Assembly (NCBI GenBank): GCA_963777505.1 | Contig: CAVZQN010000003.1 | Span: forward strand, 192,001-256,000 | Direction of reading: 5' to 3' | From: an uncultured bacterium | GTDB lineage: Bacteria; Acidobacteriota; HRBIN11; JAKEFK01 | Length of the DNA stretch: 64,000 nucleotides | In this document: piece by piece, positions 1 to 64,000 of the stretch | How positions within the stretch are numbered: the stretch's first letter is position 1 | Layout of the letters: the number at the start of each line of letters is the position of its first letter | Program-made: the position numbers and the translations under genes | Notes under the pieces: model-generated | Database searches by the model: none | What the model saw: only the letters and a program-made list of their open reading frames with translations | Told to the model about the DNA's origin: nothing

Positions 1-1
1 T

Positions 2-115
2 GCAATATATTTTGCAATTCCAATTTTCATGATCATTGTTGCTTTGCTTGCGAATTACATACCCGCAAGGCGCGCACTAAATGTCGATCCTGTAACCGCA
101 CTGAGATATGAATAA
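2..115 (+). CDS. 3' end of ABC transporter permease (ADOP/MacB-like), partial at window edge
   Basis: Frame 2 reads AIYFAIPIFMIIVALLANYIPARRALNVDPVTALRYE*, the same C-terminal signature (PARRA..DP..ALRYE) as the following permeases. Confidence 0.9.
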   Translation, partial: AIYFAIPIFMIIVALLANYIPARRALNVDPVTALRYE

Positions 116-158
116 GGTGAGAGAAACAAGCACGGACGTCCGAAGCTAAAGCAGAATT

Positions 159-2570
159 ATGGAAAATCTAAAGACCGATCTGAAGTATGCGATTCGCGTT
201 TTGAGAAAAAACAAAGGAATGGCTGCTGCAGTCATTCTGATCATGGCTGTTGGAATTGGAATCAATACTACTATCTTCAGTTTAGTCAATGCGATTTTGT
301 TGCACCCTCTTCCGTATTCCAATCCCGAATCCATCATGTCTGTGACAACTTCATTTCCGCAAAATGAGCAAAGCGGATTTTCACCTGCTGATTTTCTCGA
401 TTTACGCGAACAAAACAAATCATTTCAAGCGATGAGTGCCTTTGGAATCTGGAGCTATGACGTTAAAGGCGCTCATGAACCTGAATCTCTTGCTGCGTGC
501 CGCTCGACGTATGGTTTTTTTGAAGTGCTGGATGTTAAACCTTTTATGGGGCGGACTTTTCTTCGTCAAGAAGAATTATTAGGAAAACATGAAGTAGTAA
601 TCCTAACGCATTCATTTTGGAAGCGTTGGTTTGGAGGGGATCCGTCGATCATCGGCAAATCGATTCCCCTGAACGGAATTCCTTACGAAGTGGTTGGGGT
701 TATGCCAGAGAAATTTGCTGAACCCTCTTTTGTGGAGATATGGACTCCTCTCGTTTTTACTCCTGAGCAAAAACAGCAGCGCGGTGCATCGTATCTATCA
801 GTAATTGCAAAACTGAAACCGGGCGTTACAAAAGTTCAAGCTCAAGCTGATTTTAATAGCATTGGAGCTTCTCTGGCCAAACAATATCCTGAATATAATG
901 CCAATCTAAAAATTAGAGTCATTCCAACTGCGGAAGAACTGACCGGTCCTATCAAACCTACACTTTTGATTTTTTGGGGCGCTGTAATTTTTGTTCTACT
1001 CGTAGCATGTGCCAATCTCGCAAACCTGATGTTAGCTTCAACAGTCTCACGTGAGCGAGAGTTTGCTGTGCGAATTGCGCTGGGAGCATCCCCTGCTCGC
1101 CTTCGACACCAATTGTTGACTGAGACAATTTTAATGGCACTGATCGGAGGATTTCTCGGAATTCTATTTTCACTTTGGGCAATTCCTGCACTTGTAGCTC
1201 TGAGCCCTGAAGACACACCGCGAATCAATCAAGTAACAATGAATGGCACTGTGCTTGTGTTTTCTATTCTTTTATCCGCACTAACCGGAATCATTTTTGG
1301 AATGGCACCTGCTTATAGTGTTTCTAAACACAAGCTCGCGCGCTTCCTTAAAGAAGGAACTTTCGGCAGCGGCACTGGCAGGAATCAAATCCGGTTCCGC
1401 AATTTACTGGTCTCTCTTCAAATAGCAGTCGTACTCGTGTTACTCGTTGGAGCTGGTTTATTAATTCGCAGTTTCGAACAATTGCGTGCGGTAAATCCTG
1501 GTTTTGTTCCAGAGAAACTTTTGAATCTTCAAGTGTTTCTTCCTCAAGCCCGATATCAAGAGCCTGATGCACGGAGGGCCTTTAGTTCATTAATATTGGA
1601 AAAGATTCGTACTCTTCCTGAAATAAAATCCGCTGCAATCGCAAGTCCAGCGCCTTTTGATACTATTCCGCATTTAATTGATACAGGATTTCGCGTGGAC
1701 GGATTACCTCCATTTCGCATCGGTGAAGAACCTTTGGCTTCATACACACGTGTGACTGAAGACTTCTTTAGAGCAATGCAAATTCCAATCCGAAAGGGAC
1801 GTTCCTTCATATCAAGCGATCATCAAAAGGCACCACCAGTTGCTATTGTGAACGAAGCGCTTGAAAAAAGATTTTGGCCGGAAAAAGGAGCGATTGGGCA
1901 GCGCATTATTGTTGGAGTAAGAAAACCGGTTACGGTCGAAATTGTTGGTGTTGTCAGTTCGATTAAGCAGCTCAGCTTAAGTTCCGAAGATCGTTTTCAA
2001 ATCTATGTTCCTTTCAGTCAAAATCCTTCGGGAGCGATTTCAATCATTGTTAGAACTCAAGGAGAGCCAGAAAACATAATCTCATCGCTGAAAGGTCAGC
2101 TATGGGCTGTTGATCCTTCATTGCCTGCGAAATACCTAGCAACTGCTGAGGATCTCGTTTCTCGATCTTTACATCGGCCCCGTTCCAACACTGTTCTGCT
2201 TTCATTGTTTGCAGGAATGGCATTCATTTTAGCAATGATCGGATTATATGGTGTCATTGCTTATTCTGTTTCTCAACGTACGCGCGAGATCGGAGTAAGA
2301 ATCTCACTCGGAGCACAACGTAACGAAATTGTAAAAATGATTTTGAGTCAGGGTATGCGTTTAATCTTAATTGGTATTTCAGTTGGAACTGCCGGCGCTC
2401 TAGCTCTGACACATTTAATTTCAAGCTTGTTGTATAACGTAAGCACTCAGGATCCACTGATTTTTTCTCTAGGCGCTTTGCTAATGATCGCAATATCGCT
2501 GATCGCTTGTTACATTCCTGCACGCCGCGCCATGAAAGTGGATCCAATGATCGCCCTCCGTTATGAGTAA
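159..2570 (+). CDS. ADOP-type duplicated ABC permease (MacB_PCD + FtsX twice)
   Basis: 803 aa; DLKYAIRVL, GIGINTTIFS, ACANLANL, REFAVRIALGA, RTREIGVRISLGA, PARRAMKVDPMIALRYE. Confidence 0.95.
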   Translation: MENLKTDLKYAIRVLRKNKGMAAAVILIMAVGIGINTTIFSLVNAILLHPLPYSNPESIMSVTTSFPQNEQSGFSPADFLDLREQNKSFQAMSAFGIWSYDVKGAHEPESLAACRSTYGFFEVLDVKPFMGRTFLRQEELLGKHEVVILTHSFWKRWFGGDPSIIGKSIPLNGIPYEVVGVMPEKFAEPSFVEIWTPLVFTPEQKQQRGASYLSVIAKLKPGVTKVQAQADFNSIGASLAKQYPEYNANLKIRVIPTAEELTGPIKPTLLIFWGAVIFVLLVACANLANLMLASTVSREREFAVRIALGASPARLRHQLLTETILMALIGGFLGILFSLWAIPALVALSPEDTPRINQVTMNGTVLVFSILLSALTGIIFGMAPAYSVSKHKLARFLKEGTFGSGTGRNQIRFRNLLVSLQIAVVLVLLVGAGLLIRSFEQLRAVNPGFVPEKLLNLQVFLPQARYQEPDARRAFSSLILEKIRTLPEIKSAAIASPAPFDTIPHLIDTGFRVDGLPPFRIGEEPLASYTRVTEDFFRAMQIPIRKGRSFISSDHQKAPPVAIVNEALEKRFWPEKGAIGQRIIVGVRKPVTVEIVGVVSSIKQLSLSSEDRFQIYVPFSQNPSGAISIIVRTQGEPENIISSLKGQLWAVDPSLPAKYLATAEDLVSRSLHRPRSNTVLLSLFAGMAFILAMIGLYGVIAYSVSQRTREIGVRISLGAQRNEIVKMILSQGMRLILIGISVGTAGALALTHLISSLLYNVSTQDPLIFSLGALLMIAISLIACYIPARRAMKVDPMIALRYE

Positions 2571-2591
2571 TCAAGAGGTAGAGGAAGAAAA

Positions 2592-4988
2592 ATGAAATTC
2601 TTAAGACAAGATCTTAGTTATGCATTTCGAATGCTTGGAAGAACTCCAGGATTCTCCATCATTGCGATTTTGACGCTAGCGCTTGGGATTGGTGCAAACA
2701 CAGCAATTTTTAGTGTGATTAATGAATTGATGTTGCGTCCGCTTCCTTACAATCAACCTGAAAAGCTTTTCCGGATCAACAGAACAGGAACTTCGTACGT
2801 TGATCTACAGGACATTGGTGAAAGGAGCAAATCTTACGATCAGCTCGGAGGCTACAGGGAACAATCATTTGATTTAACGTCTGGTCCGGAGCCGGAAAGA
2901 TTTCAAGGCGCACTTGTTACTGGATCTTTGTTTAGTTTGTTTGGAGCAAAACCTGCTCAAGGCCGTTTGATAAATCTTTCGGACGATAAGAAGGGAGCTG
3001 CACGCATCGTTGTTATCAGTCATGAATTTTGGAAAACACGATTAGGCTCACGTCCCGATGCATTAGAGAGCGTGATTCCATTTGGCGGAATTTCCTATGA
3101 AGTTGTGGGTATCCTGGAGCCTGATTTCAAACTTCCGAAATTAGAGGCGCAGATATTTGCTCCGATGAGAGTTGAGTCGCCTGAGGAAGCAGCAGCTCGT
3201 GGTGCGCATTCTTTAGTCGGTCTTATGAGATTAAAATCTGGAGTTTCTCCAGCGAAAGCTCAAACAGAATTTAATTCAATCGCAAAAGAGCTTCAGCGGC
3301 TGGATCCTGAGGAAAATACTGGGCTTGAACTGACATTGATTCCCCTTCAAGCTCATTTGGTAAGAAATGTTCGTCCCGCTTTGTTTTTACTTCTTGGAGC
3401 AGTCGGACTTGTATTGCTGATCGCAGGAGCAAATGTAGGTGGATTGCTTCTGGCACGTTCAGCAGCAAGGAATCGAGAATTTGCGGTTCGAGCCGCTCTG
3501 GGAGCTGGACGAAAAAGAATTATCCGTCAGTTGCTTGTTGAGTATCTAGTTCTTGCACTTGCTGGTGGAATTGTTGGAATTTTCTTATCAATCTGGATCG
3601 CGGATGTAATCCTTCGTTTAAGCCCCGAAACATTTCTGAAAGTAGAACATATCCACATCGATCGAAGCGTATTTCTTTTTACCGCTGCAGTTTCAATTTT
3701 GACCGGCCTGATTTTTGGAATGGTTCCCGCATTACAAGCTTCAAAAGCTGATCCGTTTACGGCTTTGAAAGAAAATCGAATTGCAGGAAGAAAAGGCGCT
3801 CACGCTTTCCGAAATGCATTGGTCGTTATCGAACTCATGCTGGCGATCGTTCTGCTGATTGGAAGCGGGCTTTTGCTTCGTAGCTTTTACAACCTGACGG
3901 CTGTCGAAGTTGGATTTGATTCAAATCATCTCATCACTTTCAATTTAACTCCGGATATGAAGTCGTATGGCGATGTTGAAAAACGAACCATGCTTTTTGA
4001 TCAATTCATTACTCGCGTTCGTGCGATACCAGGAGTGGAATCTGCCGCGCTTACAAGTGAATTGCCTTTTGGTCCTGGCGGAGTCTTCCATAATTTTGTT
4101 ATTGAAGGCCGTCCGGCTGAAGCGGTCGGGACGGAACCGGAAATTTACAATCGTTCGATAACTCCAGAATATTTTCGGACATTAGAAGTTCCAATTAAAG
4201 CAGGTCGTGATTTCAGCGCTCAGGATCATTTAAAAGGATTGCCTGTAGTCATCATCAATGAAAAGATGGCACGCACATATTTTCAAAATGAAAATCCAAT
4301 TGGCAAACGCGTTAAATGGGCACGTGACGATGAAGCTCAGTGGTTAAACATCATCGGAATTGTTGGGGATGTGCATGCTTCGTCATTAGATGAAGGTGAA
4401 GTTCCAGCGCTTTATACACCATTCACTCAAGAAACTCGCTTTTGGAAAACCTGGATGAATGTTGTTGTTCGCTCACAGCTTCAACCTGCATCAATCGCTG
4501 CGACAGTTCGCAAAGAGCTTGCATCTCTGGATCGAACCATTCCTCTGACGGATTTGAAAACAATGGATGATTGGATTTCCCTTTCGATTGCAGATCGCAG
4601 ATTCAATCTGATTTTAATCAGCTCTTTTGCAGGGCTAGCATTATTGCTTTCTTCACTTGGTTTATATGGACTCATTTCCTTCACTGTAAGTGAACGAACA
4701 AGTGAACTTGGAGTGAGGATGGCACTGGGTGCGCAGAAACGGGATATCGTTACGTTAATTGCAGGACAATCAATACGACTCGCAATTTTTGGAGTTGTGC
4801 TCGGTTTAATTCTTTCTTTTGGTGCGACTCGATTAATTCAAAGAATGCTATATGGTGTTGAAACGGCTGATCCAGTTACATTGATTGCAGTTTGTGTTTT
4901 ATTGACAGCCACAGCAATTGCAGCAAGTGTCGGTCCGGCTTTGAGAGCAATCAAGCTCGACCCTTCCACAACTTTGAGGTATGAATAA
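2592..4988 (+). CDS. ADOP-type duplicated ABC permease
   Basis: 798 aa; LALGIGANTAIFS, REFAVRAALGAG, ELGVRMALGA, DPSTTLRYE. Confidence 0.95.
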   Translation: MKFLRQDLSYAFRMLGRTPGFSIIAILTLALGIGANTAIFSVINELMLRPLPYNQPEKLFRINRTGTSYVDLQDIGERSKSYDQLGGYREQSFDLTSGPEPERFQGALVTGSLFSLFGAKPAQGRLINLSDDKKGAARIVVISHEFWKTRLGSRPDALESVIPFGGISYEVVGILEPDFKLPKLEAQIFAPMRVESPEEAAARGAHSLVGLMRLKSGVSPAKAQTEFNSIAKELQRLDPEENTGLELTLIPLQAHLVRNVRPALFLLLGAVGLVLLIAGANVGGLLLARSAARNREFAVRAALGAGRKRIIRQLLVEYLVLALAGGIVGIFLSIWIADVILRLSPETFLKVEHIHIDRSVFLFTAAVSILTGLIFGMVPALQASKADPFTALKENRIAGRKGAHAFRNALVVIELMLAIVLLIGSGLLLRSFYNLTAVEVGFDSNHLITFNLTPDMKSYGDVEKRTMLFDQFITRVRAIPGVESAALTSELPFGPGGVFHNFVIEGRPAEAVGTEPEIYNRSITPEYFRTLEVPIKAGRDFSAQDHLKGLPVVIINEKMARTYFQNENPIGKRVKWARDDEAQWLNIIGIVGDVHASSLDEGEVPALYTPFTQETRFWKTWMNVVVRSQLQPASIAATVRKELASLDRTIPLTDLKTMDDWISLSIADRRFNLILISSFAGLALLLSSLGLYGLISFTVSERTSELGVRMALGAQKRDIVTLIAGQSIRLAIFGVVLGLILSFGATRLIQRMLYGVETADPVTLIAVCVLLTATAIAASVGPALRAIKLDPSTTLRYE

Positions 4989-7420
4989 TGGACCTCCGCA
5001 ACGAAATTAAACAAGCATTTCGTAGTTTGTTCCGAAAGCCGGGTTTCGCATTTCTTGCTGTGTTGATGCTCGGTGTTGGAATCTCCGTGAATGGAACAAT
5101 TTTCAATCTTGCAAATGCAATTCTTTTGCGTCCCTTGCCTGTACATGAACCAGAGACGCTGATGCGTCTATATATGAAGCAAGATGGGCGGTCAGTCCGG
5201 AGGATCTCGTATCCAGATTACAAGGATTTCGATACTGCTTCAGATATTTTTGATGACACACTTGCGACGGTTCTTGTGGCTGTAGGTATTAATTCTGAAG
5301 ATCTCAATCTTCAAACCTTGGGTGAAGCTGTCACACCAAATTATTTTTCAGCTCTTGGAATTCAGGCAGCGCCTGGTCGCAATTTTGGTTCGTCGGAAGA
5401 AATGGTTGGTTCTTCCCGCGCCGCAATTATCAGCCATCGATTATGGAAAAATTCATACGCATCAGATTATCAGATTGTTGGGAAGCAAGTCCGTTTGAAC
5501 GGTGAAGTCTTTACAATAATCGGAGTTGCGCCTGCCTCATTTTTCGGAACATTTGCGGGAACAATCATTGATGTCTGGGTTCCGATAACGCAAGTACAGT
5601 GGGTAGGTCCCAATATTCAAAACGAACGTTCAATGCCCGTAGTTCACATGATAGGACGGTTAACCGAAGGAGTTTCATCCGAAAAAGCGAATGCAGCCGT
5701 TTCATCGATCGCATCGCGCCTCGAACAAACCTATCCAGGTTCCGAATCGAAAAGAACAGGAGCAGAGCTTGTACCTGCGACTTTGCTGCATGGAAGTTTA
5801 AGAAAAGGCGCTTCGATTTTTCTTTCTCTAATGCTTGCGATTTCCGGTCTTGTGTTGTTAACGGCTGTGGCGAATGTAGCAAATCTTGTTTTGATTTCTG
5901 CTGCAGGGAAACGGCGTGAAATTGCAGTAAAATTTGCACTCGGTGCTGGAAGGTTTTCTATCTTTCGTCAATTCTTGATTGAAAATTTAATTCTTACACT
6001 TTTAGCAGGTGTTACTGGCTTTATATTGTCCCTTTGGATTTCCACAATACTTCCATCTTTAAATCCTGTTCCGACTGCCCCCATTGAATTCGATTTAGGT
6101 TTTGATCCACGCGTTTTTGCTTTCTCAATGGGTCTTGCTGTGCTGATGGGTGTTTTGCTCGGTCTGGTGCCGCAGTTGCAAATCAAAACTGCGAATTTGC
6201 TTCCATCTCTGCAGAGCGAACCAGGCAGAGCCACTTCCGGAAAAGAAGCTTCGCGTCTTAGATCGGGATTCGTCATTTCGCAGGTAGCTGCATCGCTGAT
6301 TCTTCTGATCGGGGCTGCACTATTTTTACAAAGCTTGCGGAACGCCCGTTTAATGGATGCTGGTTTCCGTCCGGAACGCGCCATGGCAGTTGATATCGAT
6401 CTAAACACAGCGCGTCTTTCTGACGAAAATGGAAAATTATTTTACAAATCGATAGTAGAAAAAATAAAAGCTCTTCCCAGCGTAGAATCAGTTTCGCTGG
6501 GTGATCTTGCGCCGTTGGATATTGCGACGGCTCGTACAGGAGTTTTAATCGACGGTCAGCAAAGTGCTCCTGGTCAACCGGTTTTCCAACTTTCCAGCAA
6601 CTTCATTAGTGCTGAATATTTCAAAACACTTGGCATTCCTCTGGTCAGTGGGCAGGATTTCGATACTGCTATTGAAAACAGTAGTCGACTTGTAGTGATC
6701 GTCAATGAAACAATGGTCAAAAAGTTTTGGCCTGATCAAAGTCCGATTGGTCAGTCATTTCGATTGGCAGATGGAAATCGGTTATTAACAATTATCGGAG
6801 TCGCGCGCAATGTAAAGTATCGGACGCTTGGAGAAGATCCTGAGCCGCATATATATTTGCCGTTCGCTCAACACTATCAGGATGCGATGAGCATATTTGT
6901 CAGCACTTCCCGTGATCCTGCACGATTGATAGATATCGTTCAGAAAGAAATTCGGAATTTGAATCCTGCTGTTCAGGGATTTTTTGCTCGAACTCTTGAA
7001 CAACATACTTCTTTTACGATGTTGCCTGCGCGTGTTGCTGCTTGGCTTTCTGGAATTTTTGGTTTGATTGCATTCGTGCTTGCTGTACTCGGAATTTATG
7101 GAACTGTCGGATATTCAGTGGCCGTTAGAACACGAGAGATCGGAATTCGTCTTGCATTAGGCGCTCAGCCATCTGAAGTTCTTCGTTGGGTTTTAACAAA
7201 AGGAATGACGCTTGCGATGGTGGGTTTGTTATCCGGTCTTGTTCTTGCGTTTATCGGAACCCGGTTGTTGTCGAAATTCCTTTATGGAATTAGTCCTTCT
7301 GATGCAGTTACCTTTTTGGGTGTGGCTTTAGTTTTAGCTCTTACTGCGATATTAGCTTGCTATTTTCCGGCAAGACGTGCTTTGCATATCGATCCGGCCG
7401 TAGCGTTGAAGTATGAATAA
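4988..7420 (+). CDS. ADOP-type duplicated ABC permease
   Basis: 810 aa; REIAVKFALGA, RTREIGIRLALGA, PARRALHIDPAVALKYE; start overlaps the upstream stop (TAATG). Confidence 0.95.
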   Translation: MDLRNEIKQAFRSLFRKPGFAFLAVLMLGVGISVNGTIFNLANAILLRPLPVHEPETLMRLYMKQDGRSVRRISYPDYKDFDTASDIFDDTLATVLVAVGINSEDLNLQTLGEAVTPNYFSALGIQAAPGRNFGSSEEMVGSSRAAIISHRLWKNSYASDYQIVGKQVRLNGEVFTIIGVAPASFFGTFAGTIIDVWVPITQVQWVGPNIQNERSMPVVHMIGRLTEGVSSEKANAAVSSIASRLEQTYPGSESKRTGAELVPATLLHGSLRKGASIFLSLMLAISGLVLLTAVANVANLVLISAAGKRREIAVKFALGAGRFSIFRQFLIENLILTLLAGVTGFILSLWISTILPSLNPVPTAPIEFDLGFDPRVFAFSMGLAVLMGVLLGLVPQLQIKTANLLPSLQSEPGRATSGKEASRLRSGFVISQVAASLILLIGAALFLQSLRNARLMDAGFRPERAMAVDIDLNTARLSDENGKLFYKSIVEKIKALPSVESVSLGDLAPLDIATARTGVLIDGQQSAPGQPVFQLSSNFISAEYFKTLGIPLVSGQDFDTAIENSSRLVVIVNETMVKKFWPDQSPIGQSFRLADGNRLLTIIGVARNVKYRTLGEDPEPHIYLPFAQHYQDAMSIFVSTSRDPARLIDIVQKEIRNLNPAVQGFFARTLEQHTSFTMLPARVAAWLSGIFGLIAFVLAVLGIYGTVGYSVAVRTREIGIRLALGAQPSEVLRWVLTKGMTLAMVGLLSGLVLAFIGTRLLSKFLYGISPSDAVTFLGVALVLALTAILACYFPARRALHIDPAVALKYE

Positions 7421-7436
7421 ATAATTTCCGTAGAGG

Positions 7437-8105
7437 ATGCAAAGAATGATTGTTTTAAAAGATATTGAAAAATACTACGAAGCGGGTCCAAGTAGAACGT
7501 ACGTTTTGCGAAGGATCAATCTCGAAATTAAAGATGGAGATTTTCTTACTGTCATGGGTCCATCCGGGGCGGGCAAATCAACCCTCCTTTCTATATTAGG
7601 AATGCTTGATGCGTCATGGAACGGTGAGTATTACTTCCTGGATCATCCCGTTCACAAAATGGGAAGAAAAGAACGGGCCGAACTAAATAAAAAATACATT
7701 GGTTTTGTTTTCCAAAGTTATCACCTTTTGGATAATCTGACAGTCTACGAGAACATAGAATTGCCTTTGACCTATCGAAATTTCAAAAGTTCTGAAAGAT
7801 CGTCTATGGTATGCGACATTCTGGATCGTTTCCGGATTGTGGGTAAGAAAGATTTATTTCCGAGCCAGCTTTCAGGCGGCCAACAGCAGCTTGTCGGCGT
7901 TGCGCGTGCAGTGATTGGAAATCCTAAACTATTGTTAGCAGATGAACCCACCGGTAATTTGCACACATCCCAGGGCAAAGAGATTATGGAATTGTTCAAA
8001 AAACTGAATGACGATGGAACGACAATTGTTCAAGTCACTCATTCAGAAAAAAATGCTGAGTATGGCAACCGTATCATCAATCTGCTCGATGGTTGGATCG
8101 TTTAA
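7437..8105 (+). CDS. ABC transporter ATP-binding protein (LolD/MacB-like)
   Basis: Walker A GPSGAGKS, signature LSGGQQQ, Walker [13 protein letters not shown]-loop VTH. Confidence 0.95.
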   Translation: MQRMIVLKDIEKYYEAGPSRTYVLRRINLEIKDGDFLTVMGPSGAGKSTLLSILGMLDASWNGEYYFLDHPVHKMGRKERAELNKKYIGFVFQSYHLLDNLTVYENIELPLTYRNFKSSERSSMVCDILDRFRIVGKKDLFPSQLSGGQQQLVGVARAVIGNPKLLLADEPTGNLHTSQGKEIMELFKKLNDDGTTIVQVTHSEKNAEYGNRIINLLDGWIV

Positions 8106-8129
8106 CCCTGGCCTTTTCCTTGGAGGGAA

Positions 8130-8516
8130 ATGATGAAATTGTGGGGTAAGTATTTGCTTGGAGTCGCTTTGACATTTCTGTGCGTCGTAACCTTTGCAGC
8201 TCCAGCAAGTATTCCGAAAGGAGCTTACACCGTCAAAACATCTGAAGGCGTTTGGGAACTTAATCTTGATGGTAAGGGCAAATACGTTGTAAATCTAAAC
8301 GGAACGGAAAAAGTTGTAGGCGCTTATGAAGCAACTAAAGACGAAATAAAATTCGTTGACCAAAGCGGACCCTTCGCGGAAAAAAGCGACGCTACAAAGT
8401 CAGGAACATATAAATGGAAATATGCTGACAAAAAATTAGAGTTCACAATAATCAACGACAAAGCGGAAGGACGCTCACAAACTCTAACGAGCGGACCGTG
8501 GGAGATGAAGGAATAG
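8130..8516 (+). CDS. small secreted beta-rich hypothetical protein (lipocalin-like)
   Basis: GGAGG RBS, signal peptide ending TFA-A, beta-strand pattern (GAYEAT, GTYKWKY); the fold call is inference. Confidence 0.75.
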   Translation: MMKLWGKYLLGVALTFLCVVTFAAPASIPKGAYTVKTSEGVWELNLDGKGKYVVNLNGTEKVVGAYEATKDEIKFVDQSGPFAEKSDATKSGTYKWKYADKKLEFTIINDKAEGRSQTLTSGPWEMKE

Positions 8517-8534
8517 AAATATTCTTTGAATCAT

Positions 8535-9890
8535 ATGGGAAAAGTTTCAAGAATCTTAATTGCTGATGATCAGCCTGATGTGCGTGAAGCATTGCGGCTT
8601 CTTTTGAAAGGCGAAAAGTATGAAACAGAGGAAGCGCAATCTCCTTCAGCCGTTATCAAAGCAATGGAAGATTCAGAATTCGATGTTGTTTTGATTGACC
8701 TTAACTACAATCGTGACACAACGTCCGGACAGGAAGGTCTCGATCTGATTACACGCATTCAAGCGATCGATCCGACAATCCCGGTTGTAGTTATGACTGC
8801 GTGGGGAACGGTTGGTCTCGCGGTCGATGCGATGAGACGCGGTGCGCGTGATTTCATTCAGAAACCATGGGACAACCCGCGCTTGTTAACAATCATCCGC
8901 ACGCAAATTGAGTTGCGACAGGCTTTACGCCAGGGAAAACGTCTGGAAGCAGAAAATCGATTGTTGCGAGAAGACGTACCAAACATCATTGCTGAATCAT
9001 CCGCAATGAAAGCCGTCATTCAAATGATCAGCCGTATCGGACCTTCCGATGCAAATGTACTGATCACTGGTGAAAATGGATCAGGCAAAAGCATTGTCGC
9101 ACTTTCGCTTCATTCACTTTCCCCTCGCGCATCAAAGCCGATGGTAACCGTCAATGCTGGTGGATTGTCCGAAGGCGTTTTTGAAAGTGAACTTTTTGGG
9201 CATGTGAAAGGAGCGTTTACAGATGCAAAGTCAGATCGTGTCGGCCGTTTTGAGCTTGCAGATGGCGGAACATTGTTCCTGGACGAAATTGCAAACGTTC
9301 CACCCGGACAACAATCGCGATTACTTCGCGTATTAGAAACCGGTGAGTTCGAACCGGTCGGTTCATCTCGCACTCGAAAAGTCGATGTGAGAATTATCTC
9401 TGCTACCAATGCAGACTTAATTACGGAAGTTGAAGCCGGACGCTTCCGGCAAGATCTGTTATTTAGATTAAATACTATTGAAATCAGAATTCCTTCTTTA
9501 CGCGATCGAGCTGAAGACGTTCCAGCGCTCGCTCAACATTTTTTACGGCAGCATGCGCAACGGTATCGAAAAGATATTCGCAGCTTTGATCCTTCCGCAA
9601 TGATGTTGTTAAGACGCCATCCATGGCCAGGAAATATTCGCGAATTGGATCATTCGGTGGAACGCGCAGTTTTGATGGCTCAGGAATCAGTTTTACGTCC
9701 TGAGGATCTTGGTTTGCGGGCCGTTAAAGAAGGGAATTCCCGCCTGGAAGAAATGAGTCTCGAAGAAGTCGAGGCTTTTCTGATTCGAAAAGCTTTAGAA
9801 CGGTATGACGGTAACGTAAGCCGTGCTGCCAAAGCACTTGGATTGAGCCGCAGTGCACTGTATCGTAGACTGCAGCGGCACAATCTATGA
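8535..9890 (+). CDS. sigma-54-dependent response regulator (NtrC family)
   Basis: REC domain (ILIADD), AAA+ GENGSGKS, ESELFGHVKGAFTDA, GGTLFLDEI, WPGNIREL, C-terminal Fis HTH; ATG 8535 preferred over TTG 8526. Confidence 0.95.
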   Translation: MGKVSRILIADDQPDVREALRLLLKGEKYETEEAQSPSAVIKAMEDSEFDVVLIDLNYNRDTTSGQEGLDLITRIQAIDPTIPVVVMTAWGTVGLAVDAMRRGARDFIQKPWDNPRLLTIIRTQIELRQALRQGKRLEAENRLLREDVPNIIAESSAMKAVIQMISRIGPSDANVLITGENGSGKSIVALSLHSLSPRASKPMVTVNAGGLSEGVFESELFGHVKGAFTDAKSDRVGRFELADGGTLFLDEIANVPPGQQSRLLRVLETGEFEPVGSSRTRKVDVRIISATNADLITEVEAGRFRQDLLFRLNTIEIRIPSLRDRAEDVPALAQHFLRQHAQRYRKDIRSFDPSAMMLLRRHPWPGNIRELDHSVERAVLMAQESVLRPEDLGLRAVKEGNSRLEEMSLEEVEAFLIRKALERYDGNVSRAAKALGLSRSALYRRLQRHNL

Positions 9891-11206
9891 ACAAAAAAGA
9901 ACTTGGACACGAAAGCCGGGTTCTCTTATACGCACTGCTAGCAGGCCTTCCAGGCTCTCTAGTCGCCCTCTATTACCTTTGGACGCAACCACATCCCGCT
10001 CGCGTTCAATGGACTCTTACACTCTTCATTACTCTGTTCTGGTTTGGTTTTGCTATTGCTCTTCGCGGTCGAATCGCTTATCCGTTGCAAACAATTTCAA
10101 ACCTTCTTGCGGCATTGCGCGAAGGTGACTATTCCATTCGCATGAAAAGGCCGAACGTTCATGATTCCCTTTACGATGTAATTCTGGAAGTCAATGAACT
10201 TGGTGAAACTCTTCGCGAACAACGCTTAGGAGCGCTTGAAGCAACCGCACTCTTGAGTACAGTCATGGGTCAGATTGAAGTCGTAATTTTTGCGTTCGAT
10301 CATAAGCAAGTTTTGAGACTTGTGAATCGCGCTGGTGAACGATTATTGGCACAGCCGGCAGAACGTCTGATTGGACGCACCGCTGAAGAACTTAATCTCG
10401 CAATATGTCTCGAAGGTAAAGCGCCACGAACACTCGAAATAATTTTTCCAGGCGGTGTTGGAAGATGGGAGATGCATCGCAGTACGTTCAGACAAGGTGG
10501 TCTGCCGCACGAACTGATCGTGCTTTCTGATCTGAGCCGCGCATTGCGTGAAGAAGAACGCCAGGCATGGCAAAGAATTATTCGGGTTCTTGGACATGAA
10601 TTGAATAATTCTCTGACTCCGATTAAATCGATTGCAGGAAGTCTGGAAAATATTCTGAGCAGTGATTCGCTTCCGCAAGATTGGAAAGATGATACAACAC
10701 GAGGTTTATCAGTCATTGCATCTCGCGCGGAAGCACTGAGTAATTTCATGCAATCATATGCAAATCTTGCAAGACTTCCGCAGCCGAAATTACAACCGAT
10801 GAATGCAGGGGATTGGATCCGTCACGTTGCCCGGCTTGAAACAAGAATGCCAGTTGAAGTCGAAGAAGGCCCATCTGTAACAATTCAAGGAGACCGCGAT
10901 CAACTGGAACAATTGCTCATTAACTTAGTCCGAAATGCAGTTGAAGCTTCTTCAGAAACCCGAGGAAGAGTTCGTGTTGGTTGGACACGATCCGCATCGC
11001 AATTGGAAGTGTTTGTGGATGATGAAGGACCTGGCATTGCAAATCCTGCAAATCTTTTTGTTCCATTTTTTACGACAAAGCCCGGTGGCTCTGGAATTGG
11101 TTTAGTGCTTTGCCGCCAGATTGCAGAAGCTCATGGCGGAAGGCTCGCGTTAGAAAATAGAACACCATTGCCCGGTGCTCGCGCTCGGCTCTTTCTGCCT
11201 TTGTGA
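9887..11206 (+). CDS. membrane sensor histidine kinase (NtrY-like), partner of the upstream regulator
   Basis: Two N-terminal TM segments, H-box HELNNSLTPI, N-box NLVRNA, DEGPG, FFTTKPGGSGIGL; ATGA-type overlap with the regulator. Confidence 0.93.
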   Translation: MNKKELGHESRVLLYALLAGLPGSLVALYYLWTQPHPARVQWTLTLFITLFWFGFAIALRGRIAYPLQTISNLLAALREGDYSIRMKRPNVHDSLYDVILEVNELGETLREQRLGALEATALLSTVMGQIEVVIFAFDHKQVLRLVNRAGERLLAQPAERLIGRTAEELNLAICLEGKAPRTLEIIFPGGVGRWEMHRSTFRQGGLPHELIVLSDLSRALREEERQAWQRIIRVLGHELNNSLTPIKSIAGSLENILSSDSLPQDWKDDTTRGLSVIASRAEALSNFMQSYANLARLPQPKLQPMNAGDWIRHVARLETRMPVEVEEGPSVTIQGDRDQLEQLLINLVRNAVEASSETRGRVRVGWTRSASQLEVFVDDEGPGIANPANLFVPFFTTKPGGSGIGLVLCRQIAEAHGGRLALENRTPLPGARARLFLPL

Positions 11207-11215
11207 CGGAACTCC

Positions 11216-11369
11216 TTTAACGCAGAGTACGCCGAGTTTTAATGAAATAAGAACTCACCACAAAGTCCCAGAGCTTCACAAAGTTCGTTGTGAAAACTTG
11301 GTGACTTAGTGTCTTTGTGGTTAATCTTCTGCTTGTTGATCGAAACTGCTCGGTGAACTCGGCGTTAAA
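11216..11369. repeat. nested inverted-repeat element of the 9-nt-periodic family, between convergent genes
   Basis: Outer arms tttaacgcagagtacgccgag / ctcggtgaactcggcgttaaa (3 mismatches); inner arms accacaaag (11257) / ctttgtggt (to 11321). Confidence 0.85.
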
Positions 11370-11378
11370 AAAGGCCTT

Positions 11379-14300
11379 TTAGTAGTCGCCCTGGAGGACG
11401 AAGCCGGCCCAGTAATAGGGTGACTTCCAGCGTGGATCATTCATCATTTTTATTTGAGCGCTTCGCAAAGCTTCAGGCGGCGACAATTGTGCTTTACCCA
11501 ACATCCCTTCGTAAAAAATTTGCATGAATTCGGCGGTCGCAACATCATCGACTTTCCAAAGACTTGCAACCACCCGCGCCGCGCCGGCATATAAAAATGC
11601 ACGCGCTAATCCAAGAATTCCTTCACCGCGAACTTGTTTCCCTAATGCTGTTCTGCAAGCACTTAATACAACCAGGTCTGCGCGAAGTTTCAGGTTAAAA
11701 ATATCGCCTGCCGAAACAAAGCCTTCCAGTGTTTCACCTTCTTCATTAAAGAGCGAAAGCACAATTCCTGATTGCTCAGGTAAGACTGTATTTAGAAAGC
11801 CATGTGTCGCCAAATGAATGTATTTGTAATTTTGTATTTCTGGATTCAGCATCATCTCCCGATTTGCTCGAAAATCAAGAGCTTCAAGACTTTCACCTGC
11901 AGGTACCAGCGATAAAATTGCGGTTGCTTCACGGCGCGTAAAGGGCAATCGTGTTAATGGCACTCCTTCCATCTTTAGCGATGCACGAGATAAGCCATTG
12001 TTTGTTTGCGTTGTAAATTCTTTTAAGCGTTCATCTTCACGTTCGAAGACTGGATCGGCAAAAATCGCGAGAGTTTTTGGCGGCTCTTCTCTTCGTATCA
12101 CTTCTTTTCGAAGTACTGCAAGAGTTGACGCGGAAGGCGTATTGATTACTTCATGTTCAGCACTCAAAAACAAATGTGATTCTGGATGAGGAAGCGCCGC
12201 AAAAGGAACAAACTGTAACGGCCCATCAGCCACAATGACAAGCCTGCGGTAGTTAAGCTTATCGGCAACCGGACCTAACAAAATTACGCTCAATTCGTAA
12301 GCGATGTTTTCGGCAGTTTTTTTATTTCCTGAGACGCGCATCGCGCGAGTTTGCTGAAATTCTGAAGATCCTTCAGATAACTTTTCGTATAAAGAGAATG
12401 CCAATTCTTCGATTGTTGCGCGTGGAGGCAACTCAGCACTTTTCATGCTGTTACGGGAAACTGCCCAAACAAAACTCCGTTCATCACCAAGCGAAAATTC
12501 TAACAATAGCGTTTGATCATCCAGAACACCTTCCTGGACACGCTTCAACGTCAGCGGAACAGGTTTCATAATTTCCGCATAATGCGGACTCGTTCTCCGG
12601 ATTCGTGCTTCAAGCTGTTCGTATTGTCTGTTGAGAGTTTCAATTTCCTCTCCCAGCTGGGCTGCTTCTTCGGGCCAATCACCGGAACTTAACAATCTCA
12701 TTTGACGATCTAAATGAGCATTTAAATCCTGTCGTACCATTCTCTCTTCAAGCAGCAATCCAGGCTCAACTCCACGCGTCAGATCCAACGAGGATTCCGC
12801 AAGAAGCTCCATCAAACCACGAGCTCTGGAGCGTTCGCTTACATGAAAAGCGCGTTGATCATATCCAACTGATGGTTCCGTTTGATGTAGTTCAAACAGG
12901 ATTGTTTGATAGAGCTCATAATATTTCCGCGCTGCACCAAAAAATGATGCGCGCAAATTCTGGCTCAAAACGCGAACACGCAAAGATTCAACAATTGTTA
13001 TGCATGAATCAATGTAATCAAGCGCCGAAACTTGTTGGCCTTGTGTCCGTTTTAATTGCGCTATATGAAATAGAGTCTCCGCTTCACCGGGCCGATCGCC
13101 AATCTGTCTTCGCAGTTGAAGCGCAAGTCCATACATTCGCGCTGCTTTTTGCAGCTCTCCATAACTCAAAAGATTTGTGCCCAGACTATCAAGAGATTCG
13201 GCTTCTGCCTGCCGGTCTTCAATTTTGCGGCACAGCTCAAGCGCTTCGTTATAATGATCAAACGCATTTTCGAAATGTTTCTGCTTCTGATAAACATTCC
13301 CCAGGTTGTTCAAAATATGCGCTTCTCCAGATTTCATTCCTTTGTTACGCACAATTTCAAGCGCTTGAAGATAATATTGCAGGGCCTGATTCAGGCTTCC
13401 GTTGTCTTCATACGATTTTCCAAGATTGTTAAGCGTAGCCGCTTCTCCGCCTTTATCTTTTGCTTCTCTTCGCAGCTGAAGTGAATGGATGTAGTAATCG
13501 AGAGCTTTATCAATATCGCCGAGTTCATGGTAAACAAGCCCAAGATTATTCAAGACTGTGCCTTCGCCTCGCCGGTCTCCTGAATCCCTTCGTATTTCTT
13601 CTGCACGCTTCAGGTAGTCAAGTGCTTTTTGCAAATCTCCCAGATCAACAAGAAGCATTGCAATGTTGTTGAGGGTTACAGCTTCCGAACGTGAATCAGC
13701 AGCCATCCGCTGCAATGGAAGCGCTTCGCTGTAATAGGAGATCGCTTTTTGATTTTCGCTGAGCGAACTGTATGCAAGACCAATTGTGCTTAACGTATTT
13801 CCCAGAGCTTTCCAATCCGCAGTTTCTTCCCATAACGGCACGCTGCGATCGTAATATTCCAGAGCTTTAGTCAGATCTCCGGTTCGATAGTAATAAACAC
13901 CAATGTTGTGAATCGATTCTGCCTCTCCGCGAACATCACCAATTTCTTGTCTCAGTTTTAAAGACTGCTGATAAAGTTCAAGGGCTTTCTTGTATTCACC
14001 GATGAACTCGTAGCCTATACCCATGGTATTTAAAGCTTCAGCAATGCCTTTCGAGTCATTTAACGATTGAAAAATCTGCAACGCTTGCGACGCATAAGAA
14101 ATGCTTTCTGATGACTTGCTCAAATAGTGGTAAGTTTCCGCAAGTTTCCAAAGACTTTTTCCTTCCAGATATAAATCACCACTTGTCTGACTGAGTTGAG
14201 CGGAGTTTGTTAATTTTATGATCGATTCGTGTAATTGATTTTCGGTGGGTTCGAGAAGCATAACTCCGGCTGAAGTCAGTTGTGCAAGCGCAGCTCCACG

Positions 14301-14741
14301 GAGAATATCGTTGGCCTCAGCAGGGCGTTGAGCTTCTAGAGTAATTACATAGGAACAATGATCTTGAATTTTTAAAGCAACGATCTGAGGATCAAATATT
14401 TTTGAAGCAGAAAGTTCGACTTGAATTGAATACTCTCCGGCACTTGAGCTCACAAATAAGATGCGTTCCATTCCAGCAGTACCTTCTGAGAGATTCAGTT
14501 CCATCAGTTGAATTTTTTCTGGAGAAAACAACGAAACGGTTACATCCAGACGTGACTCTGAAAAGGCGATGGATACAAAATCCTTTTCATTCATGTTGAA
14601 GGAATAAGTATGTGTTTCTCCAATTGTGATTTGCTGTTCGCGTCCTAAGGCTTCGTGCAAAGTTGTTGCGTACAAAGCTTGAGGAAGTTGAACGATTGAT
14701 AGGCTAATTACGCATAGAAACAGGAGGCTTTTCAAAAGCAT
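11379..14741 (-). CDS. secreted TPR-repeat CHAT (caspase HetF-associated) protease
   Basis: Signal peptide, PPC-like N-domain, about 10 TPRs (EA.TLNNLG.VY), CHAT dyad HLATHG and LSACRT, C-terminal PYYWAGF. Confidence 0.93.
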   Translation of the reverse strand: MLLKSLLFLCVISLSIVQLPQALYATTLHEALGREQQITIGETHTYSFNMNEKDFVSIAFSESRLDVTVSLFSPEKIQLMELNLSEGTAGMERILFVSSSAGEYSIQVELSASKIFDPQIVALKIQDHCSYVITLEAQRPAEANDILRGAALAQLTSAGVMLLEPTENQLHESIIKLTNSAQLSQTSGDLYLEGKSLWKLAETYHYLSKSSESISYASQALQIFQSLNDSKGIAEALNTMGIGYEFIGEYKKALELYQQSLKLRQEIGDVRGEAESIHNIGVYYYRTGDLTKALEYYDRSVPLWEETADWKALGNTLSTIGLAYSSLSENQKAISYYSEALPLQRMAADSRSEAVTLNNIAMLLVDLGDLQKALDYLKRAEEIRRDSGDRRGEGTVLNNLGLVYHELGDIDKALDYYIHSLQLRREAKDKGGEAATLNNLGKSYEDNGSLNQALQYYLQALEIVRNKGMKSGEAHILNNLGNVYQKQKHFENAFDHYNEALELCRKIEDRQAEAESLDSLGTNLLSYGELQKAARMYGLALQLRRQIGDRPGEAETLFHIAQLKRTQGQQVSALDYIDSCITIVESLRVRVLSQNLRASFFGAARKYYELYQTILFELHQTEPSVGYDQRAFHVSERSRARGLMELLAESSLDLTRGVEPGLLLEERMVRQDLNAHLDRQMRLLSSGDWPEEAAQLGEEIETLNRQYEQLEARIRRTSPHYAEIMKPVPLTLKRVQEGVLDDQTLLLEFSLGDERSFVWAVSRNSMKSAELPPRATIEELAFSLYEKLSEGSSEFQQTRAMRVSGNKKTAENIAYELSVILLGPVADKLNYRRLVIVADGPLQFVPFAALPHPESHLFLSAEHEVINTPSASTLAVLRKEVIRREEPPKTLAIFADPVFEREDERLKEFTTQTNNGLSRASLKMEGVPLTRLPFTRREATAILSLVPAGESLEALDFRANREMMLNPEIQNYKYIHLATHGFLNTVLPEQSGIVLSLFNEEGETLEGFVSAGDIFNLKLRADLVVLSACRTALGKQVRGEGILGLARAFLYAGAARVVASLWKVDDVATAEFMQIFYEGMLGKAQLSPPEALRSAQIKMMNDPRWKSPYYWAGFVLQGDY

Positions 14742-14831
14742 GCTAATACATATGTAGCGGACTGTGGCTCAACTTGCAAACAGGTATCTGAAATGTTTTT
14801 AGGTTTGTTCTCACCTAGATTGTGGTGAGAC

Positions 14832-15218
14832 GTGATCAAACGTATTGCGGATCAATTACGAAGACCCAACCGGATTGCGATTAAAACTGGACGTAGCATC
14901 CTATTTTTATCGCCGGAAGAGATCCATTGGATCGAGGCAAGTAAAACAAAAACCCTGTTTCATACAAAAGGTGGACGTTACCTGGTACATGAAGGGATTA
15001 GCAAGCTACAAGAAGATCTCGATCCCGAAAAGTTCGTAAGAATCAGCCGATCAACCATTGTAAATATTGACCAGATTCGAGAGCTTCAACCCTGGTTCCG
15101 TGGTGATAGTAGAGTCATTCTTCATGATGGCACCATCCTGATGTGGAGCCGTTTGTATGTCTCCCGCCTTCGAGAAATCTTAAATCAATCGTATTCCGGT
15201 CAGGAAGCAATGCGATAA
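14832..15218 (+). CDS. stand-alone LytTR DNA-binding domain protein
   Basis: RIAIKTGRSILFL, IHWIEA, LDPEKFVRISRSTIVN, ELQPWFRGD; no receiver domain. Confidence 0.88.
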   Translation: MIKRIADQLRRPNRIAIKTGRSILFLSPEEIHWIEASKTKTLFHTKGGRYLVHEGISKLQEDLDPEKFVRISRSTIVNIDQIRELQPWFRGDSRVILHDGTILMWSRLYVSRLREILNQSYSGQEAMR

Positions 15219-15284
15219 CTGCGCGCAGAATTTTCCTTCAACATTTCTTTCTCATGGCCCCTTCAGAAAAGAGAAGGGCGAAGT

Positions 15285-15314
15285 GTGGTCCGCCGGTTGG
15301 CGGACCACTTTTTT
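15285..15314 (+). terminator. rho-independent terminator after the LytTR gene
   Basis: Perfect 10-bp stem gtggtccgcc-ggtt-ggcggaccac followed by TTTTTT. Confidence 0.8.
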
Positions 15315-15360
15315 CATAATCACAAAGACGGATACCCACAAGCCGCCACTAAAAAGATTT

Positions 15361-15570
15361 ACCACGGAGTCACGGAGATCACGGAGTTAACTCCGTGTAA
15401 TTGGATCGTTGCCGATTTTCCGAAAGGCTGAGAATGGAGCCCAAAACAAACTTCCTTATAAACCAAGAATAGAACTTCCAATAGAGTCAGATTTGTTTTG
15501 GGCTCCATTCTCAGCCTAGTTCGCTACGCGAACGAAATCGGCAACGATCCAATCTTCGTGACTCCGTGGT
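15361..15570. repeat. compound cruciform (MITE/REPIN-like) element
   Basis: Three nested inverted repeats: accacggagtcacg / cgtgactccgtggt; 19-bp attggatcgttgccgattt (15400-15418, 15535-15553); 26-bp aggctgagaatggagcccaaaacaaa (15425-15450, 15492-15517). Confidence 0.9.
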
Positions 15571-15781
15571 GATTTCTTACTGCGAAACGAATGAATGCAT
15601 TCAAAACCATGGATTGAATGTCGAAGAAACGAATTCACAAACATAGATGTTTTTAGTTCTAAACGAAAAGGACTATTTCTGGAACGAAACGGCATCACCC
15701 TTAAAAAGTATTTCATTTTTCAGAATCGATAATTCATTCCACTTGCGGCAGTGTTCGACGACAAAACGCGCGATTTCATGC

Positions 15782-15797
15782 TGGCATGTCCATTGCT
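15782..15797 (+). promoter_or_regulatory. sigma-54 (-24/-12) promoter of the TonB-dependent receptor gene
   Basis: TGGCATGTCCATTGCT has GG-N10-GC and matches TGGCAC-N5-TTGCW, about 65 nt upstream of the ATG at 15864. Confidence 0.7.
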
Positions 15798-15863
15798 CCC
15801 ACTTAATTCGAAAGTCCCTCATTTATGCATGAAACATTAAACGAATTAACTCTAGGAGGAGCA

Positions 15864-18782
15864 ATGAAGCGATATTTCATTCTAGTCCTGGCTTTAACAC
15901 TTGCTTTTGCAGCGCCTGTTTTAGCGCAGGTTGCAACAAAAACAGGATCGATCTATGGAAAGATTCTGGATGATAAAGGTGTGGTATTGCCAGGTGTTCA
16001 GATTGTTTTGGAATCAGAAGCGCTTCCCACGCAAAGCGCACAATCAGGAGCGAGCGGTTCTTTCCGTTTTGCGAACCTGCCGCCAGGTCAATATTCAGTC
16101 AATTTTTCAATTGAAGGTTTCACTGAAGTCCGGCAGGAAGAAGTTCGCGTTAGTACCGGTTCACAGGTGCAGCTTGAAATTACAATGCGGCCATCGTTGG
16201 CTGAAGAATTTACAGTTATAGGTGAAACACCTGTTGTCGATACAAAGAAGACTGGAACATCCGATACATATTCGCGTGACTATCTTGAAGATGTGCCAAG
16301 TGCGCGTGATCCATGGACAATCATCGATCAAACTGTCGGGATCGATTCCGATCGTTACAATGTCGCCGGTTCTGAATCCGGGCAACAAGCTTCGTTCATT
16401 GCTCGTGGCGGTAACGATGACAATACAATTTGGAACTATGACGGTGTGAATGCAGGAGATCCGCAGGCTCTAGGTGGATCGCCAACATATTTCGATTTTG
16501 ATGCATTTGAAGAACTTCAAATTTCAACCGGTGGAAATGATATTTCAGTTCCAAGCGGCGGCGTTGTTGTAAACATTGTTACAAAACGCGGAAGCAATCG
16601 ATGGGAAGGAAGTGCATCTTATTTTTACGCAGGCGATAGTCTTCAGGGTGATAATACGCCTGATGAGCTAGCGGAAACTGGAGCTCAATCCAACCGTCTT
16701 GATGAAGTAAAAGATTATGGGTTTGATCTTGGCGGCCCAATCATCAAAGATAAGCTATTCGCATGGGGCGCATATAGAAAAAATGAAATAGGTTTGATCA
16801 CAACTGCGAATACTGTAGATTTCACCGAACTTGAAGATTTCAACTTCAAAATGAATATGAACTGGGCAACGGCTCATGAATCGCAGTTCGGTTATTTTAA
16901 AGGTGACAAATCAAAAACCGGTCGTGCAGCAATTTCAATTTCCGTTCAAGCGCCTGAAACACTTTGGGATCAGGCCGGAACCGACACGATTCTCCCCGGT
17001 ATTTGGACAGGTCAACATACCTGGATCCCGAATGATCACACAATCATAACAGGGCGCTACGGTTATATCGGTTTGGGATTCACGCTTGTACCGGCCGGCG
17101 GAAAAGATATACCGATGGTATACCTTGCCTCGATTCCGCGTTTTGAAGACACAATCTTCTATTCCAAACCGATCGATCGTCCTGCCCATGATTTTGTTGT
17201 TGATGCAAACTATTTCAAAGAAAACGTTATGGGCGCTGATCATGAATTCCGATTTGGATTTGAATATAAGAGATCCAATCTCCACACATTCAGCAGCTAT
17301 GGAAACGGCGTCTTTATTATCGATCGCGGCCAAACAACACCAGGTGGACCACTCACCAGCGGAACACTCTTTGCTCAACACTATATCGATGGCCGGATTC
17401 GGATGGAACGCACAAGCTTTTACATGAATGATACGCTCAGAAAGGATCGTTTCACTCTCAATCTTGGTGTGCGTTTTGATCAACAAAAAGGTGAAAATCT
17501 GGCTTCCACAATCCCAGGTGTTCCCGGTTTTGAAGATCTTGTTGCTCCGATTGAATTTAGCGGAAATAAACCTGAGACCACATTTAACGACATTTCTCCG
17601 CGGATCGGCGCAACCTACGATTTAACGGGTGATGGCAAAACTGTTATTCGTGGAAATTTTGCGCGCTACTATGATGTTTACAATTCCGCGTTCTCACGGT
17701 TTCAAAATCCAACATTTGTATACAATGGAGCGATTTTTGGTTTTACGAATCTAAATAATGATCGCACCATTACGCGTGATGAAATTACGGCCGGTCCCAT
17801 CTACTTTGGAGGTTTGTCAGGCCCGGTTTTTGATATCAATGCCTTTCTTGACAAACGAAGAGTCGATCCGGATCTGAAAAATTCCAACTCTTTCGAATAT
17901 ATTGTCGGTTTCGAACGGCAACTCGCGTCTGATCTTTCGATCGGAGTTACATATACACACAGAGACTATCGCGATACCACTGTTATTGTGCCATTCGGAG
18001 TTTCATCTGCTGACTTTGTTCCTGGTGGTTCTTTTACTGCAAACACAGTTCTTGGAACATTTAATGTTCCTTTCTCAACGTTTAGCGGTGAGCAAGATGG
18101 AACCACATTTCTCACGAATGTAGATGATTACAAAACGAGTTACAACGGTATCGATATAGCAATGCGCAAGCGCATGAGCAACAATTTCATGGTCAATGCA
18201 AGTGCAACAATCCAGAGACAAAAGGCGAATTATGATGGACCCGATGCCACCGCTTTCTATATCGGAGACGGCGGTTTAACAGGCACCGTATTTCCATTTG
18301 ATCCATCGAATTTGGGCTTCCTTGATGATGAGCCATATGCATTTGCTCCTGGTGGAAGCGGAAAATCTGGCGTATATCCTTATTCCGAATGGATGGTGAA
18401 ACTCAGCGGTGTTTATCAGTTCGGATGGGATTTTAATGTCGGTGCTTTCGCGCGCTATCAGCAGGGTTATCCATATGTATTGTTTGCTTCATTTACGGAT
18501 GATACTTTGGCCGGAGCCCTAGGAACAGATACACGGTTAATCCTGGTCGAACCTTTTGGAAGCCGCCGTTTCGAAAATATTTTCACACTGGATTTGCAGT
18601 TTGAAAAAGGATTCGAGTTTGGCAATTACGGACGATTAGCTTTTTCGGCGAATTTGTTTAATGTAACAAATACAAACACAGTAGTCCGCCGAAACAGAAA
18701 TCTTGCATCAGAAAATCTTAACCTGATTGATGAATTGATTTCGCCACGCGCTCTTCGTCTCGGCATCCGCTACAGTTTCTAA
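15864..18782 (+). CDS. TonB-dependent receptor, Oar-like (N-terminal carboxypeptidase-regulatory-like domain)
   Basis: AGGAGG RBS before ATG 15864, signal peptide, GSIYGKILD..G.VLPGV, plug GGVVVNIVTKRG, C-terminal PRALRLGIRYSF. Confidence 0.93.
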   Translation: MKRYFILVLALTLAFAAPVLAQVATKTGSIYGKILDDKGVVLPGVQIVLESEALPTQSAQSGASGSFRFANLPPGQYSVNFSIEGFTEVRQEEVRVSTGSQVQLEITMRPSLAEEFTVIGETPVVDTKKTGTSDTYSRDYLEDVPSARDPWTIIDQTVGIDSDRYNVAGSESGQQASFIARGGNDDNTIWNYDGVNAGDPQALGGSPTYFDFDAFEELQISTGGNDISVPSGGVVVNIVTKRGSNRWEGSASYFYAGDSLQGDNTPDELAETGAQSNRLDEVKDYGFDLGGPIIKDKLFAWGAYRKNEIGLITTANTVDFTELEDFNFKMNMNWATAHESQFGYFKGDKSKTGRAAISISVQAPETLWDQAGTDTILPGIWTGQHTWIPNDHTIITGRYGYIGLGFTLVPAGGKDIPMVYLASIPRFEDTIFYSKPIDRPAHDFVVDANYFKENVMGADHEFRFGFEYKRSNLHTFSSYGNGVFIIDRGQTTPGGPLTSGTLFAQHYIDGRIRMERTSFYMNDTLRKDRFTLNLGVRFDQQKGENLASTIPGVPGFEDLVAPIEFSGNKPETTFNDISPRIGATYDLTGDGKTVIRGNFARYYDVYNSAFSRFQNPTFVYNGAIFGFTNLNNDRTITRDEITAGPIYFGGLSGPVFDINAFLDKRRVDPDLKNSNSFEYIVGFERQLASDLSIGVTYTHRDYRDTTVIVPFGVSSADFVPGGSFTANTVLGTFNVPFSTFSGEQDGTTFLTNVDDYKTSYNGIDIAMRKRMSNNFMVNASATIQRQKANYDGPDATAFYIGDGGLTGTVFPFDPSNLGFLDDEPYAFAPGGSGKSGVYPYSEWMVKLSGVYQFGWDFNVGAFARYQQGYPYVLFASFTDDTLAGALGTDTRLILVEPFGSRRFENIFTLDLQFEKGFEFGNYGRLAFSANLFNVTNTNTVVRRNRNLASENLNLIDELISPRALRLGIRYSF

Positions 18783-18795
18783 AGTTTATTTTTTT

Positions 18796-18834
18796 ACCAC
18801 AGAGACACGGAGATCATCTCCGTGTCTTCGTGGT
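18796..18834. repeat. 9-nt-periodic inverted repeat, likely also a bidirectional terminator
   Basis: accacagagacacggagat-c-atctccgtgtcttcgtggt between convergent genes. Confidence 0.85.
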
Positions 18835-18848
18835 GATCTTGGATTTTT

Positions 18849-19247
18849 CTAGCTTGGTTGCTGCTCCATGTGAAAGACTTCCCATAGATGGCCATCTAAA
18901 TCCTGGAAACCATGTTGATACATGAATCCATAGTCTTTTGCCTTATTCGGAGTTGTTGCACCGGCTTCAACTGCTTTGCTCACAAACTCATCGACTTTTT
19001 GCCTGCCATCGGTTGATAAAGTAACGATTACTTCTGAGTATTTTGTTGCGTCACAAAGCTCTTTTGGTGTGAAAGTTTTGAAAAAGCTTTCAACCAGCAA
19101 CATCACGAATATGTTGTCTCCGACGATCATGCATGTAGCATTCTCGTCAGTAAATTGTGGATTAAACTCAAAGCCAAGTTTGCTAAAGAATTCCACAGAC
19201 CTCTTTAGATCCTTAACGGGTAAATTTACGAAAATTTGTTTAGCCAT
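18849..19247 (-). CDS. VOC/glyoxalase family protein
   Basis: IFVNLPVKDL, FNPQFTDENA, FQDLDGHLWE. Confidence 0.93.
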   Translation of the reverse strand: MAKQIFVNLPVKDLKRSVEFFSKLGFEFNPQFTDENATCMIVGDNIFVMLLVESFFKTFTPKELCDATKYSEVIVTLSTDGRQKVDEFVSKAVEAGATTPNKAKDYGFMYQHGFQDLDGHLWEVFHMEQQPS

Positions 19248-19437
19248 ATTCTTTCCTTTCTTCTAAATTAAGTGCTACATCAAATAATCGTTCGGATTCA
19301 TATAAAATCGACACTTGTTGATTCATTCAATCGATAAAGAATTAACCGTCGGTCAAGAAACAGTGATGGTTGATTCCCAAAAAAAACGTGTTCTTGTTGC
19401 CGATGCTGCCGGGCTACCAAATTGTAAAGGAAAATAG

Positions 19438-19477
19438 AACCACAAAGACGCAAAGTTTGCTCAGCGTCTTTGCGGTA
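19438..19477. repeat. 9-nt-periodic inverted repeat
   Basis: aaccacaaagacgc ... gcgtctttgcggta. Confidence 0.8.
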
Positions 19478-19523
19478 AAAATGCCGCTAGGAGAAAGCGA
19501 AATTCTTTGATATTGATTATTGA

Positions 19524-21158
19524 ATGCGAGCCGCGTTAATCCTCTTTCTCTCCTTCCTTCCATTCGTATTAATCGGCGATACGACTCTTCCGGCAACTTC
19601 CAGGCCGCGCTTAATTCTGATGATCTCTGTTGATCAAATGCGTTTTGATTACTTAACACGATTTAAACCGCTGTATGAAGGCGGGTTCAAATGGCTCCAT
19701 GACAATGGTGCGATTTTTTCAAACGCGATGTACCGTCATGCTTCAAGTGAGACAGGCCCGGGCCATGCTGTCTTGCTATCGGGCAGACATGGAAGCCATT
19801 CAGGAGTAGTAGCCAATGGTTGGTACGATTCACTTTTGAATGATTTCATTAACGTGGTTGATGATCCTACTCATGTTGCACTCACGGGAAAGAGTCGAGG
19901 TGCAACTCCTGCAAACTTTATTGGATTTACCGTGGGCGATGTTTTGAAAAAGGAAATACCGAAAAGCAAAGTTGTAAGCGTTTCCTTAAAGGATCGATCC
20001 GCAGTGTTGATGGGTGGAAAACGTGCAGATGCTGCGTATTGGTATGACACTGATACAGGAGATTTTGTTAGCAGCACATATTACATGAATCAATTACCTT
20101 CATGGCTTGAAAAAATAAACGCTAAAAACTTCCCCGATCAGTTTGTTGCCAAAAAGTGGGAACGTTTGAAATCGGATGAATCTATTTATTTGAAGTATGC
20201 CGGTCCTGATGCGGTGGAAGGTGAATGGGATCGTGTTCATACGACTTTTCCGCATGTGAACCCGGCGAAGCCCCAAACGCCAGAATATTATGAAGAATTT
20301 CGCCGTACTCCATTTGCAGATGAACTGACTCTCGAAGTTGCAGTTGAAGCGATCAAAGCGCATGATCTTGGAACAGACCCGAATCCAGATATTCTTGCCG
20401 TTGGATTTTCCGCGACCGATGTCATCGGTCATACATATGGCCCTGACAGCCAGGAAGCGATGGATCAATTGTTAAGGCTGGATCAATATTTTCAAGCGTT
20501 GCTTCGGGTAATTGATCAACGTGTTGGACTCTCAAATACGATTGTGATTTTGTCGGCCGATCATGGTGTGATGCCGCTTGCTGAAAATCTTCAAGCCAAA
20601 GGAATATCTGCAAAGCGAGTCTTGCCATCCGTTCTGGAGCAATCTGTGGTGAAGTCGCTCTCAAGTCAATTCGCTGATGCTGCGGGACTGTTTCTCTTCG
20701 ATCAGCCCCATTTTTATTTGAATGAACCTGAAATAAGAAAAAGAGGTCTCAAACGAAAGGATGTTGAAACCGCCATCATAAAGGGAATTCGTGAATCGGA
20801 TCTCGCGGCAGCGATCTACACACATGCAGATTTGCTAGGTGATCCGCCGCCGAATGATCCTTTTTTTGTGCTCTTCAAGAATGCGTTTTTTGCATCGAGA
20901 AGCCCGCATATTCTTGTCGCATTGAAGAAATATATATATATGGAGGACTATCCCGGTGGAACGGGTCATGGGGGACCTTATGAATATGACCGGCATGTTC
21001 CTGTTGTTTTTGCGGGTCCAGGTATCAAGCCCGGTTTATATGATCAGACTTCCGGTCCAGAGGATATTGCGCCGACTTTAGCTGCGCTTCTAAAACTCAC
21101 GTATCCAAAGGAATATGATGCGCGTGTGCTTACAGAAGCATTGGAAAGTGCGAAGTGA
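19524..21158 (+). CDS. alkaline phosphatase superfamily enzyme, PafA-like
   Basis: Signal peptide, ISVDQMRFDYL, Thr nucleophile in ETGPGHA, SLKDRS, DVIGHTYGP, SADHG, GTGHG..Y.YDRHVP. Confidence 0.9.
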   Translation: MRAALILFLSFLPFVLIGDTTLPATSRPRLILMISVDQMRFDYLTRFKPLYEGGFKWLHDNGAIFSNAMYRHASSETGPGHAVLLSGRHGSHSGVVANGWYDSLLNDFINVVDDPTHVALTGKSRGATPANFIGFTVGDVLKKEIPKSKVVSVSLKDRSAVLMGGKRADAAYWYDTDTGDFVSSTYYMNQLPSWLEKINAKNFPDQFVAKKWERLKSDESIYLKYAGPDAVEGEWDRVHTTFPHVNPAKPQTPEYYEEFRRTPFADELTLEVAVEAIKAHDLGTDPNPDILAVGFSATDVIGHTYGPDSQEAMDQLLRLDQYFQALLRVIDQRVGLSNTIVILSADHGVMPLAENLQAKGISAKRVLPSVLEQSVVKSLSSQFADAAGLFLFDQPHFYLNEPEIRKRGLKRKDVETAIIKGIRESDLAAAIYTHADLLGDPPPNDPFFVLFKNAFFASRSPHILVALKKYIYMEDYPGGTGHGGPYEYDRHVPVVFAGPGIKPGLYDQTSGPEDIAPTLAALLKLTYPKEYDARVLTEALESAK

Positions 21159-21163
21159 ATTAA

Positions 21164-21913
21164 ATGTATAGAGAAATAATTCCATCCGAACGACTTCGTC
21201 CATTTATTGAATGCTACTGGGTCCGAAGTGCAGATCACTCTGATGAAATCAAATTGCATCGGGTTTTGCCTGACGGCTGTGTAGATTTTGTTTTTAATTT
21301 TGAAGCTTTTGCAAATTCATACAATGGATTTGTCGTAGGCACCATGACGGCGCCAATTTTGGTTGAATCGCCGGGTTTGGTAGATTTTCTTGGAGTGCGT
21401 TTCAGGCCAGGGAAAGTATGTAATTTTGTTCATTTGCACGCATCGGAAATAACTGACCGGATGATTCCAATCAATGATGCAGTGGGTCAAAAGGGAAACA
21501 TCCTGACTCAGAAGCTAGTAGAGATAAAAAATGTTGATGATCGGATTCGTGTGCTGAACGTAGATCTTGAACATTGGTTGCAGGCTGAAAATGATATTCA
21601 AGCACGAGTCGATTTTGCAGTCAGCAGAATCATAAAGTCCGATGGTTCGGTTCAGATTGAAGAAATTTGTGATTCGCTTGGAATAAGCCGTCAGTATCTA
21701 GCAAGACTTTTCCAGGCATCGATCGGGATTACTCCGAAACAATTTTCCAGGGTTGTTCGATTTCAGGCTCTGCTTCGAAAAATACAACGATCGAATACAA
21801 TTGCGTGGGCGGATGAAGCGGCCGTGCTTGGATATTACGATCAAGCTCACCTCATTTCTGATTTTCGCGAATTTTCGGGAATGACTCCGCAAAAATATCT
21901 TTGCGAAACATAA
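21164..21913 (+). CDS. AraC family transcriptional regulator (DUF6597-type N-terminus)
   Basis: VLPDGCVD, GVRFRPG, C-terminal GYYDQAHLISDFREFSGMTP. Confidence 0.92.
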   Translation: MYREIIPSERLRPFIECYWVRSADHSDEIKLHRVLPDGCVDFVFNFEAFANSYNGFVVGTMTAPILVESPGLVDFLGVRFRPGKVCNFVHLHASEITDRMIPINDAVGQKGNILTQKLVEIKNVDDRIRVLNVDLEHWLQAENDIQARVDFAVSRIIKSDGSVQIEEICDSLGISRQYLARLFQASIGITPKQFSRVVRFQALLRKIQRSNTIAWADEAAVLGYYDQAHLISDFREFSGMTPQKYLCET

Positions 21914-21945
21914 ATCAAAACTTCCATCAATTACGGGGGCGCCAA

Positions 21946-24021
21946 ATGAAGATTTTCCGGTTGAGCTTTCTGTCATTTCTTTTGTTTTTTGCATTTTTTC
22001 AAATGCGATTAGCTGCAGCAACTTTGGAAGACATCATGAGTGCGCCATTTCCTACAGAATTAATTTCCTCCAGCTCAAAGAATCGAATCGCATGGATTTT
22101 TAGGGATCAGGGCCGAAGAAATGTGTGGGTAGCAGATGGTCCCAACTATGTCCCGCGCCAGCTAACCAAATACGATAAAGACGATGGTCAAGCAGTTCAG
22201 CTTCTAAAGTTTAGTTCGGATGGATCATTTCTGGTTTATGTGCGCGGAGATTTCGCAAACAGTGAAAATGAAAATCCGAATCCATCCAGCGATCCGAAGG
22301 GTGTAAAGCAAGAAGTGTGGTCAGTAAAGGTAGATGGCGGTGATCCAAAGCTGATAGGTGAAGGTTCTTTTCCTGACATTTCTCCTGATGGTAGTCAAAT
22401 AGCTTTTGTACGAGAAAATAAAATTTATAAAGCTCCTGCAGATGGATCTTCAGAGGCAGCACTTTTTTTTCATGCGCGTGGCAGTAACAACAGTCCGAAA
22501 TGGTCACCGGATGGTTCGAGGCTTGCATTCACAAGCAATCGTGCTGACCACAGCTTTATCGGCGTTTACGATCCAAAAGCGCAAACGATACTGTGGCTTG
22601 AACCCAGTGTCGATCGCGATTTCAATCCCGTTTGGTCTTCCGATGGAAAACGGATTGCATTTTACCGCTATCCGGGATTAACCGGCGATCCCGCGACTGA
22701 ATCAGAGCCATCCATACCATTTTCTATTTGGGTTGCTGATTCACAAAATGGAAAGGCGAAAGAAATTTGGAATTCAAAAGATAAGACGGGAGGGTTTGCG
22801 CAATGGTATCCGCACGAACCACTCTCATGGTCTGACGATCGTTTGGTCTTCTATTCGGAAAAAGATGGATGGTTGAGGATTTATTCAGTGTCTGCTAACG
22901 GAGGGGAAGCAGTTGCATTAACGCCTGAAAAATGTGAAGCAGAAGATTCATCTTTAACAGCAGATCGGAAGCAGCTTTTATTTTCATCGAATTGTAATGA
23001 TCAGGACCGCCGTCATTTATGGATCGTTGCAACAAGCGGTGGCACACCAAAACAATTAACTTCCGGCCACAATCTGGAGTGGGGTCCCGTTGCTGTAGCA
23101 GACGGCAACACGATCGCACTCATTGCAGCAACTGGCAAACAGCCTGCCGCACCTGCAGTGATGTCAATTTCCGGTGAAAAACCAAGATTAATCGCGCCAG
23201 ATATGTTGAAGGCCGTTCCAATGGCGGAGCTTGTTGAACCACAGCAAGCCATTTTCAAAGCTGCAGATGGATTGGAGATTCATGGACAGCTTTTTGTTCC
23301 ATCAAAAATGCAGCAAGGTCAAAAACAACCGGCTGTAATTTTCATGCATGGCGGACCCATTCGTCAAATGTTGTTAGGCTGGCACTACTATGGTTATTAC
23401 CACAATGCCTATGCGATGAATCAATATCTTGCAACAAAAGGTTACGTTGTGTTGTCAGTTAATTTTCGATCAGGCATTGGCTACGGACGTGCTTTTCGAA
23501 CAGCAGAGCGTCAAGGTCCAAGAGGTGCTTCGGAATATCAGGACATTCTGGCTGCTGCAAAATTTTTGCGCGAACGTACTGATGTGGATTCAAAACGTAT
23601 TGGACTGTGGGGCGGATCCTATGGCGGCTACTTAACCGCGCTTGGTCTTGCAAGAGATTCTGATTTATTTTCCGCCGGTGTTGATGTTCACGGGGTTCAT
23701 GATTGGGCTTTAAGAGCCCGGCTGCGTGGTGCCGACGATTGGGGTATTACTGGAGACGCCATGATGCAAGAAGCCCGGCGCTCTTCTCCTGTGGCCGATG
23801 TCGCCTTCTGGAATTCACCTGTGCTTTTTGTAATTGGCGATGACGATCGAAATGTCGACTTCATCGAAACCACTGATTTAGTTCAGCGGCTGCGAGCTGA
23901 AGGCAAGGTCAAGATTGAGACTTTGATTATTCCTGATGAAGTTCATGATTTCTTGCGCCACCAAAATTGGGTCCGTGTTTACAAAGCCACAGCCGATTTC
24001 TTCGACCGGTATTTGAAATAG
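21946..24021 (+). CDS. S9 family peptidase (prolyl oligopeptidase/acylaminoacyl peptidase) with PD40 propeller
   Basis: Signal peptide from ATG 21946, WSPDG repeats, HGGP, nucleophile GGSYGG, DDRNV, DEVH. Confidence 0.93.
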   Translation: MKIFRLSFLSFLLFFAFFQMRLAAATLEDIMSAPFPTELISSSSKNRIAWIFRDQGRRNVWVADGPNYVPRQLTKYDKDDGQAVQLLKFSSDGSFLVYVRGDFANSENENPNPSSDPKGVKQEVWSVKVDGGDPKLIGEGSFPDISPDGSQIAFVRENKIYKAPADGSSEAALFFHARGSNNSPKWSPDGSRLAFTSNRADHSFIGVYDPKAQTILWLEPSVDRDFNPVWSSDGKRIAFYRYPGLTGDPATESEPSIPFSIWVADSQNGKAKEIWNSKDKTGGFAQWYPHEPLSWSDDRLVFYSEKDGWLRIYSVSANGGEAVALTPEKCEAEDSSLTADRKQLLFSSNCNDQDRRHLWIVATSGGTPKQLTSGHNLEWGPVAVADGNTIALIAATGKQPAAPAVMSISGEKPRLIAPDMLKAVPMAELVEPQQAIFKAADGLEIHGQLFVPSKMQQGQKQPAVIFMHGGPIRQMLLGWHYYGYYHNAYAMNQYLATKGYVVLSVNFRSGIGYGRAFRTAERQGPRGASEYQDILAAAKFLRERTDVDSKRIGLWGGSYGGYLTALGLARDSDLFSAGVDVHGVHDWALRARLRGADDWGITGDAMMQEARRSSPVADVAFWNSPVLFVIGDDDRNVDFIETTDLVQRLRAEGKVKIETLIIPDEVHDFLRHQNWVRVYKATADFFDRYLK

Positions 24022-24045
24022 TAGGGGCGGGTCTTAGACCCGCCC
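24021..24045 (+). repeat. GTAG-type REP-like palindrome
   Basis: gtaggggcgggtct-t-agacccgccc immediately after the stop codon. Confidence 0.7.
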
Positions 24046-24144
24046 GTTCTTCCACCTTTACCACACCGAATCTATTCACATCTCCGCAACGTGCCTTTAA
24101 TCGATTCGTAAAATCAAAGTGATAACTTTTCACAAGCTATAAGA

Positions 24145-24933
24145 ATGAAAACAGTCGCAGTGATTCAAGCACGAACCGGATCAAAAAGATTACCTGCAAA
24201 AGTTCTTTTGCCGTTAAAAGGAAAACCGTTATTAGAAATTCTGTTACAACGTGTTTGTGCGGCAAGAACGATATCGGAAGTTATTGTTGCCACAACATGT
24301 GCTCCAGAAGATGAGCTTATTCGAGATATCTGTAAGCGCGTGGGAATTCAATGCTACAGTGGGCATCCGGATGACTTGCTTGATCGGCATTACAAAGCAG
24401 CTATCAATACAAAAGCGGATATCATCGTTAAAATTCCTTCGGATTGTCCATTGATCGATCCAACAATTATCGACAATGTACTTGGATATTATCTTCAAAA
24501 TTTGGGAACGTTTGATTTTGTCAGCAATCTCCATCCCGCAACCTATCCCGATGGAAATGACGTAGAAGCTATGCCGATTGATATCCTTGGCATCGCATGG
24601 ACCGAAGCATCGATCGGCTTTGAGCGAGAGCACACCACTCCTTATATATGGGAACAACCTGATCGATTCCGTCTCGGCAACTATGAGTGGGAAACAGGAT
24701 TGAATTATTCCATGACTCACAGATGGACTATTGACTATATGGAGGACTACCTCTTCATTCGCTCTATTTTCGAAGAACTATTTTCAGATACGCGAATGTT
24801 TTTGATGAAGGATATCCTCCAACTGCTTGAAGAACGTCCCGAACTTCTGAAAATCAATGAAAAATATTCCGGTTTGAATTGGTATCGAAGCAAACCAATT
24901 CTTTACGATTCTTTTACCTGCCATAAACAATGA
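24145..24933 (+). CDS. SpsF-like cytidylyltransferase/glycosyltransferase family protein
   Basis: IQARTGSKRLPAKVL, DLLDRHY, SDCPLIDP, YPDGNDVE, REHTTPYI, RWTIDY.ED. Confidence 0.88.
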   Translation: MKTVAVIQARTGSKRLPAKVLLPLKGKPLLEILLQRVCAARTISEVIVATTCAPEDELIRDICKRVGIQCYSGHPDDLLDRHYKAAINTKADIIVKIPSDCPLIDPTIIDNVLGYYLQNLGTFDFVSNLHPATYPDGNDVEAMPIDILGIAWTEASIGFEREHTTPYIWEQPDRFRLGNYEWETGLNYSMTHRWTIDYMEDYLFIRSIFEELFSDTRMFLMKDILQLLEERPELLKINEKYSGLNWYRSKPILYDSFTCHKQ

Positions 24934-25125
24934 AGAAATAAAAAAGCTTCACGATAGACACAGGTTCTTCAAACATGACACTAAGATCCTGTTGTCGTTT
25001 CTCCCACGTTAATTCATTCACAAACATACGATCACACAACTATTTCTCGGATGTTTTGATTCCGAAAGTTTTGCAGCTTAGCAGGAGCGAACACCGGGCT
25101 AAAACAAAATGTCATTGGAGGGTAC

Positions 25126-27516
25126 ATGTCAGAATTTACACGTAGACAAATATTGAAATTCTTAGGAGTAGCAGGTGGAGCAGCTGCACTCGGCCCACTA
25201 GTCAATATTAAAGCCCGTGCTGCTGGTATTCACGATCGAGCTGCGTTTCTCGGAACATTTACTCCCGTAAGGCTTCCCCATCCTTTAAATGCTTATACAC
25301 AACTATCCAGTTTCATGCCGAATGGACAAAGAGTCCCTGGCGGAATGGCCGGTTCCGTATTGGGAGCATCAGGAGATCCATCTCTGGGAACTTACACCAT
25401 ATATGATGACGTTGTTGTCCCACCTGAATATGAACGTTATGTGATACTCAAGTGGGGTGATCGTGTTTATCCTGCGCGGCCAGGCGGGCCGCTGGATCAG
25501 GATTACGCTGGCTATAACATGGATTTTACGTCATTCGTAAGCCTGAATAATGCAGGAACCGATGGTTATCTATTTGTGAACTATGAATACGTTAGCTATC
25601 CGTTTGATCGTTTCGCGCCAGGTACGCCTTCGAATTTGACCACAGCTCGCGGGACATATCCTATCGTCATAGGCAGAAAACTTCCTGCTTCGGAAAGGTT
25701 AGGTGAATACCTTTATAATACTGGCGCTTCCATTTTGAGAATCCGTAAAGGAAATGATGGCAGGTTTCAAGTTGTAGCCGGTGATGCAAAGAATCGGCGT
25801 ATACATGGGCTATCTGGATTGGGAATTAATGCCGAAAGATCTGATGAATATTCAGGCGTTACAAGTTGGGGATCACTGGCTTATCAACGAGGCGATAACA
25901 ATTACCTTGTGGGTACGGGTCCTGCTGCAAACCAGGTATTTAACAAAAGTAGTGATGGTTTAGGAAACAGGATCATCGGTACTTCTTTTAATTGTGCCGG
26001 TGGGCAAACGCCATGGGGAACTTCGCTGACTGCAGAAGAAAATTTTCAAGGATCATCCGCATTTTATGTTGGCGTTCAAGAATTTACATTACCCGATGGA
26101 ACTCAGACTGGATATGTGGAAGGAACCACCGGCGCTGCTTTTGGTCAAGTCGGAGAGAAGTACGGATGGATGGTTGAAGCAGATCCAGTGAATCCAGCTT
26201 TTCGACCGCGCAAACACACAGCACTTGGACGCTTTCGTCATGAAGGGATTACGATGAGAGTAAGCGCTGGTCGACCACTCGTTGCATATATGGGAGATGA
26301 TCGCCGCGGTGGACATGTTTGGAGATTTGTCAGTAGTAAAAATGTTACTAGCCCCACACTGAAAACCAATAGTGGTTTGTTCACTAATGGAACCTTGTAT
26401 GCTGCGAAATTTAATGCAGATGGTACCGGGCGTTGGATTGCAATAACGATGGCTACGCCAGTAAATCCAAGCCTTCCCAGCGAACTCGGCTCAGCAGAAT
26501 TGGCTGCTACTGGTTCAATCGGCAGAAATGGCGGCACTCGTTTACCGCGACGTTCAGGTGTTGCCGATCAAACAGCTGATGGTGCATCATTCACAGTTGA
26601 TACGACAAATGAAGGAACTGTAATTCCGAGTTATCAAAACAAAGGCGGCGCAATCACCGATCGACAAGCTGTATTAGGTGATTACTACGATAATCAAGGC
26701 GCCATTCTTTGTGATGCTTTTCTTGCTGCCAACCTGGCAGGCGCAACACCATGTGCTCGCCCCGAAGACTTTGAAGTGAATCCGCGAAAACAGCGCGAAG
26801 TAATCATTGCTTTTACCGATGGTCTTCCTGGAAGTGATGGATATTCTGATTCGCGGATTTTTCAGGTTGCTAAATATTCTGATGACCCTGCAAGTACTCA
26901 GCCTAGCGGCGCATTGGTTAAGATTATTGAAGGAAACGCAGCAGGTGATGGTGCCACTTTCCGCTGGGAAAGATTTATTGTAGCCGGAGAAGCAGGAGCA
27001 GAAAATGGTGGAGGATTTGCCGCTGTAGACAATCTGGCTTTCGATGATCTAGGGAATCTGTGGGGTGTTACAGATATGTCAACCGATCTGCACAATGGAT
27101 TTACCACAGGTGCTGAACCCGCAGAAACTGATATCGATCATGGGAACCGCGCAACAGGTTCAAATTTGGTTGGTGTTTTTGGAAACAACTGGCTCTTTTT
27201 TATACCAACAATAGGAGAAAATGCCGGGGAAGTGATTCCATTTGCTTATGGACCAACGCGTTGTGAAATGACAGGTCCCACATTCACTGGAGATACTTTA
27301 ATTATTTCTGTGCAACACCCATGCGAAGATTCTCCGATTAATGATGGAACTCCGGCGTCGACATTGAACCGTAGAATTGAAATGTTGAAATTAAATGGAT
27401 CAACGTTCAGGCAAAACCGGACACTTCCACGATGGTTTCAGCGAATATCTGTGTGTTCTCCGTGGTTTGTCTTTGTGCGAGTTTACTTCGTAAATGTACT
27501 TTCAGTAATGGACTGA
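25126..27516 (+). CDS. phoX: PhoX-family alkaline phosphatase (DUF839), Tat-exported; C-terminus looks aberrant
   Basis: Tat signal FTRRQILK, NCAGGQTPWGT...EEN, GRFRHE, YMGDD, RPED, DNLAFD, CEMTGPTF, SVQHP. Confidence 0.88.
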   Translation: MSEFTRRQILKFLGVAGGAAALGPLVNIKARAAGIHDRAAFLGTFTPVRLPHPLNAYTQLSSFMPNGQRVPGGMAGSVLGASGDPSLGTYTIYDDVVVPPEYERYVILKWGDRVYPARPGGPLDQDYAGYNMDFTSFVSLNNAGTDGYLFVNYEYVSYPFDRFAPGTPSNLTTARGTYPIVIGRKLPASERLGEYLYNTGASILRIRKGNDGRFQVVAGDAKNRRIHGLSGLGINAERSDEYSGVTSWGSLAYQRGDNNYLVGTGPAANQVFNKSSDGLGNRIIGTSFNCAGGQTPWGTSLTAEENFQGSSAFYVGVQEFTLPDGTQTGYVEGTTGAAFGQVGEKYGWMVEADPVNPAFRPRKHTALGRFRHEGITMRVSAGRPLVAYMGDDRRGGHVWRFVSSKNVTSPTLKTNSGLFTNGTLYAAKFNADGTGRWIAITMATPVNPSLPSELGSAELAATGSIGRNGGTRLPRRSGVADQTADGASFTVDTTNEGTVIPSYQNKGGAITDRQAVLGDYYDNQGAILCDAFLAANLAGATPCARPEDFEVNPRKQREVIIAFTDGLPGSDGYSDSRIFQVAKYSDDPASTQPSGALVKIIEGNAAGDGATFRWERFIVAGEAGAENGGGFAAVDNLAFDDLGNLWGVTDMSTDLHNGFTTGAEPAETDIDHGNRATGSNLVGVFGNNWLFFIPTIGENAGEVIPFAYGPTRCEMTGPTFTGDTLIISVQHPCEDSPINDGTPASTLNRRIEMLKLNGSTFRQNRTLPRWFQRISVCSPWFVFVRVYFVNVLSVMD

Positions 27517-28214
27517 TTTCCGCCTTGATCGATTGCCAAAACCTCAAATGGAATCGTTCCAGTTGGAAGAGAAGCTACATATTCTGCCGGAACCGTCACG
27601 CTCATCGGAGCAGGTGGGACGGTTGCAGGAATTGTAATTAGAAAATCTTCGACAATGACCTGATACGCAACGATCAGAATCGGTAAGTCCGGAAACGTAC
27701 CCCCAGCCGGATCTGTCGCTACTTCTGTAACAGGATCCCAACGGATGACTAAGACGTTTCCAGTCCCTACAGCATCATCTGAAGCTGAAACATCGGGTCC
27801 AGCGGGTACAGCATGAGAAAGTGTGGACTCAGCTGTTATTTTTTCACCATCAACTGTCCTACCCTTAAATTTGTATTCTCCTTCCGGAAATAGAGCCAGC
27901 AAATCTGCAAGTGGAAAGTCAATGAGAGATGGCTCAGCGCCTTCAAAAAATAGTTCCGTCATGCCAAGATCTTTGTAAGGACCTTTGCCTTGAACATTGA
28001 AGATCACCTTGTGATCCGGATTGATGATCTTGAGCGTCTTCCAGTCTTCACCATCCAGAGTGACGTGATAGCCCAAATCATTTGCCGAAGCATTGTATTC
28101 AATGTAGATCCGCGCTATGGGGAATGTAACTTGCGCCCACGCCGTCACAGCACCAATCAACATCATAAACAGCGAACACATTGCGATTTTCGTAAAACCT
28201 TTCATTTGTTTCAT
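27483..28214 (-). CDS. secreted hypothetical protein (C-terminal Fn3-like beta sandwich possible)
   Basis: RBS aaggtggag before ATG 28214, signal peptide ending AWA-Q; IYIEYNA, ELFFEGAEP, FEVLAI..GGNQSITE. Confidence 0.8.
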   Translation of the reverse strand: MKQMKGFTKIAMCSLFMMLIGAVTAWAQVTFPIARIYIEYNASANDLGYHVTLDGEDWKTLKIINPDHKVIFNVQGKGPYKDLGMTELFFEGAEPSLIDFPLADLLALFPEGEYKFKGRTVDGEKITAESTLSHAVPAGPDVSASDDAVGTGNVLVIRWDPVTEVATDPAGGTFPDLPILIVAYQVIVEDFLITIPATVPPAPMSVTVPAEYVASLPTGTIPFEVLAIDQGGNQSITESTFTK

Positions 28215-28376
28215 GCTCCACCTTCTAAATTGATTTACTTGGAGAATAGATGCGGCCAATTACTGGAACCTTTCCTGGACATTACAATCTAGCAAGGTGA
28301 AATTGAGATAGAGCAGTTTCCATTTTTCCAATTAATATCGTGTAGGATGTCTTAAGCTTTTTTTTCAGGAGGCATC

Positions 28377-28763
28377 ATGAAAATTTTGCGATCGACTCCC
28401 GTACTTGTTGTGGAAAGAATCGAACCCTCACTTCCGTTTTGGATGGAAAGACTTGGTTATACGAAACAAGTTGAAGTTCCACATGGAGAAGGCTTAGGGT
28501 TTGTAATTTTAGAAAGAGATGGTTTGGAGGTAATGCTTCAAACCCGCGAAAGTATTGAAGCGGATTTGCCGGCTTTAAAATCTTACATTCAAGGGAAAGC
28601 TGTCAGTCAATTTATTGAAGTCGATTCTCTCGATTCTGTTTTGAAACAACTTTCCGGCTACGAATTATTGACGCCCGTTCGAACAACCTTCTATGGAATG
28701 CGGGAAGCAATCGTTGCAGATCCAGCTGGCTTTGTTTTGTGCTTTGCCGAAAAAGTATCATGA
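28377..28763 (+). CDS. VOC/glyoxalase family protein
   Basis: GGAGG RBS; PVLVVERIE.SL.FW, TTFYGMRE, DPAGFVLCFA. Confidence 0.9.
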   Translation: MKILRSTPVLVVERIEPSLPFWMERLGYTKQVEVPHGEGLGFVILERDGLEVMLQTRESIEADLPALKSYIQGKAVSQFIEVDSLDSVLKQLSGYELLTPVRTTFYGMREAIVADPAGFVLCFAEKVS

Positions 28764-28784
28764 ACTCTGTGTCTTTGCGGTGAA

Positions 28785-29798
28785 TCAATCATCCCAATCA
28801 TTGCCATGGATCTTCCGATTGATCAGCTCACGAAGTGATGGATCACTTCCTTTCTTTTCTTTCATTCGGCGGATGTATTCAGGACTTACATCAAAAATAC
28901 GTAACTCAACAAGATCGTCCGGATTGATATTACGATACCCCAGGGCGTCCAGTTCACGTATATATTGAGGTGAAACTCCATGAATTCGAAACTCCACAAG
29001 CTTTGATTGCGATAAATTTGTGTAACCTGCTTTGTCTAATTCCTTTATGAAATCCACAGAAACGCCATGAATCGAGAATTCCACTAACTTTTCAATTGAA
29101 ATATTCTTATAGCCATACTGCTCTATGCTTTGAATAAATTCAGGATCGACTCCGTGGATCCTCATTTCAACCAGCTTCTCGGTGGGTATATTTTTGTATC
29201 CGGCAGAATTCATAGAGTCAATGAATTCGGGGGCCACGCCATGAATTCTCATTTCGACAAGTTTTTCGTTGCTGATGCCCGTATATCCGCGGGCTTGAAG
29301 ATCACGAATATATTTTGGACTTACACCATGAATTTTCATTTCAACAAGTTCATCTGTTGTCAGATTGTTGTAGCCCAGACCGTTTAATTCTTTGACTTCC
29401 CCTGTTGTTAAATTGAGAGAGGCCATCAAAAACAATTCATCATCAGCAATACTTCCGTGACCAAGCCGAGCCATCTCTGAAATGAATTGTGGGTTGAATT
29501 GCACCTCAAACTCTCCGCCACCTTCTCCATCACGCAGGACGCCATTGAAGAAAAATGTTCCAGCTTCGCGTTGCACCTTAAATTCAACAGGACCATTCGG
29601 CATCGATTTGAGATCAACGCGGTCTAGATTGCTCATTGAATTATTTGAATGATTCCGGCGCAAGTTCAAATACACACCGCCACCTTTGCTATGCGAAACC
29701 GTCCAGCTGCCGCGAATAGACTTTTGGGATTCTGCTCCTGGAAGATAGGCGCAAAATGAAAGCATCAAAATGCCTGTTAAAAGAAGGCTTTTTCTCAT
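28785..29798 (-). CDS. secreted protein with 29-aa tandem helical repeats
   Basis: Signal peptide; about 7 copies of I/L-x-x-(D/E)-(K/E)LVEMRIHGV.PEFI..(L/M)...GY. Confidence 0.85.
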   Translation of the reverse strand: MRKSLLLTGILMLSFCAYLPGAESQKSIRGSWTVSHSKGGGVYLNLRRNHSNNSMSNLDRVDLKSMPNGPVEFKVQREAGTFFFNGVLRDGEGGGEFEVQFNPQFISEMARLGHGSIADDELFLMASLNLTTGEVKELNGLGYNNLTTDELVEMKIHGVSPKYIRDLQARGYTGISNEKLVEMRIHGVAPEFIDSMNSAGYKNIPTEKLVEMRIHGVDPEFIQSIEQYGYKNISIEKLVEFSIHGVSVDFIKELDKAGYTNLSQSKLVEFRIHGVSPQYIRELDALGYRNINPDDLVELRIFDVSPEYIRRMKEKKGSDPSLRELINRKIHGNDWDD

Positions 29799-29949
29799 GA
29801 TAATCCACTCCTGTTCTCAGCTTAGACCAGGCATCGGCCAAACAGGTTTACTTATGTTTATGTTTACGTATATTAATGAAGCGCATTCTTCTGCCGGCTC
29901 AAAAAATGAACCGTAAAGGCGGGCAGAAGCAGTCTAAGGTAGGGAACAG

Positions 29950-30834
29950 ATGGTTAATTTTGATAAACATTTAGGCCGTGGCGAGAAGGCCTACAACACG
30001 AAGGTTGGGGATTGGTGGCGCCAGAAATCGGAAGATCGTGCGCATAGGAATGCCTATCGCACAATTGCTCAAACGATAAAGCGCCATTTCCGCCGAATCA
30101 AACGTCAACCTGAATGGATTGTCGATTATGCAAGCGGCAATACGATGGCTTTACGCGAATTGGTCAGACTCTTTCCAAACTCACGATTTATTGCGCTTGA
30201 TGGTTCGCACAAGATGCTTGGCATTGGAAAAAAAGTGCTTCTTGATGCAGGAATCGAAGCAGATTGGACCGATCCTGAAAAAGCATTCCAATCCAGGGGA
30301 CCCCAGGTCCGTTTAGTTTGTACACCACTTCCGGAAAATAAACTTGCTTCATCCAAAGCTGATGCAGTTCTATTTTTGTTTCCTAACCTCAACTCGACGA
30401 AGAAAGGATTTCGCCGAATTCAGGAGAAATGGATTCAGGATAAAGCAGCTGAAACCGGTGCACGTTTGTTTTCCAAATTGCAGGACGAAAATGCAAAAAA
30501 GCAGCCCGATCCTGAAACTATCTATGAAGAGCTTGTTCTTTCCGGAGCTGTGACTGAAAATATTCGAAGACTTCTCAAACGCGGTTTATATTGGTTCAAA
30601 GCCGATTATTCAAATGCCTCGCGAAAAGAATTACAAAACACGGATCAATGGCAGCTCTTATTTTCAGAATGCGCGATGGACTTTCAAATTGGAAATGAGA
30701 AAAAGAAGAGTATCTTTAAATTAGTTGATAACAAGTACTATCCGTCTGCCGTAATTATGGATGTTTTTGAGCAAACCCGTGACCCATCCGACAAGCGGGG
30801 TGGTTACATGATCACTGCTTTCAAAGCCAAGTAA
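29950..30834 (+). CDS. class I SAM-dependent methyltransferase-like protein
   Basis: Degenerate motif I IVDYASGN, ALDGSHKML, DAVLFLFPN. Confidence 0.65.
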   Translation: MVNFDKHLGRGEKAYNTKVGDWWRQKSEDRAHRNAYRTIAQTIKRHFRRIKRQPEWIVDYASGNTMALRELVRLFPNSRFIALDGSHKMLGIGKKVLLDAGIEADWTDPEKAFQSRGPQVRLVCTPLPENKLASSKADAVLFLFPNLNSTKKGFRRIQEKWIQDKAAETGARLFSKLQDENAKKQPDPETIYEELVLSGAVTENIRRLLKRGLYWFKADYSNASRKELQNTDQWQLLFSECAMDFQIGNEKKKSIFKLVDNKYYPSAVIMDVFEQTRDPSDKRGGYMITAFKAK

Positions 30835-30845
30835 TTCCTAATTTG

Positions 30846-30869
30846 GTAGGGTGGCCCATGTGGCCGCCC
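30846..30869 (+). repeat. GTAG-type REP-like palindrome
   Basis: gtagggtggcc-catgt-ggccgccc in the intergenic gap. Confidence 0.6.
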
Positions 30870-30891
30870 GTCAGCAACAAGGAGTAGTCCC

Positions 30892-31572
30892 ATGAGCGGA
30901 GAAATCATCGAGTTCAAAGGAAATGGTCAACCTTATACCGGATATATTTCGCCAGCTTCGAACGGCGGCCCTGCAGTCATTGTGATTCAGGAATGGTGGG
31001 GGCTTGTAGATCACATCAAAGATATTGCTGATCGATTTGCATCTGCAGGCTTTACTGCGCTGGCTCCAGATTTTTATCATGGCAAGTCTACGAAGTCACC
31101 AGATGAAGCCGGCAAACTTTTTATGGCGCTGAATATTTCAGATGCTGAGAAAGTCCTAAAAGGCGCTATTGATGCATTGCTGTCCCATCCAAAATGTACA
31201 ACTAAAACTGCCGGCGTCGTTGGTTTTTGTATGGGTGGACAGCTTGCTTTATATGCAGCATCAAAAAATCCAGAAAAGGTTTCAGCCTGTGTTGTGTTTT
31301 ATGGAATTCATCCGAATGTAAAACCGGATTATGAAAACATTAAAGCTCCAATACTTGGATTTTTCGGTGAGAAGGATAGTTCAGTGTCTCCTGCCAAAGT
31401 GAAAGCCTTGAGTGAAAAACTGAACTCAGCCGGAAAGCAGCATCAATTTCATACTTATCCGGGTTTAGATCATGCCTTCTTCAATGACACAAGAGCCGAA
31501 GTCTACGATGCGAATGCCGCCGCAGATTCATGGAACAAAACTCTTGAGTTCTTTCGTACGAATGTGAAATAG
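30892..31572 (+). CDS. dienelactone hydrolase family protein
   Basis: IQEWWGL, nucleophile GFCMGG, FYG, D and HAFFND triad motifs. Confidence 0.95.
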   Translation: MSGEIIEFKGNGQPYTGYISPASNGGPAVIVIQEWWGLVDHIKDIADRFASAGFTALAPDFYHGKSTKSPDEAGKLFMALNISDAEKVLKGAIDALLSHPKCTTKTAGVVGFCMGGQLALYAASKNPEKVSACVVFYGIHPNVKPDYENIKAPILGFFGEKDSSVSPAKVKALSEKLNSAGKQHQFHTYPGLDHAFFNDTRAEVYDANAAADSWNKTLEFFRTNVK

Positions 31573-31576
31573 CTGC

Positions 31577-33023
31577 TTACCGGCTTGACTCGGATGCTAA
31601 ACGTCCAAGTGTGAAAAGCGCATTGTTCAATCGATCGGACCACAAGTGAGAGCAGTTTAATCGGATACAATTCCTGTAATGCTGTTTTGCAGAAAACATT
31701 GATCCCGGTGCAATGCTGATCTTTTGTGCGCGCGCTTTGTGGTACAGATTCATTGAATCAACTGATGGTGGCAATTCGACCCATAAAACATATCCACCCT
31801 CAGGACGCGTTACTTTAGTACCTTCCGGAAAATATTGTCCGATAGCTTGCGCGAAAATCTGGACTTGAGTGCTGTAAGCGCGCCTGATGCGACGCAAGTG
31901 ATGATCATATCCACCACTTTTTAGAATTTCAGCGACCGCCAGTTGCGAGAGTGTTACCGGTGAAAGAGTATTGGTCAGCTTGAGTTGCTTTACTTGTTGC
32001 AAATATCTTCCAGGAGCTGTCCAACCTACGCGAAGACTCGGGGAAATACTTTTTGAATAGGATGCGCAAAGCATCACGTTATCTTTTTTATCAAAGGCTT
32101 TACATACTTTGGGACGCTCACCCTCAAAATGTAATTCACCATAGATATCATCTTCGATGAGCGGAACATCTCTACGAGCCAGAAGTTCTACCAGATCTTT
32201 TTTCTTGCGATCAGGCATCCGACCGCCCAATGGGTTTTGGAAATTGGGCGTTACAAGACAAGCCTTTACCGAATTCTTCTTCAAAGCTGCTTCCAGCGCA
32301 TCCAAACAAATTCCTGATTGTGGACTCGTTGGAATTTCAAGCGCTTTCATTTTTAAACTTTCAATGATCTGAAGAAAACCATAATAAGTCGGCGATTCCA
32401 CCGCGATCGTATCGCCTTGTGATGCAACGGCTCTTAAGCATAGATTCACGGCTTCTGTGCAGCCGAATGTTGTGACGATATCATCACCGGTTAACGAACA
32501 ACCTTGATCAATCGAGCGTCGAGCAATTTGGTGTCTTAATTCGGGAGTACCTTGAGCAGGCGCATATAAATGATTGCTGACATCTGAATTTCGAGCGAGT
32601 GACGCAAGAATGCGATTCAATTTGCGCATAGGAATCATGTCGGGTCCGGGAACTGCGCCACCAAGCGGAATCATTTCTGGATCCAAAACAGCATCATGAA
32701 TGTTGGCCACAAGCTCGCTGATGTTGACACGCGATGCTAATGCGGGAGGGTGAAACATTGCTGGCTCGGGAGGGAGCGCGCGAGGTTTTAAGCGAACATA
32801 AAATCCGGATTGGGGACGCGCTTCAATTAATCCGCGATCTTCCAGCAAAAAGTAAGCTTGCAAAATTGTGGAAATGCTGACCTGTTCCTGATTGCTCATT
32901 CTTCGCACAGAAGGAACTTTTTCCCCAGGCCGCAAGGTCCCTTTCTCAATTAGATTCGCTGATCTTTCCGGCAATCCTTTCATATAAAAATGGTTCTAAA
33001 ACCGACGCCGTCGCTTGTTGCAT
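31577..33023 (-). pseudogene. MocR/GntR-PLP aminotransferase-domain regulator with a +1 frameshift near 32955 (probably an assembly indel)
   Basis: GGAGG RBS and ATG 33023 give MQQATASVLEPFLYERIAGKIS, which continues in another frame as LIEKGTLRPGEKVPSVR; PLP motifs IEDDIY, SYSKSISPSLRVGW. Confidence 0.85.
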
Positions 33024-33044
33024 AACAGGCCTCCATACCTACAA

Positions 33045-33058
33045 CTGTACAGGTACAG
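33045..33058. promoter_or_regulatory. candidate operator of the MocR-family regulator
   Basis: Palindrome CTGTAC-AG-GTACAG about 20 nt upstream of the regulator start. Confidence 0.5.
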
Positions 33059-33084
33059 AGTAGGATACCACAAATCTGTTATGC

Positions 33085-33885
33085 TTAGCTTTGCGTCTCT
33101 GCGGTTAGGATTTTCCCGCAGAGTTCTTTCAGAAGTTTTGCTGTTGATGCCGCAGTGATTCCGCCTACATCCTTATCTGGATTCAGCTCAACAATATCTG
33201 CGCCAATCACTTTGGCTTTCATTCGCTGGATGATTTGGACAGCCTGTCTCACGGTTAATCCGCCACCTTCAGGGTGAGAAACTCCAGGTGCGCATGAAGG
33301 ATCCAGGCCATCGAGATCGAATGAAATGTACACCGGCGTATCGAACTCGAAAACCATATTGTCCTGCCAGTCTTTCATTTCGTGGGTTTCAACACCATAT
33401 TTTCGGATTTGGTCGCGCAGATGTGTATTACTTGCGCGAATTCCTACCTGCACAAGCCTGTGAATCAACTTTTCTTCCAGAGCACGCGCGAAAGGGGACG
33501 CATGCGAGTGTGGATTTCCAGAAAAATCCTGATAAATATCAGGGTGCGCATCAAAGTGGAGCACTCCAAGTTTCGGATACTTTTTTGCAACGGCGCGAAG
33601 AACCGGATACGTGATCGAATGATCTCCACCGAGGCAAACCGGTTGCAAATTTTGATTGAGAAGTTTTGTAATCGCATTTTGAATTTCATCAAATTCATCA
33701 GGATGTTTTGGATCGAGATCTCCAGCATCGTTAATCAACCCTTTCTGACTTAAATCAATCCCGTTTTCAGTCCATGAATTCGATGATTCACTCCAAAAAG
33801 CTTCTCGAATGACTGGAGGTGCTTTCGCTGAACCTCGAATATAAGATGAATTCTTATCAAATGGCAGGCCGATAAGTCCAATCAT
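33085..33885 (-). CDS. agmatinase/arginase (ureohydrolase) family
   Basis: GGDHS, HFDAHPD, SHASPF, SFDLDGLDP..APG, DIVELNP. Confidence 0.93.
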   Translation of the reverse strand: MIGLIGLPFDKNSSYIRGSAKAPPVIREAFWSESSNSWTENGIDLSQKGLINDAGDLDPKHPDEFDEIQNAITKLLNQNLQPVCLGGDHSITYPVLRAVAKKYPKLGVLHFDAHPDIYQDFSGNPHSHASPFARALEEKLIHRLVQVGIRASNTHLRDQIRKYGVETHEMKDWQDNMVFEFDTPVYISFDLDGLDPSCAPGVSHPEGGGLTVRQAVQIIQRMKAKVIGADIVELNPDKDVGGITAASTAKLLKELCGKILTAETQS

Positions 33886-34001
33886 GGTAATTCTCCTTGT
33901 TTAAATTATCTACCGATTGCGCCGGGACTGGAAGCCGGAACACCGATTGTGTAGAATGAGGGGCTTTAAAATTATAATGACATGTATCAAGGATTGAAAT
34001 T

Positions 34002-35192
34002 ATGAGAATTATCATCAGTTCGGCAGGCGCTCAGAGCGATCTAATGTTTCTTTTTGCGTTGGCCAAAGAACTTCAACAGCGTAATCATGTTGTAACCCTG
34101 GTTGTACCTGAAAAATACAGAAGCCAAATCATGAAAATGGAAGTACGCATGGTGACTTGCGGCCGCAGTTTTGATGAATACCTGGAAGGGAATCCGGGGG
34201 AGCATCAAGATAAACTTGCAAAGGGTCTTGCTTCTCAAGTTGCGAGTCAGTTTGTTTCGTTAAGAGATGCACTTCGAGAATCGGATGCTTTTGTATCTGG
34301 CACATTTGTAATTCCTGCAGCTTCAATGGCAGAAAAATTAAATCTGCCATTCTTTCAAGTGATTCAATCCCCGTTGTTGTTGGATCCCGATCAATTTCCT
34401 TCGCAAGGAATTTCGAAAGAAAAATCGAAGGGACTTTTGAGCGGAAGAAGAATGGCGGCGCTTCGGGATGAATGGAAAGATCTGATCGGAAAAGTATTGA
34501 ATAAGGAGCGCTCCTTCGCTCATCAAGAACCAGTTTCAGACCTTTATGATCAGTTATACGCATACGGTCATCAAATTGTGGCTGTCGATCAGGAATTTTC
34601 CGAAGTACAAAAAACCTCAAATCGATCGGTCGTAGGCTATTTTGATTTTGAATCCTTCAATCAGCAGCTTCCAGGTTTACGAGAAGGCAAACAAGCAATC
34701 TTCTTAGGTCCACTCCATTTGAATCAAATTGATCGTGAACCATTTTTGCGTGAGCTCTCTTTAGCTTTGTCCAACCCTGAGTATCAATTAATCGTTCGAT
34801 CCGATTGGATCGGTGGACAAGATAAGCAGCTACCTGAGAATTGTCTTGCAATTGATCCTTTGCTAGAACCTTCTGCAATCGTGCAAGCCTCTGCCGTCAT
34901 TCATCAAGGTGCCGGTGGATATGTAATGGCTTGTGCAAGAAAAGGAATACCGCAGGTAATCGTCCCTCTTCTTACCGATCAGCTTTTTTGGGCAGATCGG
35001 GTTGCAGCATTGAAGCTAGGTCCTGCGCCTCTGGACAAAATTGATGCAAAAACAGTTGCTGCAGCTTTGATGCAAGCCTTAAAAATGAGTGAATCCTCAA
35101 TTGCTTTTGCTGAAAGAAAGAGAGATCAAAATGGAATCGTTGCTGCGGCTGATGTGATTGAATTAATTTCCAGAGAGAAGATAACCGGCTGA
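34002..35192 (+). CDS. GT-B fold glycosyltransferase (GT1/GT28-like)
   Basis: N-terminal LAKELQQRNHVV; C-terminal IHQGAGG, GIPQVIVP..DQ.FWADRV. Confidence 0.8.
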   Translation: MRIIISSAGAQSDLMFLFALAKELQQRNHVVTLVVPEKYRSQIMKMEVRMVTCGRSFDEYLEGNPGEHQDKLAKGLASQVASQFVSLRDALRESDAFVSGTFVIPAASMAEKLNLPFFQVIQSPLLLDPDQFPSQGISKEKSKGLLSGRRMAALRDEWKDLIGKVLNKERSFAHQEPVSDLYDQLYAYGHQIVAVDQEFSEVQKTSNRSVVGYFDFESFNQQLPGLREGKQAIFLGPLHLNQIDREPFLRELSLALSNPEYQLIVRSDWIGGQDKQLPENCLAIDPLLEPSAIVQASAVIHQGAGGYVMACARKGIPQVIVPLLTDQLFWADRVAALKLGPAPLDKIDAKTVAAALMQALKMSESSIAFAERKRDQNGIVAAADVIELISREKITG

Positions 35193-35933
35193 GCTTAAGC
35201 TCTTTCCATCTAATTTCAAAACTCGCAATTCGCCGGTATGCTGCGGATCTGAAAACCCGATCGCCCCTCTGCTCCGTCGAACATATCGGATTACCCAATC
35301 GTCCTGGTCAACGAACATTGGTATGACTTTGGCCCCCTTGCGTGATTCCCAGTGTGCATTAAAAGCTTTTTCATCGATTCCACAAATTTTATTTAAGAAA
35401 AATTCATTCAACTTGGATCCAACTGTATAAAGAACCGGGGTGATCTGCTCGCCGTTACTCCAATTTGTTTTGTTTCCAAGGTATATTTCTTTTAACTCTG
35501 CGCTTGTAATGTCGGTTAGAGCATTTTCAGGATTCACTATGAGAACAATTCCAGATTCCAGAGCCTTCTTCTGACTCGCTACTTTCAGTTGTAAATCATG
35601 GAATTCCTTGGCTACCGTAGATTGATCGATGCGATGAAGTGAAGCTTGCTTCAGATATTCAGCAGCCTTTGTCATCTCTCCTTTTTCGAATGCACATTTG
35701 GCGAGATAGTAATGAGGGATGTATTCAATTGTGATTGTTCCATATGGACGGGATCGGATATCAGGCTTAGGATTTTTTTGAAGTGCCGATAAAAAGAGGG
35801 CTTCTGCTTCTGCGAGCTGTCCTTTTTTTAACTTTCCCTGCGCTTTGTCATAGTCCTCATACCATGTTCCACCGATCGCATCGAAAGACAGCAGTATGAT
35901 AAAAACCAAAGAAAATGCGTATTTCACAACCAA
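35163..35933 (-). CDS. secreted TPR-like plus PstS-like periplasmic binding domain protein
   Basis: Signal peptide; N-half WYEDY...YIPHYYLAKC; C-half LIVNPEN...LKEIYLG..TNW, GAIGF. Confidence 0.7.
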   Translation of the reverse strand: MVVKYAFSLVFIILLSFDAIGGTWYEDYDKAQGKLKKGQLAEAEALFLSALQKNPKPDIRSRPYGTITIEYIPHYYLAKCAFEKGEMTKAAEYLKQASLHRIDQSTVAKEFHDLQLKVASQKKALESGIVLIVNPENALTDITSAELKEIYLGNKTNWSNGEQITPVLYTVGSKLNEFFLNKICGIDEKAFNAHWESRKGAKVIPMFVDQDDWVIRYVRRSRGAIGFSDPQHTGELRVLKLDGKSLSSAGYLLSGN

Positions 35934-36030
35934 CCATCGCTCTGAGGCGGAGCGTAACAGATCCGTAATTTTGGGTCAAATCTCATAAAGCATGATTACG
36001 ATTGGACAGATATACTTACAATTAATAAAT

Positions 36031-36489
36031 ATGCCGGAAAAAGAACCCAGGTACCCTTTAATAATGTATGACGCGAAATGCGGTTTTTGCGATCGATGGG
36101 TACAGCTTGTTTTGCGAAATGAAGGCGGAAAACCTATTTATTTTCTTCCAAGACAAAGCGCACTTGCACAAAAGCTTCGCAAAGCAAATGGCATCCCTGC
36201 TGATGCAGAGTCTATCGTATTTCTTGACCGTGATTCAGAAGGGAAAGTACAGGCATATTTGTATTCTACGGCTACCTTAAGGATTTCAAGATATTTATCC
36301 GGAATCTGGAAGATTTTGTTAATTGGCAATATAGTTCCTAAACCGATTCGCGATTGGATGTACAAAATATTTGCGCGCAACCGCTATCGCATGTTTGGCC
36401 ATTCGGATCAGTGCATTATTCCGTCACCCGAATTCCGCTCCCGCTTTCTCGAGGATGACTGGGAAAATCCTCCTCAGGAGTTAAAATAA
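36031..36489 (+). CDS. DCC1-like thiol-disulfide oxidoreductase (DUF393)
   Basis: YDAKCGFCDRWV, RDWMYKIFARNRYRMFG; start could also be 35992. Confidence 0.88.
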   Translation: MPEKEPRYPLIMYDAKCGFCDRWVQLVLRNEGGKPIYFLPRQSALAQKLRKANGIPADAESIVFLDRDSEGKVQAYLYSTATLRISRYLSGIWKILLIGNIVPKPIRDWMYKIFARNRYRMFGHSDQCIIPSPEFRSRFLEDDWENPPQELK

Positions 36490-36495
36490 AAGCCT

Positions 36496-39400
36496 ATGTC
36501 TGACATTCATGTGCTTTATATCGAAGATGATGATTCACTCCGGGCGCAGATTTCTGCCGGTCTTCGAGACCGTGGGTTTACTGTCATCGATACTGGCTCA
36601 GGTAAAGATGGATTAAGAATATTAAACATGCAGGGGGCAGATATCGTTCTCTGTGATCTCAACATGCCTGCAATGGGTGGCTTTGAAGTTCTTCAAAAGA
36701 CACGCGATAAACATCCGGATGTTCCCGTTATTATGATCACCGGTCATGGCACGATTCAGGCAGCGGTTCGTGCAATGCAAGTGGGCGCCTATGATTTCAT
36801 GATCAAACCCACTGAAATTGCAGAACTGGAAACTACAATTCGCAATGCATTGGATAAGGCCGCGTTGTTAAAACGGCTTCAGCGTTCTGAAAAAACGTTG
36901 GAAATGATCCTGGATAATGTGCCCGACATTATTTATTCACTCACTCCCGAAGGCGATTTCATTAGTCTGAATCGAGCCGGTCAGGCCATTCTTGGATATA
37001 AGACGGAAGAAATGCTGGGGAAATCTGTTTACGATGTGATTTATCCAGATGATCGTGAAAAGATTCGTGAATCTTTTCGCATTTCGATAGAAACAGGTAA
37101 ACAGCCGTATCAAACGATGGAATTTCGAATGGTAACGACGTGAGGGAGAGGTACGCCATTTTGAAGTAAGCGGCAAACCAATATTTGAAAATGGCCGCAT
37201 GGTGAGACATGACGGCATTGTCCGTGACATAACACTGCGAAGAGAAATGCAGCAAAAGCTGAAGCTTTATTCGCAAGAACTCGAACGGATGGTAAAGGAA
37301 CGAACGGAAAAGCTTGAGTTTGCCACTCAACAACTTTCTGCACTCAACGAAGTATCAAACCGATTCACGCAAATTTTCAGTGAACAAGAGTTACTGGATG
37401 AAGTTCCAAAACTTCTAACACGCAGTCTAGATTTTGACAGGGGTTATTTAGTTCTTGAGATTGATGGAAAATTCGAGATTGTTTCCTATTCGATGGAAAA
37501 AGATACACCTGAACTAGTCGAAAACTTCCTAAAACGAATCAATGATCCGAATAATGAGATACCAAAACCATTTCTTGATAGTTTTCGGGAAAACAAAACA
37601 GTCTTCATTAAGGATCTAAATACAGATCCTCGCTGGCCGAAACAGTCCGGGGAAGTTGTTCGAACCAAAGCGATGGTTGCAGCTCCGATTCGTGCGGAAG
37701 GAAAACCGATCGGTGTGATCATTGGAAATATGCAACACCACTCCCGTTTGATGGATGAAGGAGATGTCACACGCTTTGAGATGTTTGTGAATATGGTAGG
37801 CCTGGCTCTTGAAAATATTCGGGCATATCAATCCTTAGAAAAGAAGGTCATTGAGCGAACGAAAGAATTGCGCGATGCCAACCGTGAAATGCGCTTGAAA
37901 GCGGAAAAGCTCGAAAAGGCTACATTCTCTCTTGCAAACGCAAACGTTCAACTTCTCGCGGTTCAGGAACAACTTGAAAAACGCAATGCTGAACTGGAAG
38001 TTGTTTTAAAAGAACTTTCTGAAAGCAAAGGAAGCATGGAAGCGATTCTAGATTCTTCAAACAGCGCAATCCTTATGGTAAACGACGAGGGAATTGTCAC
38101 AGCATCAAATCCCTCTCTGGAAACATTTTTTGGAATTGAGAAACAAGAAATTTTGAATAAGCCGGTCCAAGTCTTCGCTGAAAAGATCAAAGACACGTTT
38201 AAGGATCCGGAGGCATATGAAGCGCATCTAAAGCAATTATTGACCAATACTTCGGAAGTTCTAGAAGTGGATATGGTTGAAGTTTACGAACAAGGATTCG
38301 AGTTAGTAAAACCAACCAATCGAATTCTTGGCGCTTTCCCGGATTCAGTGATTGATAAGGAAGGCGCGTTAATCGGTCGTGTTTGGGGTTATACAGACAT
38401 CACTGAATTAAGGAAAGCAGACGAACAAATTCATAAAATCGTAGAAGCAGCCCCGGTTCCTCTTTTTGTCAGCCGGTCTGAAGATGGAAGAATTCTTTAT
38501 GTGAATGAGAATCTTTCACAGATGATGGGTCTTTCAGTTGACGAATTAACAAAATATCACGTATACGATTTCAATCAGAGTGAAGATCAGCGGAGAGAAT
38601 TGAAACTCTTGATCGAACACGAAGGAGGAGTCCGGAATCATGAAACCTTGCTGCATAAAGCTGATGGCTCCCTCATATGGGTCTTATTATCCGTGCAAAA
38701 GACAGACATGGCTGGTGTGCCTGTTGTCATTGGTGGATTAAGTGACATCACGGAGCGCAAAGCCGCAGAAGTTGCATTAAGAGAAAGCGAAGGAAGATTT
38801 CGAGGTCTGGTTGAAAACGCAAACGACATAATTTATTCGTGCAATGAACAGAATGTGTTTACGTATGTTTCACCAAACTGGACTGATCTACTAGGCCATC
38901 CAGTTACAGAAGTAATTGGAAAAACCTTCTCTCAGTTTCTTCATCCGGAAGACCTATCAGGAGTTTTGGATTTTTTTGAAAAGGTTTGGGATACGGGTGA
39001 GAAACAAAGTGGATTTGAATACAGAATTCGACATAAAAATGGAAGCTGGCGATGGCACACCACGAGTGCTTCAGTGATCCGGAACGAGAAAGGTGAAGTC
39101 GTTACCTTTATTGGCGTTCTTCATGATGTAACTGAGATGAAAAAGGTAATGGACGATCTTGGTCTCGCAAATCGTCACCTGCGTGAGACTCAATCACAGC
39201 TCGTACAATCGGAAAAAATGGCTGCCATCGGCGTTTTGGTTGCTGGAGTTGCTCATGAAATCAATACTCCTGTTGCAGCAATTGACAGCATGCATGATAC
39301 GCAAATGAAAGCGTTGGCAAAATTAACTGGATTGATCCAGAACCAATTTCCGGAAGTGATGGATAATCCGAAAATGAAGACAATGCTAGACATTATTAAA

Positions 39401-39982
39401 GAGGGTGATCGCGTCATTGAAAGCGCGTGTGACCGCGTGACGAATATTGTGCGTAGACTCCGGAGTTTTGCCAGACTTGATGAAGCCGAATTGAAAACCG
39501 TAGACATTCATGAAGGATTGGATGATACGTTAACTTTAATTCACCATGAACTGAAGCACAGTATTAAGGTGACGAGAAATTTTGGAAGTATTCCTCAAAT
39601 TGCTGTTTATTCCGGAAGACTTAACCAAGTTTTCTTAAACATTTTGATCAATGCGCGCCAAGCAATGAAAGATGGGGGCGAAATTACAATTTCGACCTAC
39701 TCAAATGATGGAAAAGTATTCATTGAATTTAAGGATACGGGGGGCGGAATACGGCCTGAGCATCTAAAACGAATCTTCGATCCCGGGTTTACAACAAAAG
39801 GTGTGGGGGTTGGTACCGGATTGGGACTCTCAATTGTTTACCAGATTATCCAGGATCATAAAGGCGAGATTCTTGTGAAAAGCGAATTGGGAAAAGGATC
39901 AACTTTTACGATCGTCTTGCCTGACAATCTCGAAACTCTGGTTCGCAGCCCGGAAAAGGCTTCTGCATCCGCCTCCGCATAA
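36496..39982 (+). pseudogene. hybrid REC-PAS-GAF-PAS histidine kinase split by a +1 frameshift at about 37138 (probably an assembly indel)
   Basis: ORF 36496-37143 (REC and half a PAS) and ORF 37199-39982; removing one base gives EFRMVTREGEVRHFEVSGKP...DGIVRDIT; H-box AHEINTP, TTKGVGVGTGLGL. Confidence 0.88.
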
Positions 39983-40003
39983 AAAGAAGATAATTCTGAT
40001 TTC

Positions 40004-42799
40004 ATGAAAAGATCTTTTTACAAAATCACAGGAATCCGCGAAGGCGAAGTATTCCGCGCGCTCCTGATGTTTTCTTATATTTTCTTAGTCATTACATCTC
40101 TTCAAATTCTCAAACCTGTGCGAAATTCTCTATTCCTGACAAGGTTTGGAGTCAGTGAGCTTCCGAAAGTATATTTGCTTGTTGGCGTTGTAGTTGGTGT
40201 AATTATTTTTCTATACACCCGTTTCGCGCGCAAAATCAGGCTAGGCCGGCTCGTTGCGTATTCACTTATAGTATCGATTTCTATTCTGATTCTTTTTAGA
40301 ATTTTTTTAGGCGGTGACCATAGATCAGGATTTCTTGCGTACGCTTTTTACATTTGGGTTGAAACCTATGGCGTCATTCTCACTGCACAATTCTGGTTAC
40401 TTACAAATTTTGTTTTCGATTCGCGTGAAGCCAGACGATTATTCGGTTTCGTTGGCTCCGGGGCAATTTTAGGAGGAATTGCCGGAGGATATCTGACAAA
40501 ATTGGTTGTACCGCTTACGGGTACCGTAAACCTGATCTTAATTTGCTGCCTACTCTTAAGTTTCTGTATCCTGATTCTCAGGATCGTTTGGATAAAAAAC
40601 GTAAAGCCGGCTTTCAGAGATAGGCGAATTACACCCGTTCGTGTGGAACAACGCGGTACGTGGAGCCCATTAAAGCTTGTTTTATCATCTTCTCACTTAC
40701 GGCTGATTGCAGGGATCGTCGGAATTGGTGTACTTGCAGGGAACCTCGTAGATTATCAATTCAATGTGATTGCTGTTTCTCGGATTCAAGATCGAGATGA
40801 GCTTACTGCATTTTTTGGATTCTGGTTATCGAACCTCAGTATCATTTCATTGTTCATTCAGCTTTTCATAACGCCGCGCATCCTGATGAAATTTGGCGTA
40901 GGCGCCTCATTGTTTGTTCTTCCAACTGGAATTCTTTTTGGAACTCTTTACTTCTTGTTACAACCCGGTATCTGGTCAGGCATTACTACAAAAATAGGCG
41001 ACGGTGGTCTTAAGCATTCTGTAAATAAGGTTGGTTTGGAATTGTTGTATCTTCCAGTTCCATCTCACATCAAGACCCAGGTCAAAACCTTCATTGATGT
41101 TTTTGTTGATAGCTTTGCCGAAGGTCTAAGTGGCGTATTGCTTATTGTTATTGGCCTTACGTTGGGAACTCATATTCGTTCGATTAGCATGGTGATCATT
41201 GCGTTGGTTTTCATCTGGTTTGGTCTCGTATTTCTGGCACGCAAGGAGTATGTGAATGCATTCCGAAATGCCATTGAAAAACGCACAATCGATCTCGAAG
41301 ACCAACAGGTCAACCTTGAGGATGCAAGCCTTTTTGATTTCATCGCCAGGATTCTTGAAAGTGAACGAGAACGCAGGATCTTGTTTGTTCTTAACCTGAT
41401 TGAGAATTCACATAACAACAAACTGGTTCCTTATTTAAGAAATTTACTGAAGCATCCATCGGACGATATTAAAATCCAAGTCCTTCAGATGCTGCAGAAT
41501 TTCGGATCCGTGAACTTTTCTGCCGAAGTTGAGCCGCTTGTTTCGGATAACAGTTTTGAAGTCAGAACAGGTGCCATCGATTATTTGTGTGATAAAGCAC
41601 CTGCTCGATTTGAGAAGCTGGAAATGTATTTAGATGATCCTTCATCCGAAATTCGCGCAGCTGCATTGATGGTTGCAGCGCATGATTTCACTACGATTCG
41701 TGATTTCCGCAAACATTTTCAATTTGCGGAACGGTTTAAGCAGCTTGTAGGAAATTATCAACAGAACAACTCTAACGAACTAAAGATTCAAGCTGCGCGA
41801 ATTATTGGTGAAGCGCACGAACCAGCACTCTATCCTTATCTGCATGAGTTATTGAAGGATACAGAACGGGACGTTCTTCGTGAAGCAATACAAGCGGCCG
41901 GTGAAACTCGGGCGGCTGAATTCGCTCCCGTTTTGATGCGTCATCTGAGCACAAGGAGAGTCCGCAAGCATGCACGTGTATCATTGGCAAAATATGGTGA
42001 ACCGATAGTCAACGATCTAATGAATCGATTAAATGATCCTTCGGAAAACAGAATTATCCGGCTCAGTATTCCAAAAGTCTTAGCTTTAATCGGTGTTCAA
42101 CGATCTGTTGATGAGTTGCTCAGCAAATTAGAAGAACCTGATCTCTTGCTAAGATACGAAGTTCTTAAGGCTCTCAGCAAACTCAAAGCGAATTTTCCAA
42201 ATGTTAAGGTAAATCGAGAAGTAATCATGAAGGAAATACTTGAAGAAACAAAGTATTACTTCAAAACTTTTAATGTGCTTAAACTGGAGCAAGAAAGCCA
42301 ATCAGATCATGACAACGATTCTCTATCTAAAGCACGTAGATTGCTTATGCGAGCGTTGGAGGAAAGACTGGACAAGAATCTTGAACGCATCTTCCGCTTG
42401 CTCGGTCTTCGCTATTCGAGTCAGGACATGTTTAGCGCATATAAAGGAATCGTCAGCGATCAAAACGATCTTCGTGCGAATGCTCTCGAGTTTTTGGATA
42501 ATGTTTTAGATCGATATTTAAGGCGTTACATCTTGCCGATTGTTGATGAAATGCATGCCGGTGAAGCGCTCGATGACCTTCGACGTGAATTTGGCGTCGA
42601 AAATCACGATCAAAAAAGAATGCTTAAAGACCTGTTGGAAGGTGACGATAACTGGCTTAGAATTTGTGCGCTCTATGTAGTTTCAGCGCTTAATGAAAAA
42701 GATTGCGTACCGCTTGTTGAATCTCTAAAGGAAGATACCGATCCGATTGTACGAGAGACTGCAGTGTTTGCATTAAGACAGCTGGAAGCGGGAGCTTAG
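40004..42799 (+). CDS. NTT (Npt1/Npt2, TLC-like) nucleotide transporter fused to HEAT repeats
   Basis: ILKPVRNSLFL, QFW, REARRLFG, ELLYLPVP...K..IDVFV, about 12 TM segments, then HEAT-like helical repeats. Confidence 0.88.
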   Translation: MKRSFYKITGIREGEVFRALLMFSYIFLVITSLQILKPVRNSLFLTRFGVSELPKVYLLVGVVVGVIIFLYTRFARKIRLGRLVAYSLIVSISILILFRIFLGGDHRSGFLAYAFYIWVETYGVILTAQFWLLTNFVFDSREARRLFGFVGSGAILGGIAGGYLTKLVVPLTGTVNLILICCLLLSFCILILRIVWIKNVKPAFRDRRITPVRVEQRGTWSPLKLVLSSSHLRLIAGIVGIGVLAGNLVDYQFNVIAVSRIQDRDELTAFFGFWLSNLSIISLFIQLFITPRILMKFGVGASLFVLPTGILFGTLYFLLQPGIWSGITTKIGDGGLKHSVNKVGLELLYLPVPSHIKTQVKTFIDVFVDSFAEGLSGVLLIVIGLTLGTHIRSISMVIIALVFIWFGLVFLARKEYVNAFRNAIEKRTIDLEDQQVNLEDASLFDFIARILESERERRILFVLNLIENSHNNKLVPYLRNLLKHPSDDIKIQVLQMLQNFGSVNFSAEVEPLVSDNSFEVRTGAIDYLCDKAPARFEKLEMYLDDPSSEIRAAALMVAAHDFTTIRDFRKHFQFAERFKQLVGNYQQNNSNELKIQAARIIGEAHEPALYPYLHELLKDTERDVLREAIQAAGETRAAEFAPVLMRHLSTRRVRKHARVSLAKYGEPIVNDLMNRLNDPSENRIIRLSIPKVLALIGVQRSVDELLSKLEEPDLLLRYEVLKALSKLKANFPNVKVNREVIMKEILEETKYYFKTFNVLKLEQESQSDHDNDSLSKARRLLMRALEERLDKNLERIFRLLGLRYSSQDMFSAYKGIVSDQNDLRANALEFLDNVLDRYLRRYILPIVDEMHAGEALDDLRREFGVENHDQKRMLKDLLEGDDNWLRICALYVVSALNEKDCVPLVESLKEDTDPIVRETAVFALRQLEAGA

Positions 42800-42809
42800 T
42801 GTTGAAATC

Positions 42810-43226
42810 ATGCTGACAACTGTCGAAAAAGTTATTTTCCTTCAGGACATCGATTTCTTCGAATTTACTCAAACGGAGGATCTCGCTTACATTGCAGCGA
42901 TTACACAGGAAGTCAGAATCAAAGCGGGATCGATGATATATAAGGAAGGGGAAGATTCGGATTCGATGTATCTTGTTATTGACGGCAAGGTACGGCTGCA
43001 CCGCGGCGGCAGTGAAATCATGGTTGCCGAAAATAAAGATGTTTTTGGCACGTGGGCCTTATTTGATGATGAACCGCGAGTCGCAACTGCAACAACTCTA
43101 GACGATACTTCGCTGCTAAGAATCTCACGAGAAGATTTTCTTGATCTGCTCTCTGATCACACTAATATTACGGAGTCTGTTTTTAAAGCTCTTGTGAAAA
43201 AAATTCGAAGTCTGATCCGCGACTAA
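42810..43226 (+). CDS. cyclic nucleotide-binding domain protein
   Basis: EKVIFLQ, IYKEGE, MYLVIDGKV, FGTWAL.D.EPR.ATA. Confidence 0.9.
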   Translation: MLTTVEKVIFLQDIDFFEFTQTEDLAYIAAITQEVRIKAGSMIYKEGEDSDSMYLVIDGKVRLHRGGSEIMVAENKDVFGTWALFDDEPRVATATTLDDTSLLRISREDFLDLLSDHTNITESVFKALVKKIRSLIRD

Positions 43227-43240
43227 GGGCTCCAGTAAGG

Positions 43241-43530
43241 CCACTGATAAACGCGGATTTTACAGATTACCACGGATCTAATTGAACCACGGATACACAC
43301 AGATAAACACGGATCGAACTCACATTCAGTTCGGATAGCAGCCTCTTGCTGCCGGCGGCCTTTCAGGCGTGAATTGAGGCAGTGCCAAAAACAAAAGCCG
43401 CAGTAAAAGGAAATTGATGCATTAAGAGTAGTGGCTTTTGTTTTTGGCACTGCCTCAATTCAGTGCCCGCCGAAGGCGGGCCGCCGGCATCTATCCGTGT
43501 GCATCCGTGTAATCCGTGGTTAAATCAGTG
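43241..43530. repeat. compound cruciform (MITE/REPIN-like) element between convergent genes
   Basis: Outer cacggat/atccgtg 9-10 nt periodic arms; tgccggcggcc / ggccgccggca; perfect 30-bp inverted repeat tgaattgaggcagtgccaaaaacaaaagcc (43370-43399, 43433-43462). Confidence 0.9.
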
Positions 43531-43538
43531 TTCAATTC

Positions 43539-46511
43539 TTATTTTGTGAGCTTTGTGCTTTTGCGGTTAACATCCCGGCCAAATCGTGTTCGCAACGGAA
43601 CCTTCACCTGGATTAAAGTTCCTTTATCTGGTTCGGATTCAACTTGCAAACTTCCGCCAAGCAATCTGGCACGTTCTTTCATCGTTTTTAAGCCATTTCC
43701 ATCAAACGCTTTGCCGGATGGAATTCCGCGACCATTGTCTTGAATCGTGCAAAAAAACGATCCGTTAGCGATTTTCATTTCTATGTGGGCGGCAGTTGCT
43801 TTGGAATGTTTAACGATGTTATTTACGCATTCTTTAACGATGAGATGGATATGGCGTTTGAAATCAGGAGTTAGTTTTCGTCCTGTATCCAGTTGAGGTG
43901 CAATCATTTCAAAATCGATATTTGAAGCTGAGAGAATATCGACACTAAATTTTCTTACCCTTGTCACCAGATCTTCCACACGATCACGCGACGGATTTAC
44001 GGCCCACACAATGTCGCTCATTGATTCCATTAAGTCGCGCGAGGTTTCTGAAACTTTCTGCAAACGTGAGGTTGTTTCTGCCCCAGAATTCTGAAGTTGT
44101 TCGCGTATGGCTTCACTAATGACGGCTATCTGAGAAAGTCCTGCGCCGATATCATCATGCAAATCCGAAGCAATGCGCGTACGAATCCTTTCAAGCTCCA
44201 ACACCCTTCGAATCTGAAAAGCATGAATTCTCCAAATCAAAAGTGCAGCAGCCATTCCAGAAATCGCGTAAAACCACCATGTTTGATAAAAGTATGGCCG
44301 GAGTTGAAACGCGAAGCTTGCACCTGTTTCATTCCAAATGCCATCATTGTTGCAGGCGCGTACTTGAAATGTGTATTGTCCTGGCGGGATATTTGTATAT
44401 TGCGCAATCCGCCGAGTTCCTGCTTCTATCCAACTTCCATCAAATCCAGTTAATCGGTACTGGAAGCGCACTTTTTCTGGCGCTAAAAAACTGAACGCTG
44501 CGAATTCAAAATCGAAATTGCGATTTCCTGGCGGCAACGATCGCGCTTGCTCTAATTGAATCTGTCTTCCGGATACGATCATTTTTTCAATCATCACTGG
44601 AGGCGGTACTGGATTCGTTTTTAACTTCCCTGGTTCAATGACCGCTGCACCTTCCAGTGTTGCGAACCAAAGCCGCCCATCTTTTGAGTGCCAGATGGAT
44701 GGTTGATTTCCATCGAAGCATTCTGCATTCCTCAATCCATCACTCGTTGTGAATGTTTGAGGTTCCAGCTTTGTCAATTTCCCATCGGCAAAATCGTTTG
44801 CTTGCTGTTTTGAAAGTCGAAGAATTCCTTTATGACTTCCTATCCAGATAAATCCTTTTGAATCATCAATGAATGAAGAAACCGAGTTGATACCCAGGCC
44901 ATCTGCGCCACGATAGACAACAAACTTACCGTTTTTATAACGCAAAAGTCCTGACGACATCGTTCCAATCCAGACCGTTCCATCAGCATCTTCGTAAACT
45001 GTAGATAAAGTATCCGTGGGGAGGCCGTCTTTGCGCGTATAGTGTTTCCATTTATCTTCTTTGTATTGATAAAGTCCGCCTTTCGTCGCAACCCACATCC
45101 CTGAGTTTGAAGATTCGAAAAAGGCTTGAATTGTTCCTCGGCGAAGTTCGTTTACAGAAAGTAATTCCCCATTCGTGAAAATATTCAGGCCATTGTTAGT
45201 TGCGATCCAGAGCCGTCCCTGCGTATCCTCTTTGAGTGCTATGACAACTTGATCCAGCAATCCATCTTTCGTTGTATAACTGCTGACTTCATTCTTTGAT
45301 ATGCGGTTTAACCCTGACATAGATCCAACCCACAAATTACCTTGTGAGTCTTTAAGGAGTGACGTTATGTAATTAGAAAGCAGTCCATTTTTCGTATTAA
45401 GGTGTGTTATTTTTTCCCCATCAATTCGGTTCAATCCTTCATCGGTTCCAATCCAAAAGATTCCATCAGGATCTTCGTACACTGAAGTTACAATGTCGGT
45501 GGTTAAGCCTTCAGCTTTTCCTATAACGCGAACTTTCCCTTCACTGAAGCGGCTGAGTCCGCCATTGCTCATACCGATCCAGACACTGCCTTCCGGATCT
45601 TCGTAAATAGCCCACACTGCATCGCGAGGCAAACCTTCTTTTGATGTATAGCGTTCAATTTTGTCTTTATACTTTCTCCCAATTCCTCCTTCAGTACCTA
45701 TCCAAAGGTTGTGATCTCTGTCCAGCATTAAACAATTGACAATGTTACTTGGAAGACCGTCTGCTGTTGTGTAATTTTTAAATTTTCCATTCTTGTAATG
45801 ACTTAAACCACCTTCAGTTGCGATCCAGTGTGAACCATCCGGATCGCGAATAATCGCCCACACGGCATTATTTGCTAAGCCATCACGTTGGGTAACTGTT
45901 TTCCACTTACCATCACTGAAAATAAGAAGTCCATCTTGAGTACCGGCCCAGACAGTTGAGTCTGGATCAACTGTCATGTAATGAACATATTTTGTTCCAT
46001 TCAATTGTTCTGGAAGATATTTTGTAAATGAAGCACGATTCCATTTTGCGATGCCTTCATGTGTTCCCAGCCATAAATTTCCTGAAGGATCTTCGGTGAT
46101 GGAATAAATCCACGAATCGTTGAGGCCATCTTTTTTTGTGTATCGGATGGTTTCGGTTCCACTATGTTGGAAGAGTCCTTCCATCGTTGCAATCCATAGA
46201 TTGCCCTGAGAATCAGGGAAAAGAGAATTGACAGTTCGCATTGAGAAGTCAGAATTTTCTGGCATCTCAAGTGGAACAAAACGCACACCGTCAAATCGTG
46301 TGACACCCTGATAATCACCGAGCCATAAATAGCCATTCTTCGTTTGGGTGATAGAAAGGACTGTATCCTGCGGCAAACCTTGTTTCGATTTGTAATTAAT
46401 ATGGACGTAATCCTTGATGGGAATGGAAGGATCCAAAGAGAAGCAGATTATGGGAATGCAAAACTGCAAAAGGATCAGAAATGCATAGGAGCTTTTCTGT
46501 TTAACATGCAT
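43539..46511 (-). CDS. sensor histidine kinase with two-component-regulator beta-propeller, Y_Y_Y and HisKA_3 domains
   Basis: Repeated D..G.LWIGT..GL, YTNIPPGQYTFQV, one TM segment, RIASDLHDDIG, DNGRG, GNGL..M.ERA. Confidence 0.93.
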   Translation of the reverse strand: MHVKQKSSYAFLILLQFCIPIICFSLDPSIPIKDYVHINYKSKQGLPQDTVLSITQTKNGYLWLGDYQGVTRFDGVRFVPLEMPENSDFSMRTVNSLFPDSQGNLWIATMEGLFQHSGTETIRYTKKDGLNDSWIYSITEDPSGNLWLGTHEGIAKWNRASFTKYLPEQLNGTKYVHYMTVDPDSTVWAGTQDGLLIFSDGKWKTVTQRDGLANNAVWAIIRDPDGSHWIATEGGLSHYKNGKFKNYTTADGLPSNIVNCLMLDRDHNLWIGTEGGIGRKYKDKIERYTSKEGLPRDAVWAIYEDPEGSVWIGMSNGGLSRFSEGKVRVIGKAEGLTTDIVTSVYEDPDGIFWIGTDEGLNRIDGEKITHLNTKNGLLSNYITSLLKDSQGNLWVGSMSGLNRISKNEVSSYTTKDGLLDQVVIALKEDTQGRLWIATNNGLNIFTNGELLSVNELRRGTIQAFFESSNSGMWVATKGGLYQYKEDKWKHYTRKDGLPTDTLSTVYEDADGTVWIGTMSSGLLRYKNGKFVVYRGADGLGINSVSSFIDDSKGFIWIGSHKGILRLSKQQANDFADGKLTKLEPQTFTTSDGLRNAECFDGNQPSIWHSKDGRLWFATLEGAAVIEPGKLKTNPVPPPVMIEKMIVSGRQIQLEQARSLPPGNRNFDFEFAAFSFLAPEKVRFQYRLTGFDGSWIEAGTRRIAQYTNIPPGQYTFQVRACNNDGIWNETGASFAFQLRPYFYQTWWFYAISGMAAALLIWRIHAFQIRRVLELERIRTRIASDLHDDIGAGLSQIAVISEAIREQLQNSGAETTSRLQKVSETSRDLMESMSDIVWAVNPSRDRVEDLVTRVRKFSVDILSASNIDFEMIAPQLDTGRKLTPDFKRHIHLIVKECVNNIVKHSKATAAHIEMKIANGSFFCTIQDNGRGIPSGKAFDGNGLKTMKERARLLGGSLQVESEPDKGTLIQVKVPLRTRFGRDVNRKSTKLTK

Positions 46512-46567
46512 CTTAAACTATGATCTTACCTCAAACCCGTTGACTCTTTCTGTGGTAAAAGAGTGGA

Positions 46568-48019
46568 GTGCATCTCAATCGGATTTTAGCGGCACTGCTT
46601 GCCGCTATCGCAGGCCTCACATATGTGAGAACACTTTTGCCTGGAATCGGTAATTCCGGTGATACCGCAAAGTTTGCTTTTGCAGGATATGTTTGGGGAA
46701 CAGCACACGCTAACGGTTATCCAACTTACCTAATTCTCAATCATTTCTTTACAACGTTTTTGCCCTTTGGAAGTATTGCGTATCGCGCAAACCTGCTCTC
46801 GGCAGTCTTCAGTGTTATTGCGTTGATCGTTCTTTATAGAATTTTCATTCTTCTCAAAGTCAAACCTATCATCGCGTTTCTGGTTTGTCTTGCTTTTAGT
46901 TGTACGCGTACGCTTTGGTCTCAATCAGTTGTAGCAGAGATGTACACATTACATGTGTTGTTTGTAAGTCTCGTAATGTTTTTCTTCCTGAAATGGAATG
47001 CGACTCACAAAGAGCGAGACCTTCTTCTTGGCTGCGGTTTTTATGCCTTCTCATTCGGCAACAGTCCGTCCATGATTGCGTTGCTGCCCGCTATAATTTT
47101 TCTAACTCTGAAAACAAAAAAACAAATTTTCTTTAATCGTAATCTAGTTCTGAAAATCGGTGCACTGATCGTGTTTGGCATTCTTCAGTATTCCTATTCG
47201 CTTTGGCGATATTATGATCCACATACCAAATATCTTGAGATTGCCACTCCTGATTTGAAGACTCTCTGGTGGGCTATGACTGGCGCGCAGCTCAGGTCAA
47301 CTCTGTTTTCAATTCCGATTTCTTTTATCGTTCAACAAAGAATTCCAGAAGTCGCAATCCTCTTTCTGAAAGAATTTTTCTATTGGATACCATTAGCGAT
47401 CTTTGGTATCAAACGATTGAATAGGACTCTGAATGTATTTTTCCTTCTTGCATTTGTAGGCAATATGTTTCTGGTTTTCAATTTTTACTTTCGCGTTTGG
47501 ACGATTTATTTTCTTCCAAACTATTTCATCATCGCAATTTATTTGGGTCTCGCTCTTGATTGGTTTTATGAAAGGCTGTCCCGGAAATCTCTTCAATACG
47601 CGACTCTTGCAGTGTCATTATGCATTCCAATGACATTGTTTTTTTCCAATTACTCCGTAGTCGATCAGCACAAAAACACATTGATCGCAGACACTGCAAA
47701 GAAATATCTTGCGTTAGTAGATTCAAATGCCCTTATTGTTTCGCCGGGCTATGATGCTTCGGAGTACTTATGGTACTACCTGATCGGTGAAGGCTTGCAG
47801 GATAAGACCCAAAACTATGTTATCCATGATTGTTCGATCGATCAGATCAAAGCATACATTGAAGAAAACAGACCGATTTATTCATCGATTCAGCGGATTC
47901 ATATTCCAGCCGGGCTCCAGGTATATTGTTTGGGACCTTCGTACGTTGAAGGTTTGCAAAAGGCAGGGTTAAAAGTTCAATTGCTAAAAATGGGACTTTT
48001 TAGAGTTAGCAAAGGGTAG
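46568..48019 (+). CDS. DUF2723/TMEM260-like membrane glycosyltransferase (GT-C type)
   Basis: GDTAKF....HANGYPTY, AYRANLLSA, LWSQSVVAEMYTLH, many TM helices. Confidence 0.78.
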   Translation: MHLNRILAALLAAIAGLTYVRTLLPGIGNSGDTAKFAFAGYVWGTAHANGYPTYLILNHFFTTFLPFGSIAYRANLLSAVFSVIALIVLYRIFILLKVKPIIAFLVCLAFSCTRTLWSQSVVAEMYTLHVLFVSLVMFFFLKWNATHKERDLLLGCGFYAFSFGNSPSMIALLPAIIFLTLKTKKQIFFNRNLVLKIGALIVFGILQYSYSLWRYYDPHTKYLEIATPDLKTLWWAMTGAQLRSTLFSIPISFIVQQRIPEVAILFLKEFFYWIPLAIFGIKRLNRTLNVFFLLAFVGNMFLVFNFYFRVWTIYFLPNYFIIAIYLGLALDWFYERLSRKSLQYATLAVSLCIPMTLFFSNYSVVDQHKNTLIADTAKKYLALVDSNALIVSPGYDASEYLWYYLIGEGLQDKTQNYVIHDCSIDQIKAYIEENRPIYSSIQRIHIPAGLQVYCLGPSYVEGLQKAGLKVQLLKMGLFRVSKG

Positions 48020-48119
48020 CAATTTCCAGTTAGCAATTTCCGGTTGAATTTGATTATTTTGGGATCATCTTTACTAGGGATGCCTTTGGGGGGAAATTCG
48101 ATTACAATATCTGATCGTT

Positions 48120-48602
48120 ATGACACCCGATCTCGCGAACTCTACGATTCTTGTCGTCGATGATGAAGAAATCGTTCTGACAAGCATCAAAAATTTTCTA
48201 GCGCTCGAGACTGAATACAACATCCTTGCCTTTTCTTCGCCTACAGAAGCACTAAAAGGGATTAAGGATACACCGATTGATCTCGTGATTTCGGACTATC
48301 TTATGCCCGAAATGAATGGCATTGAATTCCTCTTGAAAGTGAAGGAACTATACCCGACTGCAACAAGAATCATTTTGACAGCTTATGCAGATAAAGAGAA
48401 TGCGATCCGCGCGATTAATGAGCTTGGTCTGTTTCAATATATAGAAAAGCCGTGGGACAATGATCAGCTCAAAATTTCAATCCGGAACGGTCTTGAACGA
48501 AGAATCTTAATGAAACAACTTGAAGACACAATCAGGGAGTTTGAGGGATCGCAAAGTCAGTTGAAATCGATTCATAACCGCATTTTAAAGACTTTCGTTT
48601 GA
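48120..48602 (+). CDS. single-domain response regulator with C-terminal coiled coil
   Basis: ILVVDDE, ISDYLMPEMNG, LTAYAD, YIEKPW. Confidence 0.92.
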   Translation: MTPDLANSTILVVDDEEIVLTSIKNFLALETEYNILAFSSPTEALKGIKDTPIDLVISDYLMPEMNGIEFLLKVKELYPTATRIILTAYADKENAIRAINELGLFQYIEKPWDNDQLKISIRNGLERRILMKQLEDTIREFEGSQSQLKSIHNRILKTFV

Positions 48603-48626
48603 AACCAACACTCATAACAAACTTAG

Positions 48627-49998
48627 ATGAATAATCAGCAGTATCGCCTTGTACGTATTTTTCTGTCTGCAGCTTTCTTCTATGTCATGGATGCGAATTC
48701 CAGTCCGTTGCTTGATACCGAGAAAATAAGCCAGGAATTTGCATTGAACGCCGATCAGGAAGATTCAGTCCAAACCGGCGAAACCACGAGAACCGGGAGT
48801 TGGGAAGCTGAAAGAAAAAAGAAATCCTCTTTCTTAGAACCAGAAAAAAGATCCACAATGGAGAAATTTTTGAGTGGGCTCGGTGATGAAGGGGGATTGG
48901 GTCTAAATTGGAAGGGCCTTTACCCAAGATTTGGCGGTCTTGAAGCTTCTGGAGCAAGTATTGGAGCCGGCGTTCGATACTGGCGCCGCAATATTTTGGG
49001 ATCACATATTGAAATGCAGGCACAAGCACTTTTTTCGATCCGCAAATATCAGCAGTACACTTTTCAATTTGGAAAAATTATGAGATATGAAGTCCATCGT
49101 CTGATTGGTACCCGCGGCTATGGCGGCCTTCATAATTTTATCGGGCTCGATAAGAGAGACGACGATTTCTTTCTATTCGGAACTTATCGATATCGAGATT
49201 TTCCCCAAGAGGACTTTTTATGGAATCGGGCCGGACTCAATCGAAGAAAATCGAACCAATTATCGTCAGAAAGATTCGACGATTTTGGGGACGGTTGGAT
49301 ATGAATTAACTTCATGGGCGGTTATTGCGGGATCTGTCGGTTATATGAACGTTGATACTGAATCTGGAGAAGACTCCCGTTTTCCCGATACTTCAATCCT
49401 TTTTGATGATGAAACGGCTCCCGGACTTTTTACGAGTAGTGATTTTATTGTAGGAGGCGGTACTGCAGTTATTGATTTACGCGACAATCCTTCCAATCCT
49501 CACTCCGGGTTCATGCTGGGATTTGAACACGTTCGATATGAAGATGAGAGTGATACAAATTTTAGTTTCGGGCGCACTAGCTATGATGCCCGCTTCTATT
49601 TGCCTCTTGGTTCTGAACATCGTACATTCGCCTTTCAGCTTTACACTTCAATGAACAACCGCGACTCAGGGGATAGAGTTCCTTTCTATTTGCTAGAAGG
49701 CTTAGGCGGAGCCGATGCGTTGCGAGGATTTGATTCGAATCGTTTCCGCGATGATAATTTGATTTCTCTTTCTGGTGAATATCGATGGGAGCCGGCTCCG
49801 TTTTGGGAACTTGCTCTGTTTTATGACGCGGGCAAGGTCTTTCCAAATGGTGAGAATTGGAATTTCGAAAAACTTGAAAATGGGTTCGGAATCGGTACAC
49901 GATTCAAACTTCCCAAAACAACAATTCTCAGAGTTGACGTTGGTCACAGCAACGAAGGAACCCGAGTGTATTTCAAGCTAACCAGCCCATCCTTTTAA
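48627..49998 (+). pseudogene. Omp85 (BamA/TamA-family) outer-membrane barrel without obvious POTRA domains, +1 frameshift in a T run at 49215-49219
   Basis: Deleting one T joins PQEDF to YGIGPDS; Omp85 motifs LGG.DALRGF..NRFRD, EYRW, FYDAGKV, G.GTRF, RVDVG; ends in F. Confidence 0.82.
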
Positions 49999-50001
49999 CA
50001 C

Positions 50002-51628
50002 ATGATTATCACTAAGAAACTCTCTTTATTCTTTTTTGTACTCCTTTTTAGTGTTCCATGTTTCGCGATGAAGTTTTATTCCGATGATCCTGTTACTAAG
50101 GATGAAGATCAAAAACCTGTGCCTCTGCCTGCTCCGGTAGAAGCAAAAGGTGCTTATGATTTCGTAGAGAACACTTTTATCCTGCCGCGTAAGAAGGAAA
50201 AATATAATCAAGAACGTTCTGTCAATATCAATACGCTTGGTGAAGTCCCCGATTCTAGCTGGTTCACAAACAGAATTGGAATTCAACCCATGAGCGAACA
50301 GGAATTGATTCATGGGTCGAGCCAATTAAGCGGTCCTGACCCAGAAGGTAAATGGACGATTGTTCAGGCAAAGTCGCAAGGGGTAACTCCTGGATTTACG
50401 ATTCAAGACAGCAACGGTCATGTTTTTTTTCTTAAATTCGATCCCAAGAAGTACCCTCAACTAACTACTTCAGCGGAAGTGGTGGCTACAAAATTTTTTC
50501 ATGCATTGGGTTATAACGTTCCAGAAAATTATATTGCTTTTCTTCGTCCCGAAAATTTAGAAATAGGGCATGAAGCGATTATCACAGATGAAAATGGCCA
50601 ACGCCGGCCAATGAAAAAAGATGATGTGAAACGAATTCTAAAACGTGTGCCTCACAATGTAGATGGTACGGTCCAGGTGATTGCAAGCCGGCGCATTCCT
50701 GGAACATTGTTGGGGCCATTCAAATATTTTGGAACGAGAAGCGACGATGCCAATGATATCTTTCGGCATGAAGATCGAAGAGAGTTGCGCGGAATGCGGG
50801 TCTTTGCATCATGGTTGAATCATGATGAACCATCACGCGTTAACTCACTCGATTCATATCAGGGATCAGCCGGAGAAGGGTATATGAAGCATTTCTTAAT
50901 TGATTTTAATTCTTGTTTAGGCAGTGGAAGTGTACGCCCAAATGAGTTGCGTTCTGGAAATGAATATGTATTTGAAAAAGGACCAATCCTAAAGTCGGCT
51001 TTGACACTCGGCTTGGCTGATCGTTCATGGCGTTCTGTCCATTATCCGAAATATCCTTCAGTGGGTAGATTTGAATCGCAATATTTTGAACCTCAGAAAT
51101 GGAAGCCTGAATATCCAAATCCCGCTTTTGATAGGATGACCCCCGAGGATGCTTTCTGGGCGACGCGAATTATGATGCGGTTTTCAGATGAAGCCATCAA
51201 TACACTTGTAAAGACCGGGATGTATGAGGATCCTGGTGCAATTGACTACCTGACAAAAACTTTAATAGAGCGGCGTGACAAAGTTATTCGTTATTATCTT
51301 TCCTTTGCTCCCGCCTCTTGATGAATTTCAGTGGTCTGGTGATTTGTTGCAATTTAAGGATTTGGGTGTTGAACGAAAACTTGGGACCGTTCAAGGATAT
51401 AGTTATCAATGGTTCCGTTTCGATAATAATGCTGAGACTTTGCAGGCAATCGCCCCACCTTCTACAACTTCAAATACATCAATTACAGTCCCATCAGACA
51501 ATGCAGAATATCTTATGGTTCGGATTGAAAGCATAAATCCCTCATTGCCTGGTTGGAAAAAGGCCGTGAATGTTTATTTACGTACCAATGATCGAGTGAT
51601 TGTTGGCATTGAACGGGATTCAGACTAA
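50002..51628 (+). pseudogene. secreted hypothetical protein with atypical (HipA/PI3K-like) kinase motifs, +1 frameshift at about 51305
   Basis: Signal peptide; KSQGVTPG, FLKFDP, AEVVATKFFHALGYNVPE, WLNHDEPSRVN, LIDFNS; deleting one T joins YYLS to LLPPLDEF (ORF 51275-51628). Confidence 0.75.
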
Positions 51629-51669
51629 CTTTGCAACCAGGCGTCTTCAGGACTAGATTGGAAAAAACA

Positions 51670-52578
51670 ATGCGTAAAAATGTCTACTTAGTGGTTCTGC
51701 TGATCCTCGCGTTTCTGGTTCCTGCTGCAGGCCAAAATAAGCCTTTTCCATTTGCAGTTATCGGTGATAGTGGATGTGACTGCTCAGGGCAGGAGATCGT
51801 TTCCAAGCAGTTGTTTGAATGGTATAAGAAAAAACCATACGGGATGGTTTTAATGCTAGGAGACAACATCTACGGTGATACTTCCTTTTTTGGCGGAAGA
51901 AGAGGTGGAGATCCGGCCCTTTTTGAAGAACATTTTGATGAATATTACAAACCTTTATTGGATTCCGGAGTTAAGTTTTTCGCCACACTTGGAAATCATG
52001 ATATGGAAGCCGATAACGGACGCTCAATGATCGCAGATAAAAAACGTTTTCATATGGTCGGAAGTACGGGATTCTATTCCTTTGCGCCTGAAGAAGAAAA
52101 AGGATTGATTACATTTTACGCTGTGAATTCCGTAACTATGGTTAAAGGTAAAACAGACCTGGGACAAATCGGGTGGCTCAGGGAATCATTGGAAAAAGAT
52201 AAATCCACATGGAAAGTAGTGTTTATGCATCATCCGATTTATACAGCAATCGGTGGACATCGGGCAGATACTGGTCTTCTCGCAGCACTTGAGCCTGTAC
52301 TGGTTAAAGGTGGGGTTCAACTTGTTTTGTCAGGTCACAATCATTATTACGCACGAACGAAACCGATAGATGGTATTACCCATATCACTTCAGGCGGTGG
52401 AGGAAGGTCCCTCGTTTCAATAAAATCTACTGGACAATTGGTAAAAGCCATTCGCACATATCAATTTATGTATTTTGAAGCATCATTTGGAAGATTAGAC
52501 TACTGGTCAATTGATGGCGACGGACGAGAGATCGATCGCGGCTTCCTTGAACCAAAACCAAACTCCGCTTCTCAGTGA
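51670..52578 (+). CDS. secreted calcineurin-like metallophosphoesterase (purple acid phosphatase-like)
   Basis: Signal peptide; IGDSG, LGDNIY, LGNHD, MHHP, SGHNH. Confidence 0.92.
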   Translation: MRKNVYLVVLLILAFLVPAAGQNKPFPFAVIGDSGCDCSGQEIVSKQLFEWYKKKPYGMVLMLGDNIYGDTSFFGGRRGGDPALFEEHFDEYYKPLLDSGVKFFATLGNHDMEADNGRSMIADKKRFHMVGSTGFYSFAPEEEKGLITFYAVNSVTMVKGKTDLGQIGWLRESLEKDKSTWKVVFMHHPIYTAIGGHRADTGLLAALEPVLVKGGVQLVLSGHNHYYARTKPIDGITHITSGGGGRSLVSIKSTGQLVKAIRTYQFMYFEASFGRLDYWSIDGDGREIDRGFLEPKPNSASQ

Positions 52579-52597
52579 AAACTTTGTGTCTCTGTGG

Positions 52598-53818
52598 TTA
52601 AGACTTCATATCAAGGCAAATTAATTCTTTTTGGTTTCTTAAATAGAGTTTCCCATCGACAAGTGTGGGCATCGTCCAGCACTTTCCTTGCAAAACTTGA
52701 GCTTTTGCTTTTTCGCGGTATTCATCCGGTACTGCTTCCACCAAAACAAGCAGACCTCTTTCGCTCAACACAATTAATTGACCATCGGCCAAAATTAATG
52801 AACCTTTTCCGAATCCGCCTTGGGTCCATTTCGTTTCACCGTTCGTTACATCGATGCATTTGAGTTGAGCGTTATCGAAGCCATATAGATGACCGTTGAA
52901 TGCTACTGAAGAATTGAAATGATTCTTCATTCCCTTTGTAAGCCAAACCTCTTCTACACTTGCTGTTTTAGTTCCACGTACACGAAGAAGGGCACCGCCC
53001 CGGTCATAAGAAGTAGAAATGAAAACTTTGTCATCAGGAACGTGGATTGGCACTGCGGCATTCACAAACCAGTCCGTTTTCCATGGATATTTCCAAAACA
53101 ACTTTCCATCAGCCGGTGAAAGAGAAAGGAGAGCTGTCCCTGAAAATACAAGGATTTGTCTGGTCCCATTTATGTTGACAGCTATAGGAGTGGAGTAACC
53201 AGGCTCATCTGTTTGTGATTTCCAAACAATTGCGCCGGTTTTTTTATTGAAAGCCACAACCGCGTTATTTTCTCCGCCTCCAACAGGAAGAATCAGAAGA
53301 TCACCTTCTACGAGCGCTGATGAGGATACACCCCAGATCGGTACTTTTGCACCCATTTCTTTTACCAGATCATGCTGCCAGACTTTTTCTCCGTTATCAG
53401 CTTTCAGCGCGAACAGAGTTCCGCGGGCACCAAATGTATAGACCATTCCATCATTCACTGTTGGAGTTGATCTTGGGCCATTTCCTTGATCATTAATAAA
53501 ATTGGAGTCCGATCGAAAGCGCCATAATTCTTTCCCGTTTGTCGAATCCATGGAAACAACGAATTCATCTTCGCCTTGAGCAAACATTGTGTATATCCGG
53601 CCGCCAACAATGGAAATCCCTGAATAGCCGTCGCCTAGATTGACACGCCATACAGTTTTTGGGCCTTCCGCTGGAAATGTTTTAATGAGCCCAGTTTCTG
53701 TCGATATTCCATCTCCTTTTGCCCCGCGATAAGCTGGCCACTCAATGCCGGCTCCATACATGTCAAAAACAAGGATGAATAGAAATCCAAAAATTATTCC
53801 TATCTTAGTCTTTTTCAT
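52598..53818 (-). CDS. PQQ-binding-like beta-propeller protein
   Basis: WPAYRG, GYSG, GPRSTP, repeated G..W motifs, WTMPTL.DGKLYLRN; start could be up to 53836. Confidence 0.9.
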   Translation of the reverse strand: MKKTKIGIIFGFLFILVFDMYGAGIEWPAYRGAKGDGISTETGLIKTFPAEGPKTVWRVNLGDGYSGISIVGGRIYTMFAQGEDEFVVSMDSTNGKELWRFRSDSNFINDQGNGPRSTPTVNDGMVYTFGARGTLFALKADNGEKVWQHDLVKEMGAKVPIWGVSSSALVEGDLLILPVGGGENNAVVAFNKKTGAIVWKSQTDEPGYSTPIAVNINGTRQILVFSGTALLSLSPADGKLFWKYPWKTDWFVNAAVPIHVPDDKVFISTSYDRGGALLRVRGTKTASVEEVWLTKGMKNHFNSSVAFNGHLYGFDNAQLKCIDVTNGETKWTQGGFGKGSLILADGQLIVLSERGLLVLVEAVPDEYREKAKAQVLQGKCWTMPTLVDGKLYLRNQKELICLDMKS

Positions 53819-53902
53819 TTTTACTCCAACCATCATTTTTATAAGTACAAGGTGAGGCGGAATTTAATCCGCCCCTCCTTGATTGAGGCAGGGCCTCAAG
53901 CG

Positions 53903-55444
53903 TCACGATTTTAATTTCTTTAACATTTCGGCTGCATTCTGATTTGCCGGATCATATTCCAGTACTTTTTCAAAATGTTCAATTGCAAGTTCCTTCTTGC
54001 CTTCATTCATGTAAATTGTTCCCATGAGTTCGTAAGTTTCCCAAACATCGGGATACACTTCAGCATTAAACGTAAGCAATTCGATCGCTTCTTTGGTTTT
54101 CTTTTGTTCCGAAAGTTCACGGCCTATATCGACAAGAGTAATAGGATCATAAATCTCGTAATCGGGGTCCTTACTACGAGTTTCTTGCTGAATCGCTGCA
54201 GCCGCGGCCAATCCTTTTTCACGTAAAAGTTTTACGAACTCTTCTTCAGAAGGCGGAAGTTTTAGACCGGCTCGCATTTCAAGCAAAACTCTGTCCGCTG
54301 GTTCAGGTTTTTCTTTGAGTGAAGCCTGGGCTTTAGGATCTTTTTTTACATTTGCATCGAGGAATATCGCTGTGTAACGGCAAATCGTTTCATAACCGAT
54401 TCGATTATCTACTGGAGCCTCTCTTTCCGGTGATGGCGGAACGGGAATCATCGGAGTAATCATTGAGAAACTACTGAAGTCAACAGGAGTCATTCCTTTC
54501 AATTTGATTTGCGTTAATGGTGCATATTTGATTGCGCGCAAAAATGCATCATCAGTTGCATCATTCACTTCCTGTGATGTGAAATGCAGAACCGGAACAC
54601 GCAATCGCGAAGGTTCATAAAGTGGATTTTGAAACAGAACAGAATATCCAAATTTATTTGCAGCCGCATTTTCGAGAGTTACAAATGCATCGACATCTCC
54701 GTTGTACATCGCAAGAAGGGATCCTGCCAGCCCTCCAAAACTAAATCCGATCATTGCAAGCTTATCGGGGTCGACTGCGGGAAATGAACGCAGATTTGCA
54801 ATGATAAATTGCATATCTTGCATTTGTGTGATGGTTCCGAGTGCATCAAAACTGAGCTGTCGCGCGGTTAACCCGACACCAGGACTGGAAGCAACAACGT
54901 ATCCGTGGCTGGCAAGATATTCTGAAAGTATTGCATTGCCAACAGGGGAAGAGAGCCCAGTGCTTGGAGCAATCAAAACCAGCGGAAAGCGTGTTTTGGA
55001 AGGAGCAGCATCACGCCAGGCCATCGTTTTTGTTGCAAGTGCTTTACTGATGTTTTCATCCGATGCTTGATTGACCCAACGATTCTTAAATGCAGCGATT
55101 GTACTTTGTTTTTGTTGTGCCGTAGCTTCAGACCCAGTTTCTTCAGTGGAAGTCAAATAAAGGTAATCCTGAAACGTGACCTGTGTGGCATTGCTACTCG
55201 ATGACGCTGGATACCAAATGTTAATTTGTATCGGTCTGGAACGATTACCTGCAATCGGATTTCCTTGATAATCGCGTTTCGGTTTATAAGGGCGGGATGG
55301 GTCTTGCCGGAACATGACCTGAAAACCAACAGCATGCTCGCCCGGGGTTAATTTTCCCCAAGTTGTTGATGTTTCCCCATAGGACTGAACCAGTAATCCG
55401 AAAAAAAGAAAAGCGGGAAGCAAGAGAACGGTAATCTTCTTCAC
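53903..55444 (-). CDS. secreted alpha/beta hydrolase with C-terminal TPR
   Basis: GTG start after GGAGG, signal peptide, IWYPA, LASHGYVV, nucleophile elbow GFSFGG, C-terminal TPR. Confidence 0.85.
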   Translation of the reverse strand: MKKITVLLLPAFLFFGLLVQSYGETSTTWGKLTPGEHAVGFQVMFRQDPSRPYKPKRDYQGNPIAGNRSRPIQINIWYPASSSSNATQVTFQDYLYLTSTEETGSEATAQQKQSTIAAFKNRWVNQASDENISKALATKTMAWRDAAPSKTRFPLVLIAPSTGLSSPVGNAILSEYLASHGYVVASSPGVGLTARQLSFDALGTITQMQDMQFIIANLRSFPAVDPDKLAMIGFSFGGLAGSLLAMYNGDVDAFVTLENAAANKFGYSVLFQNPLYEPSRLRVPVLHFTSQEVNDATDDAFLRAIKYAPLTQIKLKGMTPVDFSSFSMITPMIPVPPSPEREAPVDNRIGYETICRYTAIFLDANVKKDPKAQASLKEKPEPADRVLLEMRAGLKLPPSEEEFVKLLREKGLAAAAAIQQETRSKDPDYEIYDPITLVDIGRELSEQKKTKEAIELLTFNAEVYPDVWETYELMGTIYMNEGKKELAIEHFEKVLEYDPANQNAAEMLKKLKS

Positions 55445-55521
55445 GGGATCCTCCGCTAAATTTAAAAACTATGGTGTTAGTAATATTTACTACAAATGTA
55501 GGAGTAAATCAAGACCACGTT

Positions 55522-55542
55522 GCGGCGGGTCTTAGACCCTAC
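55522..55542 (-). repeat. GTAG-type REP-like remnant
   Basis: Minus strand gtagggtctaagacccgccgc; shares the gggtcttagaccc core with 24021-24045. Confidence 0.55.
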
Positions 55543-55610
55543 GAAAGCGCTGGCTATATTTTTGCACTAATAGTCTGCGGAGAAAAGCCCTCGAGGAGGT
55601 AGTTCAAGTT

Positions 55611-56006
55611 TTGGGATTATCAGTTCAAGACTCTGAATCAGGAATCCGAAAACGGATCATTATTAAGTCGGAAGGCCGGATTTTATTCTTAAGTCCTGAA
55701 AGTATTAAGTGGCTTGAAGCACAAGGAAATTACGTCAATATTTACGTGGATTCAGATCAACATACAATTCGAGGCTCGATATCTTCGATCGAAAAAGAAC
55801 TGGACCCCTCGATTTTTCTTCGGATTAGTCGCTCTGTGATCATCAATATGAATTATGTTCGGGAAATGCAGCCATGGTTTCGCGGAAATTATCGTGTCTT
55901 GCTGACCGATGGTACGGAGCTGACATTAACCAGCAATTTCCGTGAACGCCTGGACCTCTTCATTGGAATTCCTGTTGGAAGACGCTCCCGCCTTGCCGAA
56001 AGCTAG
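55611..56006 (+). CDS. stand-alone LytTR DNA-binding domain protein
   Basis: RIIIKSEGRILFL, WLEAQGNYV, LDPSIFLRISRS, MQPWFRGNY; no receiver domain. Confidence 0.88.
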   Translation: MGLSVQDSESGIRKRIIIKSEGRILFLSPESIKWLEAQGNYVNIYVDSDQHTIRGSISSIEKELDPSIFLRISRSVIINMNYVREMQPWFRGNYRVLLTDGTELTLTSNFRERLDLFIGIPVGRRSRLAES

Positions 56007-56115
56007 TCGTACCCGCCTCAAACATTGTTAAGAATTGTTAACTCGTCACTCAATTGAGTTGATGATTCTCCTTAAGCATCGTATGTTTAGAGGAGACCGC
56101 TGAGGTCATAAGGGT

Positions 56116-57294
56116 ATGTCCAAAAACAAGATTATCGTACTCATAGGAACGATACTGATTCTTGCGCTATCTTTCTGGCTATATTCGTCTGCCCGAAACC
56201 AGAAATCGCCAAAATATAAGACTGAGAAGATCGAAAAAGGTGATGTCACTTCAACTGTCACAGCCACCGGGACACTGTCCGCATTAACAACAGTAGCTGT
56301 TGGGAGCCAGGTTTCAGGGATTATTTCCGGTCTTCATGCGGATTTTAATTCTAACGTTAAGAAAGGGCAGCTTCTTGCTGAACTGGATCCAATCTCCTTT
56401 CAAGCAGTAGTGGATCAAAGGAAAGCAGATCTTGCGCGTGTGCAGGCTGAAGAAAGGAACGCACGGCTTGCATACGAGCGTGCAAAAAATCTGCTTGAAA
56501 ATGAATTTATTTCTCGATCTGAATACGACACGTCAGAAGGGAATTGGAAAGCAGCTCAAGCTGCGGTCGCTCAATCAGAAGCATCATTAAAACAAGCCGT
56601 AACAAACCTTTCGTATACACGGATTGTTTCACCGATCGATGGAGTTGTTGTGAACCGCCAGATCGATACAGGCCAGACTGTTGCTGCATCCTTTCAAGCG
56701 CCGACTTTGTTTACGATTGCCCAGGATCTAACAAGGATGCAAGTATCTACGACAGTTGATGAAGCCGATATCGGCAAAATCAAAGTTGGGAAGGATGCGA
56801 CTTTTACAGTCGATGCATTTCCCGACCAGATTTTCAAAGGATCAATTTCGCAGGTACGTCTTTCAAGCACTGTGGTTCAAAATGTTGTGACGTATCCGGT
56901 GCTTATTGATGTGGATAATCCGGATCTTTTGTTAAAACCTGGAATGACTGCGAATGTGAATATCCCGGTTGACACTCGAAATGATGTAATCAAAGTCCCG
57001 AATGCGGCATTACGATTCAAGCCAGATCCTTCAGAAATGGAACAAGGTCCAAAGCCTGGCTCTGAAAAAAGACAAGACAAAAAAACTTCCAGCACAGTTT
57101 ACCGAATTGATGTGACTGGGAAATTAACACCTGTTGTCGTTACAGCTTCTATCACAGATGGTGCATTTACTGCTGTCGAATCTGCAACATTGAAGGCAGG
57201 GGATGAGGTTGTGGTTGGTCTTGCAACTTCGCGTGCTATGGAGCAGCAAGGTGGAGTTCAGCAGCGGCGTTCTCGCGGCGGTCGCGGATTCTAA
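56116..57294 (+). CDS. macA: efflux membrane-fusion (periplasmic adaptor) protein, MacA-like
   Basis: [42 protein letters not shown]. Confidence 0.9.
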
Positions 57295-58091
57295 TGAGCA
57301 GTCAACCAGTGATGGAGATGATAGATCTGAAAAAGGTCTATCGAATGGGTGAAACAGAAGTACACGCGCTTCAGGGCGTTTCTCTGCAAGTACAAAGCGG
57401 TGAGTTTCTTGCGGTTATGGGTGCATCGGGTTCGGGAAAATCAACCCTCATGAATATCATCGGATGTTTGGATCGGCCCACTTCAGGGCAATACATGCTG
57501 GAAGGTGTCAAGGTTTCGTCGTTAGATCGAGATCAGCGTGCTGAAATTCGGAATGACAAAATAGGATTTGTATTTCAGAGTTTTAATTTGCTGCCACGTA
57601 CATCGGCTCTAGAAAATGTGGAACTTCCATTAATCTATTCAACGAAACATCATTTGAATGATATTCAAATGCGGGAACGAGCGAGAGAATGTCTTAATCG
57701 TGTTGGGCTGGAAGGAAGAGGTGATCACGTGCCGAGCCAGCTTTCGGGTGGTCAACAGCAACGCGTCGCAATTGCAAGAGCACTCGTAAATGATCCCGCT
57801 ATTATTCTGGCTGATGAGCCAACAGGGAATTTAGATACCAAAACATCTGAAGAAGTAATGCTGACACTTCAAAAACTAAATGCCGAAGGAAAAACGATCA
57901 TCTTAATAACACACGAACATGACATTGCGAATTTTGCTAAGCGCGTCATTACGTTGCGTGATGGCCTGGTCATTTCTGATATTTTGAATGATACTTCGAG
58001 GCCCGGCCCAGCGGATGCGGGGATCGGGGGCCGGGCCTCTGAGGCCCGGGTCTCACACCCCGCCACCACAGACCCGGGCCTCGACCGATAG
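57294..58091 (+). CDS. ABC ATP-binding subunit, MacB N-domain-like, with a repeat-derived C-terminal tail
   Basis: [38 protein letters not shown]. Confidence 0.95.
57996..58084 (+). repeat. GC-rich double-hairpin (REP-like) insert inside the 3' end of the ATPase gene
   Basis: gaggcccggccc / gggccgggcctc and gaggcccgggtct / agacccgggcctc inverted repeats. Confidence 0.8.
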
Positions 58092-58093
58092 CT

Positions 58094-59323
58094 ATGAACA
58101 AGACGAGTAACACCATAAAAGTTGCTTTTCGTTCAATTGGACGCAATAAATTGCGTTCGATTCTAACGATGCTGGGCATCATTATCGGCGTCGCATGTGT
58201 GATTGCTACGATCGGAATTGGTGAAGGTGCTCGCATGCAGATGGAATCGCAGCTGCGATCACTTGGAACGAACTATCTCATGGTGTTTCCAGGTACGACC
58301 ACATCTTCAGGTGCTCGTTCAGGGTGGGGAACGAATTCAAAACTCAGCGATTCGGATGTTGCTGCGATTCGACAAGAATGCAGCAGTTGTGCTTATGTTT
58401 CGGCTCAGGTTCGTACGGTTGCTCAGATGGTTTATAACAATAAAAATTGGTCCACTTCGGTACAAGGAGTTGAAGTAGATTGGCCGCTCATCCGTACATG
58501 GAATGTTGAAACAGGACAATTTTTCACTGAAGCCGATAATCGTGCGGGCGCAAAAGTTTGCGTCATAGGAAAATCGATTCAAACCGAATTGTTCGGGAAT
58601 GAAGATCCGGTCGGCAAAGTTCTACGCATAAAAAATATTCCATTTCGTGTTATTGGTACGCTTGAAACAAAAGGCGGTTCGATGGTAGGCCAGGATCAAG
58701 ATGATGTAGTTGTTGCGCCATACGAAACCGTGCGGAAAAAATTAATGGGCACGCCTACGCCTGTTGGAATTATTACTGTGTCATCAATGTCGAGTGAAAT
58801 GGTCGAGAATACTGAGCAAGAAATTACCGGCATACTTCGCCAGCGTCATCGTATTAATCCTGACGCAGGTCAGGAAGATGATTTTATGATCCGTTCCCAA
58901 ACAGAGATGCTGGCTCAAGCTGAAATGCAATCCCGTACCTTGAGTATTTTGTTGTGGTCCATTGCGGGCGTTTCGCTGCTTGTAGGTGGAATCGGAATTA
59001 TGAATATTATGCTTGTAAGCGTAACAGAGCGAACCCGCGAAATCGGAATCCGAATGGCAATCGGCGCTAAGGGTAAAGATGTTCGTGCGCAGTTTTTGTT
59101 TGAAGCTATGGTTCTTGCTTTAACTGGCGGTATTCTTGGAATTTTTCTTGGTCTTGGAATTCAAAAGGCTGTCGCGCGCTTTGGTGATTGGCCCGTTTCA
59201 CTTCAGCCTGAAGCTGTTGTTTTAGCTTTCGTATTTTCAGCTCTGGTAGGAATTTTTTTCGGATTCTACCCTGCACAAAAGGCGAGCAGGCTCGATCCGA
59301 TTGAGGCACTCCGTTACGAATAA
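58094..59323 (+). CDS. macB: ABC permease, MacB C-domain-like
   Basis: RNKLRSILTMLGIIIGV, GGIGIMNIMLVSVTERTREIGIRMAIGA, LDPIEALRYE. Confidence 0.9.
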   Translation: MNKTSNTIKVAFRSIGRNKLRSILTMLGIIIGVACVIATIGIGEGARMQMESQLRSLGTNYLMVFPGTTTSSGARSGWGTNSKLSDSDVAAIRQECSSCAYVSAQVRTVAQMVYNNKNWSTSVQGVEVDWPLIRTWNVETGQFFTEADNRAGAKVCVIGKSIQTELFGNEDPVGKVLRIKNIPFRVIGTLETKGGSMVGQDQDDVVVAPYETVRKKLMGTPTPVGIITVSSMSSEMVENTEQEITGILRQRHRINPDAGQEDDFMIRSQTEMLAQAEMQSRTLSILLWSIAGVSLLVGGIGIMNIMLVSVTERTREIGIRMAIGAKGKDVRAQFLFEAMVLALTGGILGIFLGLGIQKAVARFGDWPVSLQPEAVVLAFVFSALVGIFFGFYPAQKASRLDPIEALRYE

Positions 59324-59365
59324 ACAATCTCTGTGGCTTTGTGGTAAGAATTTGCATTCTTTGTC

Positions 59366-60262
59366 ATGGATCGAAGAAACTTCCTAAAAGCTATAACAAT
59401 TTCAGCTGGCTATCTGATTCCAAAATTCTCTGCAATCGCCAGTCCGGAACAGAACACGAAAGCTGTATTCACGCATGTTGTACCGGAGTGGCGCACAATT
59501 TCAAAAGGCCTGCATTTCGCAAGGGTAAAAGTGTTTCGAGAAAACAAGGAAGTGGATTCTGTAGGTGTTATTCGAATCCAGCCGAAGCACAATAAAATCC
59601 GCGTCTTTCATTCTTACGATGAAAAAAATACTATCGTTCGAACGTTAGATGAATGGCAGAAAGAAACCTCTGCTCTTGCCTTGATTAATGCCGCGCAATA
59701 CATGGCGGATCCATACTACAAGCCGTGTGCGCTTGTCATCTGCGATGGAAAACAGAAAGGACCATTGCGGAACAAAAGTGTACGTGGAATGTTCGTATCT
59801 GAACCGTTAAAAAAAGATTTGCCCCACGCAGATTTGCTCGACTTCGATTATGAACAGTTTGATTTAGCATCAAGTTCATATAGTCAAGGGATTCAACATT
59901 GGCCGATCCTGTTAGATCGTGAAGGTAGAATTAAGGTTCAGAAATCTGAGCTGCGAGCAAATCGAACAATCGTTGCAAAGAATTCAGACAATGAAATTCT
60001 TTTCTTTACTACAGAACTGCCTTCGTTTAGTCTTTATAATTTTGGACTCTTCTTAAAAGATAGCAACACGCGATCCGATGGTGGATTTAAAATCCACACT
60101 GCTATGAATATGGATGGCGGAAGAGAAGCAAATATGGTTTTACGTTCTGGTGGTTTTTCTTATTCCTCATGGGATTACAACCCAATGGCGAGCAGTGAAG
60201 GGAGTTCCATTTTGGATTTAAAAGCCAGGCTGCCCGGCGTTATTGGGGTTTTTCCACGATGA
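59366..60262 (+). CDS. phosphodiester glycosidase (NAGPA-like) family protein, Tat-exported
   Basis: MDRRNFLK Tat signal; INAAQY, ANRTIVA, AMNMDGG. Confidence 0.78.
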   Translation: MDRRNFLKAITISAGYLIPKFSAIASPEQNTKAVFTHVVPEWRTISKGLHFARVKVFRENKEVDSVGVIRIQPKHNKIRVFHSYDEKNTIVRTLDEWQKETSALALINAAQYMADPYYKPCALVICDGKQKGPLRNKSVRGMFVSEPLKKDLPHADLLDFDYEQFDLASSSYSQGIQHWPILLDREGRIKVQKSELRANRTIVAKNSDNEILFFTTELPSFSLYNFGLFLKDSNTRSDGGFKIHTAMNMDGGREANMVLRSGGFSYSSWDYNPMASSEGSSILDLKARLPGVIGVFPR

Positions 60263-60864
60263 AAGGAATTTTCTTCCTGTGCTTTTCATTCTTTCTATCG
60301 CTGAGTGCTGATGCAGTCGATTTAAGCCTTAGAAATCTTCAAGGAAAAAAAGAAAGTCTGGAAGATTATCGCGGCAAAATTGTCATATTAAATTTCTGGG
60401 CTACGTGGTGTGTTCCATGCCGTAAAGAGATGCCGTTGTTTGTCGAATTACAAAATGAATATGCCGCGCGCGGTGTGCAATGGATTGCTGTATCGACAGA
60501 TCCTGCTGAATCACGAAAAGAAGTGGACGCTTTTGTAAAGGAGTACAAATTAAATTTTCCGGTGTGGGTCGATGGCACATCCGATCATCAATCATCATTG
60601 AAGCTTGCCACCGGATTGCCGGCTACGTTAATTCTCGATGCCGAAGGCAATCCTCGTTTCCGGATTATTGGTGAATCGACTCGGGAAGCACTGACCGAAC
60701 GCCTTGATTATTTGCTTTTACAAAATAAAGGTCTCGCGCCCGCAGAAATAATCTTGCCGCCAGGTTTAACTCCTGAACACTTCCATGAACACGAAGCAGG
60801 TGAAGAGGAAGATCATGAACATGAGGAAGAAATAGCCGAAGCTGGCTCGGCTGTCCCTTCCTGA
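60259..60864 (+). CDS. TlpA-family thiol-disulfide oxidoreductase domain; likely the N-terminal part of a 386-aa selenoprotein (60259-61419)
   Basis: Signal peptide, LNFWATWCVPCRKEMP, GLPAT; His/Glu-rich tail; ends at an in-frame TGA followed by CCG CTT TGA and an open frame. Confidence 0.9.
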   Translation: MKGIFFLCFSFFLSLSADAVDLSLRNLQGKKESLEDYRGKIVILNFWATWCVPCRKEMPLFVELQNEYAARGVQWIAVSTDPAESRKEVDAFVKEYKLNFPVWVDGTSDHQSSLKLATGLPATLILDAEGNPRFRIIGESTREALTERLDYLLLQNKGLAPAEIILPPGLTPEHFHEHEAGEEEDHEHEEEIAEAGSAVPS

Positions 60865-60887
60865 CCGCTTTGACCAGGCGAAGGCAG

Positions 60888-60906
60888 GGTGATCCGTGGG
60901 ATCGCC
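60888..60906 (+). promoter_or_regulatory. candidate bacterial SECIS hairpin
   Basis: GGUGAUCC-GUG-GGAUCGCC stem-loop; the loop starts with G, 22 nt after TGA 60871-73 and 31 nt after TGA 60862-64. Confidence 0.6.
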
Positions 60907-61419
60907 GGGATCGATAAAAAGAGATGGATCGTTTCATTCCGTTATTTTCCTGAGCTACTTGATCGTGCGAAAGTACGAGCAACCTTGCAATATCGTTTAC
61001 ATTCCAGAATTCTCGTAGGGGTTGAATACAATCCACTCGTAGATGAAGTTGCACCGCTTGCCAACATAACTTTCGTTTCAGAGACTCAACATCTGCCCGC
61101 AATTATTTTGGCAACAAGCACAGATCGTATTGGTACGCCTGATGGTCAGTCAGTCACATTAACTGCCAGCAAAGATTTGGAATCGTGGCTTCATCTGCCA
61201 ATCGCTCCCTACGCAGGCATTACTTATGGCACGTATGAGGATCGATTCAGACCAGTTGGTGGATTGCTCCTGCGCTTTCATCCCAATTTCTATTCATTGA
61301 TTACATTTGATGGCGTTCATGTGCATCCGGTTGTGACCTACAACTATGGCATGCATGCATTTTCTTTTTTACTTTATAAAGGCAAAGAACCAGGCGTCAG
61401 TTACAGCATTCTGTTCTAG
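60889..61419 (+). CDS. beta-barrel-like hypothetical domain, in frame with the upstream TlpA ORF; likely the C-terminal part of the selenoprotein
   Basis: Amphipathic strands (LVGVEYNP, PYAGITY, VSYSILF), terminal Phe, no signal peptide of its own; same frame as 60259. Confidence 0.72.
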   Translation: MIRGIAGIDKKRWIVSFRYFPELLDRAKVRATLQYRLHSRILVGVEYNPLVDEVAPLANITFVSETQHLPAIILATSTDRIGTPDGQSVTLTASKDLESWLHLPIAPYAGITYGTYEDRFRPVGGLLLRFHPNFYSLITFDGVHVHPVVTYNYGMHAFSFLLYKGKEPGVSYSILF

Positions 61420-61436
61420 CTCGATGAACGAGAGTT

Positions 61437-63122
61437 CTACTTTTCACCTGCAGCAGTAAATACAGGTGCAATGTCTGTTGGAATATCTTTCAAGCCTTCA
61501 GTTACGCGATTGATCTCATCGTTCGTTACACCGTATTTTTCAACAAGCCTGGTTGCACGATCAAAATCACCGGTCGCTTCAATCATCAGCAGTTCATTGG
61601 AAAGGGATTCAACAGCCGTTCGCATTTTTGCTATATCGACCTTGTAATGCTTGTCTGAAGTTGGAACGATCGCACCTTTTTCCCGGAACCAGTTCCACTG
61701 AATTGCAGTTCCTCTGCCATGAGCTTCGTTAATGCCAAATCGCATACTTCGATAGAGCAGTCCTGCATTCGTAATGAAAAGAGTTTCAGCATCAAAAGTA
61801 GACAGGAGCTTTTTATCCATTGCATACAATAAATTCCAAACTCCAAGTACATCTGCTTTGGCTTCTTCGATCGTTGAGTATAAATTTTTCAGCAATAACC
61901 TTGCTTCAACACGTTTGCCATCAGCTCCTTTGATTAAGCCAGGTCCAAGGCCATGCGAAAGTTCATGAAACAAAACATGATTAAAATAAGCATCGAAAGA
62001 AATTCTTGATGCTTGTGAAGGATCAATCAGACGCTCTGCAATGGGCTTACCGGATTGTTTGAATTTTGCTTCCATGACATTTTTCAACAGCACATTCTTG
62101 AAGCCTTTCTTTTCACGGACCTGTTCGTCATTCGGTAAGTTAAATGCAGATGTCTGTACGCCGGCTCTCGCATCTCCAGCAGTGTAAATTTCCTGAACTA
62201 TTTTTAGCGCGGTTGATGAACCACGATTTGGATTTTTATGTTCGTCCGGAATCGGAAGATTCCGTTCCATATCGGATAAGTGTTTTAGATAAATTGCGAG
62301 GCTTTCACTTTCTTTTTGATCAACAACCGTAATGTAGGATGCGTAAGCCGCTTTGTAGTTGAATAGATTGTCTTCATAAACCTCGTAGGGCCCAATAACG
62401 ACTTCGATTGGTGAATCCAAATCAATCCATGCAAAATCACTTGCAGAATAATCGTCATTCAAAAATGCATCAGCCCGTTTTGTTAAATAATCTTTTAACG
62501 AAGCATTCGATGTAAGTTGTGCTGCCTGCCGTAATTTTTTTACAACAGTTTCAATATCTTTTGCGTAATATTGATGATACGGAATCGCGTTTAACTTAGA
62601 GTTCTCCCTGCGAATGACCGTAAAGAGACCATGAAAAGCGTCCTGATCTTCAGGATGCGCTTTCACCCATTTTTCAAACTCTTCTTTTGTCATATCTTCA
62701 GGATAAAATGCCGCTCCTGGCGGTTTTTCTCCTTTCTCTCCAAAAGGTGCAATAAATGGCTTGTCTTCTTCCAATCGATTCCATCTGCCTTTCATCAAGT
62801 CAAAAAGTTCCAAAGCCTGATTGTATTGATGAGATTTGCTCAGCGATTGAAGAGTTTGGCGAAGTTCGATGTTCTTTTCTGAAACCTGTTTGTAAAAGAG
62901 CAGGTCAATTGTTTTCGAAGCCTCAATCAAAATTGCGACGACTTTCTTCTCTTCTTCATTCAGAAGGCTGCGATCATAATCGATAACGGTTCTCGGAAAT
63001 TTTTTCAGTACTTCCGGTATTTCTTGAGATACCTCAAGGGATGGTGATTGTGCAATAGCGGCGGAATTAAATGCCAATAATAAAACAAGAAGTATTCTCA
63101 GAATTTGTTGCCTAAGTTTCAT
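61437..63122 (-). CDS. peptidase M49 / dipeptidyl-peptidase III-like zinc peptidase
   Basis: Signal peptide, FYP.DMTKEEF, IGPYEVYED, AFNLPND, HELSHGLGP, EEAKAD. Confidence 0.9.
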   Translation of the reverse strand: MKLRQQILRILLVLLLAFNSAAIAQSPSLEVSQEIPEVLKKFPRTVIDYDRSLLNEEEKKVVAILIEASKTIDLLFYKQVSEKNIELRQTLQSLSKSHQYNQALELFDLMKGRWNRLEEDKPFIAPFGEKGEKPPGAAFYPEDMTKEEFEKWVKAHPEDQDAFHGLFTVIRRENSKLNAIPYHQYYAKDIETVVKKLRQAAQLTSNASLKDYLTKRADAFLNDDYSASDFAWIDLDSPIEVVIGPYEVYEDNLFNYKAAYASYITVVDQKESESLAIYLKHLSDMERNLPIPDEHKNPNRGSSTALKIVQEIYTAGDARAGVQTSAFNLPNDEQVREKKGFKNVLLKNVMEAKFKQSGKPIAERLIDPSQASRISFDAYFNHVLFHELSHGLGPGLIKGADGKRVEARLLLKNLYSTIEEAKADVLGVWNLLYAMDKKLLSTFDAETLFITNAGLLYRSMRFGINEAHGRGTAIQWNWFREKGAIVPTSDKHYKVDIAKMRTAVESLSNELLMIEATGDFDRATRLVEKYGVTNDEINRVTEGLKDIPTDIAPVFTAAGEK

Positions 63123-63145
63123 ATAGCTCCTTATTAATTCTTACT

Positions 63146-63296
63146 AGCCACGGATGACACTGATTCAATTAACCACAGATTCACACGGATAAACACGGAT
63201 TTTCTTAAATAATAAGATCGTGTCTATCCGGGGTTAAACATTATAACTTGGCAATCGATTCAGACTTCACGATCAACTCTGCGTTCTCTGCGGTAA
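63146..63296. repeat. cluster of 9-nt-periodic repeats between divergent genes
   Basis: agccacggatgacactgat, aaccacagattcacacggataaacacggat ... atcgtgtctatccggggtt, ctctgcgttctctgcggtaa. Confidence 0.8.
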
Positions 63297-63333
63297 ATCC
63301 TGTATGCTTAAATAATAACGGAGGACGGAGATC

Positions 63334-63882
63334 ATGAAAACATCAAGTTGTGTAATTTTATTGCTTACGTTATGGCTTCCAGCGATTTCATTTGGGCAGG
63401 CACAAACGACTCCTGAAGCGGGGAGATTTAAGGTTGATCTTCTGAAACAAATTGAAGATGTAGAGAAGAAGCTTGTGAGCCTTGCAGAGGCGTTTCCGAC
63501 TGAGAAGTTTTCCTGGCGTCCGGGGGACGGTGTGCGTTCAGTGAGCGAAGTATTGATGCATATCGCTGGTGGAAATTATTTACTACCGAGTATGGCAGGG
63601 GTCACACCGCCGCCTGGGATTTCACGTGATATGGAAAAGACTGTAACCGAGAAACCAAAGGTAATAGAAACCCTTAAACAATCGTTCGTTCATTTACGCC
63701 AAGCGGTTGAGAAGACATCTGATTCCGATTTCGATCGAGGCATTAAATTTTTTGGCGATGATGCGACGGTGCGTTACGTTTATATGGTTGCGGCCGCACA
63801 CGGCAATGAACACCTTGGGCAATCAATTGCTTACGCGCGAATCAATGGAATCACGCCACCCTGGTCAGCTGCTGAAAACTAA
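63334..63882 (+). CDS. secreted DinB/YfiT-family protein
   Basis: Signal peptide, WRPG.GVRSVSEVLMHIA, H..EHLGQ.IAYAR.NGI.PPWS. Confidence 0.9.
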   Translation: MKTSSCVILLLTLWLPAISFGQAQTTPEAGRFKVDLLKQIEDVEKKLVSLAEAFPTEKFSWRPGDGVRSVSEVLMHIAGGNYLLPSMAGVTPPPGISRDMEKTVTEKPKVIETLKQSFVHLRQAVEKTSDSDFDRGIKFFGDDATVRYVYMVAAAHGNEHLGQSIAYARINGITPPWSAAEN

Positions 63883-63884
63883 AT

Positions 63885-63998
63885 TTAGCGAACTGATGTG
63901 AAGTAGCCACGCCAGCTCATACCAAATTTGCGGGCCATCGAACCTGTGTTTCCACGATAATTCACAAAGATTTGTTTGTTCTGGCGAACACCCGCTTC
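63885..63998 (-). CDS. 3' end of an unidentified gene, partial at window edge
   Basis: Open frame EAGVRQNKQIFVNYRGNTGSMARKFGMSWRGYFTSVR* converging on the DinB-family gene. Confidence 0.5.
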   Translation of the reverse strand, partial: EAGVRQNKQIFVNYRGNTGSMARKFGMSWRGYFTSVR

Positions 63999-64000
63999 AG

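Follow-up and report, generated by a model that had tools for sequence, protein, structure and literature searches.

This study describes a gene on the forward strand of the window (the stretch of 64,000 nucleotides of acidobacterial DNA analysed here) which, at positions 60259–61419, very probably encodes one exported selenoprotein with the order leader, TlpA-like domain, His/Glu-rich linker, UPLU motif and β-barrel; this degree of confidence refers to the gene and the layout of its product and excludes a metal function. As the earlier note on this DNA had pointed out, the ORF at 60259–60864 (201 amino acids) and the ORF at 60889–61419 (176 amino acids) share a common frame, and the only breaks in this frame over 60259–61419 are the TGA codons at 60862–60864 and 60871–60873, which have the spacing of a CxxC motif. 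The junction reads GCT GTC CCT TCC TGA CCG CTT TGA CCA GGC GAA GGC AGG GTG, and the translation of TGA as U gives a gene of 386 codons and a product of 386 residues, with U202 and U205 in AVPS-U-PL-U-PGEGR, before the terminal TAG at 61417–61419. The codons TGA CCG CTT TGA (60862–60873) are assigned to Sec202-Pro-Leu-Sec205 from the TGA/TGA pair in the homologues and from the Cys residues at both columns in distant ones. In other genomes the matches extend over the full length of the gene, each with two TGA codons. The proposal that the two ORFs form a single exported protein of 386 amino acids, with Sec at 202 and 205, is supported by the homologues, by the Sec machinery and by the leaders located upstream of the TGA codons.

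Conservation of the junction

Of 401 sampled genomes of the phylum Acidobacteriota, 31 contain the barrel domain, and the junction was read in 30 of these 31 carriers, G063 (fragmented, with no locus) being left out. TGA-x-x-TGA is in frame in all 30 homologous junctions. Among the 80 loci that ranked best in a scan of species genomes, and which overlap the 30 junctions, 79 have TGA/TGA; the remaining locus, L102, reads TGC/TGA (Cys-x-x-Sec). As the TGA codons, their spacing and the frame recur in every junction read and in all but one of these loci, the pattern is far beyond chance, and the homologues keep the frame with TGA or Cys at both positions, as the earlier note had anticipated. The Ser residue before U1 is encoded by TCN (10) or AGY (14), the amino acids P-G-E-G after U2 are invariant with two to four synonymous codons each (positions 1 and 2 of these codons are invariant, and position 3 carries two to four different bases), and the following Arg is encoded by AGG or CGN. 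In the window, the Pro-Gly-Glu-Gly-Arg codons occupy 60874–60888, after the second TGA and before the GTG taken as the start of the downstream ORF. Since the residues flanking and separating the two TGA codons are kept through synonymous codon changes, the 'intergenic' stretch between the ORFs is under protein-level selection.

This conservation argues against the reading of the locus as two genes, in which the first TGA terminates the TlpA protein and the barrel is translated from the GTG at 60889 or by re-initiation, and which we consider extremely improbable. The public records are called in this way: all of the 120 proteins listed are 'hypothetical proteins' of 140–185 amino acids that start after the motif, these barrel fragments are leaderless, the TlpA part is annotated as a separate gene, and a homologue search for proteins of 309–2000 amino acids retrieved no fused form with this query, which is weak evidence for absence. 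However, the first in-frame ATG, GTG or TTG lies from 5 to 78 codons past the second TGA in the 30 genomes, 16 of which have no possible start before codon 23, and a GTG at the codon equivalent to 60889 occurs in only two of the 30; no conserved start downstream of the second TGA was found in the 30 junctions. A separately started barrel would also be without a signal peptide, as had been remarked of the downstream ORF, and the homologues carry their hydrophobic N-terminal leaders upstream of the TGA codons in every architecture. In the minimal forms, G193 and G175, the part before the motif consists only of a leader and a short linker, and two genes would here mean a leader peptide without a mature protein. 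Furthermore, the Cys-x-x-Cys homologues found by an exhaustive profile search are single fused proteins.

Selenocysteine decoding and the downstream hairpin

Judging from the sequences of the junctions and of the carrier genomes, both TGA codons are almost certainly read as selenocysteine. The source genome contains a tRNA-Sec with the anticodon TCA (69.6 bits; ARAGORN), SelB (400 bits), SelA (565 bits) and SelD, which is itself Sec-containing with an in-frame TGA at ...KSGG-U-AGK, and a check for selA, selB, selC and selD thus found all four genes. SelA is present in all 31 carrier genomes, compared with 300 of 401 in the whole phylum sample. TGA is still a stop codon in the carrier genomes, as it is the terminal stop of 19 of the 30 family genes; the ORF just upstream in the window ends in TGA (60260–60262). 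Suppression of the UGAs by a near-cognate tRNA (Trp, Cys, Arg or Gly), or their reading as sense codons, with no Sec in either case, would fit the Trp at the second position of the distant homologues P0161 (CxxW) and P0158 (TxxW), TGG being one base from TGA. This explanation is very improbable in view of the TGA terminators of the family genes and of the upstream ORF, the SelA found in every carrier, the predominance of Cys as the replacement at both Sec columns and the conserved structured element after the codons.

This element is a SECIS-like hairpin, GUGAUCC-GUG-GGAUCGC, with 7 base pairs at 60889–60905, which starts 15 nt downstream of the second UGA, or 24 nt downstream of the first. 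Across the homologues, 89% of the cells are paired, compared with 80.1% in shuffles (0 of 500 reach the observed value); 18 cells are altered on both sides, and slid controls give only 20–59%. The covariation includes a change of I-R-G-I to V-R-G-T alongside a change of A-U to G-C. Six of the 30 genomes are off the main register and have another hairpin instead, placed 10 nt downstream of the second UGA. A hairpin at this place had been proposed in the earlier note, and it is the covariation that argues for it, as the folding energy of the 111-nt junction is by itself unremarkable (z = −0.14 against 200 shuffles). An Rfam search of 60780–61000 (E ≤ 10) gave four chance-level matches and no SECIS family. 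A scan of the source genome for UCC-GNN-GGA hairpins 8–30 nt after an in-frame stop gave eight cases for TGA, compared with five for TAA and two for TAG; SelD was the sole convincing TGA case, and as there was no enrichment over TAA/TAG, the likeness to the SelD hairpin is an anecdote. A search of sequencing runs listed no RNA run, and the DNA runs match at most 0.20 of the words.

In the proposed mechanism, SelB and tRNA-Sec would decode both UGAs as selenocysteine, guided by the downstream hairpin. Failure of Sec insertion would yield only the periplasmic TlpA protein of 201 amino acids, and the barrel would reach the envelope solely within the read-through product. A single hairpin would need to serve two UGAs that are 9 nt apart.

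The N-terminal domain, the linker and the redoxin partner

The predicted signal peptide MKGIFFLCFSFFLSLSADA (60259–60315, forward strand), read from the sequence, would be the sole export signal of the protein. The TlpA/ResA-like thioredoxin-fold domain (60310–60687) was assigned with Pfam, the N-terminal part matching PF00578 AhpC-TSA (92.2 bits with a cut-off of 26; E = 3e-26) and PF08534 Redoxin (75.7 bits with a cut-off of 26.6; E = 4e-21), and its active site is WCVPC, with Cys51-Val-Pro-Cys54 at 60409–60420. The NCBIfam models for the TlpA equivalog (NF047696; 89.3 bits) and for ResA (NF002854; 109.9 bits) scored below their cut-offs of 230 and 170, respectively, and by these profile matches the domain is classed as TlpA-like, with no named orthologue. 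The His/Glu-rich linker PEHFHEHEAGEEEDHEHEEE, read from the sequence, follows at 60772–60831. At least four His residues within the 50 residues before the first Sec are found in 11 of 30 homologues, and the accompanying modules vary among the members, comprising His-rich linkers, a Cys-rich N-domain and YHS domains; the profile of the Cys-rich N-domain had no match among solved structures at E ≤ 1.

Of the 30 homologues, 23 have the TlpA motif fused (G293 has a damaged copy besides), and five of the six unfused forms have an adjacent Redoxin+YHS gene. In total, 29 of the 30 genomes have a TlpA-like redoxin, either in the same protein or encoded next to it; at the G193 locus, the 4.2 kb on each side contain no redoxin. 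Display of the TlpA domain at the cell surface, in the manner of an autotransporter, was rated as less likely, as the unfused redoxin is a separate and apparently periplasmic protein that needs an inner-membrane electron donor.

The C-terminal barrel

The C-terminal domain (60925–61416, forward strand) is confidently predicted to be a 12-stranded outer-membrane β-barrel with Phe as its last residue, from an AF2 model and its fold matches. The model of the C-terminal 164 residues, built with an alignment of 28 sequences, has a pLDDT of 90.1, a pTM of 0.84 and 12 strands according to DSSP. The C-terminal residue is Phe or Trp in 26 of the 28 aligned rows, the other two being misaligned or having a short tail after it, and the alignment of the barrel contains many invariant charged residues. 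In VIA-align, the best match was a COG4313 channel (Z = 15.9), followed by an autotransporter barrel, KdgM and FapF (15.3). Taken over the 12-stranded outer-membrane barrels (COG4313, KdgM, NanC, FapF and autotransporters), the matches have Z = 13.3–15.9 over 151–167 residues with an r.m.s.d. of 2.5–3.2 Å, at a sequence identity of 6–13% to these solved barrels; the C-terminal β-barrel of the earlier note is therefore upheld by a well scored model and by outer-membrane barrel matches with Z of 13–16. These barrels share the fold and size of the barrel described here, and none of them has an N-terminal Sec or Cys pair. Foldseek matched the model to FapF and to designed transmembrane barrels. 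PcoB (7pge) gave Z = 8.2, a weak match within the 'common' range of the tool. An Atlas search gave only unnamed β-barrel clusters of Acidobacteriota and Armatimonadota, and the barrel profile gave only two chance-level matches among solved chains.

Distant homologues and database coverage

The family profile was aligned using hhalign with a 'YHS domain-containing protein' from Armatimonadota (probability 99.7%, E = 3.6e-26), placing AVPS-C-PL-C-PGEGR over MAPT-C-AG-C-AGEAR, with Cys at both Sec columns. CxxC is found at the motif in 10 of the 150 best representatives. The distant homologues P0134 and P0158 lack both Cys residues, which indicates that the barrel can exist without the motif. The Cys-type homologues contain YHS domains (E = 2e-12 to 5e-18), whereas the YHS matches in Sec-type proteins are below the Pfam cut-off; the YHS-domain selenoprotein model NF041384 reached at best 14.6 bits (cut-off 70), in a match confined to the YHS-like region of the G112 form.

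The downstream ORF matches no Pfam or NCBIfam family, in line with the suggestion that the family may be undescribed, and the motif together with the barrel is covered neither by Pfam or NCBIfam (release 20) nor by the searchable literature. The models of Haft and Tolstoy (2025) should be part of that NCBIfam release. In a species-level collection with one genome per species, at least 540 matching stretches were found; from these sequences, the family is taken to be widespread and common in soil Acidobacteriota, with only fragments held in the databases. Recognition of the family would correct the annotation in hundreds of genomes and would add one family to the prokaryotic selenoproteome.

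Possible roles of the selenocysteine pair

Among the functions considered, the binding of a soft metal by the two selenolates, with Cu(I) as the first candidate, is the most likely, and it is put forward tentatively. As both ends of an even-stranded barrel are expected to face the periplasm, the Sec pair would be located at the periplasmic mouth or in the lumen, and the fused or adjacent TlpA-like reductase would presumably keep it reduced in the oxidising periplasm. In rhizobia, the periplasmic TlpA keeps the metal-binding Cys pair of ScoI and CoxB reduced so that copper binds; in the present protein, the TlpA-like domain would act on a Sec pair within its own chain. The metal would pass from the His-rich linker, the Cys-rich N-domain or the YHS domains to the selenolates and then to or through the barrel. 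Such a relay would resemble PcoB/CopB, in which a partly disordered, metal-binding N-terminal tail precedes a small outer-membrane barrel; however, there is no sequence-family match (the barrel has no Pfam hit), and the structural match is weak (Z = 8.2). PcoB uses Met and His and is not known to use Sec.

Excerpts of two reviews (PMC13188914 and PMC9312934) list UxxU selenoproteins of NF041115 (an HMA-type 'putative mercuric reductase'), and UxxU is listed in that of PMC13188914 as their metal-binding motif. From these excerpts, the two families would be alike in having two Sec residues at CxxC spacing in place of a Cys pair that binds a soft metal, whereas NF041115 comprises small HMA-fold proteins and the motif here is a free-standing loop before an outer-membrane barrel; searches of NCBIfam at E ≤ 0.1 and E ≤ 0.05 gave no NF041115 match. 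A metal role is hinted at by the YHS domains of the Cys forms, the His linkers in 11 of 30 homologues, the CDF neighbours, the multicopper oxidase with its OEP gene, DUF305 and PCYCGC/DUF4198 near other loci, the PcoB match (Z = 8.2) and the UxxU motif of NF041115. Observations that point away from such a role are the gene neighbourhood, the sub-cut-off YHS matches in the Sec forms, the common-range PcoB Z value, the Cys-less homologues and G193, which is without a redoxin.

A less probable explanation is that the same selenoprotein uses its Sec pair as a redox centre cycling between a diselenide and two selenols, rather than as a metal site. The fused TlpA domain, which a CcdA/DsbD-type protein would supply from the inner membrane, would return the pair to its reduced state, and the selenoprotein might serve as an envelope peroxidase, as a disulfide or diselenide reductase, or as a carrier that takes reducing power as far as the outer membrane or past it. 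C-P-x-C is a classic redox motif in DsbA and glutaredoxin, and the UxxU motif of selenoprotein L forms a diselenide; 29 of 30 genomes have an AhpC-TSA/Redoxin-type thiol reductase in the same protein or encoded beside it, and the neighbourhood of the G048 locus contains a 1-Cys peroxiredoxin and a CMD-family gene. The bacterial selenoproteins listed in the excerpt of PMC9312934 are mostly redox proteins. However, the motif lies outside the thioredoxin fold, the variable modules (His-rich linker, YHS and Cys-rich domains) resemble metal binders and not redox partners, a TlpA-type reductase would, for thermodynamic reasons, be expected to reduce a diselenide poorly, and the conserved 12-stranded barrel with its invariant charged residues would be left unexplained. 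The comparison with selenoprotein L made in the earlier note stands for the Sec-x-x-Sec motif and otherwise as an analogy only, as in selenoprotein L this motif is the active site of the thioredoxin fold, whereas here it is outside the fold, whose CxxC stays Cys; the SelL-related model NF040769 scored 18.3 bits (cut-off 120), on the TlpA domain only. A similar difference applies to the Prx-like/TlpA-family selenoproteins (PF00578, with UxxC/UxxU or UGC), which also have an exported AhpC-TSA/TlpA fold in a selenoprotein and are usually split at the TGA by gene callers: their Sec is in the thioredoxin active site, whereas here this site is Cys-Val-Pro-Cys and the Sec pair is about 150 residues downstream.

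An unlikely and more speculative idea is that the Sec-Pro-x-Sec loop forms a plug or selectivity filter in the lumen, which would make the protein the first selenium-based transport or relay device of the outer membrane. Control from the inner membrane, exerted via the TlpA reductase, would decide whether such a plug is present as two selenolates, as a diselenide or in a metal-bound form, and selenium chemistry would gate Cu(I), Ag(I), Hg(II) or reducing equivalents across the outer membrane. If this were true, the near-absence of Cys swaps in Acidobacteriota (one of 80 loci, at one position) would mean that Sec is chemically indispensable.

Selenoproteins are rare and are mostly cytoplasmic redox enzymes, and this family would set two selenocysteines on a predicted outer-membrane barrel. 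As the protein exists in Sec and in natural Cys versions, the family may offer a tractable system for the preference of selenium over sulfur in the oxidising periplasm, and it could link the soil supply of selenium with the metal or redox homeostasis of the envelope in a dominant phylum of soils.

Gene neighbourhood

Most neighbours of the family genes have no relation to metals. Those in the window are a MacAB-type exporter and an NAGPA-like gene, and the neighbours in other genomes include YchF, POT and peptidases. Two of 18 loci have CDF efflux genes next to the family gene; other loci have, in their vicinity, a multicopper oxidase with an OEP gene, DUF305 and PCYCGC/DUF4198.

A single gene across two TGA codons

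The upstream ORF (60259–60864, + strand), which ends at the first TGA, and the downstream ORF (60889–61419, + strand), which encodes the last 176 residues, share one reading frame, and the frame 60259–61419 is broken solely by the TGAs at 60862–60864 and 60871–60873, with the junction reading AVPS-TGA-PL-TGA-PGEGRV. The sequence thus matches the description in the earlier note of two same-frame ORFs split by TGAs at UxxU spacing. With TGA read as U, the translation comprises 386 residues including U202 and U205. Residues 1–201 contain a hydrophobic leader, judged by eye (MKGIFFLCFSFFLSLSADA), and an AhpC-TSA/Redoxin domain with WCVPC (Pfam, 92 and 76 bits), and a Glu-rich linker containing five His comes next; neither Pfam nor NCBIfam has a family that matches the last 176 residues. 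The evidence supports 60259–61419 as one gene with two Sec codons and a predicted exported product with an outer-membrane barrel at its C-terminus, with a thiol reductase as its constant companion, and we are highly confident in the genetic and architectural reading of a double-selenocysteine outer-membrane protein family.

This double-Sec barrel family is genuine and widespread. Searched by itself, the barrel domain has 31 carriers in a phylum-wide sample of 401 genomes, and the read-through protein has full-length matches containing two TGAs in three other genomes (41–56% identity). Junctions were read in 30 of the 31 carriers, with G063 (two fragments, no locus) left out; the unpublished genome G058 is among the 30, and no claim rests solely on it. 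TGA-x-x-TGA is in frame in 30/30 junctions, with the consensus [V/A]-P-[S/A/N/T]-U-[P/S]-x-U-P-G-E-G. In a species-genome collection, at least 540 stretches encoding a relative turned up. The best 80 of these loci overlap the first 30 junctions (for example, L112 and G327:C18 are one contig) and come nearly all from MAGs of Pyrinomonadaceae, Blastocatellia or Acidobacteriota. TGA/TGA is present at 79 of them, and L102 carries TGC/TGA, encoding Cys-Pro-Leu-Sec, so that the frame is kept with TGA or Cys at both positions, as had been anticipated; L147, also among these 80, has PGES when read by hand. The G006 copy (L024) is frameshifted within its barrel; it and the fragmented G063 copy reflect either gene decay or misassembly of incomplete MAGs.

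Evidence for translation through the junction

Codon usage in the 30 junctions shows selection at the amino-acid level rather than the base level. For the Ser preceding the first TGA, 10 genomes use TCN and 14 use AGY, the invariant P-G-E-G past the second TGA uses four, four, two and four different codons, and the Arg next to it is encoded by AGG or CGN. These conserved P-G-E-G-R codons come after the second TGA yet before any start codon that could be used. The earlier note had named a conserved start and signal peptide of the downstream ORF as evidence against a single gene, and neither was found: the GTG that opens this ORF in the window occurs in just two of the 30 genomes, the first in-frame ATG/GTG/TTG is scattered from 5 to 78 codons past the second TGA, lying at codon 23 or later (roughly at or past the onset of the first barrel strand) in 16/30, and a leader peptide lies upstream of the TGAs in every architecture. 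In G193 and G175 the part ahead of the TGAs is a leader plus a short linker and nothing else, so that termination at TGA would give no mature product there and a barrel without an export signal.

The genome searched for Sec machinery, of which the window is C3:192001–256000, can decode UGA as Sec, since all four components that the earlier note had proposed to look for are present: tRNA-Sec (69.6 bits, anticodon TCA), SelB (400 bits), SelA (565 bits) and SelD (G000:C1:410139–411071, − strand, locus L017), which is itself a selenoprotein with a TGA in its own frame at the canonical ...KSGG-U-AGK position. TGA is not reassigned in these genomes, because the ORF upstream of the studied gene stops at the TGA 60260–60262 and 19/30 family genes terminate with TGA. 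SelA occurs in 31/31 carrier genomes versus 300/401 of the phylum sample, which is consistent with Sec decoding and not a test of it because relatives are not independent.

The SECIS-like hairpin previously claimed draws its support from covariation. A 7 bp hairpin with a G-N-G loop (columns 28–34 and 38–44 of the 30-junction alignment A2; window 60889–60905) starts 15 nt past the second UGA and 24 nt past the first, a spacing that we take to fit the 16–37 nt UGA-to-apical-loop window of bSECISearch. Pairing holds in 89% of cells versus 80.1% in shuffles, none of 500 of which reaches 89%; 18 cells are changed on both sides, and pairing falls to 20–59% when the partner is slid by 1–3 columns. 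The covarying columns are Ile/Val and Ile/Thr codon positions, so that I-R-G-I changes to V-R-G-T together with A-U to G-C. Against this covariation stand the ordinary folding energy of the window's junction, the lack of an Rfam match at the junction, a search of the whole genome for this apical motif that turned up SelD alone, and six genomes (G249, G044, G072, G200, G179 and G058; protein R-A-V-S-G-A-G) outside the main register. These six have a different GC-rich hairpin 10 nt past the second UGA, with too little variation for covariation. The SelD gene has a hairpin, AGUCC-GGU-GGACU, 12 nt past its UGA, with the same apical shape as that of the studied gene.

The C-terminal barrel

The proposed C-terminal β-barrel was recovered by AlphaFold2 from the 28-sequence alignment of motif and barrel (A3), with a pLDDT of 90.1, a pTM of 0.84 and twelve strands from model residue 30 to the end; the motif region has a pLDDT of ~80. 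The top matches in a structural search against representatives are 12-stranded outer-membrane barrels, namely the COG4313 channel 4rl8 (Z 15.9, r.m.s.d. 2.8 Å, 165 residues aligned), the EstA autotransporter barrel, KdgM and FapF (Z 15.3 each), NanC (Z 13.3) and a designed 12-stranded barrel (Z 12.7), and Foldseek agrees. The last residue of the chain is Phe or Trp, as is usual for outer-membrane barrels. An even-stranded barrel has both ends on the periplasmic side, and the Sec loop is located 18 residues ahead of strand 1, which would place it either within the barrel lumen or at its periplasmic mouth.

Distant homologues and known selenoproteins

An exhaustive profile search with A3 gave 309 representatives at E ≤ 0.001. 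Of the best 150, about 137 start past the motif, as expected of gene callers when a TGA lies upstream; ten have Cys-x-x-Cys at the motif, one has Cys-x-x-Trp and two lack both Cys. Nine of the ten read [A/P]-T-C-A-G-C-A-G/A-E-A-R/K and the tenth, P0125, reads VPSCALCPSP. Aligned by hhalign, A3 and P0189 (411 aa, from a cluster with the record 'YHS domain-containing protein [Armatimonadota bacterium]') give a probability of 99.7% and an E value of 3.6e-26, with AVPS-C-PL-C-PGEGR against MAPT-C-AG-C-AGEAR. Cys at both Sec columns is what true selenoprotein families usually show, and these forms, with the Cys-x-x-Sec of L102, agree with the prediction of Cys at the motif positions. P0134 (Rohdeia mirabilis, Planctomycetota) and P0158 have a leader and the motifs L..V and T..W, with no Cys or Sec, so the reactive pair is not a constant feature of the barrel.

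The family is apparently undescribed so far. The accessible portions of two reviews give UxxU just for Prx-like oxidoreductases, an HMA-type metal-binding protein (NF041115) and FmdB-family proteins, and give as the sole outer-membrane barrel selenoprotein an MtrB/PioB-type protein unrelated to the present family (PMC13188914, PMC9312934). Full-text searching of the literature on UxxU, on Acidobacteria/Acidobacteriota selenoproteins and on outer-membrane, β-barrel or YHS selenoproteins revealed no description of it; the deep-Sep paper has no mention of barrel, TlpA, UxxU or YHS, and motif plus barrel is covered by no model in NCBIfam release 20 or Pfam. The suggestion that standard pipelines split the gene also agrees with the databases, where 120/120 proteins among the matches listed are fragments of 140–185 aa, the named ones all 'hypothetical protein'.

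Partner modules, neighbourhoods and proposed function

The region ahead of the motif is a TlpA-like domain in 23/30 genomes, plus G293 with a damaged N-terminal part, a weak YHS-like domain in four and a bare leader in two; a His-rich linker is present in 11/30. In 10/30 the TlpA domain is preceded by an unassigned domain of ~110 aa in which C-x-x-C-W-x-E-x-D-R and one further Cys, the third, are invariant. It lies between signal peptide and TlpA domain in most Pyrinomonadaceae loci (alignment A5, with L048:2533–2907, − strand, and 44 others) and matches neither a Pfam family nor, by sequence, any solved structure. Unfused forms have an adjacent Redoxin/AhpC-TSA plus YHS gene in five of six (G215, G112, G050, G175 and G340); G193 has no redoxin gene within 4.2 kb on either side. 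With TlpA fused or a redoxin gene adjacent, a thiol reductase accompanies the Sec barrel in 29/30 genomes and would hold the periplasmic selenol pair in its reduced state. A purely redox role for the pair, as a peroxidase or a disulfide/diselenide relay, is a candidate at clearly less than an even chance.

Soft-metal handling is our candidate function, put forward tentatively at slightly under an even chance; the proposal draws on the copper-associated YHS domains, the His-rich linkers, the knuckle-like motif C-P-x-C-P-G, the UxxU precedent set by metal binders of the HMA type and a PcoB-like architecture. Long Cys-type homologues have clear YHS/TRASH metal-binding domains (E 2e-12 to 5e-18), with at least two matched stretches each for P0183 and P0189 and a single one for P0205. 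A function of neither kind takes the remaining probability.

Among the 18 neighbourhoods surveyed (110 ORFs, 4.2 kb to each side), a CDF cation-efflux gene adjoins the Sec-barrel gene in G327, together with DUF305, DUF3347 and DsbB, and in G200, together with a multicopper oxidase and an OEP gene. Genomes G072 and G044 have DUF4198 and PCYCGC-motif (PF13798) genes upstream on the same strand (L073:10324–10827 and L079:9837–10352, − strand), PF13798 being a selenoprotein family in other bacteria according to the accessible part of PMC13188914, and G095 has ChrA/ChrB. The other surveyed neighbourhoods and the window itself contained nothing metal-related.

In the window, the region directly upstream encodes a MacA/MacB-type tripartite ABC exporter (56116–59323, + strand), made up of an HlyD-family adaptor, an ATPase (57294–58091, named by eye) and a MacB_PCD/FtsX permease. 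An ORF of 298 aa (59366–60262, + strand), weakly matching NAGPA (phosphodiester glycosidase, E 4e-9), stops at a TGA that shares bases with the selenoprotein gene's ATG (ATGA, 60259–60262), which suggests that the two may be co-transcribed and translationally coupled; this neighbour is not kept in other genomes. The selenoprotein gene faces a convergent gene for a secreted M49-like peptidase that includes a DUF6887 region (61437–63122, − strand), and a DinB-superfamily protein with a signal-peptide-like leader (63334–63882, + strand) comes next.
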